Shown piece by piece: positions 1 to 64,000 of a stretch of DNA of 64,000 nt. The position numbers and the translations under genes were made by a program. Source of the stretch: Octopus vulgaris (taxonomy: Eukaryota); assembly GCA_951406725.2 (NCBI GenBank), contig OX597835.1, positions 20,460,001 through 20,524,000 on the forward strand, given 5' to 3'. Below the pieces are notes generated by a model. That model was not told the origin of the DNA and did no database searches. It saw only the letters and a program-made list of their open reading frames with translations. The number at the start of each line of letters is the position of its first letter. Positions within the stretch are counted from its first letter, which is position 1.

Positions 1-239
1 ATGAGTATCTGCATACACACAAACACAGACTAACATATATTTAAAAGTTTTTTTTATATCGAGGTATAAGCATAAACAATTTAAAATTGATCTGAAGGAT
101 TTCACAATAATGTTCTAGCGCGTACACATCATACTTCCATAAGTTCGATGAAGACAAGCAATGTGAGTGCGTGTGTGTATGTGAGTGTGATTTGCGTGTG
201 TGGGATTGTGTGGGTGCGGGTGTCTTGTATTTTTTTTTA

Positions 240-580
240 GTTTTTATTCATTTACATTCTTTCTCTGAAGAAGGTGCTGGTTTCTAACAAAGATAGAAAT
301 CCGCATCTTTGGAATGTAGATAACGAAAAACAATGGTACATTTTAAACCTCAGAAAAGTTGTGCGTAGTTTTACGGTTCCGTTCGCAGTTTATATTTGTA
401 ATGTGCGAACCAGTTAGTTGATTTTTTTTACTTTTATTTTATTTATTTAATTCTTTTTTTGAAAATCCCAGCGTATCAAGATTGACAGTCAGGCATTTTC
501 TTACAAATCCAAGTGCTCCAATTAATACTGGTATCATATTGAATTAGTAATCCGGATAGACAAGCTGATAGTTTCTAAGC
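240..580 (-). mobile_element. Degenerate 3' fragment of a non-LTR retrotransposon (R4/Dong-like), older copy
   Basis: Diverged homolog of 870-1140 (shared ggtttctaacaaagata...catctttg...gaaaagt...tttac..ttcc...ttgtaatgt.cgaa). Confidence 0.45.
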
Positions 581-587
581 AATTTTC

Positions 588-651
<64 letters not shown>

Positions 652-654
652 ACA

Positions 655-693
<39 letters not shown>

Positions 694-695
<2 letters not shown>

Positions 696-812
696 AAGAG
701 CGTAGGCTCGAAACGTAAAAGACTTGTTTTATTTATATTCCTGAGCGCCATACTAATACAATTGTTTGTTTGTATTCCTTCGTCTTTTGTTTATTTTCAT
801 AAAGCTTCCCGT
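694..812 (+). mobile_element. 5'-truncated PLE-type terminal fragment with partial hammerhead (CCGACGA family)
   Basis: tgaa-GAGC gtag GCTC-GAAA-CG-TA at 694-717; downstream ttcctgagcg..ata.taatac matches the 43695-43916 element; flanked by (TA)n. Confidence 0.6.
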
Positions 813-826
813 TATATATATATATC

Positions 827-861
<35 letters not shown>

Positions 862-869
862 CTCTTCTA

Positions 870-1140
870 CGTTTTAATTATTATAAATCTTCCAATGAGG
901 AGGGAGCCAGTTTCCAACAAAGATACAAGGCTCCATCTTTGAGATGTAGTTAACACAGAAAAAATAACGTTTGGAACTTGAGAAAAGTCTTGAATATTTT
1001 TACTGTTCCACCCAAAGATTGCGCTTGTAATGTACGAATTAAAGTGTCGATTTCTCTTTCTGAAAATTCCAGTTTATCCAGATTCTCCTATAAGCATTCG
1101 AATTTTATTCTCTCCAAATTCACCATGAGCGCTAACTGAT
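870..1140 (-). mobile_element. 3' end of an RLE-type non-LTR retrotransposon (R4/Dong-like)
   Basis: Minus strand reads ENLDKLEFSEREIDTLIRTLQAQSLGGTVKIFKTFLKF, resembling the R4-type ORF C-terminus. Confidence 0.5.
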
Positions 1141-1576
1141 TTCCTCAAGTACCATCGGGAATTTCATACGATTATGCACCCCCCGCAAAAAAAGGAAATA
1201 GGGGGTACGTGTGATTTAAGGCCTATTTGGCTGTTACTTTAACTACATCTCTGAATCAGGGTCCAAGCAGCAGATGGTCGCCGCATGGCGCAGAACACAG
1301 CGTAGAAGATATTTGTAAACAAGTGCTATCTCGCAGACAAAATAGTTCTCATATTTGGCTTGTTTCTATGGAAACGGGTATGACTGCGTCTGTCTTACGA
1401 CTGGAAAAATTACTGAATAGGAAATCAATTATAGCAGGGATCGAAAACATTGAAAATTGGCAGCCCAATGGAACAGATCCTCATATACGAGATCTGATCG
1501 ATAAGTATATGGAGGGTTGCCATAGTAACGATGCTAAAGCACGCAAAGTAAAGCCGCTTGGCGCAGAGTGACCGTG

Positions 1577-2378
1577 TATACGGTTGTGTATGCTCACTGA
1601 GTTTTAGCATTCTAGCTAATTTCTGCTGTTTATAGCAGCTCTTTGAAGGAAGAAGTGTAGCATGTGATCGTCGCATTAACCATGACAGAAAACGTTCTCA
1701 TGGCGATCCCTACTCAGAGGCCTACGCAATGTTGTACAAAGGGTATGGAGAGAAGTGTATGAGCCGCATACAAGTGTGCATGTGGGCCGCACATTTCCAC
1801 TATAACCGGAAAAATGTCGATATTGACGAACGTTCTGCGAGACCCGCAACCACCAGAACTGAGAAAAACATCTCAGATGTGCATGAAGCTCCGAGAGGAA
1901 TTCATCGATTAAACATCTGTAAGATATCAGAGGATGTGTAGATTAGTTACGGTTCAGTTGAATCCATTATCACTGAATATTTGGTTATGAGACGCGTGTC
2001 TGCCAAGTTTGTACCAAAAGTGCTTTCAGCCGACCCAAAAGCATTTGGGTTTCAGTTGCACACGATCTTGATTGTGTCGCCAACGATGAAAACCTTGTGA
2101 AAAAGTATGCGTAGGCCTCATTGGAGGTATTGCCAAGATTTTGGCGAAATTTGATGCAGATTCTCTGCACATTTTCTGTCATGTTCACTGAGACGATTAC
2201 AGTTTACACATCTTCATTGCAAGCGTAGCTGTATACAGCAGAATTAAGCTAGACCGTTAAGACTTAGTGCGACCGCACAGCAGAGTTAAGAGTCAATCTA
2301 TTTCAAACAGCTTCCTTCTGTAGGCTCTAGCATCGTTACTATAGCAACAGCCCGGATACTTATGAATTATACCACGTA
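1577..2378. mobile_element. Mariner-like remnant with inverted duplication of its 5' portion
   Basis: Plus strand EAYAMLYKGYGEKCMSRIQV...DERSARPATTRTEKN...ISYGSVESIITEYLVMRRVSAKFVPKVL (mariner HTH and WVPHEL-like motif); minus strand MTENVQRICIKFRQNLGNTSNEAYA; TIR-like tacgtggtataattcataagtatccgg ending about 2378. Confidence 0.75.
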
Positions 2379-2407
2379 TATATATATGCTACATTTTCCT
2401 GTTTCAG

Positions 2408-3009
<602 letters not shown>

Positions 3010-3397
3010 GTATGTATATGTGTCTGTTTGTATGTATGTGTATGCACGTACATATAATAATAATACGGTTTGTGCAAGCGTACAAGATGCATTGTCAACA
3101 TTTCAAAAGCAACGTCATTAAGATAGACGCAGACAACAATGCCGATTCCTCGGTTGTATTGGGTTTTCTTTTTACGTGAAATATGTGACATCGATAACAA
3201 TGTAAATGGTTTTGGCCCTCGGTCATGAGAGGAGAACACAAACGTCGCGCGCATAGATACACACGCACATGCACACATACACTCATAGATATGCGCGTAT
3301 ATGTATATACTAACAAACAGCAAATACCAACTTGTAACTAATAAGGAAAATGACTGGTCATTTTATTCACTTTTTCACACTAGTGTATAATGGTTTA

Positions 3398-3490
3398 TGA
3401 CTGTAATAAATATTGACCGCAGTAAACACTGACCACAATAATGTCTAACTACAATAAATGCTGACCGCAATAAATTCTGGCGACAATTAC
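3398..3490 (+). repeat. Degenerate minisatellite, about 16-17 bp unit (ctgaccgcaataaat-like)
   Basis: About 5 imperfect units. Confidence 0.55.
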
Positions 3491-3719
3491 AGTTGTTCTA
3501 ACGGCATTTACAATTTTTCTGTTGTACCTATCATTTCTATTGTTTGCATTCATAGAACGTATTAAATATGAGGACAGAAATATCGAGAGAATTAAACGAG
3601 ATGAAGAAACCGTCATCACAATTTAACGATTTACTTTTTGTCAAAAGGGGCTTTGTTATACATTCTTTATGAGGAATCGTTGTTCTTCTTTGTGTTGTTG
3701 TTGTTGTTCTTCTTCTTCT

Positions 3720-3935
3720 TGATTTTGCCTTCCATCCTTTCGGTGTCGATAAAATAGATACCAGTTGAGCACTGTGGTAAATCTAATCGACTAGTCGTCC
3801 CCACCACCGAGATTCCAGGCCGAATGCCTATAGTAGAAAGAGAGCCCTTGTGGCCAACACAAACAAAAGAATTTTCCTTATTATTAAAGTGGCGTGCTGG
3901 CAGAATCTTTAGCCGTCGGTAAAAATGCTTAGCGG
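3720..3935 (+). mobile_element. Diverged SINE family D pieces (body followed by a second head)
   Basis: ttgccttccatcctttcggtgtcgataaa...accagttgagcactg, then ggcgtgctggcagaatc.ttagc. Confidence 0.6.
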
Positions 3936-3939
3936 AAGG

Positions 3940-5500
3940 CACGAAGCCAATAAAAGTTGTGGTTGAGGGTGGAAAATATAAGTGCTACTTCTGCGGAAGT
4001 ACAACCCATCAAAATGCTGTCTGCTCTCAATTAAAGGAATTTCTATTCCTTTAATTGAAAGCCGACAGGACCACATCTAGTTGAAGCCCCAAAACAAGTC
4101 AAGACCGCTACAATCAAAACTCGATAGCGGAAAAAGTTTAGCTCTTACTCCAGCTGAAGAGCAAGCTCAAAATGTACTGTTTCACAACCAATCTAAAAAT
4201 ATTACCATTCCGATTTCGACCAGATTTTTCCATATTCCACCGATAAATCGGAGAAGGATCAGGCGATGGGTGGCAAACTGTCTCCCGAAGAGGGTTCAGA
4301 GCCCTACACCGAAAGCTCAATAACGGCAGCTACAAACACAAAAACTTCCTCTTCAACCCACTTCTCAACTACTTCAACATCAGCAGCAGCATTAACAACA
4401 AAAACAACAGCAGCATCAAAAGCAATAACAGCAGTGACATCAACAACAGCAGTACCAAAAACCAACAGCACCAACAACAAAGAAAATTTGTTAAAAATTT
4501 TAAACCCATCCCAAAATTCCTGCCTCAGTTTCACAGTTATGAACAAACTCAACAGTGACTTGTATTAGTTAATGGAAAATAAAAATGAATTTGAAATAAA
4601 GAGCGAAGAATTTGAGAATGGAATTCTCAAAACACTGAAAGGCAGAATTTTATTTAAAACATCAGTAGACTTTTAGAGGACAATTCCAGAAAAATACCCA
4701 TTTAGTGTTGCAATTTATAAAGTTATTGACAAGAGAGTGTTAGAAGGGCCGTTCAAAAGACAGCCGTCCGGAGAGAATTCCGCAAAAATCAAGGTGAGTG
4801 ATCTTCTCCGTTCTCTTTCTCCTACTGACATGTCAACTCTGAAATTAGGCTGAGCGAAAGTGCGTGGCCAGGAGCCAGCTTGGAAGGAAGGTCGCTTGCT
4901 CAACGACCTGAGGTCACTTGAAAAATGTGTTGCTTGTATTAGTGAGATTTCTAATAGCGAGATTTCTAATAAGGATTTCTAATAAGCAATCTCTAGCACC
5001 CATCTCGAAGATTATGCGGTATTCTCCTCTTGTGGTCTGTCGGGAGCACACGATGGAGTAGCAGTCTTATTCCGAAAATCTTTGTTGACATGTACAAGTA
5101 ATCTCGGACACGGAAAGTAGCTTGGTGGTCCTGGGCGTGAATGGCGACGAAGGTAGCGCTTGTAGACCAGTGACCGTTTATACCCCGACATGAACTGGAG
5201 GGCAAGATTTCAGGTGTCTTGATAATTTCCTGAGAATGTCTCACATATTAGTACTAATGGGGGACTAGAATAGTATTTCGTACGAACGGAAGGTAATTTT
5301 GTTTTGATCCCAACGATAACATGAGTGGCCCGAAACCGTATCAACTCTTGGCTTTGCCTTGAAAAATATTGGAGTGTATAGAGACATGGTACTTGCTGTT
5401 TGATCAAACGCTGACCTTCCACAACGTAAAAATGTATTCAAACATACCCCACTGGCTTTCACAAGTCAAGGCTTAGTGAAGAATGCTTCTGATGCAATTT
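3940..5500 (+). mobile_element. Degenerate L1/Tx1-like LINE: ORF1 zinc knuckle plus ORF2 APE endonuclease remnant
   Basis: CYFCGSTTHQNAVC (CX2CX4HX4C) at 3983-4024; T/S/A-rich linker; VRGQEPAWKEGRLLNDLRSLEKCVACISE (APE N-terminus) near 4860-4950; LVLMGD*N (GDFN-like) near 5250. Confidence 0.7.
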
Positions 5501-6644
5501 TTAACTGTTTCCAAATCAAATCCCCCAAGCATAGGCCTTGATCATTCATTTGTTTAATGAATAAATTACTTGGAAGGTGAGCTACAAGTATAATTCGTTT
5601 CGGTGATTTCGAGATTCTAGGTATAAAAAGAAAAATGTTTATACTCATTCGGAGACCTAGCTAGTATTAGAATTACATTTCGTGACCAAATAAGTTTCCG
5701 AAATAATTAAGAGAATACCGTTAGAGCTCCGTGCGTATAAGCTACCAACTCTGACTTTAAAATTAAGAAAAGTCGGCAACCCCAAGCAATCCTCTATTTT
5801 TAGAGACATTAAACAAGTTTTCTCCATCATGACTTGTACCCTTTTTTTGTCTATATTGGACTAAAAACACTACGACCAGCTTGATATACATATTCCCATT
5901 ATATCAATGAATCACATTTCTTTTCTACCTTTTTGATGTGTGAGCTAGGTATTCTGTGCAAGGTAGATTGAGCGGCTAGAAATAGCAGAGAAAAATTTCC
6001 TTTAAATCCCACAGCACCGACTTCAACGAAAAAAGTAGATATAATATAGTTATATATACTACCCCCACCCAAAAGACAAACATCGATTAATAGAAAGTGT
6101 TGTTATTTCTTAAACAACTTGCTCTCTTTGAATTTTTAATCCCACCAGTATTGGCTTTCGGCCGTTTATATCCCACCGGACTCGATAAAAGAAAAACCTG
6201 ATATGTATTGCGGACAAATCAATGAATTGCAGAGCTTGTTTACAACTTTATGGCTCGCTGCCAATCTAAGAATTATTTATTAAATTTAATGGGAGGCAGG
6301 AAATATGTATATTTTTACAAAGAAATTCTCAAGAGATCACGCATCAGACCCGGTTAAGAAATCCGGTTTGAACTGGTCGTTTGACGTCGTTAATGTCATA
6401 GAGATAAATGCGGTTTTCACGAGTTTCCTGTTGCAAACTTTTCTTATCTTCTCTTGCAGTCTGTAAGTTCAAATGTTTCCCATTGGGGCAGAGACCTAAA
6501 TTCTAACAAAAGTAAAACTCTATCTATGAGCGAGATTTATCTCTCATCCTCTTTATACAATAGACATCTATACATAAAAAAAACCTATGGGGGACTCTGT
6601 GTGCGGCAAGCCAACATGCTACAAAGAGCAAATAATTTCAATTA

Positions 6645-6860
6645 ACTTCGGTTTCAAATTTCGCATAAGGCCAACAATTTTGGGATGTAGTAAATCGATT
6701 GCATCGACCCCCAGATGTCAACTGGTATTTACTTCATACAACACGAAAGGATGAAAAGTAAAGTCGACCTCGGCGGAATTTGAACTGAGAACGTAAAGAT
6801 AGACGAAATGCCACTAAGCATTTTGCCCATCATGCTAACGATTCTGCCAGATCACCGCGT
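6645..6860 (-). mobile_element. tRNA-derived SINE family D (diverged)
   Basis: Reverse complement of ...gcagaatcgttagc...ttcaaattccgccgaggtcgacttt.ctttcatcctttcg. Confidence 0.8.
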
Positions 6861-6927
6861 AAGTCCTACTAATATTATCCCAAGAGTTTTCACTAACATT
6901 AAGAACAGTTGTATAATGTATTTCTAA

Positions 6928-7012
6928 TACCGTAATTCCTCGCCATGTCGCGGTTCACCTATCGCGGTTCACTTATCGCGGTTCACCTATCGCGGTTCAC
7001 CTATCGCGGGTT
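6928..7012 (+). mobile_element. pogo/Tigger-like terminal fragment with a 14-bp tandem array
   Basis: ta|ccgtaattcctcgcc followed by (tcgcggttcaccta) about 4.5 times. Confidence 0.5.
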
Positions 7013-7191
7013 AATATTTAAGCTTACGTCGATTCCTCCGTCGTGTTGTTTTGCATTTATAATAAATACATTTTCTTTCACCATTTTATTCCTTTAGAAT
7101 AATACCAATGTTGTCTTCGAAACATGTCGGAAGTAAAAGAATTTAAACACACCTGCGTTTAACTCTTTTTGTTTATTTATATATATATATA

Positions 7192-7363
7192 GGCGCAGGA
7201 GTGGCTATGTGGTAATAGCTTGCTAACCAACCACATGGTTCCAGGTTCAGTTCCACAGCGTGGCATCTTGGGCAAGTGTCTTCTGTTATAGCCCCGGGCC
7301 GACCAATGCCTTGTGAGTGGATTTGGTAGACGGAAAGTGAAAGAAGCCTGTCGTATATATGTG

Positions 7364-7394
<31 letters not shown>

Positions 7395-7611
7395 TTGTGT
7401 GTCTGTGTTTATACCCCTAGCATTGCTTGACAACCGATGCTGGTGTGCTTACGTCCCCGTCACTTAGCGGTTCGGCAAAAAGAGCCCGATAGAATAAGTA
7501 CTGGGCTTACAAAGAATAAGTCCCGGGGTTGATTTGCTCGACTAAAGGCGGTGCTCCAGCATGGCCGCAGTCAAATGACTGAAACAAGTAAAAAAGTAAA
7601 GAGTAAAGAGT
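7192..7611 (+). mobile_element. tRNA-derived SINE family A, full length
   Basis: A-box tggctatgtgg, B-box-like ggttcagttcc, internal (TA)/(TG) tract, tail cagcatggccgcagtcaaatgactgaaacaag(taaagag)n; more than 10 copies in the window. Confidence 0.9.
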
Positions 7612-7779
7612 ATATATATTATACAAAATATTTCGCATCAACCCGTAGTTGCTACCTTTGCAAACAGGGAGTTATGTCCTTATTAATTGTGTGATATTTT
7701 GCTGCCCTCATAACTATTTGTCTATTTTCCTTGTTAATTGTAAACAAGGGAAAATACACACATCCATATATATATGGGA

Positions 7780-8159
7780 TGGAAGCACTCTGTCGGTTAC
7801 GACGACGAGTGTTCCGGTTGATCCGATCAACGGAACAGCCTGCTCGTGAAATTAACGTGTAAGTGGCTGAGCACTCCACAGATACGTGTACCATTAACGT
7901 AGTTCTCGGGGATATTCAACGTGACACAGAGAGTGACAAGGCCGGCCCTTTGAAATAAAGGTACAACAGAAACAGGAAGTAAGAGTGAGAGAAAGTTGTG
8001 GTGAAAGAGTACAGCAGGGATCACCACCATCCCCTGCCGGAGCCTCGTGGAGCTTTAGATGTTTTCGCTCAATAAACACTCACAACGCCCGGTCTGGGAA
8101 TCGAAACCGCGATCCTACGACCGCGAGTCCGCTGCCCTAACCACTGGGCCATTGCGCCA
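7780..8159 (-). mobile_element. tRNA-derived SINE family B, full length
   Basis: Head ggcgcaatggcccagtggttagggcagcggactcgcggtcg...tttcgattcc; near-identical to the 16790, 22029 and 58567 copies. Confidence 0.9.
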
Positions 8160-8831
8160 TATATATTGCATTTGACTCACTGGTCGTTAACTTAAGAGAA
8201 ATTGGACACGTTCTGTGTCTGCTCTTCGTTTGTGCATTTACCATACAGAATAGTAGCTACATTTGGAATAACTTTGATCAGTGACCTGAGCTAAGCAATC
8301 AAACAAAAACTGAACCAATCCTGTATTCAAAATAGTTTCTATGGCGGTTTCTCTAAACAGCAAATCAAGTATCCTGACGCCTAAACAACACGTACAATGC
8401 ATCCAACAATGGCTTTCAGACTCATTGTGTGATGTGATCCCGTAAAACATTATCCAAACCCTTATTGCTGTTCTTGTTTGAGATAGAGGTCATCTGTGGT
8501 GGGAAAACTAGATGGAAATAATTACAGTCAGATCATCCGTTTCATTTTAGGCAAAATACAATAGGACTTTAAACAACTAAATTTTCTTCCCTTTAGCAAG
8601 GAAATAAGTTACGATTTGAGTGGTAGTTTTAGTTAAGATATATAAAAGCGTTCAGACGAGCGCTTAGAGGCTCCTTAACTGGTTGCATATCTACCAAAGT
8701 CTTTAGAAGACCTTTGGAAAATGAGTTTTCCAGTTATGGCTATCTCTAATGAGTAGGGTTATCGTGCTTTTAGGATTCCAATATAAAATATCTTTTAGTA
8801 TTTCACTGTAATTTCAGGTTTATTTGTTTAA

Positions 8832-8935
<104 letters not shown>

Positions 8936-9324
8936 TGTGTAAGTATGTGAGAGTGTGCATGGATTATCCGGAGCGAGTAGCATGTATCGTTGCTTTTGAA
9001 GAGGGCTCTTGAAAGCTTTAAATCCATTAAATTAGCGACTTTTTGCCACTCACGGGACTAATTAGTTTATTGTGATCAAATACATGAGGTTAACAATTTA
9101 TTCGTAAGAAAATTGTAGAAATATCTAACTTTCTTTAATGAGATTCATAAGGTTTTTATTTTTAATTCAGTCAGTTTTCCTTTTGGTAGTGACGGGGTGA
9201 TTATGACATCAATGTATTAATTACTGAGTGATCTTTATTCAATACCATTATACAAAATTATATGCTGACAATATATTTTAAAGTAATATTCGAAATCTAC
9301 CTCTTTTGCAGGCTAGTACACCCC

Positions 9325-9540
9325 TTTCTCCTAAAGGCACAAGGCCTGAAATTTAGTGGGATGGAACTAGACGATTACATCGACACACCCCATTGCATAA
9401 CTGGTACTTAATTTATCGACCCCGAACGGATGGAAGCAAAGTCTACCCCTATGTTATTTAAACTCAGAAGATGAAGACAGACAAAATACCACTAAAGATT
9501 TCGTCCAGCCTGCAAATCATTCTGCTAGCTCAACGCCTTC
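9325..9540 (-). mobile_element. SINE family D (diverged)
   Basis: ctggtacttaatttatcgaccccgaa core. Confidence 0.75.
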
Positions 9541-9562
9541 TTAGCTGGCTGGTATAATGACA

Positions 9563-9951
9563 TCTTTATATATAAAAGTGAAGTTGTGTGTCTGTCTCCT
9601 ACGATTTAGATTCCTAACTACTCCCACATTTTGCGGTGCAAAACCGGGTATCTTATAATCGTGAGTCATATCGAGCCCTTCTGGGTATTAGCGCGCGTCT
9701 ACAATGAGTCTACGATTTAAAGAAAAATTACCATCATTTTTTCCATTTTGATGCATTTTGTTTGCTATTATATAAGGGAAGCAACTCTCAAAAAATGTCT
9801 ACGATGACTCAACGATTTAAAAAAAATTTACCATCATTTTTTTTCTCCATTTTTAATGCATTTGTTTGCTATTTTTTGGCTATAACTCTCTAAAAATGCT
9901 TATATAGTTATTTCCCTTACAAACCCGAGCAACGCCGGGCGATACTGCTAG
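9563..9951 (+). mobile_element. Non-autonomous Helitron
   Basis: Starts with TC after A; subterminal hairpin cccgagcaacgccggg; ends CTAG before T; no TSD; internal duplication of about 95 bp (9700-9790 and 9797-9893). Confidence 0.85.
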
Positions 9952-11009
9952 TACAAAATATATTACTTAATAGGAATCTCGTTGTTCTTTTGCTATGCTA
10001 TGTATTAATCATAAGTGGCATGAAATGTGCCGTGCTCTGAAACAGTTACTTTATATTAAAGATACGTATCTTTTATATCCTTTTGTATTTTGCAAACGTC
10101 TGGTGAAATTCTTCTGATACGAGATGCATATTCGCACATCGTATCGAAACGAGTTGATAGTGGAAGAAATTCGATAGTACCAAGACCTCTGTATTCTGTG
10201 CCCCATGCAGGGTGTTTTGAAATCCAACCTAATGAAAAATACCAAAAGTGAAACAAAAGCTTCTATTAAATAAATGTACTCGTTTATATACAAACGTATG
10301 TATGTCGTCTGTCGTATTCCACATACTATGTTCTCGTCAACGAATTCAAGAAAATATTGCAAGTGAAGAATGTCGGTGTTACTGATAAAATGAACATTGG
10401 AAAACCTCTTAGAAAATCTGCACAACCTGCAAAATCAAAGTGTCATTCTGTTGCCAAAAATTAAAGAAAACGAATGAGGTAGCAATCTGCAAATTGAAAT
10501 TGAACAGAAAAAAAAAACAAAACCACGTTTGTGAGAATTCGTCAGGTGATGAAATCCAGGTAAAAGATTCTGACACAAACACCGTAACATCATCTCCGTC
10601 GACGCTTTCTTAAGTGCTTATTTTTATTATGTGGTTGTCGATTTTGTCTTTTCTAGTCTAATAATAACAATTGAAGCATTAAAGAAAATTTCTGTTCACT
10701 TTTTCATTACTCGAGCAGTATCTGTCTAAATTCGAATTTTTTCCCTCATTAAATGCTGTATGTATTTGTTGAAATTCACAATCGCATGTAAATGACAACG
10801 ATCTTTCAAATGAATTAATGAACTTGAAAATTATTTGCCACTCTGGAGACCTAGAGCATAATATAAAGCATAAAATATATAACTCATAGTAAGAAAACAC
10901 CTCCAGAATTTTGGGATCCAATCCAAATCCTTACGAGCAGATACAGGAAACATCCCAAATTCTTGTAAACAATGAAACTAAAGACTCCACGTTGGCAGAT
11001 TATATATAT

Positions 11010-11405
11010 TTATTTACTGCCCACAAGGGGACAAACAAGGACAGACAAAGGGATTAAGCCGATTACATCGACCCCAGTGCGTATCTGGTACTTCATTGAT
11101 CGACCCCGAAAGGATGAAAGGCAAAGTCGATCCTGGCGGAATTTGAACTGAACGTAACGGCACACAAAATACCTTTTTTTTTACTACCAACAAGGGGCTA
11201 AACACAGAGAGGACAAACAAGGACAGACAAAGGGATTAAGCCGATTACATCGACCCCAGTGCGAAACTGGTACTTCATTGATCGACCCGGAAAGGATGAA
11301 AGTCAACGTCGATCCCGGCTGAATTTGAAATCAGAACGTAACGGCAGACGAAATACCGCAAAGCATTTCGCCCGGCGTGCTAACGTTTCTGCCAGTTCGC
11401 CGCCT
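11010..11405 (-). mobile_element. SINE family D, 1.5-mer with duplicated 3' half
   Basis: Two tandem 3' halves; TSD ttggcagatt at 10992-11001 and 11408-11417. Confidence 0.9.
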
Positions 11406-11776
11406 TTTTGGCAGATTGTATAGTCAATCGGATGCAGGGCGTCGAAATTCACGTGCATTCGGACACAATGTATCGAATCATAATATATCAATGCAACGGA
11501 AAATGCATTTATTCAACATAACAAAAGTGTGCATCGTGTCTGAATAACTCCGTAAATTGCTTAATATAGCTAGAAACAATAAAATAAACCTTAACACAAA
11601 ATGGAATAGCCTGGTAAAATTTTAAAGAACTAATTCAGAAAAGATACGTTAGAATAAAATCTGGTGGTTATCGTTCGAATTAGCCTGGAATGGAACTCAA
11701 TAAAAATATTAATTTCATGCGCACCTTTCTAGAGAAGAATGTAAAAGCAAATGCATTTCTCAAAACCGAAACTATG

Positions 11777-11909
<133 letters not shown>

Positions 11910-12251
11910 TGTATTGAGGAGGTAACTTCCTCGTAAGAGATTATTTATAACAATCCGGATACTAACTGGTGTTATCAAATGTAGTTAAAAAATTTTTCAC
12001 AATATATATATATCTATAAACAGTCTAAAAATGTGTAAAGTTAATTAAAGAAAATAACGAAGAAAAAATATGTAGTTGTGGATACTTAGTTAAATTTAAT
12101 TGTATTACAATTGAAATGTAATACACTTACGATTCAGGATATAAAAGAACCGGATCCACAAAAGAATCTTATATGTGTTAATTTTTCATTGTGATATAAA
12201 TATATTTAACATAGCATCTACTATATATTCTTCTTCATTTTCTTTTAACTT

Positions 12252-12279
<28 letters not shown>

Positions 12280-12283
<4 letters not shown>

Positions 12284-12762
12284 TTAAGGATAAATTATTT
12301 ATAAGAAATTATCAGTAGTTAGCGTGAAAAACCTCGTAAGAGAAAAAATCTGTAAATTTTTCCACTTTGAAAATATTTATTTATATTATATAGAGGGTGC
12401 TATTATTCATAGGTACCGCACGCTAGGAGGGACTTTTGCAGTCAAAACTACTAAAATAAACAAATTGTACCGAATGCAAAATTTCAAAGCGAGTCATTTA
12501 AAAACAGATTTTAGTCACATATCACCTGTGATTTCGCAATCAATGCAGAATATGCATTCTATGCTCTTCAGTGCAACGAACTGAAGACATATAAGGAAAA
12601 AACACAATATAGCATACCCGACAGCCAACCGTAGAATTCGTCGTAGCATGTACGAATGTTTATCTTTACATATCTATGAAAATGGCGGGCTTTGTTTATC
12701 TTAGTAGTTTTGACTGCAAGAGTCCCTCCTAGCGTGCGGTACCTATGAATAATAGTACCCTC

Positions 12763-12773
<11 letters not shown>
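12280..12773 (-). mobile_element. Non-autonomous PLE-like fold-back element with hammerhead
   Basis: 83-bp inverted arms 12382-12464 and 12691-12773; (TA)n on the right; HHR between the arms. Confidence 0.75.
12514..12577 (-). ncRNA. Type-I hammerhead ribozyme motif
   Basis: GUUGCA-CUGAAGA-GCA(uag AAUGCA uauuc UGCAUU gau)UGC-GAAA-UCAC ag GUGA-UA-UGUGAC; stems I, II and III all pair. Confidence 0.8.
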
Positions 12774-12827
<54 letters not shown>

Positions 12828-13231
12828 CACGTTGATGCAACTAGGAAAAAATAGAAGTCAAGATATGAGTATATTTAAATTTTTATTAATATTTAGGAGA
12901 AGAAACACAGTGAGGCAGGATTCGAGAGATTCGTGTATTGGTACTATGCTAACACACAAAACTCTTCCTTCTTGAGTCACTCTGTTACTTCTAAAAATAT
13001 TAATAAACACACACATGTCTGTAAACCCAGCAACTAAAAGCTGATGTGCGGTGCAGAAACAAATCTTCTATCCTCGTGTTATATTATCTCTGTATTAATG
13101 TTATGAAAAGAGGATTTTCGCATCTGTATCCAGAGCCGGAATGTACTCTACTGCTGTATAACATATGGCAGTTAACGACATAACAGCTCTTAACTACACG
13201 TTACGATGTTTTTACTCGACTTATACTAAAT

Positions 13232-13612
13232 ATAGCTTGCTTACCAACCACATGGTTCCGGGTTCAGTCCCACTGCGTGGCACCTTGGACAAGTGTCTTC
13301 TACAATAGCCTTGGGCTGACCAAAGCCTTGTGAGTGGATTTGGTAGACGGAAACTGAAAAGAAGCCCGTCGTATATATGTATATATATATATATATATAT
13401 AAGCATGTGTGTGTTTGTGTGTCTGTGTTTGTCCCCCTAGCATTGCTTGACAACCGATGCTGGTGTGTTTATGTCCCTGTTACTTAGCGGTTCGGCAAAA
13501 GAGACCGATAAAATAAGTACTGGGCTTACAAAAAGAATAAGTCCCGGGGTCCATTTGCTCGACTAAAAAGGTGGTGCTCCAGCATGGCCACAGTCTGAAA
13601 GAAGAACAAAAG
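13232..13612 (+). mobile_element. SINE family A (5'-truncated)
   Basis: High similarity to 7192-7611. Confidence 0.9.
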
Positions 13613-13644
13613 TATATATACACACGCACACACTCATAGCGAGT

Positions 13645-13680
<36 letters not shown>

Positions 13681-15249
13681 TGTATACATTATACATTTAT
13701 GCACACACATGCAAATATATGAATTTATTGAAAAAGATGTGCAAATGTATTTATTAGGCAGTTATTTACTTCGAAAGATAATGCATATATGCAGCGAAAA
13801 GATACACGCACAAATAGATTGAATTCATGTCCGAAAGAAATGTCGGTGTGCGTATATGATTGGATAGCTGTATAGTTGGAGTAATATATTCAGATAACCT
13901 TTTGAGTCGACATTTATGTTCTTTGATATATAAACAAGTGCATATACATGCCGGCGTTTATATATGTAAGCGCTATTGTTCTTGCGTATAGTATTTGGAG
14001 TTTATCAAATAGATGCATAAGTATACCTTCATTCGTGCATGCGATGCATATTAAATAGAATTGATGCATAATTGTAAACCTTTTCTGCTTGTGTCTATGT
14101 ACTCTGACCCCAAACCACAACGCAATCCCCTTTATTCTTCTGAGTAGCAGGACTAGATAAATGATTATTCGATCCTATATTGAAGGAATTCACTTCTTTC
14201 AAATATTTCCCTCCTATTCTACACAAGACTGAACAATCTACGCCAGCATTTCAATATTAGTTTTATGTTTATTTAAATAGAGGCGAGGTAAAGAACGGAT
14301 GTTAAAATTATTATTTCACGGATATTTGATGTCCATTTGATTTTCCGAGATAACTGCAGAATAGATTTCTGTACTCCATTGATATAGAAATTCTAAAGTC
14401 ATGGCTCTTTAGTTGATGTCTGTGAAGATTGAATAGTTTCTATTCAGAGCTATATATCTCTGGTTAACCATTCTATTTTATTCAGCTTGTTTACGATAAG
14501 GATAATATTCAAACTGGAACCCAGGTACTAGAATGGAACTATGCTGTATTACCTACTTATTTTCGGTATTAAAACGACGCAAATAAAACCGACTGTCTTT
14601 GATCGTAGTCTGACATTAGCAACACTTGTATAGTAAAACTGATATTCGCCATCTATATATCGAAATATTTTATCTCTGAATTGTTTAAATTCTGAATAAA
14701 TGGCTTTGATATTAACAAAGTGATACTAATATGTAACAAAGCAATTTATCGCTCCAACTTCGACTGTATAAACTATATCACAAAAATATCCATTGTTATG
14801 ACGATGCTGGTATTGCGTATATAAATATATACATAATATGTATATATATATATATATATGTATATATATAATATCTGTTTAGGATTGTAATTGATGTTGT
14901 CATATCAGAATGGATACTTGATATTTGTTGTTTGTGAGTTCATTATCTCAATGGTTCTATTTAGTATGTAGGGTTACAAGATATTAGATTGTAGCCATGG
15001 TGGGGCGCCGCCATCGGTTAGTGCCATACTGCAATGCATCTCAAAAAGATTGCTAGGATGGAGTATGTTGTTGTGAGGACTTAAATGCGGGTTGACAAAC
15101 TGGAATCGACATTTATGTTCTTTGATATATAAAAAAAATACGGCTTGCAAATTTTTAATTCTTCAAACATTAAACTGAGCACACACGAATTACACTGAGG
15201 CTAAAAAATTGTCCATCGATGACCAAAAATGAGCAAACATCTTTCGCTA

Positions 15250-15287
<38 letters not shown>

Positions 15288-15717
15288 GTGGCATCTTAAC
15301 GGTCGATTTAAAAACATTCGCTTTGCCTCTAGCATATGTAAGTTTTGTACAGTTAACACGAAAGTGACTATAATCGACGAATAATTTTTATTAGTCAATG
15401 CATCCAATATACTTCGTCCTATATTGCAATTAGTTTTATAGAAATTTCTGTCTAATGTGCAACTCTTCTAGAAAGGAACAAAGTGAAATAGTATCATTGT
15501 ATTGTGCATGAAACAAAATATTGCATATAATTTCTTTAAATATTTTGAAAATATACTGAGCACACAGACGGCATAAATTGTTGTGTTAAAGCTTCTATAA
15601 TTAAGCCAATTATACTTATAGCCTTATGTTCGCTTATAACTACATGTCACAATGTAATGCATTATATTCGATTTTTGCATCGATATATGTCGGAGGCTTT
15701 GATAGACAGAATGCGTA

Positions 15718-15943
15718 GTGTTGGCGGAAACGTTAGCATGCCGGGCAAAATGTTTAGCGGTATTTCGTCTGCCGCTACGTTCTAAGTTCAAATTCCGCCG
15801 AAGTCCACATTGCCTTTCATCCTTCTGGGGTCGATAAATAAGGTAGCAGTTACGCACTGGGATCGATGTAATCGGCTTAATACCTTTGTCTGTCCTTGTT
15901 TGTCCCCTCTGTATTTAGCCCACTATGAGCAATAATGAAATAA
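15718..15943 (+). mobile_element. SINE family D
   Basis: tggcggaaacgttagc...gttcaaattccgccg...ttgcctttcatcc. Confidence 0.85.
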
Positions 15944-16577
15944 GGTGTGGTATTGTGTGTGTGTGTGTATGTGTGTGTGTGTGTCTCCAACGTTTGTAAA
16001 CAAGTGTTGCTTTATTTAGTTCACCATAACGCAAACATTCGGTCCAAAAGACCGATAAAATAAGTTCTGAGATTGACTTGTTCCACTAAAAGACATCACT
16101 TCGTTGCTCTAACAATATATACATTGTCGCTGTCCAAGGCTTGAAACATTAAAAAAAAAACGAAAGGGAAAAAAATTGATGCACATTTGCATATATCACA
16201 TGATTATAAGTTTGATTATAAATTTGTCGTTCGGCAATTTTTTTCTTACAATACACACCACGATTTTAAATATTAATTCGCCTAGAACAAATGTTAACCC
16301 ATATCAGATAAAGTCTCAAAGGAATGTATTTTAAAAAAAAGTATATGGTAAATAAGAATATGAGACACACACTGATCAATATTCATTACAATCTTTTTAA
16401 AATATCGTTAAAAAATGTGGCAGTAACATTTTTTTGCTTCCTATTTCGAATTTCCTGCGCACTTTGAATAATTCTTAATTTCAGCCGCTGTTGTTTCAAT
16501 TTGTTTCTACAACAGTTTAAACAGATTGTATTTGGATTAACAGACTTTAATCAATTGAAATCAGAAGAATTTGATAT

Positions 16578-16663
16578 AATCAAGCATTGGTTGTAAAAGA
16601 GATGTTTGACGGTTGCACTTAATCAAGCATTGGTTGTAAAAGAGATGTTTGACGGTTGCACTT
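16578..16663 (+). repeat. Perfect 43-bp tandem duplication
   Basis: aatcaagcattggttgtaaaagagatgtttgacggttgcactt x2. Confidence 0.95.
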
Positions 16664-16789
16664 ATATCCGTGTGTGTGTGTGTGTGTGTGTATGTAGTGA
16701 ATACGTATGTTTCTATAAACACATATGTGTATGTATATCAATGCTGTTGTGCACAACATAGGTAGCAGAGCTGGGTAGATTTAGCTTAC

Positions 16790-17173
16790 TGGAAGCACTC
16801 CGTCGGTTACGACGACGAGGGTTCCGGTTGATCCGAATCAACGGAACAGCCTGCTCGTGAAATTAATGTGTAAGTGGCTGAGCACTCCACAGATACGTGT
16901 ACCCTTAACGTAGTTCTCGGGGATATTCAGCACGACACAGAGAGTGACAAGGCCGGCCCTTTGAAATAAAGGTACAACAGAAACAGGAAGTAAGAGTGAG
17001 AGAAAGTTGTGGTGAAAGAGTACAGCAGGGATCACCACCATCCCTGCCGGAGCCTCGTGGAGCTTTAGGTGTTTTTCGCTCAATAAACACTCACAACGTT
17101 CGGTCTGGGAATCGAAACCGCGATCCTACGACCGCAATTCCGCTGCCCTAACCACTGGGCCATTGCGCCTCCA
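16790..17173 (-). mobile_element. SINE family B with TSD
   Basis: TSD taggtagcagagc at 16759-16771 and 17175-17187. Confidence 0.92.
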
Positions 17174-18147
17174 CTAGGTAGCAGAGCAGCCTATTATCAA
17201 AGCATTCTATCCATGACCATCTCGCTGCACCAATGGAGTAGAGTATCTGAATTATTCTTTCATTCAGTTTGTTTGAGGTGTACAAGATGTGATATTTTAA
17301 GCTAGCATAGCTTCTTATTTCTAGAAGTTCGGTTGAACGAGTAGTTGTGCCATTTGCCAACATTACATCGCGTCGCAGCTTTCTCTTGTACATGGCCTAG
17401 TGGTATGCACTCAGCATACGAAACGAATCGGTAAAACCCATAGTATTTAGAAAACATCGCTACTTTTACTACACTGCACAGCCATACATAGGTATATCTA
17501 CGTATGTGAACGGGTAACCAACATTCGCATATACCTTGTAAAGTATTCTCATTTTCAACATAATTAAACTTTTAAAAACTGAACGATTTTTGAAAGACTT
17601 ATAATGCCTCAGTCACAGTCCAATAGAACGAATATACTATACAAATATTTGCTGTACAGATCCCAAAGTGGGTTGGTACAAACCAGCTTAAAATATAAGC
17701 GCCAACATTCTTACAACTGTTCCTGTATAAAACTTCAAACTAATAACGCATCCCTTGAGACAATTACAGTTACTAGCATTACGTTTATAAAAGAATGAGA
17801 ATATGTCGAAAGAACAATGATAAGACAGCTTTTCCATATAGGTCCTAATATTGCATGAAATCTTGGTTAACGTACTATGGCTCTCTTTTCTATCTGTGAA
17901 ATTAACATATTACAAAATGGAATTGATCTGCAGCTGTTGAATGTAGCTTTTTCAGTTTAACATGTCTCCCGACAATATTGGTTTTGCACCTAATCAAAAG
18001 CAATAAGTACATTAATGATTTAGATTTAAATAACAATGCCAATAGCATCTATGTGTGTGTGTGTGTTGGTATTTTGAGTACATGTTCAAGTAAATCTCTC
18101 TCTTCTTCACTCTGCCTCTCTCTGTATATGTGTGCGTACAAACACAA

Positions 18148-18259
<112 letters not shown>

Positions 18260-18383
18260 TATGCATACTTACGGATATACATGAAGAATCATACACATTT
18301 ACATAAATATATTTGCATATACATGAACGTATCCCCATAGAAAAATACATAGATATATACATATATATGCATATATATAGATG

Positions 18384-18459
<76 letters not shown>

Positions 18460-18487
18460 TATATGTGTATATATATATATATATGTT

Positions 18488-18568
<81 letters not shown>

Positions 18569-19011
18569 TTAAACATATGCATACGTACCGATATATGCAC
18601 CGATCTTGGCTTGGCATTGTTCTCCTACGCAGACTACAGAATTCCAGCCTGGTATGACTCTGCATATATTCTAGTTAACGCAAAATGAAAAATCTCTTAA
18701 TCGCTCCGTTTGAAAACAAATACCAATTATTTGAACGACTACAAAGCGATACAAAATGCCCATCGTGAAATCTATGGGAGAAGGATAAGTTACAAATTAA
18801 AAGCTGACCATGACTTCAAAGAGAATTTAGAGAGAAATGAAAGAAGCAGAAAATGGGAAGAGAAAGATAATTAATCACGTGGTTATTATAAAATAACTAA
18901 GCAGAAAATAATAGCTTTATTTTATGAGTTCTCTGCTGCACGGAAACGGCAGTGAAGGCAGTAATAAGTGGCGATATCTTTTATGGGTTATTGAATATGT
19001 ATGTACCTATG

Positions 19012-19064
<53 letters not shown>

Positions 19065-19124
19065 GTTAGCATATGAGTACTATGTGCGTTAGCAATGAGA
19101 GAAAATTGGTGGGTGTATGTATGG

Positions 19125-19170
<46 letters not shown>

Positions 19171-21239
19171 ACACACATATATACATACATAAAGATATAC
19201 ATACATAAAGATATAAAGATGCATTCCTATTCATAAGCTGGAGAAATAGTAGCTAACCGTGTATAAACTCCTACATAGACAAATACACTGAATGTCAGAC
19301 GGACAAGAGCTCAAAGATATACTTAACCTCCAACACTGATGCAAATTCACATATAATCATATAAAAACGAATATTCATTTATATATTTACGTATTTATTA
19401 CAAGGTTAGCTCATATAAACCAATGTTCTGAAGTATGTATGACTCATCTGACACAAAATATATAAAATTTATTGTACAGTCCTGTCTATATGTTTTGAAT
19501 ATATCTCAATAAGTATATGCTTTAATCGACTTGTGTATATGGAATTATGCAAATGCTTAATTAATAATCAAACATTAGCCTATTTAATGCTCGAACATTA
19601 ATAAAAAATATATACGCTGAGAAACGGTGACATCAGTCAAGGTAGAGCAGATAACTTCGGACGATTCTCTATCAGACATGGGCGTCGTCGGGTTCTATCA
19701 GACAACTTTGAGACGGGAAAATGAATAATGGAAAATGCTTAAGTTTATTCATTATAATGTCTGATCTTTGGTGTACAAAACCATAATCGTTGACAGAATG
19801 CTCGCAGAGAAGCCTGTTGTCTGAAAACAAGCTATAATTTTGTGTGCGTGTGTAGTATCTGGGTATGTTTAATTGTAAATAATGTATAATTAAATCGTTG
19901 TCATTTCTAATACTTATTCTAATCAATGTTAAAGAGTATTTTCTTCTGTATAAAAATTTAAATAATTTTGTCGTAAATCTATGTGTCCTGGGGCAAAAGA
20001 TACTCATTTGTCTATACTTTACCTGAACTGAGGTACATTTGCTGAATAGGTAGAATCCGTGGAGACTGAATAGAAATCAATTCTAAATTCAATGTTTAAA
20101 ATATTTAATCATTGTTTTAAATTCAATCTTATAAAATGAGTTTTGATGAGTATAAAATTGCATTATAATTGCACTAATTTTTTTCTTCCCCATCCGTCCC
20201 TGTACCCCACGGTGCATATGTTTCTGTTTCTTATTTGCTTACCAAAACCCAAACTGTTCACCGTATCCAAAAATAATTGAAACATGTCTTCAAAGATCAC
20301 TCTGCTGGCGTCGAATTACTTACTTCACAAGACTAATAAGTAGTTGCAAATAGTTAAATATTTTTACCCCATTAGGAAATTTTAGTGGCGAAAGTTAGGT
20401 TGGATTTCAGCTTAAAAGGAAAAATAATCTTTGATTTTAAATACTTTGATTTTCTGCTCTTTTAATGAAAACATGCATTGAGGAACGGTATTACTGCTCC
20501 GTTACCAAAGTTGAAGATGTGTATGAGATAACTGCTGTGATGATATCGGATAGGAAAGCAACGCCACTAAAAACACTTTAGCGTTCATTGCTGATAAGAA
20601 GAAAATGACGTAGACTTTGATTTACCATATTACTTGAAATGTTTGAAGTTATAAACACGAAATATCCATGTTAGATGTTGACATTTTCGCCATTGCTTTC
20701 ATAGAAGATACGAGAGAAGTGCCTGGAGATATTAAAAACTGATTTAGAAGTATACGCTGCCAGTGAATTTGAGCAACCTTAGTGATATCGGCCAAATGTT
20801 TGTACTTTTAGCCATTGGTTTATAATACGAAACAGTGAAAGGAAGCATACACGGAAACCGATATATTTAAAATAACATATGTGTAAACACAAATCAAGAT
20901 ACACCGCCATCTGATAACTATTGTGCTTGATATTACATCCCAAAATGGACTTGCAGTGTGGCCAGTCATATTCATAGGTATAGAATTAAGCGTGGCTGTG
21001 TGATAAGAAGCTCTTGTATCTGTGCATCCAACCACATGATTCCAGGCTCATGGTGACTTGTAAACTAAATATTAAAACCAGCAATAGCTGTTGACCATGT
21101 GGATAATTTGCTTATGAGGTTTTATCATCGCTCAAGGCGAGCACTCGATGCGCACCTCTAATCTGTTACGTTTATCACTCAAACATGATATGTTATCAGT
21201 GAAACCACCGTATTTTGGTACTACAGTTTGTAAAGCAAT

Positions 21240-21633
21240 ACTCTTTTTACTCTTTACTCTTTTACTTGCTTCAGTCATTTGACTGTGGCCATGCTGGAGC
21301 ACCACCTTTAGTCGAGAAAATCGACCCCGGGACTTATTCTTTGTAACCCCAGTACTTATTCTATCGGTCTCTTTTGCGAACCGCTAAGTGACAGGGACGT
21401 AAACACACCAGCATCGGTTGTCAAGCAATGCTAGGGGAATAAACACAGACACACAAACACACACATACATATATATATTTACATATATACGACAGGCTTC
21501 TTTCAGTTTCCGTCTACCAAATCTACTCACAAGGCTTTGGTCGGCCCGGGGTTATAGCAGAAGACACTTGCCCAAGATGAACCCGGAACCATGTGGTTGG
21601 TTAGCAAGCTACTTACCACACAGCCACTCCTGC
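21240..21633 (-). mobile_element. SINE family A
   Basis: Reverse complement of the family A pattern, with a small internal deletion. Confidence 0.9.
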
Positions 21634-22028
21634 TTCTTCACTAAGGCAAATATATATTCGCTTTATAGAATTTATTTGAAAGTGAAACTGCTGCTTGGAG
21701 CGGGAGACAACGAGCCAAATTACTGCTAACATGTACATTTGATTCATCGGCATTACATCACAAAGCAACATGTAAATGTTATAAGTGCAAATAGCTATTG
21801 AATTTTACATTTCCTGGTAATAGTCATGTACTGATCTGTAGACATCATGGCACTATACCAATTGTGGAATTAGTATGTCAACAGTAACAGCCGTTCATCG
21901 TGTAACTTACAACCAACGATCTTATGTAAAGCCAATGTGTATCTGCACAGCATTTAGTAGTTAAGTACTACTACTACAGTTCTATAGAAATACTATTATA
22001 TAGTGACATATCCTTTTATATAGTAATG

Positions 22029-22412
22029 TGGAGGTGCAATGGCCCAGTGGTTAGGGCAGCGGACTCGCGGTCATAGGATCGCGGTTTCGATTCCCAGACC
22101 GGGCGTTGTGAGTGTTTATTGAGCGAAAACACCTAAAGCTCCACGAGGCTCCGGCAGGGGATGATGGTGATCCCAGCTGTACTCTTTCACCACAACTTTC
22201 TCTCACTCTTACTTCCTGTTTCTGTTGTACCTGTATTTCAAAGGGCCGGCCTTGTCACTCTCTATGTCACGCTGAATATCCCCGAGAACTACGTTAAGGG
22301 TACACGTGTCTGTGGAGTGCTCAGCCACTTACACGTTAATTTCACGAGCAGGCTTTTCCGTTGATTCGGATCAACCGGAACCTTCGTCGTCGTAACCGAC
22401 GGAGTGCTTCCA
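22029..22412 (+). mobile_element. SINE family B with TSD
   Basis: A-box tggcccagtgg, B-box gtttcgattcc; TSD tatatagtaat at 22017-22027 and 22415-22425. Confidence 0.92.
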
Positions 22413-23208
22413 AATATATAGTAATATTTCAGTTACAGATTATGCATGGGTACGTGCTACCCATTAGGCAAATAGATACTGATAAAATACAAGCCATTAC
22501 AGAAGCAGATACCGATTGAAATGTACGCGACAACGACGTACATGATAAAAGTATTGGCGACAAAAATGTCGAGTAGAAAAAAAATTTTGTGCTTATGTTA
22601 CCAAAATGGCAGCATCGCAAGAAACGATCTCAAGAGAACAAACAAATAAATAAAAGAATATATAAATAAGTAAAAAAAAAATACGTGACTAAGCAATCAC
22701 GGATTGATCACTACACCCTACTGCACGCTATTATGTCTTGTTAATTGATACGTAATTATCCACGGTCCACTAGAGAGAGATATCACATTTGCTACTTCTG
22801 CTTAATGCAACATGACATTGACTGAACTGACAAACAAAAGTAATGTGAATTGTCTATGATAAAATAATGCATGAGCTGAAAAAAGTCCCTGAGTGGCAGA
22901 GAAAGAAAGATTTTAAGTAGAAATGGGAAATGTGAAATGAAAGATCGTGTCAAAAATTGCGTTCCTTAGGAAATTAATGTCACATGACATGAGAGTGGTA
23001 TCATCAAATACGAATATATATAACCATATATAAATATGTATGCATATAAGCAAAGCGAAAAAAATTGAGAGATACATACACACACGTAAATACAACATAT
23101 ATTTTACATGTGTGTGTGTATATATATATATATATATACACGATGAGAGAGAGAGGGATTTCTGCTCATTGTCATATGTATAGGGGAAAAGAGAGAGACG
23201 AACAGAAA

Positions 23209-23269
<61 letters not shown>

Positions 23270-23304
23270 TCTGCACCTCTTATTCTATATATCTATCTAT
23301 CTCT

Positions 23305-23374
<70 letters not shown>

Positions 23375-23403
23375 CTGATTTCTCCATATACACACACACA
23401 CAC

Positions 23404-23441
<38 letters not shown>

Positions 23442-23471
23442 GAGCACATATTTCTCTGACTTTCTCCATAT

Positions 23472-23554
<83 letters not shown>

Positions 23555-23770
23555 TAGATAGATAGATAGATAATAGATAGATATATGTACATATATATGT
23601 ATATATATTTGTGCGTAAGTGTGCATACAAATTAATATTGAATATATAAAGGGTTGATGCACGCCTCTGTACATCTACATAGGTCACAGTTATTCTCTTC
23701 TCTCTGTCACACGTACAGAGGCACAAATACATATTTATATGAGATATAAATATACTAGATATTCTATCAA

Positions 23771-23909
<139 letters not shown>

Positions 23910-24327
23910 ATATAAACGTGCTTATAACGTATATTATGTGAATGGTATGTACCTACATACACTCTCTCATACATTACTAATATATATAAATATATACACA
24001 CATACTCCTTTCTAAACAAACAATGCTTTGCTTTTTTCTTCCTCCAATATACTTTGTTATTATTTTCCCATTATATATTTTAAAATCTCGTTAGTGTTAC
24101 AAATTTTCCTGATTAATCTTTTATTTATGATGAATAATTATAATTCTTAACCACTTGTGGCGTAATGTTATTGCCAAAAATTGTAATTATTGAGTATATT
24201 TGCATAAAAGACAATAATTTAAAGAGGCAATAAATATTTTGTGAGTACGTTTTCCAAAGTGTGAGAGAAAAATAAAATTTATCTTATGTTTATATATATA
24301 TTATATATATTCATATATAAACATACA

Positions 24328-24373
<46 letters not shown>

Positions 24374-24374
24374 G

Positions 24375-24437
<63 letters not shown>

Positions 24438-25250
24438 TGTCTGTATATGTGTATCCATACATTTACATACATATACCTACCTTTATATATGTAAACTTAT
24501 CTATATGCACACATACGCATATATACATATATATATGCGGATATATACTGACATATATATTTGTAAGTATACATGTATATGTGTATATTATATACCCATA
24601 CAATTATGTGTTAGTGTATATCTTTATTGGTTTGTGTATATGCTTATGTGTTTGTATATAATTGATTTCTTTCATATTTGTTTTTTATTCTTGAAAATAT
24701 CTAATAGAATATTAAAAACGTTACAGAAATGTTAATTGGTCTGACTTTTCACTTTTCCCAACCGTAGCCAATGTCTAGGTGATTATAATTACGACAATCA
24801 AGATGTTTTGTCATGCAGTATTTAATTAAACATTAATTAATTTACTATAGAACAACTAGCAGATGTTTAAGGCCAACTGGATAAGTTCTTGAACTTTTCA
24901 ACTAAATGCTCTACAAAGTTTGTCACAAAATTATATAATGTACCAGGTTCATTTGAACTACCACGTCAATAGAAGTGTTTCGTACATTTGATAGCTGCGT
25001 GGTTAAGAAACCTGCTTTGCAACGACGTCTTTTCGAGCGCTGCCTAAACTCGGGCGATATCAGGCAAGTATTTTCTGTTATATTTCCGTACCAACCAAAT
25101 ACGACAGAAACTGTACGAAAGCCTATGGGACATACATACATATACATACATTCATACATACTTATATATATATATATAGAGAGATACATTAATCCATATA
25201 TTCATGTAATTATACATGCAGCCATACATATGTATTTGCATACACACATG

Positions 25251-25490
25251 TGGAGGCACATGCCCTAGTGGTTAGTGCAGCGGATTAGCGGTCGAGGGAT
25301 CGCGGGTTCGAATCTCAGACCGGGTGATGTGTGTGTTTATGAGCGAAACACCTGAGCTCCACGCGGCCCCGGCAGAAGCTTAATGGGGACCTTCTGCTGA
25401 CTCTTTGGCCACAACTTTCTCTGACTCTTTCCGCCTGCATTTTGCAGTTCACCTGCGACGGACCGGCGGACCCGATGCGCCAATGACGAA
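25251..25490 (+). mobile_element. tRNA-derived SINE family E (head related to family B)
   Basis: tggaggcacatgccctagtggttag...ggttcgaatctc...gagcgaaacacctgagctccacg; homolog at 50982-51246. Confidence 0.8.
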
Positions 25491-25845
25491 ATACATAATG
25501 CAGATGTGTGAGGGTATATGTATGTGTTTGTGTCTCTATGTGCATGTGTCTGTGCCTGGGTGCGTATATGTATGGGTGTATATAGGGGTGTGTGTATGGC
25601 ACCGCATGGGAAACATTATATGAATACTCAATGCCATGAATGCACAATCCATTGGACCATGTTTGACCTCAAAATATGTGAAATATATACAAAGCTACGC
25701 AATTGTGTGCACATATGTGCAACGAATTCGAACAGTTATGTGCAAACACTTCTGTTAATGCAGGTGTGAGTGTGTGCACATATTCATGAATATACTGCAT
25801 TGATGTACAGGTGTATATACGTGCGCATCTTATTCTTATCTAGTG

Positions 25846-26166
25846 AGGGCGCGTGGCTTAGTGGTTAGGGCATTCGGCTCATGATCGTAAGGTTGTGAGT
25901 TCGATTCCCGGCGACGCGTTGTGTCCTTCAGCAAGACACTTTATTTCACGTTGCTCCAGTCCACTCAGCTGGCAAAAATGAGTTGTACTTGTATTTCAAA
26001 GGGTCAGCCTTGTCACTCTCTGTGTCACGCTGATTATCCCCGAGAACTACGTTAAGGGTACACGTGTCTGTGGAATGCTCAACCATTTGCACGTTAATTT
26101 CACGAGCAAGCTGTTCCGTTCATCGTATCAGCTGGGACCCTCGTCGTCGTAACCGGCGGAGTCTTT
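25846..26166 (+). mobile_element. tRNA-derived SINE with CORE-like domain and family-B 3' tail
   Basis: A-box tggcttagtgg, B-box gttcgattcc, gtgtcctt.agcaagacacttta CORE-like segment; TSD attcttatcta at 25832-25842 and 26168-26178. Confidence 0.85.
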
Positions 26167-26782
26167 AATTCTTATCTATAAAGGTGAAATTGTTCAGAGC
26201 TGATGCAAGGAAGATATCAATTAGGAGTACTTGCCCGTACTTTTTTTTTTATTTTTAAACATTTATTCTAAAATCTCGCAGTCTCTCATCTAGCTGGGTC
26301 GTATTCTCATCCGACAGGGATATGAGTGCCATCGATCCAATGTAATAGGCTTGATAAGAGCTCAGTATTCACAGCATGAAACCAATAGTAGCCTTGTCGA
26401 CCGACCAATAAAGATATTTATTAACCAATGCTGTGTTCAGCATTCATTCTCACTTTATTTGATACTACATACATGCTCACACACACATACACATACGTGT
26501 GGTATTTTAATCCTCATTACGCTGTGGTTTATGTAACGTGTTGCTTTGCTCTTGTTGTTTTTACAAGTATTCATTCCCTTTGTTAATGATTAGCAAACGA
26601 AAATAAATTATTTCCGACGTACAACTCCTCCGGGAAAATAATGTTGTAACGGTTAATCTTTTATTGTAATTACTAACGAAACACATGTACAGACACATGT
26701 GTGCAACTTCATATACATGTGCAGGTTTATAATTCTCTCTCTGCTCTCTCTCTGCTCTCTCTGTATATATATATTAGAAGTA

Positions 26783-27098
26783 TCTGTGTGCTAAGTAGCT
26801 TGCTTACGGACCACATGGGTCCGGGTTCAGTCCAACTGCGTGGCACCTTAAGCATGTAACTTTTATTAGGTGGCGAACTGGCAGAAACGTTAGCACGCCG
26901 GGCGAAATGCGTAGCCGTATTTCGTCTGCCGTTACGTTCTGGGTTCAAATTCCGCCGAGGTCGACTTTGCCTTTCATCCTTTCGGGGTCGATAAATTAAG
27001 TACCAGTTACGCACTGGGGTCGATGTAGTCGACTTAATTCGTTTGTCTGTCCTTGTTTGTCAACTCTGTGTTTAGCTCCCTGTGGGTAGTAAAGAAAT
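26783..27098 (+). mobile_element. SINE A head fragment followed by a full SINE family D copy (26868-27098)
   Basis: Family D head ggcgaactggcagaaacgttagc, Meta-domain-like gtcgactttgcctttcatcctttcggggtcgataaattaagtaccag; tattagg at both ends. Confidence 0.88.
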
Positions 27099-27783
27099 AT
27101 ATTAGGTTTGTCCTTATGTGGTAATTGCACGAAACCACGTGAGAAATGACAGCAAGCTTGATATATTCTAGAGACCAGAGAAGCGCAATAGGTATCATTG
27201 ACAATGACTAGTATATAGATAGACAGACAGGCAGACAGACAGCTGGACGGACGGATGGATGGGAAGATGGATAGGTGAATGGAAAGTTATACACTCACAT
27301 ATATGTTAGATACACGCTGTCATACATCTATGTGTGTGTGGATATATATGTATGAGTGCGTATCTGCTGTGTGCGAGCGACGGAGAAGGACAGGGCGACA
27401 AAGAAAGATGATAGACTCAAAGAGGGAAGAAAGAATCGAATAGAGAAAGCAAATTTGTTTATAACATTTATCAAAGAATATTAACTCGGAAACTATCTGA
27501 GAGTGGATATTCCACATAAGCAGTGTTTCTCTTCGAATAATAAATAAGAGATTTGCTATGTTACTGTTTGTGTTCTGTTTTTCCGGATTTCCGAAAAGGC
27601 ATTTCCAGTGATATGCGTCAATTCTGGTAATCTTATTATGGAATAATACGAAATTGGCAATAAACTCGCAACACAAATTGCAAACACTGACTGCATGATT
27701 TCTCAATGTACCGTCAATATGCACGTAGCACACGTTACTGGCTTGCATGAAACTGCTGCAAGCAACATATAGCTTGCTCTCAC

Positions 27784-27992
27784 TTAACCCTCAAGCATTC
27801 ACATTATTCTGTCATACGAAATGCTTATATATTCACATTGATTTGATTTTATCATACATTATCTTGTAGCGTTGAGATTTTCATGATATGACTATTTATC
27901 TATAGAATAACATTGCACGCTAGGTATGAGGGGCCTGATTGGTTTGAACATAAAGCATGTAGGATATTTGTGCTAGCTATGTCATGCTTAAT
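27784..27992 (+). mobile_element. Degenerate piggyBac-like MITE
   Basis: TTAA|CCC start (ttaaccctcaagcattca); right end decayed (atgcttaa). Confidence 0.4.
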
Positions 27993-28406
27993 TATTATAG
28001 TTGTAAATTATCAAATGTTTACAAGATGACTTTACCACCGCTGGTACAGAGATGTCTGCAGTTTGCCATTGGCTCATGAGATGCCATTTCCTCTAAGCAT
28101 CGCCTGACAAGTTTGTTTCTTTATTCATATTGTATTCCCCTCCTACATATCACCTTATCTATCCAATTAGACAAATCATTCTTCTACACATCGAATTAGC
28201 TTTTGCATATGGTCTTCCTACAGCCAGAAGCTTGAAATATTTAAAAAGCTCAGCGGACTATATATATATAATATAATGAGATATTTGTATAATAACGCTA
28301 CTAGATAATGTATGATAAAATCAAATCAATGTGAATATATAAGCATTTCGTATATATAGTTATACAAATAGAAATGTATAACTATATATATGTATATATA
28401 TCTATG

Positions 28407-28457
<51 letters not shown>

Positions 28458-28994
28458 GTGTATATGTGTGTGTATGTGTATATATATATATATTTTTTTT
28501 TTTCGATTAGATTTATTATTATTACTAATATTGTTGTTATACATACATACAAGCGTATGTACTGATAATAATGGGTGGATGTAAACACATGAACAAAATT
28601 AGAACAAAAGCAACAACAACAAAAACAAAATACAAACTACAAAATACAAAATACAAATTACAAGAATGTATATTAACAGAAGATACAAATAGTACAGGCA
28701 TCCCCCTCACACACACACTAAATAAACATAGACGCACATAGAGATATAAGCATGCGCAAATGAAGACGTAGAATATAAATACAAAATGGCTGTCGGTTAG
28801 TAAGGAGAGACACAAATAAGTGAGAAGAAAACAAAGGACCACTGATGTGGTCACAGGAGTGTGACGAAAGAACTTTGGCCGAAATAAGATTAAGATTAAT
28901 GTAAAAAATAAATATCACTGAAGCAAAATAACACCAAATATATAGTGCGTGTGTTTTTATTGGCTAAACTGGCAATATGACCATTCCGAAATAT

Positions 28995-28997
<3 letters not shown>

Positions 28998-29034
<37 letters not shown>

Positions 29035-29315
29035 TATATATATATCATATATATAGTTATATATATATACATATGTATATATATATATATATCATATATA
29101 TAGTTATATATATATATATCATATATATACATATCATATATATAGTTATATATACATACATATGTATATATATATATCATATATACATCATATATATAGT
29201 TATATATATATACATATAGTATATATATATATATAAAAAAAAAACATATATACATCATATATATATATCATATATATATATATATATAATTATATATATA
29301 TATATATATATATAG

Positions 29316-29349
<34 letters not shown>

Positions 29350-29420
29350 TATATATAAAAAAAAAATCATATATATATTATATATAATATATATATATAT
29401 ATCATATATATCATATATAG

Positions 29421-29454
<34 letters not shown>

Positions 29455-29487
29455 TATATACATCATATATATAGTTTATATATATAC

Positions 29488-29525
<38 letters not shown>

Positions 29526-29527
29526 TA

Positions 29528-29624
<97 letters not shown>

Positions 29625-29625
29625 T
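28998..29625. repeat. Cryptic (TA)n minisatellite with recurring tcatata / tagttata interruptions
   Basis: Direct reading. Confidence 0.9.
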
Positions 29626-29673
29626 AAGTTTCTGTGTACCAAATACACTATAGTAGGTCATAGTAGGAGTCAC

Positions 29674-29757
29674 TTGCTCAAGCTGTCACGTAGTGGGGCT
29701 GAACCCGGAACCATGTGGGCAGGAAGCGAGCTTCTTACCACAGTCATGCTCGCACCT
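29674..29757 (-). mobile_element. SINE family A head fragment
   Basis: gaacccggaaccatgtgg...cttcttaccacag. Confidence 0.7.
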
Positions 29758-30745
29758 ATGTACATATATCTCTGTGTGTATGTGTATGTGGAGAGAGAGA
29801 CAGATAGAGGGAGAGAGAAAGAAAGAAATGCAAATACAGGTATATCATCTAGCACAGAACATATATCTCCGGCTCTAGTAGCTTCGTCGTAATTACCAAA
29901 TGACAACAGAAAGCATTCAATATGAAAAGAGGATATAATAGGAATAATTCCCCATAATTGAAAAACCGAAAGAAACGATCAGATAAGCGAACTGTAGTGA
30001 TACATATTTCCGCCTGAGTAAGCGTCATCAGCTCGACTTTCATCCGCACTTATCTACAGCAGCCAAGGTACTTAAGAGAGTAGAAGATATTTATGGCCAA
30101 AGTAATTGGTGTAATTCTAATACAAACTAACCAAAAGACATAATGTAGAGTGCCCAATAGAATCTATTTGAAGTGCAAACATTAGACATCACATTAATTA
30201 ATCAGGTAAATCGGTCGGAAGAACCAATCCTTCTGTATTCTTTATCTACGAGCAGAATTTGTAGTTTCAATTATTTCAATGTACTTCATACGACAGCATG
30301 AAATTTTAGATTAATTTGAAGCTCTTACTGTATTAATGCAGATAATCATTTCTCTGCAGATACACACGCGCGTGCGTGTATATACATTTATGTATAATAC
30401 CCGTACGCCTGTGTGTCTATATTACATATATTCATGAATGCAGATTTTCATGCAAACGTGTACGTAGTGAGATATGCAGTATGAATGCCGTCATCACTCT
30501 CTAGGAAACGTGTTTTTGCATTGTCAAGCTTTATCTGCTTCGAAGATGGTTAACGCAGGTAATGTAATTTAGTTATCAGTATGCTCAATCTTGTTAAATA
30601 TATTCTGCATTATTTAGTATTATTTTCATCGGCTCTGCTTAGTGTGTATTTAAAAAAATCCCTTTTCATTATTATAATCAAGTCTACAATCAGAGTCAGT
30701 GAACCGTTCATTCTGTAGGAAAACTAATATATATATATATATAAT

Positions 30746-30861
30746 TTTTTTTCGTAATGAGATAAAAAAAACCAAGGCTGTGTAGATTTTAGAACATTTA
30801 CATCTATCTATAAATGTTCTAAAATCTACACAGCCTTGATTTTTATCCCATTACGAAAAAA
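30746..30861. repeat. Fold-back palindrome (about 52-bp arms, 10-nt loop) next to (TA)n
   Basis: caaggctgtgtagattttagaacattta / taaatgttctaaaatctacacagccttg. Confidence 0.9.
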
Positions 30862-31031
30862 CATTTTTTATATATACACGCTGACATATGACCAAAGTTG
30901 AACCCCTTATTCGCATTATCACCGAACCTCGAACTTAACTATGGTCTATTTATAGCACTTATTCAGCATTACCTAACACCTATGTGTCTCAATAAGACCA
31001 TTACTTCTCATAAATTCTCTTTCTCTCATAT

Positions 31032-31340
31032 AGCAATTGCAGCGTGAAAGCTGTTTATAAGCCATTTAAGAAACACACAAAATCCTATAGATTCACTTCA
31101 ACATTTAAATTTAATTTGTCAAAATATTTTCGTCGCTTTGAGATACACCACGGGACTTTGTCAGTGAACAGGTCGCGGTCCCAAAGCGACGGAAATATTT
31201 TGACAAATTATATTTAAATGTTGAAGTGAATCTAACGGATTTCTTAAATGGCTTATAAGCATCTTCCACACAGCAATTGCTTTCGTTCCAGCACACGATC
31301 TCAGATCAGGTCACTTGCTATGCAAGTACAACTCTGTAAA
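31032..31340 (+). mobile_element. Fold-back PLE-like element with G3:C8 variant hammerhead
   Basis: Inverted arms about 31032-31143 and 31179-31281. Confidence 0.7.
31157..31207 (+). ncRNA. Hammerhead ribozyme variant (core GUGAACA; A13G in this copy)
   Basis: UUUGUCA-GUGAACA-g-GUCGC ggucccaaa GCGAC-GGAA-AUAU-UU-UGACAAA; the inverted arm retains GAAA. Confidence 0.65.
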
Positions 31341-31590
31341 TACACACACACACCAGGCACGTTGCCGTCAGTAGTTACTCAGGGTAGTCATTCGACGCCC
31401 TCTATGTAGTAAAACACACAAAAAGTAGGCGAAACACAGGTGAACAACTGAGCTGAAGGCAGGTTTACTACTGCCTTTATAGCACATTAAGGAAACGGTG
31501 TTGCAGGAGTGTACACAGCACGTGTACTATGCGTAGCTTAAATACTGAGATTAAAAACCAGGGGCCAATTACGCCTACCTAAACTATAAC

Positions 31591-31629
<39 letters not shown>

Positions 31630-31632
<3 letters not shown>

Positions 31633-31955
31633 TTATATGAGGGAATAAAATCTAAACTTACAAGGAAATAAATTCAATTTAGAAATGCTAAATCAAATTT
31701 CACACAATATAATATATATATAAAAAATTAGAAAAAAACACCTTTTATCAATTCAAAATGAACAATTAAATTACACGTGTCGTTATTCTACCAATTATAT
31801 ACGTTTTTATTATTTTTTTTTTTTTTGCAATTTACTTAATCATTGACATTTTATTGTTATTTTAATATTTATATTTATATTATATGTAATTTCCTAGATG
31901 TTGTAATTTAATTGTTCATTTTGAATTGATAAAATGTGTTTTTTTCGAATTTTAT
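31630..31955 (-). mobile_element. Fold-back PLE-like terminal remnant between (TA)n tracts
   Basis: Inverted arms about 31725-31775 and 31902-31953; terminus agggaataaaatctaaacttacaaggaaa resembles 39206-39235. Confidence 0.6.
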
Positions 31956-32129
31956 ATATATATATATATATATATTATAATGATTACAGTGGCAGTAACA
32001 AAATACTAATAATTCTTACTGTAATAGTTGGAACCCAATAAGAAATGAAAAAAAATTGAGGGATAATAATTTGATTGTAGTAAAAATGATAACAGTGAGG
32101 TTAATCCATGAAGCAATTAGATTTACATG

Positions 32130-33100
32130 TCTATAATTATAATTAGCATTCATGTTCTTTTACTGATTTCTAAACAGATTCCCAGTCTAGAAATACTTCG
32201 CACATACTGTATATTTAACAACATTGCCGTTGTAGTTATGATACTCGGGAGGAAAGCAAGATCTGAAAAGAGATACTTGATGGGATTATTGAAAACTTGT
32301 GAAGCATTAATACAGGCGACTTCCGAAGGGAAGCTTTTATGTGACTACAATTCGTAACTTGTTGTGTTAACCAAGTCTATTTCAGATAGTAATGGATTCG
32401 GCTTTACTGCACTGATATCCACTTGTTCCCGCCAACCAGCGCAAAAATAACTGACGAATATTATTTTAACTTCGAAGATACACGCAGAGGAGTGTCCACC
32501 CTATCGAATCTCCGTGAAAAATTAACTGCAAATATTTGTATGGCAATGTCTGAAATGCTGAAGTCATGCAATCAAATAAGCTTTCGTAAAGCTCAACAAT
32601 TAAAGAGAATATAACATGTCTATTGTCATCTCAATACTCCGAAGTAACATTTCATCTTGTGAAAGTATATTCTGTTGTTGATGTATTCAGTGTAGTGTGC
32701 AAGTTATAGCTACTTAATGTTCGTAAGGAAGGCTTTCCTGTCACTATCCAATTAATTCTAATGTAGAGAAACAGCTGCAGACCTAAGCGAAAATACCATT
32801 AGTCAAAAACGACAGAAGTCTGAATACAAAATGATCGTCTGTCCAGGAAAAATTTTCAATTAGATTTGCTGGAGCGCCAAATGCTACACAGTGTCACTTC
32901 ATAATAATCAAACATACAGGGTGATAGCAGTTGATGGAACAGCAGGCAGTAAGTTTACGGCGCTTTGTTGAGCTGCACTGAATACTTTACAGTCTTCCCT
33001 GAAGACGGAGGCTGGTGTTATCCGATGGTGTAATGAATTTACAATTAGTATTTTGAACCACTAATACCCTAGAAACAGTTGTTGGACACTGTCGATTTAC
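32130..33100 (+). mobile_element. Possible highly decayed Penelope-like ORF end plus pLTR with a degenerate hammerhead (32989-33092)
   Basis: Frameshifted VV.VF.CS..ASY (GIY-YIG-like) near 32670-32710; acagt.tcc-CTGAAGA-long stem II-GAAA-CAGTTG-TT-gga.actgt. Confidence 0.35.
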
Positions 33101-34293
33101 GTTTATGAATTACTAAAATCCTTAAATAGAGGGAGCTGTCAAGTGTTACTGAAAATTATGAGAATATACATTGTCTTTAAAACTCGATTCGATTTCATAA
33201 GAGGATTCAATAAGGAGGGCGGGATAAGTTTGCAAGATGTAGCAAGAAATGGAGGTGTACGAAGCCTACTGAGATACTTCTATGATGGTTAGAAGAGATG
33301 AAACGGTCGGAAAATATATGCGAAACTTTCAAAATGTGTAATTCTAATTTTAAAGCTACTCAAAGTTTTATAAATTTGTCGATTATTATATTCAGCAAAT
33401 GCTTTTAGTTAGAAAATTTAGACTTTGTAAGTTGTAACCAAAAACAAACATCTGAATTTATCAATTATTCTAACATTAAATGCATTTATTTTTAAAGATT
33501 TGCAAATTTAAACACAGGTTTCCGATTTTATCAATTATTTTACTTTTGTTAAATAAAAGTTTCTGCTAATTAAACAAGAAAATATTTCACTCTCATCTTT
33601 AGAATATGAAGAAGCCAAACCGTAGCCTTTGGAAATTGCATTAGGTGTAGTCTAAACGTGAAACGTAAAAGTCTTTACGGAATCTATAGATGATAGACAG
33701 AAGTTTCTTCGATTGTTTAATTAATTTTTTGAAATCCGTGCCAAAAATATTAATTGACAGAATAATATTACAAACACAATGTTAGGCGATACGAAAGTGA
33801 AAAAAAAAAATCAGTTCACCGTTAGGAATAGAAAATTTAAATAATTAAAAGTAACTGCGATAAACAAACGATGGTCGTAGTGAAAATTATGGAGTGATAT
33901 TGTAAAAATATGGAGATAATGAATTAATTGAAAGAATAGACAAAGGAATCATGAACAGTTTAATGAATAGTTTAGGAAATTCCATACAGATTATTGGCAT
34001 GTGATGGTGAAACCTTTGAGAGCAACAACAAAAAAATAGTATGAACGTACAAAAACATTAAGTTATTTAAACGTAAATCGCGTGTATATTAAGAGAACTG
34101 CACGCCGGTAGTTGAAGGAAGCTGACAGTTTTGTAAAAGTGTGGTTGAATGGAAAGCAACCACACATTACAATATGTCAAAATATATGTGCGTCTTGGTG
34201 TGTCCAATGTGTATATATGTTCTCAACGAAAACATATATATACATATCACCATAAGTATCACTATGCACAACCCTCTCTCTCTCCCTTTCTGA

Positions 34294-34332
<39 letters not shown>

Positions 34333-34344
34333 CACATACATGAA

Positions 34345-34389
<45 letters not shown>

Positions 34390-34400
34390 TTTATAGATGG

Positions 34401-34435
<35 letters not shown>

Positions 34436-34587
34436 AAAAAACACGTACACATACATATACAGATGGATGTGCATATATACATATATAGATGAATGTGCAT
34501 ATATAGATAGATGTATATATATACATATATAGATGGATGTATATATATATATATATAGATGGATGTATATATATACATATATAGATG

Positions 34588-34668
<81 letters not shown>

Positions 34669-34712
34669 GGATATATATATATATATGTATATGTATACAT
34701 ACATAGGTGGAT

Positions 34713-34811
<99 letters not shown>

Positions 34812-35384
34812 AATGTTATAGTATATATATTCAAGTTCATAAACATCTAAGCATGCACAATTCCGGTGGATTTATTTGAGATTATTTCTTTGAATTGAAG
34901 CCGATCCTTCATTCAGTGAGAAATCTCTTTGATTTAATTCAAGATAGTGCATTGGATTTGTGCATATGTAAAATTCAAGTGTGCATATATGTACGTCTAT
35001 GTATGTGTGTTGTTGTGTGTATACCCCACTTGAACTTAGTAAACCCTTTGATTTTTAGGGTTGCATACAAATCTGTTACTTCATAATCCAGCGCACCTAT
35101 GAAAATATTGCACATGGATGTCAATTCTTATCATGCCATAGCTCGAGTAACAAATTTTCGCATCCTCTATAATGTTTCACACATTTGCTGAAGTTCAAAT
35201 GTTTCGCTCCATGTCCCGTACAAGATCCCGCCTATCGCCGAGCTAGAGTCTTTTGGGGGAGGGCTAGCCAGTGGTGTTTGTTTTTGAAGCTGTCATATAG
35301 TGTATTTGGTATGGTTTTACTATAGCCAAGTGGTCAGTCTCCTCTGTGTATTGCTTTGTATGTTTTTAGAAGCATTTGAATATA

Positions 35385-35660
35385 AATCTAAGGATTTTGT
35401 TTGACACGGGCAAGGTCAAATTATAATAATGAAATTATCGTATACAGTGCTCAGGTGCACCACAAATTATCAGAAAGTGCGTATAAAGTGTATTCAGTAA
35501 TGTACAAATATCTGGAAAGCGAACAGTGTATGAGTCAGATACATGTTTGCGTGTGTATGGAGGGGAGAAAATCAGGTGTAGTTTTGGCTAATCTCAGGAA
35601 GCATGGAAGTTTTGAAGGATGCAGTGCTCTGATAACTAACAACTGATGCCAGCAGTTTGT
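35385..35660 (-). mobile_element. CR1/L2-like LINE 3' end
   Basis: Minus strand KLLASVVSYQSTASFKTSMLPEISQNYT* (WNxLP..SFK-type terminus) followed by a 3' UTR. Confidence 0.55.
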
Positions 35661-35832
35661 CACATCCTATCACAAAGTAAAAGTCTAAGGGTATCTGCAT
35701 CTTAACTCTTGGTTAATATATCGTATCGATGTAACTCCTTGAGTGAAGGTATAAACTTTCTAGGTGTGATGCATTTATGCCAAATCTAAGGGAGGCTACT
35801 ATTCCTGGGTGGATACAAATATAGAAATTTTC

Positions 35833-36210
35833 TGTCGCTTCGTAGTAAGAAGCTTGCAACCAGACCACATGGTACCGACTTCAGTCCCTTGCATGGAAAG
35901 CGTTTTCTGCTGTAGCCAATGGCCGACCAACGCCATGTGTGTGGATTTCGTAGACGGGAACCGGGGGAAACCCGTCGTATATGCGTGTGTGTGTCTCTGT
36001 GGCTGCATTTGCTTCTCCCCACCGCTTGACAATCAGTGTTGGTTTGTTTAGATCCTTGTGACTTCGTGATCCAGCAAAAAGAGATCGACACAATAAGTAT
36101 TAGGCTTAAAAAATTCAGTACATGAGTCGATCTATTCAACAAAACGTTCATCAAGGCAGTGCCGCACAATGGCTGCAGTCCAATGACTGAAACAGGTGAA
36201 AGCTAAAAGT
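35833..36210 (+). mobile_element. SINE family A (old, diverged)
   Basis: Colinear with family A, including the tail gcagtccaatgactgaaaca. Confidence 0.75.
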
Positions 36211-36971
36211 TAAGTATTTCCACCCTGTATAGGTTGTTCACATGGAATAAGTGTACACTAAGATTGCCAAATCAAGAAAACCTGGCCTCATTTCATAATG
36301 TTATTATCGTCGTTCTTGTGTGCATATCTATTCAGATCTCCCTCTACACTATTCTGTAGTAACTGGATAACTGATATGAGAGACCGTATTTTCTACCTTC
36401 GTAACTCTGAATGCATAAACCCCATTTAAAATTGATACTGTCAATGACACACCTGATGTAGATGTAACTCTTGTAGTTGCAGTGTCTCCAAGTGCCCATT
36501 CTAGTAACTCTAATTTTGGTATCAGCATTGTCAGTGCGAAATTAGTGTGGAATTTGGCGTTATAGAATGCAAAATGTTCTTGCCTCCATACATTCCGAAA
36601 TCTAATCAATCAAAAAAAAAAAAAGAAGCTTTGTTCACAACCCCAATGTATGAAGTGTTCTCATGAATTCTGAGGCATTTCTAGAATTCGTCATTAGAGA
36701 ATAGAAAGATGGTCAAATAGAAATATTAATTTTTGATGATTCTAACTCTATCCCGATGTCCAGCAGAAACGTTATATGGAAGTGTATCTGTGTATTTGGT
36801 GAAGGAAAATATTTTTTTAAAACAGAGGAACGTTTTCAACAAAATAGGCATTTGTGATATTGATTTTTGTCTCAATCAGGCAGGTGTATACGCTCATAAT
36901 TAGGCAGGACAAGTTCCATGTAATTATCATCTATGGTTACACTTCATTTTGATAACGAGTTGCTGTCGCCG

Positions 36972-37019
<48 letters not shown>

Positions 37020-37025
37020 AAAGTT

Positions 37026-37067
<42 letters not shown>

Positions 37068-37300
37068 AAAGTACTACTACTACTACTACTACTACTACTA
37101 AAAGTACTACTACTACTACTACTACTACTAAAAGTACTACTACTGCTACTACTACTACTATTGTTGCTGCTACTACATAACTCACTACTGATACTACTAC
37201 TATTACCAATACAACTAGTACTCCTATTGCTGTTATTGCAAATACTACTACTTCTGCTGCAGGTACTACTGCTGCTGCTAATGCTACTACTACTAATACA
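36972..37300. repeat. (CTA)n microsatellite with aaag interruptions
   Basis: Direct reading. Confidence 0.95.
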
Positions 37301-38938
37301 GCTTCTACAAGTAATAACATCAACAAAACCAACGAAAACAACAACAATAGTAATAACAGTAGTAATAATAATAATAACGTTTCAAATTTTGCCACAAGGG
37401 CACTTTGAACAGTTACAATGAATCTCTCAATACTGGAGATGTAAAAATTTCATGTGGCATTTCCCACGGTGACTATCACCACTTCTCTTTTAACTAGCCT
37501 TAATACCGCTCTCGAAATTGCTCGATGATGTACGATATGGCTATAAAACGTTTGATACATATATGTCATCTCTTTTTTAGGGCCTTTACCAGTTGAACAT
37601 GTCCCTTAGCGGCTGTCGATATGTGCTTCTATGATCACGAGCAGAAGTAGTAAAGTAGTATCATAGCCATGTCTTGAGAGGAATGCTTTGGGGTCTGAAT
37701 AATTCACCTCTGGAAACATGGGTGTTTCGTTCAATATTCTTCAACAAAATTTATCGAGGGACCTTTTGAGCAAGATAGGCTACTCGACCTGGAAAAATTC
37801 TAACTGGGCGCCACCTGCTGGCTCATGCACTATTTATCATGGTAGGAAATCACCATCTCGCGCGCATATCGTTGTGGTGTACGCTTATCAGACGGGAAGT
37901 CAAGATGGGTATACAGGGCTTCGTATATTTTACCCCAGTTTCACTTTGATGATATGCACTTCTCTATCACTCAATAATAATAATAATGAAAGAAGTACTA
38001 CTATTACTACAGAATGTGTATTACTAGAGGCAGAGGCAGTAAAACTAGCAACCGCGTAGGAGAAACTATAACATTTGCGAAAAGAAAATAAATTAAAATA
38101 CAGTAAGTAAAAATCAAAAAGTTAACATCAATGAATTTTCTAAATGTTTCATACATAATTACCGGAAATAATTTTTAAAAGAACATAGGCTTAATTTTTT
38201 TTCCAATTAAATGAATTCGGAATAGATATGATTGAAATTCGAGTGAAAAATCACTTTTCTTATCTGTACGTATATATGAATTATTATCTTAAATCAAAAA
38301 TATATTTCTCTATCTAATAAATATATCTTTCATTTTTTTTCCTTTACTGCTTTTTTGCGTTTTACTTGCTTCGATGAATGCATTCTACCTGATCATTCAT
38401 TACTGTTTCTTCCAAACGATTTATCTCTACCAACTGAAGTCAAATTAATTATGTTAACACGAACTATGCTTTTGATTTTATAAACGAAATATCAAGTGCT
38501 GCATAATATAATTTTTACATTATTTTGCATTAAATATTTACCAAACGAGATATGTAGATATATACACTATATATATGTGTGTTTGTAAGCAGTTGTGTAC
38601 TGTGTAGGTGTGTAGATAATTTGAGTTTGTAAGGTGTAGTATGGACATTCATATCTCAGGTGAGCGAGTTTATGACTAGATGCAACAGCGTATCCTAAGT
38701 TATAATGCACTCATTAAAAGTTTTCATAAAGTTATAAACAACAGTTACAAATCTAATTGCGTACTGAATTATGCTTGCATATGCATCGGTGAATGGACAT
38801 CTGTGTGTGTATCCACACCTACGTACACGCTGAAATAATTGATACATGTATATGTGTGTTTTCTTACTGGAGTATGTACTTATACACACGCACTCACATA
38901 CACACACACATACATATATATATACATATACTTATAAA

Positions 38939-39099
38939 CGACGGGCTTCTTTCAGTCTCCATCTAGCAAATCCACTCACAAGGCTTTGGTCGGCTTAAGG
39001 CTATAGTGGAAGACACTTGCCTATGGTGCAACGCTGTGGAACTGAACCCGGAACCATGTGGTTGGTGTGCAAGCTACTTACCACACACCCACTCGTACG

Positions 39100-39103
<4 letters not shown>
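38939..39103 (-). mobile_element. SINE family A 5' half
   Basis: cgacgggcttctttcagt...gaacccggaaccatgtggttgg. Confidence 0.85.
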
Positions 39104-39173
<70 letters not shown>

Positions 39174-39371
39174 TATATATATATATATATATAATAATAA
39201 ATATTAGGGAATAAATCCAAATTTACAGGGAAAAAATCAGATTTAGGATTAAATCCAATTTTATAGTAAAATATTATAAAATATTATTAGAGACAAAACC
39301 ACTATTTTGCAAAACAAACAAGGAAAGACTTAATCAATACATACAATTTTAATAAATAGTCAAAAAAACCG

Positions 39372-39414
39372 CCACTACAATTGTTTCTTGTCTTGATCGA
39401 CAATCTTCAGGTGG
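39372..39414 (-). ncRNA. Minimal type-I hammerhead ribozyme
   Basis: CCAC-CUGAAGA-UUGUC gaucaa GACAA-GAAA-CAAUUG-UA-GUGG. Confidence 0.85.
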
Positions 39415-39899
39415 ACTTCCAATCTAAAATATCAATATTTTAAAATATAAAAATAATAATTTTAAAATAATTAAAGTATTAATGAAAAAATATAAATATA
39501 TAATCCATATATAACCTATATATAATCCATATATAATCAATATATAAACAATATATAAACTAAAATAAACCTATCAACAATTAAATATAAAATATAAAAT
39601 ATAAAATATAAAATATAAAATATAAAACAAAACAAAAAAATAATAATAATATAATAATAATAACTATATATACACCCATACACATATAACTAATTATATA
39701 TAACCATATCTAACTACATACACTAAATCACACACCTATATATATATCCCTATACATACACATAAAAACGTCTAGGCAACTATAAATAAAATAGCTAAAT
39801 ACTTCAACACAATACTTTTTCATACTCCCACACACACACATACAACCCACATTCCCGCTCTAGAAACGGACATCACTATTGATATTTTAGATTGGAAGT

Positions 39900-39942
39900 C
39901 CACCTGAAGATTGTCGATCAAGACAAGAAACAATTGTAGTGG
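39900..39942 (+). ncRNA. Minimal type-I hammerhead ribozyme (inverted copy)
   Basis: Identical to the 39372-39414 motif; palindromic stem III ACAAUUGU. Confidence 0.85.
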
Positions 39943-40030
39943 CGGTTTTTTTTGACTATTTATTAAAATTTTATGTATTGATTAAGTATTTCCTTGTTTG
40001 TTTTGCAAAATAGTGGTTTTGTCTCTAATA

Positions 40031-40093
<63 letters not shown>

Positions 40094-40094
40094 T

Positions 40095-40830
40095 CTGTGC
40101 ATGTGGTCGTGCGCGCCCGAACGCGTACGGGTGCTCTCGATTTTGTCATCTCGAAATAACTTCTTGAAACTATTTTCCTTCCATGACTTCGTACATGACC
40201 TTTCAAGCCTCCTTTCGACTTAATCACTTTGGCACACACGTTGCGCTTCAAACTGTGTTGTGGAGACAACTTCATTTGCTTCATATCACCATGTTACCCC
40301 AGGCTGCTCTTGAACCCAGCAATAGACAGGTTCTTCGAACTGAAACCAGCAATAGACAGGTTCTTCGAATTGTTTCGATTTGGCTATCTTTGTTCGCACA
40401 TTTTGATGTAGCAACGCACTACGTCTTCCGAATTCTTCTTTTGTGTGTTGCATGCTGATTTACTTCTCTCTCATGAAAAGCTACGCCATAAAAGAATTTT
40501 TCTCTGCCTGGCCCTATCGGTAGCTCATCATCCTTACCAGTTCTCAACAGAAAAATCACAATTCCTCAATCTCTCCGCACTACTCTTTGGGTTTGGGTTT
40601 TCTCTTGCCTCGTTTCAGTTCCCCATAAAAAATATGTTACTTTGAATCCTACTATTACAGGTCCCAACATAGATGTCTCCTCCAACTTAAATACGCTTCG
40701 AAAGGTCATAGTTTCAAGTGTATCCATTTTAGATTTCACTAGAACTTCGGTATCCGAAATACGTGTGGTATATTTCACATTTGGTATGTGTCTCAAACAA
40801 CGCTAATGAAACGATCATTCAATAAAGCTA
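40095..40830 (-). mobile_element. RTE-type LINE 3' fragment
   Basis: RHIPNVKYTTRISDTEVL and a C-terminal C2H2-like NVCAKVIKSKGGLKGHVRSH; short internal tandem duplication at about 40317-40369. Confidence 0.7.
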
Positions 40831-40992
40831 AAACACGCTAGTATTGTGGGTGGATATCTCTGTTTTCTTTTTATATATGTTCTTAATACCACGGCAGTAG
40901 GTGAGGTATTTTAAGATGAAGAAGCATTGCGATTTTTTTCAGCGAACCTATTTTAATCAGCTTCACTATATCTTTTCTTTCTTCAGTTTTTT

Positions 40993-41055
40993 CTCTATCT
41001 ATGTATCTATCTATCTTCCCTTCTATCTAACTATCTATCTATCTATCTATCTAAC

Positions 41056-41124
<69 letters not shown>

Positions 41125-41143
41125 GTATCTATCTATCTTCCCT

Positions 41144-41222
<79 letters not shown>

Positions 41223-41272
41223 GTCTGTCTGTCTGTATGTCTGTCTGTCTGTCTGCCTGCCTGCCTGCCTGC

Positions 41273-41370
<98 letters not shown>

Positions 41371-41424
41371 GTCTGTCTGTCTGTATGTCTGTCTGTCTGT
41401 ATGTCTGTCTGTCTGTCTGTCTGC

Positions 41425-41474
<50 letters not shown>

Positions 41475-41500
41475 GTCTGTCTGTCTGTCTGTCTGTCTGC

Positions 41501-41532
<32 letters not shown>

Positions 41533-41559
41533 ATATCTATCTATCTATATATCTATCTA

Positions 41560-41590
<31 letters not shown>

Positions 41591-41597
41591 GTCTGTA

Positions 41598-41632
<35 letters not shown>

Positions 41633-41660
41633 ATATCTATCTTCCCTTCCATCTATCTAT
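40993..41660. repeat. (TATC)n/(TGTC)n/(TGCC)n compound microsatellite
   Basis: Direct reading. Confidence 0.95.
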
Positions 41661-41959
41661 CTCCCCTTCTCTCTTTCTCTCTCATAATAATAAACACCAA
41701 CTATCGCAAAGGCATCCAAGCGCACAAGCATACACACAAACATTAATACACTCACAGTTTATCACTCATATAAACAGACAATGTTTATTCAGATTCACTC
41801 AATGGTCAGTGAGTAGCTGCGCTGCCACAACATTCCAAATATCAAAGAAAAAAATGGTGGTAGTTGCCCACAGTAGTTACATGAAATGCTTTTGGATTGC
41901 TTCGAATAAACTACAACGCTTATATTAAAAAACTCAACTTCCACGCTGACCGGAGTTCA

Positions 41960-42900
41960 ACTCAACAGCATGGAACTCACTATATATACCCTTATATTTC
42001 GGATGTTGGCTGCCCTTACAGCTTTTAGGAATTAAACGTCATCCTCCAACAATACTTTGAACATGTGTACATTCTTATCCGTTTGTACTCGTTCTTTGAG
42101 AGCCAGGCATTATTGCATAAATGCGGGTGATGCATTGCATTGCATTGCTGTTTGCTATTCCAAGACCAAGTTTTCCCAAGCAATTCCACATATCACGCTA
42201 AGCTCCTAGGCTAGTATTAAAGTATTCCATTAAAAATATCTTGTCATCTTTGTGGAAAGCCAAATAACTTTCTTGCACGAACACAGAGTAATATCATCTT
42301 GAGAGATTGTCACTCTGAGGGCATATACATACTAACCGTAGTCACGTACTTTCCTTTATCCGGTAGTAGCCAAAGACCTATTATTCTATCCGCTGTGCCA
42401 GAATGATCTTTGAGCTTCTCAATTATTTTGGTCTCTATAGAAAATCCTACACCACTCCTGAACTATACCCTTTTTCTGCTTTCCATTCTCAAAGAATGTA
42501 GAGCCTACATTAACTTCGCTGATCGATCCGTTTTTTGCAAGACGTGCTTCTGGTCTCTCTATAATATTAATGACATATCTGTTAAAATCGTCTGATAAAA
42601 ATATAGTCTTTCCGCTCGATTTTCACTTCTTGAATGAAGAAAGGTGAGAATATTGCAACGAGCAGCTTCCAGTCTCATGTCGGTAATGTATTTGCATATT
42701 TTAGCGATTGCTGCTTTGCTCTTCTATGCCTCTTTCTACTAAAAATGAACGACCACCGACAGCTTGAAATGCGGTAGGCATTTGTTTAGAGATTTCCTCC
42801 TTCCCTCTCACATTGTGAGTAAATTGTGCTGTCCTAAGTAATCCATTTAGTCCTCAAGTATACTGCGGAGTTACTTTGATCAACTTCTTTGCTTTTCAAA
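41960..42900 (-). mobile_element. Decayed hAT (Charlie/Buster-like) transposase
   Basis: Minus-strand pieces in the expected order: IAKICKYITD (IAKxKKPHT-like), IRRF..DMS, CGIAWEN, QCITRIYA (HCxxH-like). Confidence 0.55.
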
Positions 42901-43387
42901 ACGTTATTATGACACACACGAGACCGCTAATGTGCAGGTTTCCAGTTAAGTGCCTATTTCCTGACTGCTAAACCTGCATGTCAACACATTTCCATCGCCA
43001 GTGGCCTTTAAAATGGAAGAAATAATATTTCTGATATTTGTCATTTCCAAGAAAGTGTCTCATGTCTAATATTAATAAAGCGCATTTTGATATCCTGAAA
43101 AGGTGACAATAAGGAGAACTATGAATACCGAAAGTGCGTAACGACTATTGTTTAAGTCTCCGAATTTATGTTCAGGTAAGTTGATGAAATTACACACACA
43201 CACACACACGCGACTCCTTCATTGGAGTTTCAACATCAACCACAGGGTATGTATGATTGCAGATTTGTATACTTTGTTTTATGTGTCCTCGTACATATAC
43301 TTGCAAATCTAAACATGTTCATATGTATTTAAATGAGGATTTTCCTAGAAAGGTTTTCTGTATGTTTGTATAACGACTAGGGACCAG

Positions 43388-43670
43388 TTAGCATACCGTA
43401 GAAAAGTGCTTAACGGGGTCGATAAAATAAATGGTAGTTGAACACCGAGGTCGATGTAATCGGCTTGACCCTTCCCCGAACTTGCTGGCCTTATACCAAA
43501 ATTTCATATATAGGAGTAGGCGTAGCTGTGTGGTAAGAGGCTTGTTTCCCAACCGCATGGGTCTTGGTTCAGTCCCATAGCGTGGCACCTTGGAAAGAGT
43601 ATTTTCCAAATATCGTCGAGAGTGGATCTGATTGACGGAGATACATAGATAGTTGCGTGTGTGTTTGTTT
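43388..43670. mobile_element. Degenerate SINE D fragments plus a SINE A fragment
   Basis: ggggtcgataaaataa..gtagttgaacac; gtagctgtgtggtaag...ggttcagtccca. Confidence 0.6.
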
Positions 43671-43694
43671 GTATATATATATATATATATATAT

Positions 43695-43916
43695 AAAGTT
43701 AATCCAAACAAGAAAACACAGAAAAAAAGAGAAAAAAACACAGCAACGCAGGACGTGGAACAATTAAAGTATTATTGACGCTCAGGAAAGAAGGGAAGGA
43801 GGGTTTAACGTTTCGAGCGGAGCTCTTCGTCGGAAACAAGGATAAGGAAAGATCCCAAGGAGGGAAGACAGAGGAGAAAATATTTGAGCTGGTGGTGCTC
43901 AAGAGATCACATGTTG
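43695..43916 (-). mobile_element. PLE-type terminal element with hammerhead, inside (TA)n
   Basis: (TA)n on both sides; homologous to 694-812 and 61570-61765. Confidence 0.7.
43803..43837 (-). ncRNA. Minimal hammerhead variant (core CCGACGA plus extra A)
   Basis: GUUU-CCGACGA-A-GAGC ucc GCUC-GAAA-CG-UU-AAAC. Confidence 0.65.
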
Positions 43917-43996
<80 letters not shown>

Positions 43997-44935
43997 TGAA
44001 ATACTACAGATCTGCCACTGACTCTCCGCTAGCATGTGTACCGAGATCGAATTTGAGCGTTTGTCATGCACCAGATGATAATCTAAATGAATGTATAATG
44101 CGAGACTATATTCAATTTAAAGTTGCAATTCCAGTATTTCTGATAAGATATTATGCAAAGAACCTCTGAGGGCTCTAACCTCACGATCATTCCAGAAATG
44201 CCGAGCGGATAAAATGAATAGATGGATTCTAAGTGATGGCCATTTTAGCGTGAAACAATTAGCTATGCTACCGCCTACCTACATTCATGAGCAAACATTT
44301 ATTACGTAGCTTCACAACAATGACAGACTTGATTTGTTTATCTCTTTCACTTGCAGTCATAAGTGGCCGAGAATCACAGCATTTCATACGCCTGGTCAGA
44401 TAGTTCTCAACGCTGATATGATTTCTTTTCGAGAAGGTTTCAGCTAAAATTTATTTCAATTATTTGCCCCGTAACGGAAGTTGTTGCTTTAGGAGTTCGT
44501 TGTTTTGATTATGCAAAATCCATTGAATTGCAACATATCCGCCATTAATCCTTTACAAATATGCATACGCACAAAAGGCTGTCACAAACACTCACATGCA
44601 CACGTAGGAGGAAGAGAGGGGGAAATTGGAAATAATGAGAGAGAGATTGTCCATATAATTTACGCATCCATATTTCATGTACATACACGCAGCTTGATAA
44701 AGTTTCATGCAACTCGGGTAGTTTTTAACATCATAATTACAGAGATTTCAAATCGTGCTAGAAGGAAAACATTGCACAAAATGGTGACAATGTACGTGCC
44801 CCATATTTGTTGTTTCCTCTACAAATATTGGTAGATGTAACGGAGTAGGAAGAAAGTCATCGAAAAGGTTGCCAGTAGCAACGAAGGTGCTGTGATAAAC
44901 AAATCAAACAAATGAGTTGCTGTTTAACTAAATTA

Positions 44936-45123
44936 CTCTTTAACTTGTTTCAGTCATTTGACAATGACCATGCTGGAGCACCGCTTTTTAGTCGAACAAA
45001 TTGACTCCAGAACTTATTCTTCATAAGCCTAGTACTTATTCTATTGGTCCCTTTTCCCGAAGCGCTAAGTTACGGGGATGGAAACACAACAGCATCGGTT
45101 GCCAAGCGATGTTGGGGGGACAA

Positions 45124-45156
<33 letters not shown>

Positions 45157-45326
45157 CATATATACGACGGGCGTCTTTCAGTTTCCGTCTACCAAGTCCA
45201 CTCAAGGCTTTGGACGGCCCGAGGCTATAGTAGAAGACACTTGCCTAAGGTGCGACGCAGTGGGACTGAATCCGGAACCATGTGGTCCGCAAGCAAGCTA
45301 CTTACCACACAGCCACTCCTACGCCT
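44936..45326 (-). mobile_element. SINE family A
   Basis: Full-length reverse complement. Confidence 0.88.
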
Positions 45327-46235
45327 ATTTAAACAAAGAATCAATTAATTAGTTGGATATTTAAACAATTGTCTAATTGTAAAGGGGTGGAATTGAACCA
45401 GAGCGTGTGTTAGTAATATCGGCATATTGACTCTCCCGAACGCAACGGAATTCGTTTCAACACACGAATTGAAAGAGCATCTTGCAAACCAGATACAAGA
45501 ACGAAGAAGAATGACATTAACAATAGAATGAAAAGCAGAAATATAGAAGACTTACAAAGAGAAAGGAGACTTAGATGCATGTCATCATAGGAATGAATTA
45601 TGCCGATGTCTGTTAACAGAATACGAACCAAGATAAGAAAAGCATCGTTGCTAATATATAATTTGAAGTTAACAAACTTTCAAAATTGAAAACAAAATTT
45701 TCGTAATAAAAATCGAAAGGAGAAAAACAACAGCAGCAGAAATGTGAGCATTAATACATATGTGGTGTTATAACAAAAGACAGTATCATTTTAGCGTCAT
45801 TAACGAAACCAATATTCCTACTCAATATACAAGTGAGAGACAAAGCAAAGATTTGATCAAAATTATTAATGACATACACGATATTCGCATTAAGAATGTC
45901 TTTATTGACCTGAGATCTTTTTCTCAGTTATTTTTTTTTCTTTTTGCTTTTTTATTTAGTGAATGTTCTTTTTGGTTACAATATTTGTATGTATTGAGTA
46001 GAACATTCAACTATAAAAAAAATTGAAGATGTATATATATATAGATGCATAGGAAAATAAACGCACGTACATAAGACATACGTATGAAAATATGCATACA
46101 TAACACATTCATATAGCTACACACGCATACGTATACACACACACACATATATAAATAAATATATATATGTGTGTGTATTTATGTACATGCATATATGTGT
46201 GCGTACATGCATAGATACAAACACATACATTCATA

Positions 46236-46269
<34 letters not shown>

Positions 46270-46280
<11 letters not shown>

Positions 46281-46473
46281 GTTCATCTATTTGTATGTAA
46301 ATATATACATATGTATACACACACATATTTATGTATATATATACATATACATTCATCTATTTGCATGTAAATATATACATATGTATACACACACATATTT
46401 ATATATATATACATATACATTCATCTATTTGTATGTAAAAATATACATATGTATACACACACATATTTGTATC

Positions 46474-46475
<2 letters not shown>
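46270..46475 (+). repeat. Three-copy minisatellite, about 65-70 bp unit
   Basis: ttcatctatttg(t/c)atgtaaa.atatacatatgtatacacacacatattt x3. Confidence 0.85.
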
Positions 46476-46506
<31 letters not shown>

Positions 46507-47249
46507 GCATTGTATGTATGCATCCATGTGTGTATACATGCGGGTGTATTTAAGATAGATAAATATGATATTTCTTAAAAAGTAACTGTTTGAGTGAATC
46601 AACTATGACAGTGAATAAAAGTAGTCATTGGATATTTGAAATGCTCTCACTGATATGACGTATATCAGTGATGACAGAGAGAATGGCTGCTAGCAAAGAA
46701 ATACTGACGCGCAGACGTACAGATTATTATCAAAATCGCCAGTCGCGCATACAGGGATGCATCGAAATCACACACTTATTGAAAAATGATAATTATTATA
46801 TAAAGAACATCCCTCCTAAAGCAGGCAAGTGACTGCAAACGGAGTTCGCTTTTTTTTTTATATATTTCATTTATTGATTTATTCATTGGTTACAATCAAT
46901 GTCTTTTGACTATAATATGAATACATTCACATGCACGTATACTTACACTCGTACAAGCATAAGCACACATTAATCACACATTGTACCTATATCGTTTTAT
47001 ATTTCTCTACTCCCGATACTGCTTTCATTTTGGACAGCAGCCAAGCTCGAGTATCACTGTCAATGTATTTCAGTTGATTGCTCAAACTCCAGATATTTGA
47101 ATTCCACGTGGTTTGGTTAAAAATTGAGCATCCGTAGCGCTGACAACTTTGGGATCATTATCACCAAGTTCTGGCTGAATGGGGGAAAATTTGTGCCGAC
47201 TCAGAATACGTGTGGCACATTAGATTTATTGGGCGATTAGAATAGCAAA

Positions 47250-47620
47250 TTTGTGTTATGGAAACATTGTGTGGAAGAACAAGATGTGGTAGAGGGCTAC
47301 ATAGCTTCACAAATATACTCAGTCGTAGAAATGTCTGACAAAATGTGTTGAATTTGCAAATGTGTAAAAGTTGTCTACATCAAACTTCAGTATGTCAGCT
47401 AGGTTATGAATAGACTAGAGCTTTGTAAGCCCAGCTATTAATCTTAGAGTAAGTAGTTCATGTTTTCTGGTAGATGGCTTACTCGGAGCACTAATTTATG
47501 ACTTTTATAGACCAAGAGGCAATCATCTTTACAGCAAACTGAGAGTATTTTTCACGACAGAAAGAAGCTTCAGGCACTGGATTAACGAACTAAAAATAGA
47601 AATAAGAAATCTGTCTCAAT
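47250..47620 (-). mobile_element. Possible hAT C-terminal dimerisation-domain remnant
   Basis: ISTTEYICEA resembles FxTTYLCExxFS. Confidence 0.3.
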
Positions 47621-47933
47621 CGGAAGGGAAATTGCGTTCATTAGCTTTCATGAAAAGATAACGTTAGGAAACATTAGAGATGAATATAAAGCGGTGTGTG
47701 TTTATGTATGTGTTCACCAAAGAGTAATGCCGAGCGTGGTGATACATAGCAGTTCTGGTGTCACCAACCAAAGCACCGAAGAATCGACTAAGGAACAGAT
47801 GGTGCTAAGAATCACTACGTCCGGACATGCTGCCATGGGAATATGGAAATTGAAACGTACAAAGCAAGACCTCTCTCTTCCGACACACCTTCATGCACAC
47901 GGTGGAAGGCTCAGGCATCTATCTATCTATCCA

Positions 47934-47982
<49 letters not shown>

Positions 47983-47987
47983 CTATC

Positions 47988-48300
47988 TTATTCTTTGTAA
48001 GCCTAGTACTTAATCTATCGGCTTCTTTTGCCGAAATGCTAAGTTACGGGGACATAAACATACTAGCATCGGTTGTCAAGCAATATTTGGGGGACAAACA
48101 CACACAAATATATATACACATACAATTGCATATATATATACGATAGGATTCTTTCAGTTTCCGTCTACCAAATCCACTCACAAGGTTTAGTCGGCCCGAG
48201 GCTATAGTAGAAGTCACTTGACCAAGTTGCCACGCAGTGGGACTGAATCCGGAACCATGTGGTTGTTAAACAAGCTACTTACCACGCAGCCACTCCTACG
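47988..48300 (-). mobile_element. SINE family A (3'-truncated)
   Basis: Matches the family A pattern. Confidence 0.85.
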
Positions 48301-48714
48301 GCAATGAATTTTTCTAATGTTTTCATTCGTACAAGAAATCGACAGTCGCCCTGAACAAGATTGGTCCTCAAGTTGCAATTCTTAAAGCGTGAAAACCACA
48401 CGTAAGCTTGCATTTTGCTCACGGCAGCGGTCTTGTAACATGTTTGAAGCATAACTGATTCGGTCGCCATTTTCCCCAACAGAAAATAAAATTTCACGGA
48501 GGCACACTGTTCTTTCCTTTAGTAAAAATCGGTGAATAAGGGACAAGTACTGCGAAAAAATGCGCCATGTTGCAGTAGTATCCTACCAAACAACGCCGGT
48601 CGGCAGACTGATGCCTGGGGGTCACATCAAGTGACTTCTACCGTTGAAAGCCTTTTCTACAAAGGGCTTGTCCTACAGAGCAAGTTTCCGGTTACTTTTG
48701 GGTACCACCTCGTA
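48301..48714 (-). mobile_element. Mariner-like element 5' portion
   Basis: TIR ta|cgaggtggtacccaaaagtaaccggaaa; KFYFLLGKMATES.MLQTCYKTAAVSKMQAYVWFSRFK (mariner HTH). Confidence 0.8.
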
Positions 48715-48982
48715 TATATATATATCTGTGATACACATTTTTATGAGTATGCAACACTCATACCGCACCGGAAGTCGAAGTCAAAACGGAAATAAAAAAA
48801 GAGTAGTTTACTTATTTATATAAAGAAATAACATCATATCGACAATGATCAATATACCCCCTTCCCCAGTATGTATATATGTGTGTGTGTACATACAATA
48901 CAAAATTATGCAAAGCACAATGCAAGCATACGCACACATACACACTCATATATTTACAGATATGTAACTTCATACATTTTAA

Positions 48983-49248
48983 ATACATACATACATACAT
49001 ACATACATACATACATACATACATGCATAAATACATGCATACATACATAGTACATACATACATACATACATATACATATATACATACATACATACATACA
49101 TGCATACATACATATATATACATACATACATACATACATATATACATACATACATACATCTATACATGCATACATACGTACATACATGCATACATACATA
49201 CATACATACATACATACATACATACATACATACATACATACATACATA
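48983..49248. repeat. (CATA)n microsatellite
   Basis: Direct reading. Confidence 0.95.
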
Positions 49249-49372
49249 CGCACACAAACGCACACACATTCAATAGCAAACAAACAATGACAAGAAGATA
49301 AAGGTGATGACAATGGGATATTGAAAATTCGACACAAAAAAAAAAACAACACCAATAATAATGCTATTAATA

Positions 49373-49409
49373 ATGATGATGATGATGATGATGATGATGA
49401 CGCTGGTGG

Positions 49410-49507
<98 letters not shown>

Positions 49508-49545
49508 GTGGTGATGATGATGACAACGGTAATGATGATGATGAT
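49373..49545. repeat. (GAT)n microsatellite
   Basis: Direct reading. Confidence 0.95.
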
Positions 49546-50091
49546 ATGTATGATTTAGAAAGAAGACAAGGCCAGGACGAACAAGAGACGGAAAACAAAT
49601 ACAGCAAAGAATGTTGTGTAAACACAGTTAATAGAAAATCTTATGTTTCTAGTATTTATCATAGAAAGCAATGATCGACTTCAATGATTGCAAATTTAAC
49701 AGCGATATTGTTTCCTGTTTTCAGTCTAAAATTTTCCTCCGTCAATGTGATCTCTTTATCATCATCCGGACGTTAGATTTCCGGAAGTCATATTTCCGAG
49801 AGGAAAAAAAAAAAATAAATAAAATAAAAATAAAAATAAAAATGCTAAAAAAAAGCATATATAATCTAAAAAATAAAAATTAAACAGGAAATAAAAAAAT
49901 ATTGAAATCTAATTAAAATAAGAAAGAAAAATAACAAAACAGAAGGGAAGACAATATGAAAATGCAAACATTATTTTCAGAATGGAAATGATAGCAATTT
50001 AAAATTAAGAAATGTTCGAGTAGTCTGACACACGTACATGCACACGACGGAAGGCTCAGGCATCTGTGTGTCTGTCTGTTATCTATCTATC

Positions 50092-50968
<877 letters not shown>

Positions 50969-50981
50969 ATATATATATATA

Positions 50982-51246
50982 TTGTTGTTGGTTGTTCATT
51001 CTCGAGCCACGCCTGGCTCATAAGGCCGGTTTCCCGCTTTCCTTGGCGAATAGGTTCTCCACTGGGACGGGAGGCTGGTGAACTGCAATATGCTGGTGGA
51101 GAGAGTGTGAGAAAGTTGTGGCGAAAGAGTCAGCGGAATTTCACCTTTACCTTTGCTCATAAACACACGCATTGCCCGTTTTGAGATTCGAACCGCGACG
51201 CTCGACCGCGAGTCCGCTGCTCTAACCACTAGGCCATGTGCCTCCA
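50982..51246 (-). mobile_element. SINE family E with (AAC)n tail
   Basis: Head tggaggcacatggcctagtggttagagcagcggactcg; tail gagccaggcgtggctcgagaa..aacaa. Confidence 0.8.
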
Positions 51247-51704
51247 CACACACACACACACATGCACATATATATATATATATGTATATATATACATTAC
51301 ATGTATAAAATATATATGTATATAAGTAAAATTCATATATATATATATACATGCATACATACACACACACGCATGTTCAGATGAATACATATGCAAACAC
51401 ATATATACACACATTCACACACTCATACTTGTTTAATTTGCATGTAGGCCATAATATTTGTTTTTCGAATACGTGGCCACTGTTTGTCTATATGTATAGT
51501 TACGCTTACATAGCAGGATGGCGTCACTTGATGGCTAAAACAATGCGAAATACATTGTGACCAGTGATGTGTAGCAACATCTGATAGCCTGGTCAGTCAC
51601 GTTATATATATATGTATATATATATATATGCAATGTGCATTTTCGTTGATTTTTCATATTTTACCCTTACATTTCCACAATTTTTTATTTTTGTAACATA
51701 TTTC

Positions 51705-51748
<44 letters not shown>

Positions 51749-52064
51749 TCACTCGTGCGTATGTATATTAGGAAACACGTGTATTTTGGGAATGCTGTTT
51801 GTGTGTACGTTTTCTTGAGTCTTTCATAGTTCAACGTAGTTGCCACTATTGGCATGTATTTTCAAAATCGCAGAACGCTGAAGTGTTCATCTCCTTGACC
51901 AACAGCCCTACTTTTCCAGATGCTACATGCAATCTCAGTATTACTTCGATTCAGGCAGCACAGACAGGATTACTATGCCGTAAGACATGTTTACCAGCCG
52001 CAGTACTGCTTCATTTCAAGTTTGAAATGAACTTGAAATGAAGCAGTAGTGCGGCTGGTAAACC

Positions 52065-52635
52065 AGGACGTTATCAAAGAAGCTTGAGAGGCGGTTGGAT
52101 GGAACCTACACTCGCCTACTTATGAGAGCTCAAAATCTCTCGTGGAAGCACCATCCAACCAAAATGCAAATATATGGGAAACTACCTGTTTCTTTATTAC
52201 CCACAAGGGGGCAAACACAGAGAGGACAAACAAGGACAGACAAACGGATCAAGTCGATTACATCGACCCCAGTGCGTAACTGGTACTTAATTTATCGACC
52301 CCGAAAGGATGAAAGGCAAAGTCGTAACGGCAGTTGAAATACGGCTACGCATTTCGCCAGGCGAAACTACCACCTGTGTCATCTCTTGTGAAAAGTAAGA
52401 GAGTCCAGTTTGCTGGACATTGTAGTAGAGCTGAAAAAGAAGTAATTTCTCCTCTTCTCCTCTGGAAGCCATCTACTCGCAATACCAGAGGGCGCACACT
52501 CTCCTACACTGATGTAATCTCCAGGGATACAGGCATCCAGCAACAGGACCTCTGTAATGTCATGATGGACCGTGAAGTCTGGCGTAGCATGGTAAATTCC
52601 ATTGTCTCGACCACGGTCGAAAAATTATGATGATG
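52065..52635 (+). mobile_element. RTE-like LINE 3' fragment interrupted by SINE D
   Basis: TLSKKLERRLDGTYTRLLMRAQNLSWKHHPTKMQIYGKLP | PVSSLVKSKRVQFAGHCSR...DREVWRSMV; (tga)n tail; TSD actgcttcat at 52005-52014 and 52636-52645. Confidence 0.85.
52187..52362 (-). mobile_element. SINE family D (internally deleted) nested in the LINE
   Basis: TSD gaaactacc at 52178-52186 and 52363-52371. Confidence 0.9.
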
Positions 52636-53380
52636 ACTGCTTCATATATTTACCGTTATAAATTTCCAAACGGTTTCAACGACTACCTGCAATAGACTTG
52701 GCGTTAAATCTGAACGTTTTACAGCCCACTATATATTTCCCGCTCTGTCAATTTAGCTGAAATAAATTACAACAATGCACAGAATTTTAAAGGTGTGTGA
52801 AATAATTCAGTTATGTACAAGAATGCATGTAAGGCTAAAATAAATTACTCTCGCAACTTCATGTTTCCCATGTCACTTATACGAACCTGCACTTTTATAA
52901 TTTTTCTGAAAGAAACATACAGTTTAAGAAAGAATGGCAGAGAAACCACTCCTACTCCCGGGTGGTAAAAGTCATTATTTACCTGTTCACTGTGGTGAAA
53001 TCATTGGAAAAGTACTCGTCAACTGGACTCTTTTAACAGAGGAAGTTTCATGACTTTCAGTGTAAATTATTGTCTGTTATATCAATAACACGCACCATTT
53101 TTCGCCATTTTTCTTTTGAAAGACTTTGAAGATTTTTCGATGTCTGAATAGACGATGAAAATCATCTTCGTTGAAGAAGTAGACAGTCAGAATAGCCTCG
53201 TTACATTATGAGCTTGACCATACAGTTGAACCCGAATATGCATTTGATAGTGGTGCACCATTACAAGCACATGGACATATATAAATATGTGCGTGTATGT
53301 ATATCTATATGTAAATATATGCATGTGAATAGATACATAGATATATACACGCATATATACATATATGCATATATACATAA

Positions 53381-53452
<72 letters not shown>

Positions 53453-54883
53453 GCAGACATATATACTGATGCATGAAGTGACAGTCTCAACTTTCCTTCT
53501 TTCCTCATACATGTGCGCGCGTGTAGATCGTCAGATCGATACATACATACATACATAAACAGATACCTAACGAAACTCCTACATGAAATTTATTAATATC
53601 AGTCACCCCAAAGCGTTCATCCATAAACTCTTTCACTATAAATATTTTAATAAACACAATAATGAAAAAAGCCTTCATAAGCTCTTTCAGTAAAACATTA
53701 ATAAACTTATTCACTGAAAATATCCGTTGACTCAAACGGAGAAAATGATATATATTACAAGACATTTGACGTTTATATTCCCTTGAGACGAAACATTTTA
53801 AAGAATTTTAAAGATGCTTGTCTTCAGCAAGAAACGGTCAATATTTCTTCTATCTATTCCGTTACAGTTGGTTATTATTTGCAGCTTATTCTTATTTATG
53901 TCTGCAGATACGTTCAGATTTATTGTTACTTCAAAGGAAAATCTAGTTAACAAAACTCTGAAGAAAAATAATGTAATTAAATTAAGCATACAGTTGAGAT
54001 TTACTGAATTTACTTCGGAGGAAATTGTAAGCGAAGATGTGTAACGACGATACTAATATATCTGATATATGACAAAACAAATCTTCACACTAGATATTGT
54101 TTATTTTATTGTTTTTTGTCCTGATTTCTCTTGAAGAACTAAAAGAATGATTCCTAACTTATGCACACGGCTATATAATTCACCCGGTTCTCATTTTTAT
54201 TGACTTCAGACTGACGTAATAGAAGTGAAAGACGGAGAATATGCGTAGCTAGAATTTTAAGATATCGGAAAATCTATCAAGTCTGCCATCTCTCGCCCTC
54301 TCTCTTCTAGCTCCACTCTCTCCTATTGTCTCTGACTTTCTCTTCCTCTCCTTATCTCTCACCTTCTCGCTTCCTTTCTCTTTGTTTGTCTTTCTATCTC
54401 TTCCTCTCTCTCATCCTTTCCCCCCTCTATCCCTCTCTCTCTCTTTCTCTCTCTTTCATCGTGTGTGATACTGAGACAAACGTTAATGATTTTGAGCTCC
54501 ATATCAAAGTCTGAAAGTTATATATTTTTGAAGAGGTATATTCCGTTTTGCTTGCAGTTTATTCTGCTAGTCTTCCGCTCTTAAGAACTTACTACTGAAG
54601 CAAGAGCATTAAGCAGTTAGAATTTGTAGTATGCTATGAAATAGAGAAATAAAGAACCGTGCTAACGATTCTTCGAGCTAGCAGAAAGGTCAGCAGTCCG
54701 AGCAAATTGTTTAGCGTTATTTCTGAATTCAAATTCCGCCGAATTCGATTTTGCCTTTCATCGTCTCGGAATCTCCAAGGATAAGTACTTGTTGAGGACT
54801 GGGGTCGATGGTGTTGGGACAAAATTTGAAACGAACATTAGAGATATGTGCGTTTATTTGTGTATGGTATATATATATTCAAG

Positions 54884-55116
54884 TAGGCGGCGAGCTGGCA
54901 GAATCGTTAGCACGCTGGGCGAAATGCGTAGCCGTATTTCGTCTGCCGTTACGTTCTGTGTTCAAATTCCGCCGAGGTCGACCCTGCCTTTCATCCTTTT
55001 GGGGTCGATTAAATAAGTACCAGTTACTCACTGGGGTCGATGTAATCGACTTAATCCCTTTGTCTGTCCTTGTTTGTCCCCTCTATGTTTAGCCCCTTGT
55101 GGGCAGTAAAGAAATA
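54884..55116 (+). mobile_element. SINE family D, full length (older degenerate copy at about 54655-54815)
   Basis: aggcggcgagctggcagaatcgttagc...gccccttgtgggcagtaaagaaata. Confidence 0.9.
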
Positions 55117-55340
55117 TATGTATTTAAGTATTTATGACTCACTGTAAAAACCTATCGCTCGGTGAATATTCGGTGTTTTAATTACAGTCGTCACTTGTAG
55201 ATGATTGATTAGTTTATAAAATACTTTCACAGAGATAGACGAACTTTCCCCTTTCGACCCATTTAAACAATTTTATAATCGTAATGTTAGACGAGGAAAA
55301 ATAGAACGTTAAGCCAGCATCATTCCGGTGATCCTATTTT

Positions 55341-55700
55341 GACTGACTTGACTTGACAGCATTCACCCTGAGTGGGTTGAGCTGGCTTCATTCATCCTCA
55401 ATGCTGCATCTCTCACAAACGCCGACCAGGCCTGGCGATTTGAGGCTAACGACCGCGTGATCTCCAACCACTCATTATTCCAGCAGCGAACACCGTAGAT
55501 ATGGGAGCCTAGGTTGGGTTCTAGATCAGCCTTGATTGTCATCAGTCAGGTTTTTCGTTGATCCTCTTTTGGTCTGCGTGGAATGCAACAACGTGAAATG
55601 AAGTCGTCCTGGAGAATACTACGAGGTGGTTGGTATAGGAATCGAAACCACGATATTACGATCATTCACCCATTCCTCTAACTACTAAGCCGCCACGATC
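55341..55700 (-). mobile_element. RTE 3' end abutting a decayed tRNA/CORE-like SINE head
   Basis: Minus strand ..TIKADLEPNLGSHIYGVRCWNNEWLEITRSLASNRQAWSAFVRDA..* with a (gtcaa)n tail; upstream ggcttagtagttag..gtttcgattcc..atttcacgttg. Confidence 0.65.
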
Positions 55701-56739
55701 TTTAATTATACAAAACGAGTTTGTTTACTGACGCCGTGACCCATATTTATAAGAAGAAAACAACGTCGACCCAGTGATGGATGAATGAGGTGACCAGTAT
55801 GCATTGTATTAACCTGAGCTTATTATAAACCAATAAATATTAGATGTAAAGATTTGAAAACCTATCTACTGTTATTTACGTTGCACTTCATAAACTCTAC
55901 GTTACCTCCATGCGCTACTTCAAACTGCTAGATATATTACTGAGGTTCCTAATTTTATTGCACTGTCTACGGTATGGGCAATTTGAATCATAAAACATGA
56001 TTTCAGTATCGTTGAAGAACAAGTTGCCAGTGACACGTCTTTAACTGATATACTTGTTTAATCAGACACATACACGTTAGGCTTCATTAACTTCCCTTAA
56101 GTACGTAGGAAAAAGGAATTTTGATACACAATCAGCAACATAAATGTCACACTTCATTAACTATCTTGACACACATCCGACAGTGAGATACTTGATACGC
56201 TATACACTGTTGGTTAATAGATATTTGATATCGTTAGCTGTACTGTTTGAATAATGATTATAATGAAGCTAATGCGTTTACAGTCTGAGCAGTTGTCGTA
56301 TTATCAGAACAGATGAATCCGTTAAATATACAAAAGATGGTTGGAGATGTTTGTTCAAGAGCTGTTGCCTTTCAGAATTTAAGTACAATTTAGTGTTCGT
56401 TGGATAAAATTAAAAAAAAAGAACAATATGGATTGGAAATATTTTCACTTTATCTTTTATTTTAGTCGAACAAATAAACCCCAATACTTGTTTCTTTAAG
56501 TCCCTTAATTTGTTGTGTCGTCCTTTTGGTGAAATGCTAATTTAAGGGGATGCAAACAAACCTGCTAACACCGGATGGTAAGGTGTGAGGATGGGGGAAT
56601 ACGTAAACAGAATCACATGCATGTATATCATCACACACACACACACACACAATACACACGTGTGTATTGTGTGTGTGTGTGATGATATACATGCATGTGC
56701 TTTTCACACACACATGCATTTCACACACACAATACACAC

Positions 56740-56789
<50 letters not shown>

Positions 56790-57114
56790 AAGAGTTTGTG
56801 TGTGATTGAAACCATTGATATGGAAGATAGAATATCCTGGGAACTCTGTTTACCACAGTGATTGTTTTGACACCCTGAACCGTTCTCTCATGAACGGGAA
56901 ACTACACAATGGTTTACAGTGCACATCACAATGCAGAAGTAGTCTCTTCAGGTGATGCAACTTAATTTCTCGTAACATAATGTTTCGCCCTTAAAATTTG
57001 AGGAGGAATGAAGAAATGCAAAGAATAAATTAAGTTGCTCAGCTGTAATTAGGAAAAGTACAATAGCAAAAATGAATAAAAATAGAGCATGCAATAAAAA
57101 AAACACTATACAGT

Positions 57115-57551
57115 GCGCAGGAGTGGCTGTGTGGTAAGTAGCTTGCTTACCAACCACATGGTTCCAGGTTCAGTCCCACTGCGTGGCCCCTTGGGTAAGT
57201 GTCTTCTACTATAGCCTCGGGCCGACCAAAGCCTTGTGAGTGGATTTGGTAGACGGAAACTGAAAAGAAGCCCGTCGTACATATGTATATAGATATATAT
57301 ATATATGTATGTGTGCGCGTGTGTTTGTGTGTGTGTGTTTTTGTCCGTACTAGCATTGCTTGACAACCGATGCTGGTGTGTTTATGTCGCCGTCACTTAG
57401 CGGTTCGGCAAAAAGAGACCGGATAGAATATGTACTGGGCTTACAAAAAAAGAATAAGTCCCGGGGTCGAGTTGCTCGACTAAAAGGCGGTGCCCCAGCA
57501 TGGCCGCAGTCAAATGACTGAAACAAGTAAAAGAGTAAAAGAGTAAAGAGT
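57115..57551 (+). mobile_element. SINE family A, full length
   Basis: Matches the family A pattern. Confidence 0.92.
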
Positions 57552-57711
57552 GTATCAGTATTTGTCCGAATGTTCTGAAGACTAGATAGTTGGCCATCGT
57601 TGTCAAGTGTGAGGCGTGGGCTAGGACTGGCCCAGGATGTTGGTAATGACTATTAGGCACACACTAATAACCTTACATATGCCTATATACACACATATGT
57701 ACACAGTGTAT

Positions 57712-57896
57712 TATTATTTTTGTTATTGTTCAGGTCACTGCTTGGAATCGAACTCGGAATCTTGGGGTTAGTAGCCCGCGCTCTTAACCACTACGACATA
57801 TGCCCTTGGCGCAGTGGTTAAGAGCACGGGCTACTAACTCCAAGGTTCCAAGTTCGATTCCAAGCAGTGACCTGAACAACAACAACAACAAACAAC

Positions 57897-57961
<65 letters not shown>

Positions 57962-58140
57962 CAACATCGAAAAATAACTTAGGAATGAGAACCCAGGTTC
58001 GAAATTTCCCCAAGACACCTGATGAAGGCTGGAGGGTATATCAGCCGAAACGTTGTGTTAACAACAAACAAGATGAGGACAAATATCCGTCAAATGTAAA
58101 TAATGTACGTAATTCCTCATCTCTTAAATATAGAACGTTA
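57712..58140 (+). mobile_element. tRNA-headed, hammerhead-bearing SINE/retrozyme-like element with inverted head copy
   Basis: A-box tggcgcagtgg 57807-57817, B-box gttcgattc 57852-57860, (AAC/AAT)n, HHR 58014-58059; inverted head 57728-57805; (ATT)n flanks. Confidence 0.8.
58014..58059 (+). ncRNA. Minimal type-I hammerhead ribozyme
   Basis: GACAC-CUGAUGA-A-GGCUG gaggguauau CAGCC-GAAA-CG-UU-GUGUU. Confidence 0.78.
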
Positions 58141-58566
58141 TTATTATTAGTCTCGTTATTATCATTTATACTAAGCACATTTTCAGTATCTACAGATGTA
58201 GACCTATACTTATTACATATTCATCTTCAATACTTAGTTTTTCCTTATCACATTTCTATTATTGTTTCTCTTGCATTTATTTAGCTTTGTTAAAAATAAG
58301 TTGTTTAATGTATTTATTTTTAACTTTTTTTCTAATACTCCCTATTATGTTACAACTTATCTAATAAGCTAACGTTTCTGGGAATTTTGTTATTATAATT
58401 CTGGATATATATATATTTTTTTTCCTTTTATCCAGCTTCAAATAATGCGTGCGTTTATTAATTTTGATTTGGTTTAACTACATTCTCATTAGCCGCAAGT
58501 TTTGAAATACGAGTAGATATATTTCCCGTCTACCATATTTACTCACAAATCGACGCAGAACTATAG

Positions 58567-58889
58567 TGGAAGCACTCCGTCGGTTACGACGATGAGGGTT
58601 CCGGTTGATCCGAATCAACGGAACAGCCTGCTCGTGAAATTAACGTGTAAGTGGCTGAGCACTCCACAGACACGTGCACCCTTAACGTAATTCTCGGGGA
58701 TATTCAGCGTGGCACAGAGAGTGACAAGGCCGGCCCTCTGAAATACAGGTACAACAGAAACAGGAAGTAAGAGTGAGAGAAAGTTGTGGTGAAAGAGTAC
58801 AGCAGGGATCACCACCACCCCCTGCCGGAGCCTCGTGGAGCTTTTTAGGTGTTTTCGCTCAATAAACACACACAACGCCCGGTCTGGGA
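58567..58889 (-). mobile_element. SINE family B, 5'-truncated, with TSD
   Basis: TSD gcagaactatag at 58555-58566 and 58890-58901. Confidence 0.92.
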
Positions 58890-59822
58890 GCAGAACTATA
58901 GCAGGCCTATAGAACAGACAGCGACATCTTGTCGAAATTCCAAGCGGTAAGACTAAAAAGGAAATCATATGGTGATACAACGATTTTTTAAAACCACCTT
59001 CATACCCATTTTTACCTTCATTTAATTGAGAAATAGAATTAATTGCTCGGATAATATTTCGAAATTATAAGAAGCTGCTATGTTTTTTTTATTTCAAATT
59101 TCATTTAATTAGATTCTATTTTAATTTAATTTATTTTGAATCTATTCTAATTTACTACAAGTTTATAAAATTAGCTTCTCTGTTATAATTGCTTCTTGAA
59201 ATTGTGTAAAAGGTGTGTGCATATCATTTCTTGGCTATTTATTTAAAATAGTTCACCAACGGAGAAAGAGCCAGTTTACCTCCTCGTAACAAAGTGTTTT
59301 CATTAAACGTCACACATCAAGAGGCAAGCAATTTTAATACGTTGATATATATCTATGTTCCTTGTGTGAGTCTGCGTGTGTATGTACATATTTGTGTGCA
59401 TGTATGTATGCCTACATCGTATTAGATCGTTTTAATTACGTGCATATCCTCGTGCAAACCTTTCTATAGCTGTTACGTATGCTGAATTATATACAATACG
59501 CGAACCCCCTGAAATTTGTACACGTTTTTATCACTTCATGCATGGCTTCCAGAAGTGAGTTTTTAATTACAGAACGTGACCCTTCCGGCTCTATGAAACC
59601 TGGCTTCTTCCAACTGGCAATGAAGTAATTATTTCCTTCATAAATTAGCCCAATAACCACATTTGCAAATGATTAAAGCTGACTCAGTTTCAACTGCATT
59701 CTCATATATAGACGCAGGTTTGAATAGATACACGCATGCCTGTATGTATGTCTGCGTCTATGTATGCATATATGTAAGTTCGTATGTAGGTATGCTTATA
59801 TCTGTGTATGTCTGTTAGTCTG

Positions 59823-59896
<74 letters not shown>

Positions 59897-59897
59897 T

Positions 59898-60067
59898 TAG
59901 TGTAGGAAGAAATGGAGCCATTTCTTCCTACACTATATAAACTTCAAATTTCCGCACTAAGGCACGGGTTTGAGACCCCATGGTCGTAACCTCAACCGTG
60001 ATTTTTGCTACCCAGGTATCGGTTATCATTTGAATAATCCGTAACAAGATAATTCATTTATCCATTT

Positions 60068-60072
<5 letters not shown>
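59898..60072 (+). mobile_element. Short (TA)n-embedded element beginning with a perfect 18-bp hairpin
   Basis: tagtgtaggaagaaatgg-ag-ccatttcttcctacacta (59898-59935). Confidence 0.55.
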
Positions 60073-60143
<71 letters not shown>

Positions 60144-60471
60144 TGTATGTATGAATGTATATATGTATGTATGCAAGTGTGTGCATATGTCCAGCATGTA
60201 CGTATCTATAATGTGTGCATGTATGTACACATGCATGTGTAAATATAGCAATGAAGAAGTAGTTTTCTCATTTTTGAAATCTTCACAAACTCATCTTTTT
60301 AGCTTCCAACTCAGAAACAACGAAGTTTCGCAGGAATTTGAACACTATCAATTCTGTATGTATCCATGTACTTCATACAGATGTGCGCATGCTCACGTAC
60401 TTACAATCACATGCAGACATGAGTATAAATATGTGAGTGCGCATTCATAATTCCTTTATGTCATATATATA

Positions 60472-60527
<56 letters not shown>

Positions 60528-61179
60528 CAAAATGGGATAAGAACGCAAAATACACAAAGACGCAAAAAAAAGGACGGGTCATTCGAAGCCTCTAATCTTC
60601 AGTCAGGAACCGGATCATCCTAGCAAATTTCGACTGATTAATCCTGATATCGCTCCGATCCGGCCAGCCCCAAGGAAAAACTAAGCTGCGAGCATTAGAT
60701 TTCTTGGAAAAAGGATCGAATGTATACGAAACAAGGACAGAAACACGGACGATGCCACACGAAAATAAATACAAAAAACAAAAATAAAAATAAAAACAAG
60801 AATGGTAATAACAGGACAAAAACAGCAGGTGTCTTACGACTTTCGACAATTTAACTTATCTTAGCCGTATTTTGAAATAAATGCCTTTGCGGCAGACGAA
60901 GAAAAAAACGGTGTTGTCACAGCAGCGGTCAACGGCGGAAAGGCTAGTTGACCAGCAGGTCACGTGAGAGTAGAGAAGAAGATATATATATATGTATATG
61001 TATTTCACGCTCAATGCAATGTTTCTCGTCCGATCACCGAACCTAAGAAACTCGAAATTGGGAAGTACTTAAATGGGTGACCACTTCGGAAACTTAGCAG
61101 CTGCAAGCTTCTCGCCTTACAGGCGCGGTCATTGCCGTGTACTAAGATATTTGCTTCTCAACTACATTGCTCAGATTCC

Positions 61180-61510
61180 AAACTACACTGGTCATCGAGT
61201 TCAGTTCCACTGCGGGGAATCATCAGCTAGTATCATCCTCTATAGCTTCGGGCTGACCAAAGCCTTGTGAGTGGATCTGGTACACGGAAACTGAAAGAAG
61301 CGCGTCGTATATATGTGTGTGTGTGTGTGTGTGGGTGCCTGTATTTTTGTATATTTTGGTATCCCACTACCACCGCCACGTCCCTGTAACTTCGCTGTTT
61401 GGCAATTATGCCGATAGAACACGTGATATGCTCAACAAAATATAATATCTACAGGGGTCGATATGTCGAAATAAACCATTTTAGTCTGATGACTGAAACA
61501 ATTATATGAT
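61180..61510 (+). mobile_element. SINE family A (old)
   Basis: gggctgaccaaagccttgtgagtggat...aactgaaagaagc. Confidence 0.75.
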
Positions 61511-61569
61511 AAAAGATAACATATAAACACACGCACGCGGGTGCAGACACATATACATGCTCATGTAAG

Positions 61570-61765
61570 TACATGGGTGCCGTTGGCGACTTCTTCTCCT
61601 TTGGATCTTTCCTTTTCTTCTCTCCGACGAAGAGCTATGTACGAAACATTAAACTCTCTCCTTCCACCGAGCCTCAAGCTAATACACTTCTTGTGGACAT
61701 CTTCACGTTCATTGTTTTCCCTTTTTTCTTGACTTTTATTCATTTATTTGAATTGTTTTGTGGGT
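61570..61765 (+). mobile_element. Decayed copy of the CCGACGA-hammerhead element
   Basis: ttggatctttcctt...CCGACGA-A-GAGC tat GTAC-GAAA-CA-TT-aaac; colinear with the 43695-43916 element. Confidence 0.6.
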
Positions 61766-61769
61766 TTTA

Positions 61770-61912
61770 ATTGCTAACCAACCACATGGTTCCGGGTTCA
61801 GTCCCACTGCGTGGCATCTTGGGCAAGTGTCTTCTGCTATGGCCCCGGGCCGACCAATGCATTGTGAGTGGATTTGGTAGACGGATACTCAAAGAAGCCC
61901 GTCGTATATATG

Positions 61913-61943
<31 letters not shown>

Positions 61944-62161
61944 TTGTGTGTCTGTGTTTGTCCCCCCACCATCGCTTGACAACCGATGCTGGTGTGTTTA
62001 CGTCCCCGTCACTTAGCGGTTCGGCAAAAGAGACCAATAGAATAAGTACTGGGCTTACAAAGAATAAGTCCCGGGGTCGATTTGCTCGACTAAAAGGCGG
62101 TATTCTAGCATGGCCGCAGTCAAATGACTGAAACAAGTAAAAGAGTAAAAGAGTAAAGAGT
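61770..62161 (+). mobile_element. SINE family A (5'-truncated)
   Basis: Matches the family A pattern. Confidence 0.9.
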
Positions 62162-64000
62162 ATATATGTTTTTGTGTAATGTCATTGATGAGAGAGTAAA
62201 AGGTGCCAAAACTATATTTCGTATGCACTTTACAACAGTTTAATTTGCAACTAACACCAGTCAATAAAAAGCCGGCACCATATTTCGAGTCCTCTTCTCA
62301 TAAGCCGACCCGACACCCAACCACACCATTCACCGAAATGTTCGACATTGTACTCTGATAGGAAAACAATCGATATTCGTCGTATATACTTATCCCGCCC
62401 CGCTATTATCTTCAAAATCTTCACGGATATTTTTAATTGAATGATAATGCATTTCGTTGGGGCGCACTAGCAAAACTTTATTCGACAGGAAGATGATCGA
62501 ATTAAATGTACGTCAGTTTAATACTGGCTATTATTTTATCGATCCCCGTGGGTTGAAAGGCAAAAATCAACATTGTGTATGGGAGGTAGCATAATATGAT
62601 TTTATATTCTAAAAGCAATGGCTTTACAGTTCCGGTCGCATCTATTTCACATTAGAATTTATAACTGAATATTTATAGGGAATTCTGTATAATATTTCGA
62701 CAAAAGCCTTTTACAGTCTACCGATTTATAAATCAAATCAGGCGTAAAGTTTATATTGTTAAGGAAACAAAACAAAACGAAAACAATATTTGTTGCTTGC
62801 TATTTGCATTCAATGTCTCCATGTAGGATGAGCATATATGTGTAACTAGAGAAGAAAGAGAAAGCCAGTTAAACAGCGAAAGTCTGCGATTAAATAATTT
62901 TAATTTTGTTCTATTGACAAATGTTAGTGATTTTTCCAGAAATATTCAATTATATATATTTGCTTGCCGTTTGCATCGTTGAAAGTTCATATGATTGTTA
63001 GAATGTCATTGCATTGCCTCCATATTAACAATTCGTTTTGGTGGTGGAAGAGGAGGTCGGTACGGTGGAAGGACGGAGGAGGTGTAGGTTTATAAATGTT
63101 ATTGCTTCAAATTGAATGTACCGGATTCCTTAATAATGGTAATTTCTGGCAGCATTTTATTTCTGATGTGTGTAAATGAATTTATATAGTTTTTCCTCCA
63201 ATTCACAGCCTCGTAAATTGAATTTAAATTAGAGCTTTGCCTATGCTTTGTCTAACGTCCATGACTCTCAGCGAATTGTTATTGGCGTTGGTTTAGTTGT
63301 TGTTGTTTCGTTAGTAAAATGCAATTAGTTCTTCCATCAATGTAGTTGATATTAAACATCATCTGAAATAAATAAATATGTTCGCTCTCTCTCCTCCTCT
63401 TCTTTCTCTCTCTCTCTGTCTTCCATTTTGTTTCTCCCTTTGTTTCCCCCTTTTTCTTCTCTCTCATTATCTGTAACTATTTTTTTTTTCATTTATTTAT
63501 GCAATTCTTTTATACGAAACCTTCGGGTGGAGCGAATTAAACCTTAGAATTTCGCAAGCCACTTTTAAACATGAGATTAACAACAACAACAAACACCAAG
63601 AATAACAACAACAACAACAACGAAAAACATCAAGAAAAACAACATCAACAAAAACAACAGCAGTCACAAGTATTAGAAGCTATAAACTGTTTGTTAGCAG
63701 ACATAAGGAAACTCATCATAAATGGAACATTTTTCTCCACTTAACCAGCATTGCAAACAGATATATAACATTTGTTTATATTGTTTTCATTCTGTATCAT
63801 TACCAGCATGATTTACCGTTGTTTTTTGTCTGTGTTGTTGCTGTCCTCACTACAACATTAAAGACTTCGCCAATCTGCGCTTATCAGAATGTATCATTAG
63901 TAGCACAGTTGCTTAATTGATAGGAAAATTGTTTTGTGGCATATAGTTATGGCGTTTTACATTCTGATTTCAAATCCCGTTGAGACCAATGAGTTTTTCA

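Follow-up and report, generated by a model that had tools for sequence, protein, structure and literature searches.

The window, that is, the whole 64-kb stretch of Octopus vulgaris DNA analysed here, contains at positions 31157-31207 a minimal hammerhead motif in which the core pair between positions 3 and 8 is G:C instead of the usual C:G. Judging from the copies of its family across the genome, it is near certain at the family level that this swap is the family state and not decay. It is likely that the intact motif of the family acts as a slow self-cutter, which is predicted to need a second copy of the motif and perhaps the protein of its element; we give this reading a probability of roughly two in three. 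By its anatomy and its place, the motif belongs with the minimal hammerheads of Penelope-like elements (PLEs), failing the literal CUGANGA string only, and its cutting is a prediction. A natural U3:A8 pair and an engineered G3:C8 pair have already been published; the apparent novelty is a natural G3:C8 pair that is fixed.

The motif and its copy in the window

The first-pass annotation had picked out the parts of a hammerhead at this site, and all of them were confirmed by rereading the letters and by the predicted fold. The parts, the surrounding element and a related copy in the window are as follows.

31157-31207, + strand: minimal type I hammerhead motif with G3:C8 for C3:G8 (51 bases; letters and predicted fold)
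31157-31163, + strand: stem I, 5' strand, 7 bp with 31201-31207
31164-31170, + strand: core positions 3-9, GTGAACA (G3 is 31164, C8 is 31169)
31171, + strand: extra G between A9 and G10.1
31172-31176 / 31186-31190, + strand: stem II, 5 bp, closed by G10.1-C11.1
inside 31172-31190, + strand: 9-nt loop II, in which the subfamilies differ
31191-31194, + strand: positions 12-15.1, GGAA, with G at 31192 (position A13); the family has GAAA
31194-31199, + strand: palindrome AATATT, stem III, with predicted pairing between two hammerheads
31200, + strand: N17, which is U (T in the DNA; triplet UUU); predicted cut at 31200/31201, from hammerhead numbering
31201-31207, + strand: stem I, 3' strand
31034-31143, - strand: inverted, 5'-truncated second copy of the element end; starts in loop II and keeps GAAA
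31141-31339, + strand: short pseudo-LTR-end copy, spanning 5'-end hotspot to second 3' end (Penelope-like element, older subfamily of family A)
31248-31339, + strand: remnant of the first codons of the RT/endonuclease ORF, which continues only in longer copies (L142, L143)
28842-28880, + strand: window copy of the sister family B, with T at position 9

Folding prediction for the piece in isolation gives stems I and II, and the parts follow one another in the order stem I, core, stem II, GAAA, stem III, NUH and stem I. A strict descriptor (stem I of at least 7 bp, stem II of at least 5 bp, positions 3 and 8 free) gave 1 match in 60 simulated 64-kb windows; in the real window, 31157-31207 was its sole match. 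The literal string CUGANGA, with C3 and G8, is absent, G3 and C8 being present in 95-99 of 100 family matches listed. That CUGANGA searches would miss the motif, as had been supposed earlier, follows from the descriptor strings that PMC8557442 gives. Rfam misses it too: of all 8 matches that it gave at E values up to 10 for 30900-31600, none was to a hammerhead model, and neither was any of the 150 of 236 window matches listed. Neither the extra G nor the palindromic stem III is special to this site, both being usual in PLE hammerheads. A non-LTR retrozyme has tandem hammerhead units, whereas the insertion in the window is solitary and carries an inverted arm.

Among the invariant letters tested, the window copy departs from the family core only by the change of A13 to G at 31192. 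According to folding prediction, the inverted arm brings stems I and II of the window copy to probability 0 in read-through RNA. Because of A13G and this predicted sequestration, the window copy is very likely inactive, a relic. The inverted arm stops at the first of two family 3' ends. Its earlier description was right in that GAAA is kept, but the extent assigned to it, 31107-31143, was too short, as it really spans 31034-31143; since it begins inside loop II and lacks the core, it cannot itself vouch for G3 and C8. The element copy at 31141-31339 has about 87% identity to another copy and carries a 9-nt deletion. A separate 145-bp self-inverted repeat is located just upstream of the element, at 30732-30876.

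G3:C8 as the state of the family

The O. vulgaris genome used here comprises 2.8 Gb and is rich in TA repeats. A pattern placed downstream of the motif has 8,225 exact matches in it, that is, the family amounts to at least 8,225 genomic matches. Patterns for three loop-II subfamilies, with N at positions 3 and 8, gave 1,347, 2,007 and 249 exact matches, and the reversed-pattern controls gave 0, the real patterns having left positions 3 and 7-9 open. Among the first 100 matches listed, G3 and C8 were present in 98 and 96 copies of the subfamily with 1,347 matches, in 99 and 99 of that with 2,007 matches (A13 in 100), and in 99 and 99 of that with 249 matches. The second of these patterns, that with 2,007 matches, also left positions 12-14 open and revealed GAA there in 97 of the 100 matches listed. 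In an alignment of 65 copies, G3 was found in 65, C8 in 63, A13 in 64 and U17 in 65; U4, G5, A6, A9, G12, A13, A14 and the A15.1-U16.1 pair were each kept in 63-65 of the 65.

Since G3, C8 and A13 are near-fixed across the copies, the swap can be read as the family state and the G at 31192 as decay. The genome-wide match counts and the 65 aligned copies thereby confirm the proposal of the first-pass annotation that the ancestor was intact, with G3, C8 and GAAA fixed. The copies counted are not independent: in one sample, 12 of 30 loci represent one insertion carried by a larger repeat. A larger palindromic repeat, itself multiplied, was seen to have one family A insertion in both arms (L033, L041-L043, L064, L065).

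Four public runs with four organism labels show no variant at or above 3% at core positions 3-9. What varies in these runs is CpG sites and loop II, and a common change in stem I keeps a U.G wobble. When the subfamilies of family A were compared, 0 of 42 structured positions had changed versus 10 of 73 unstructured ones (p 0.013), a test that is partly circular in that the groups are defined by loop II; the loop-free figures are 0 of 42 versus 5 of 64 (p 0.15).

A broken pair, G3/G8, was found in three copies with different flanks on contig C16, in one match on contig C3, and in L147 and L265. The three copies on contig C16 (L393, L398 and L409) are independent insertions with a common broken core on one chromosome, which suggests local spread from one source. 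Such independent G3/G8 insertions imply that a source with a broken pair still jumped. Twenty further divergent ORF matches contained motifs of the family A type only, with no intermediate to C3:G8. At G000:C2:206158695-206186232, 13 motif matches follow one another in tandem with a spacing of mostly about 2.18 kb; tandem motif copies could supply a dimer partner.

Sister families and covariation of positions 3 and 8

Relatives of the element were found with the N-terminus of its ORF, the N-terminal proteins being 35-50% identical. The motif of family B (3,325 matches) occupies the homologous place before the ORF; of the 100 matches listed, 98 have C3 and all 100 have G8. Position 9, which normally does not vary, is C in 96 of 100 matches listed, and strict conservation of the core therefore does not hold in this clade. 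Intact ORFs of 1,312 aa occur in family B (L160, L211-L220), and its older relatives have A9; an older relative with a fully canonical CUGAUGA was found. In family C (2,996 matches), A8 is present in 98 of the 100 matches listed, and 19 of 20 loci have U3. Stem I of this family (L191-L210, L181) is 3 bp long and its palindromic stem III 4 nt; no long ORF appeared among its N-terminal matches.

Seven hand-picked natural copies align gap-free in the core, their 3:8 pair being CG in three, GC in three and UA in one. In this alignment, behind which there are few independent events and for which shuffle counts are not probabilities, 42 of 42 cells of the 3:8 pair and stem II pair, and 3 of 5 stem II pairs change on both sides. 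U4 G5 A6, G12 and A14 A15.1 are invariant across these aligned copies, and the extra nucleotide after position 9, G10.1-C11.1 and a palindromic stem III are present in the aligned families. As far as the aligned sequences indicate, positions 3 and 8 covary over three Watson-Crick states, G:C, C:G and U:A; the independent states number only these three, and a random change of both letters would yield a Watson-Crick pair 1 time in 3 on each occasion. The C3:G8 and U3:A8 pairs that the sister families have at the homologous site thus support the earlier view of G3:C8 as a natural covariant.

In an unrooted tree of 10 N-terminal pieces, family A stands on a long branch apart from B and C. Hammerheads use C3:G8 near-universally, and it is for this reason, not from the unrooted tree, that C3:G8 is taken to be ancestral. 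Canonical-core minimal hammerheads of three other repeat families were also seen in the window, at 58019 (+), at 39904 (+) / 39410 (-) and at 694 (+). That at 694 is a truncated one, whose start lies within the core; the family of the one at 58019 has 3,415 matches.

The host element

The host is a Penelope-like element, apparently a young one. Copies of family A differ in where their 5' end lies, carry inverted 5' pieces, stop at either of two 3' ends and are flanked by TA repeats; the pseudo-LTRs (pLTRs), the inverted 5'-truncated copy, the tail and the microsatellite target are those of an EN+ Penelope-like element. In 27 of 30 loci, counting that of the query itself, the pLTR end lies behind a GIY-YIG domain and on its strand. 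All of the 12 long-ORF elements examined have the motif, at about 1 kb past the end of the ORF, and the 19 motifs found in them are all identical through the core. These long open frames and identical motifs indicate that the element is young.

A 994-aa frame has a C-terminal GIY-YIG domain at 884-974 (E 1.6e-5), and Pfam RVT_1 gave no match to it at E 0.01. The RT-type YVDD is present in the ORF sequence, a cysteine linker was seen in it by eye, and the Atlas neighbours of the ORF at 0.96-0.98 are RT/GIY-YIG clusters. In tandem copies, 56 nt separate the predicted cut from the start of the ORF, which places the motif in the 5' UTR and means that G3 and C8 are not set by codons; a coding constraint on the two letters was ruled out, as the real ORF starts downstream of the motif. 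A MITE or DNA hairpin was ruled out by the breakpoints, which differ among copies.

The first candidate host, a Neptune-like GIY-YIG ORF upstream of L030/L061, turned out to be a nested insertion, with the motif at 1 of 30 loci of its family. A separate young Neptune-like PLE family (L069-L098) has ORFs of 776-847 aa and very long microsatellite 3' regions; a descriptor search found no hammerhead within 1.5 kb downstream of these ORFs.

Copy ends and RNA data

Nearly all copies come from uncut RNA, since their ends are rarely at the cut. Among 98 copy 5' ends, which were picked by the pattern downstream of the cut, with both inversion arms counted and 7 of them belonging to one carried insertion, 1 falls at the cut site and is explained by microhomology, and 42 lie 55-61 nt upstream of it. 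In a canonical-core control family from the window, 0 of 30 copies start at the cut. The canonical control being equally blank, the copy-end test does not single out the swap.

These 42 copies all have their start no more than 7 nt from an acceptor-like AG, with a branch-point-like word before it (31141-31145; L143:1168-1310). The first letters past this AG are predicted to pair with the first 3' end, which would close the hammerhead in one RNA domain. The 5'-end hotspot may mark where transcription starts, where an intron in the pLTR, as sought in EN+ PLEs, is spliced, or where the RT stops. Fifteen runs of guessed RNA type contain part of the stretch. In the contigs of four guessed-RNA runs no spliced joint was seen, and contigs show no molecule ends.

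Predicted fold and proposed mechanism

For stems I and II within the young pLTR, the predicted probability of formation is 0.68-1.0. The folding prediction prefers a G3.U17 wobble that extends stem I, and it gives -25 to -27 kcal/mol for the double-hammerhead form vs. about -31 kcal/mol for the best dimer fold, i.e., the former lies 4-5 kcal/mol above the latter. Owing to the wobble and to the lower stability of the double hammerhead, a slow rate is expected. Lunse et al. in 2017 reportedly described small PLE-associated hammerhead variants that have a short stem III and cleave as dimers; the octopus motif resembles these variants in its short stem III and its predicted dimer use.

We propose that two motifs, supplied by two pLTRs of a tandem transcript or by two RNAs, would pair via their AAUAUU palindromes to form stem III. 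G3 would pair with C8, fixing the ribose of position 8 as in the standard core, and G12 would act as the base; in hammerheads the chemistry is done by the 2'-OH at position 8 and G12. A cut after U17 would trim tandem or read-through transcripts. The cutting is likely weak and dispensable for each jump, as copying begins past the cut site, about 85 or 150 nt further downstream, and nearly all copies derive from uncut RNA. U17 is likely important, since a C in its place would trap the core by pairing with G3.

Several of these steps have counterparts in earlier work. The change G8C alone costs about 10^5-fold, and C3G partly restores the loss. The 3:8 pair is described as forming in the active (catalytic) conformation only (PMC3884650), and the same paper carries, as an unpublished remark ('data not shown'), that G3-C8 is hampered by C17. 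In the PAc PLE hammerhead, an engineered C3G/G8C partly rescues protein-assisted cutting; PAc cutting is reported there to be dispensable for insertion in vitro, with no RNA-seq ends at the site (PMC11167929). Minimal PLE hammerheads are described as cutting weakly and as dimers (PMC4209133). The statement of the first-pass annotation that compensatory 3/8 swaps retain activity holds with a restriction, as the published swaps keep partial activity only.

Alternative explanations

The fold might be kept without meaningful cutting, as a structural handle for protein binding or RNP assembly or as a translation or splicing signal, selection keeping the 3:8 pair for shape. We regard this as improbable, yet substantial enough to be weighed with care. 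The copy ends show no footprint of cutting, but neither do those of the canonical family. All three sister lineages have core changes that weaken the hammerhead (G3:C8, U3:A8 and C9, with U17 in two), as would be expected of such a handle; G12 and other letters of the catalytic pocket are nevertheless kept. The PAc results on insertion and RNA-seq ends (PMC11167929) fit this reading as well, and Cervera and de la Peña, in the text of PMC4209133, allow 'functions other than self-cleavage'. However, a pair that exists only in the catalytic conformation, as stated in PMC3884650, points by its very retention to an active fold.

It seems quite unlikely that the core drifted freely, G3 and C8 having hitch-hiked in one master lineage with their pairing a coincidence and the high identity of copies a mark of recent amplification only. 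Such drift would agree with the jumping of copies that have a broken pair, with the change of A9 to C in family B, with the non-significant loop-free test of selection (p 0.15) and with the position of family A on one long branch with no intermediate. Two lineages, however, each changed both letters and both ended with a Watson-Crick pair, and none fixed a single change; the other core letters and the pairing of stem II have held across proteins that are 35-50% identical. It is very improbable, and largely refuted, that the resemblance to a hammerhead arose by chance from a DNA inverted repeat (MITE/hairpin) or from coding sequence: the locus is a near-perfect 110-bp inverted repeat and one frame is open across the motif in the older subfamily, but the inversion breakpoints vary by copy and inversions are typical of PLE insertions, the young subfamily has this frame shifted and the real ORF begins only beyond the motif, and the chance rate is about 1 in 60 windows while the same motif occurs in the same place in sister families.

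Relation to known systems

The motif, which we prefer to read as a slow self-cutter, is like the minimal type I hammerheads of PLEs described in PMC4209133 in its pLTR place, in the extra nucleotide at 9/10.1, G10.1-C11.1 and the palindromic 15.2-16.2, and also in that most copies are solo and truncated and in its predicted use as a dimer. Its stem I has 7 bp vs. 4-5 bp in the Schistosoma motifs of that paper. The PAc Poseidon hammerhead (PMC11167929) has the same swap, but there it is man-made, whereas here it is natural and fixed in thousands of copies. The ORF of PAc starts inside the ribozyme, whereas the octopus motif lies wholly in the 5' UTR; unprocessed RNA is reported as the main insertion template of PAc, which matches the copy ends found here (PMC11167929). 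As regards the element itself, the RT, the cysteine linker and the C-terminal GIY-YIG are shared with EN+ PLEs that have a Zn-finger-like linker (Neptune/Nematis type; PMC8557442), and the partial tandems, inverted 5'-truncated copies, tail at one end and microsatellite targets with the EN+ PLEs of the same paper. The non-canonical hammerhead core is unlike those elements, and the likeness is one of features, not of a tree.

Natural covariation of positions 3 and 8 has been reported as U3-A8, by Perreault et al. 2011 (PMC3088659) and, in Schistosoma Cercyon, by Cervera and de la Peña 2014 (PMC4209133). The section on natural core variants in Perreault et al. 2011 (PMC3088659) contains no natural G3-C8. 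None was found in the literature searched, text of PMC4209133 included; the Lunse 2017 alignments or the figures of PMC4209133 could hold one.

In the parts of these papers that deal with it, the 3:8 pair has so far rested on a crystal structure and engineered mutants, with natural support up to U3:A8. A natural G3:C8 pair, fixed in a still-multiplying element beside sisters with C3:G8 and U3:A8, gives proof from evolution that the pair occurs in three states. What would be a hammerhead class of thousands of copies is overlooked by Rfam and by motif searches. These families also offer a ready natural set of variants for the question of what PLE hammerheads do, as their core varies, and even breaks, while the elements jump.

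It is a tentative idea, and one that we hold to be rather doubtful, that G3:C8 is a working natural core and that the sister lineages independently moved to slower cores (G3:C8, U3:A8, C9, U17), selected for late or protein-dependent cutting. If this were true, the slower cores would let the RNA survive long enough for copying, PLE hammerheads would be tuned timers, and CUGANGA searches would be blind to many more ribozymes with a swapped core.

Other repeats in the window

A weak 5S rRNA-like match is present at 60996-61109 (+), with 32.4 bits, below the Rfam gathering score. Short interspersed repeats with 80-96% identity are abundant in the window, e.g., at 7780-8158, 16790-17174, 22028-22412 and 58567-58889, and also at 7186-7620 and its kin.
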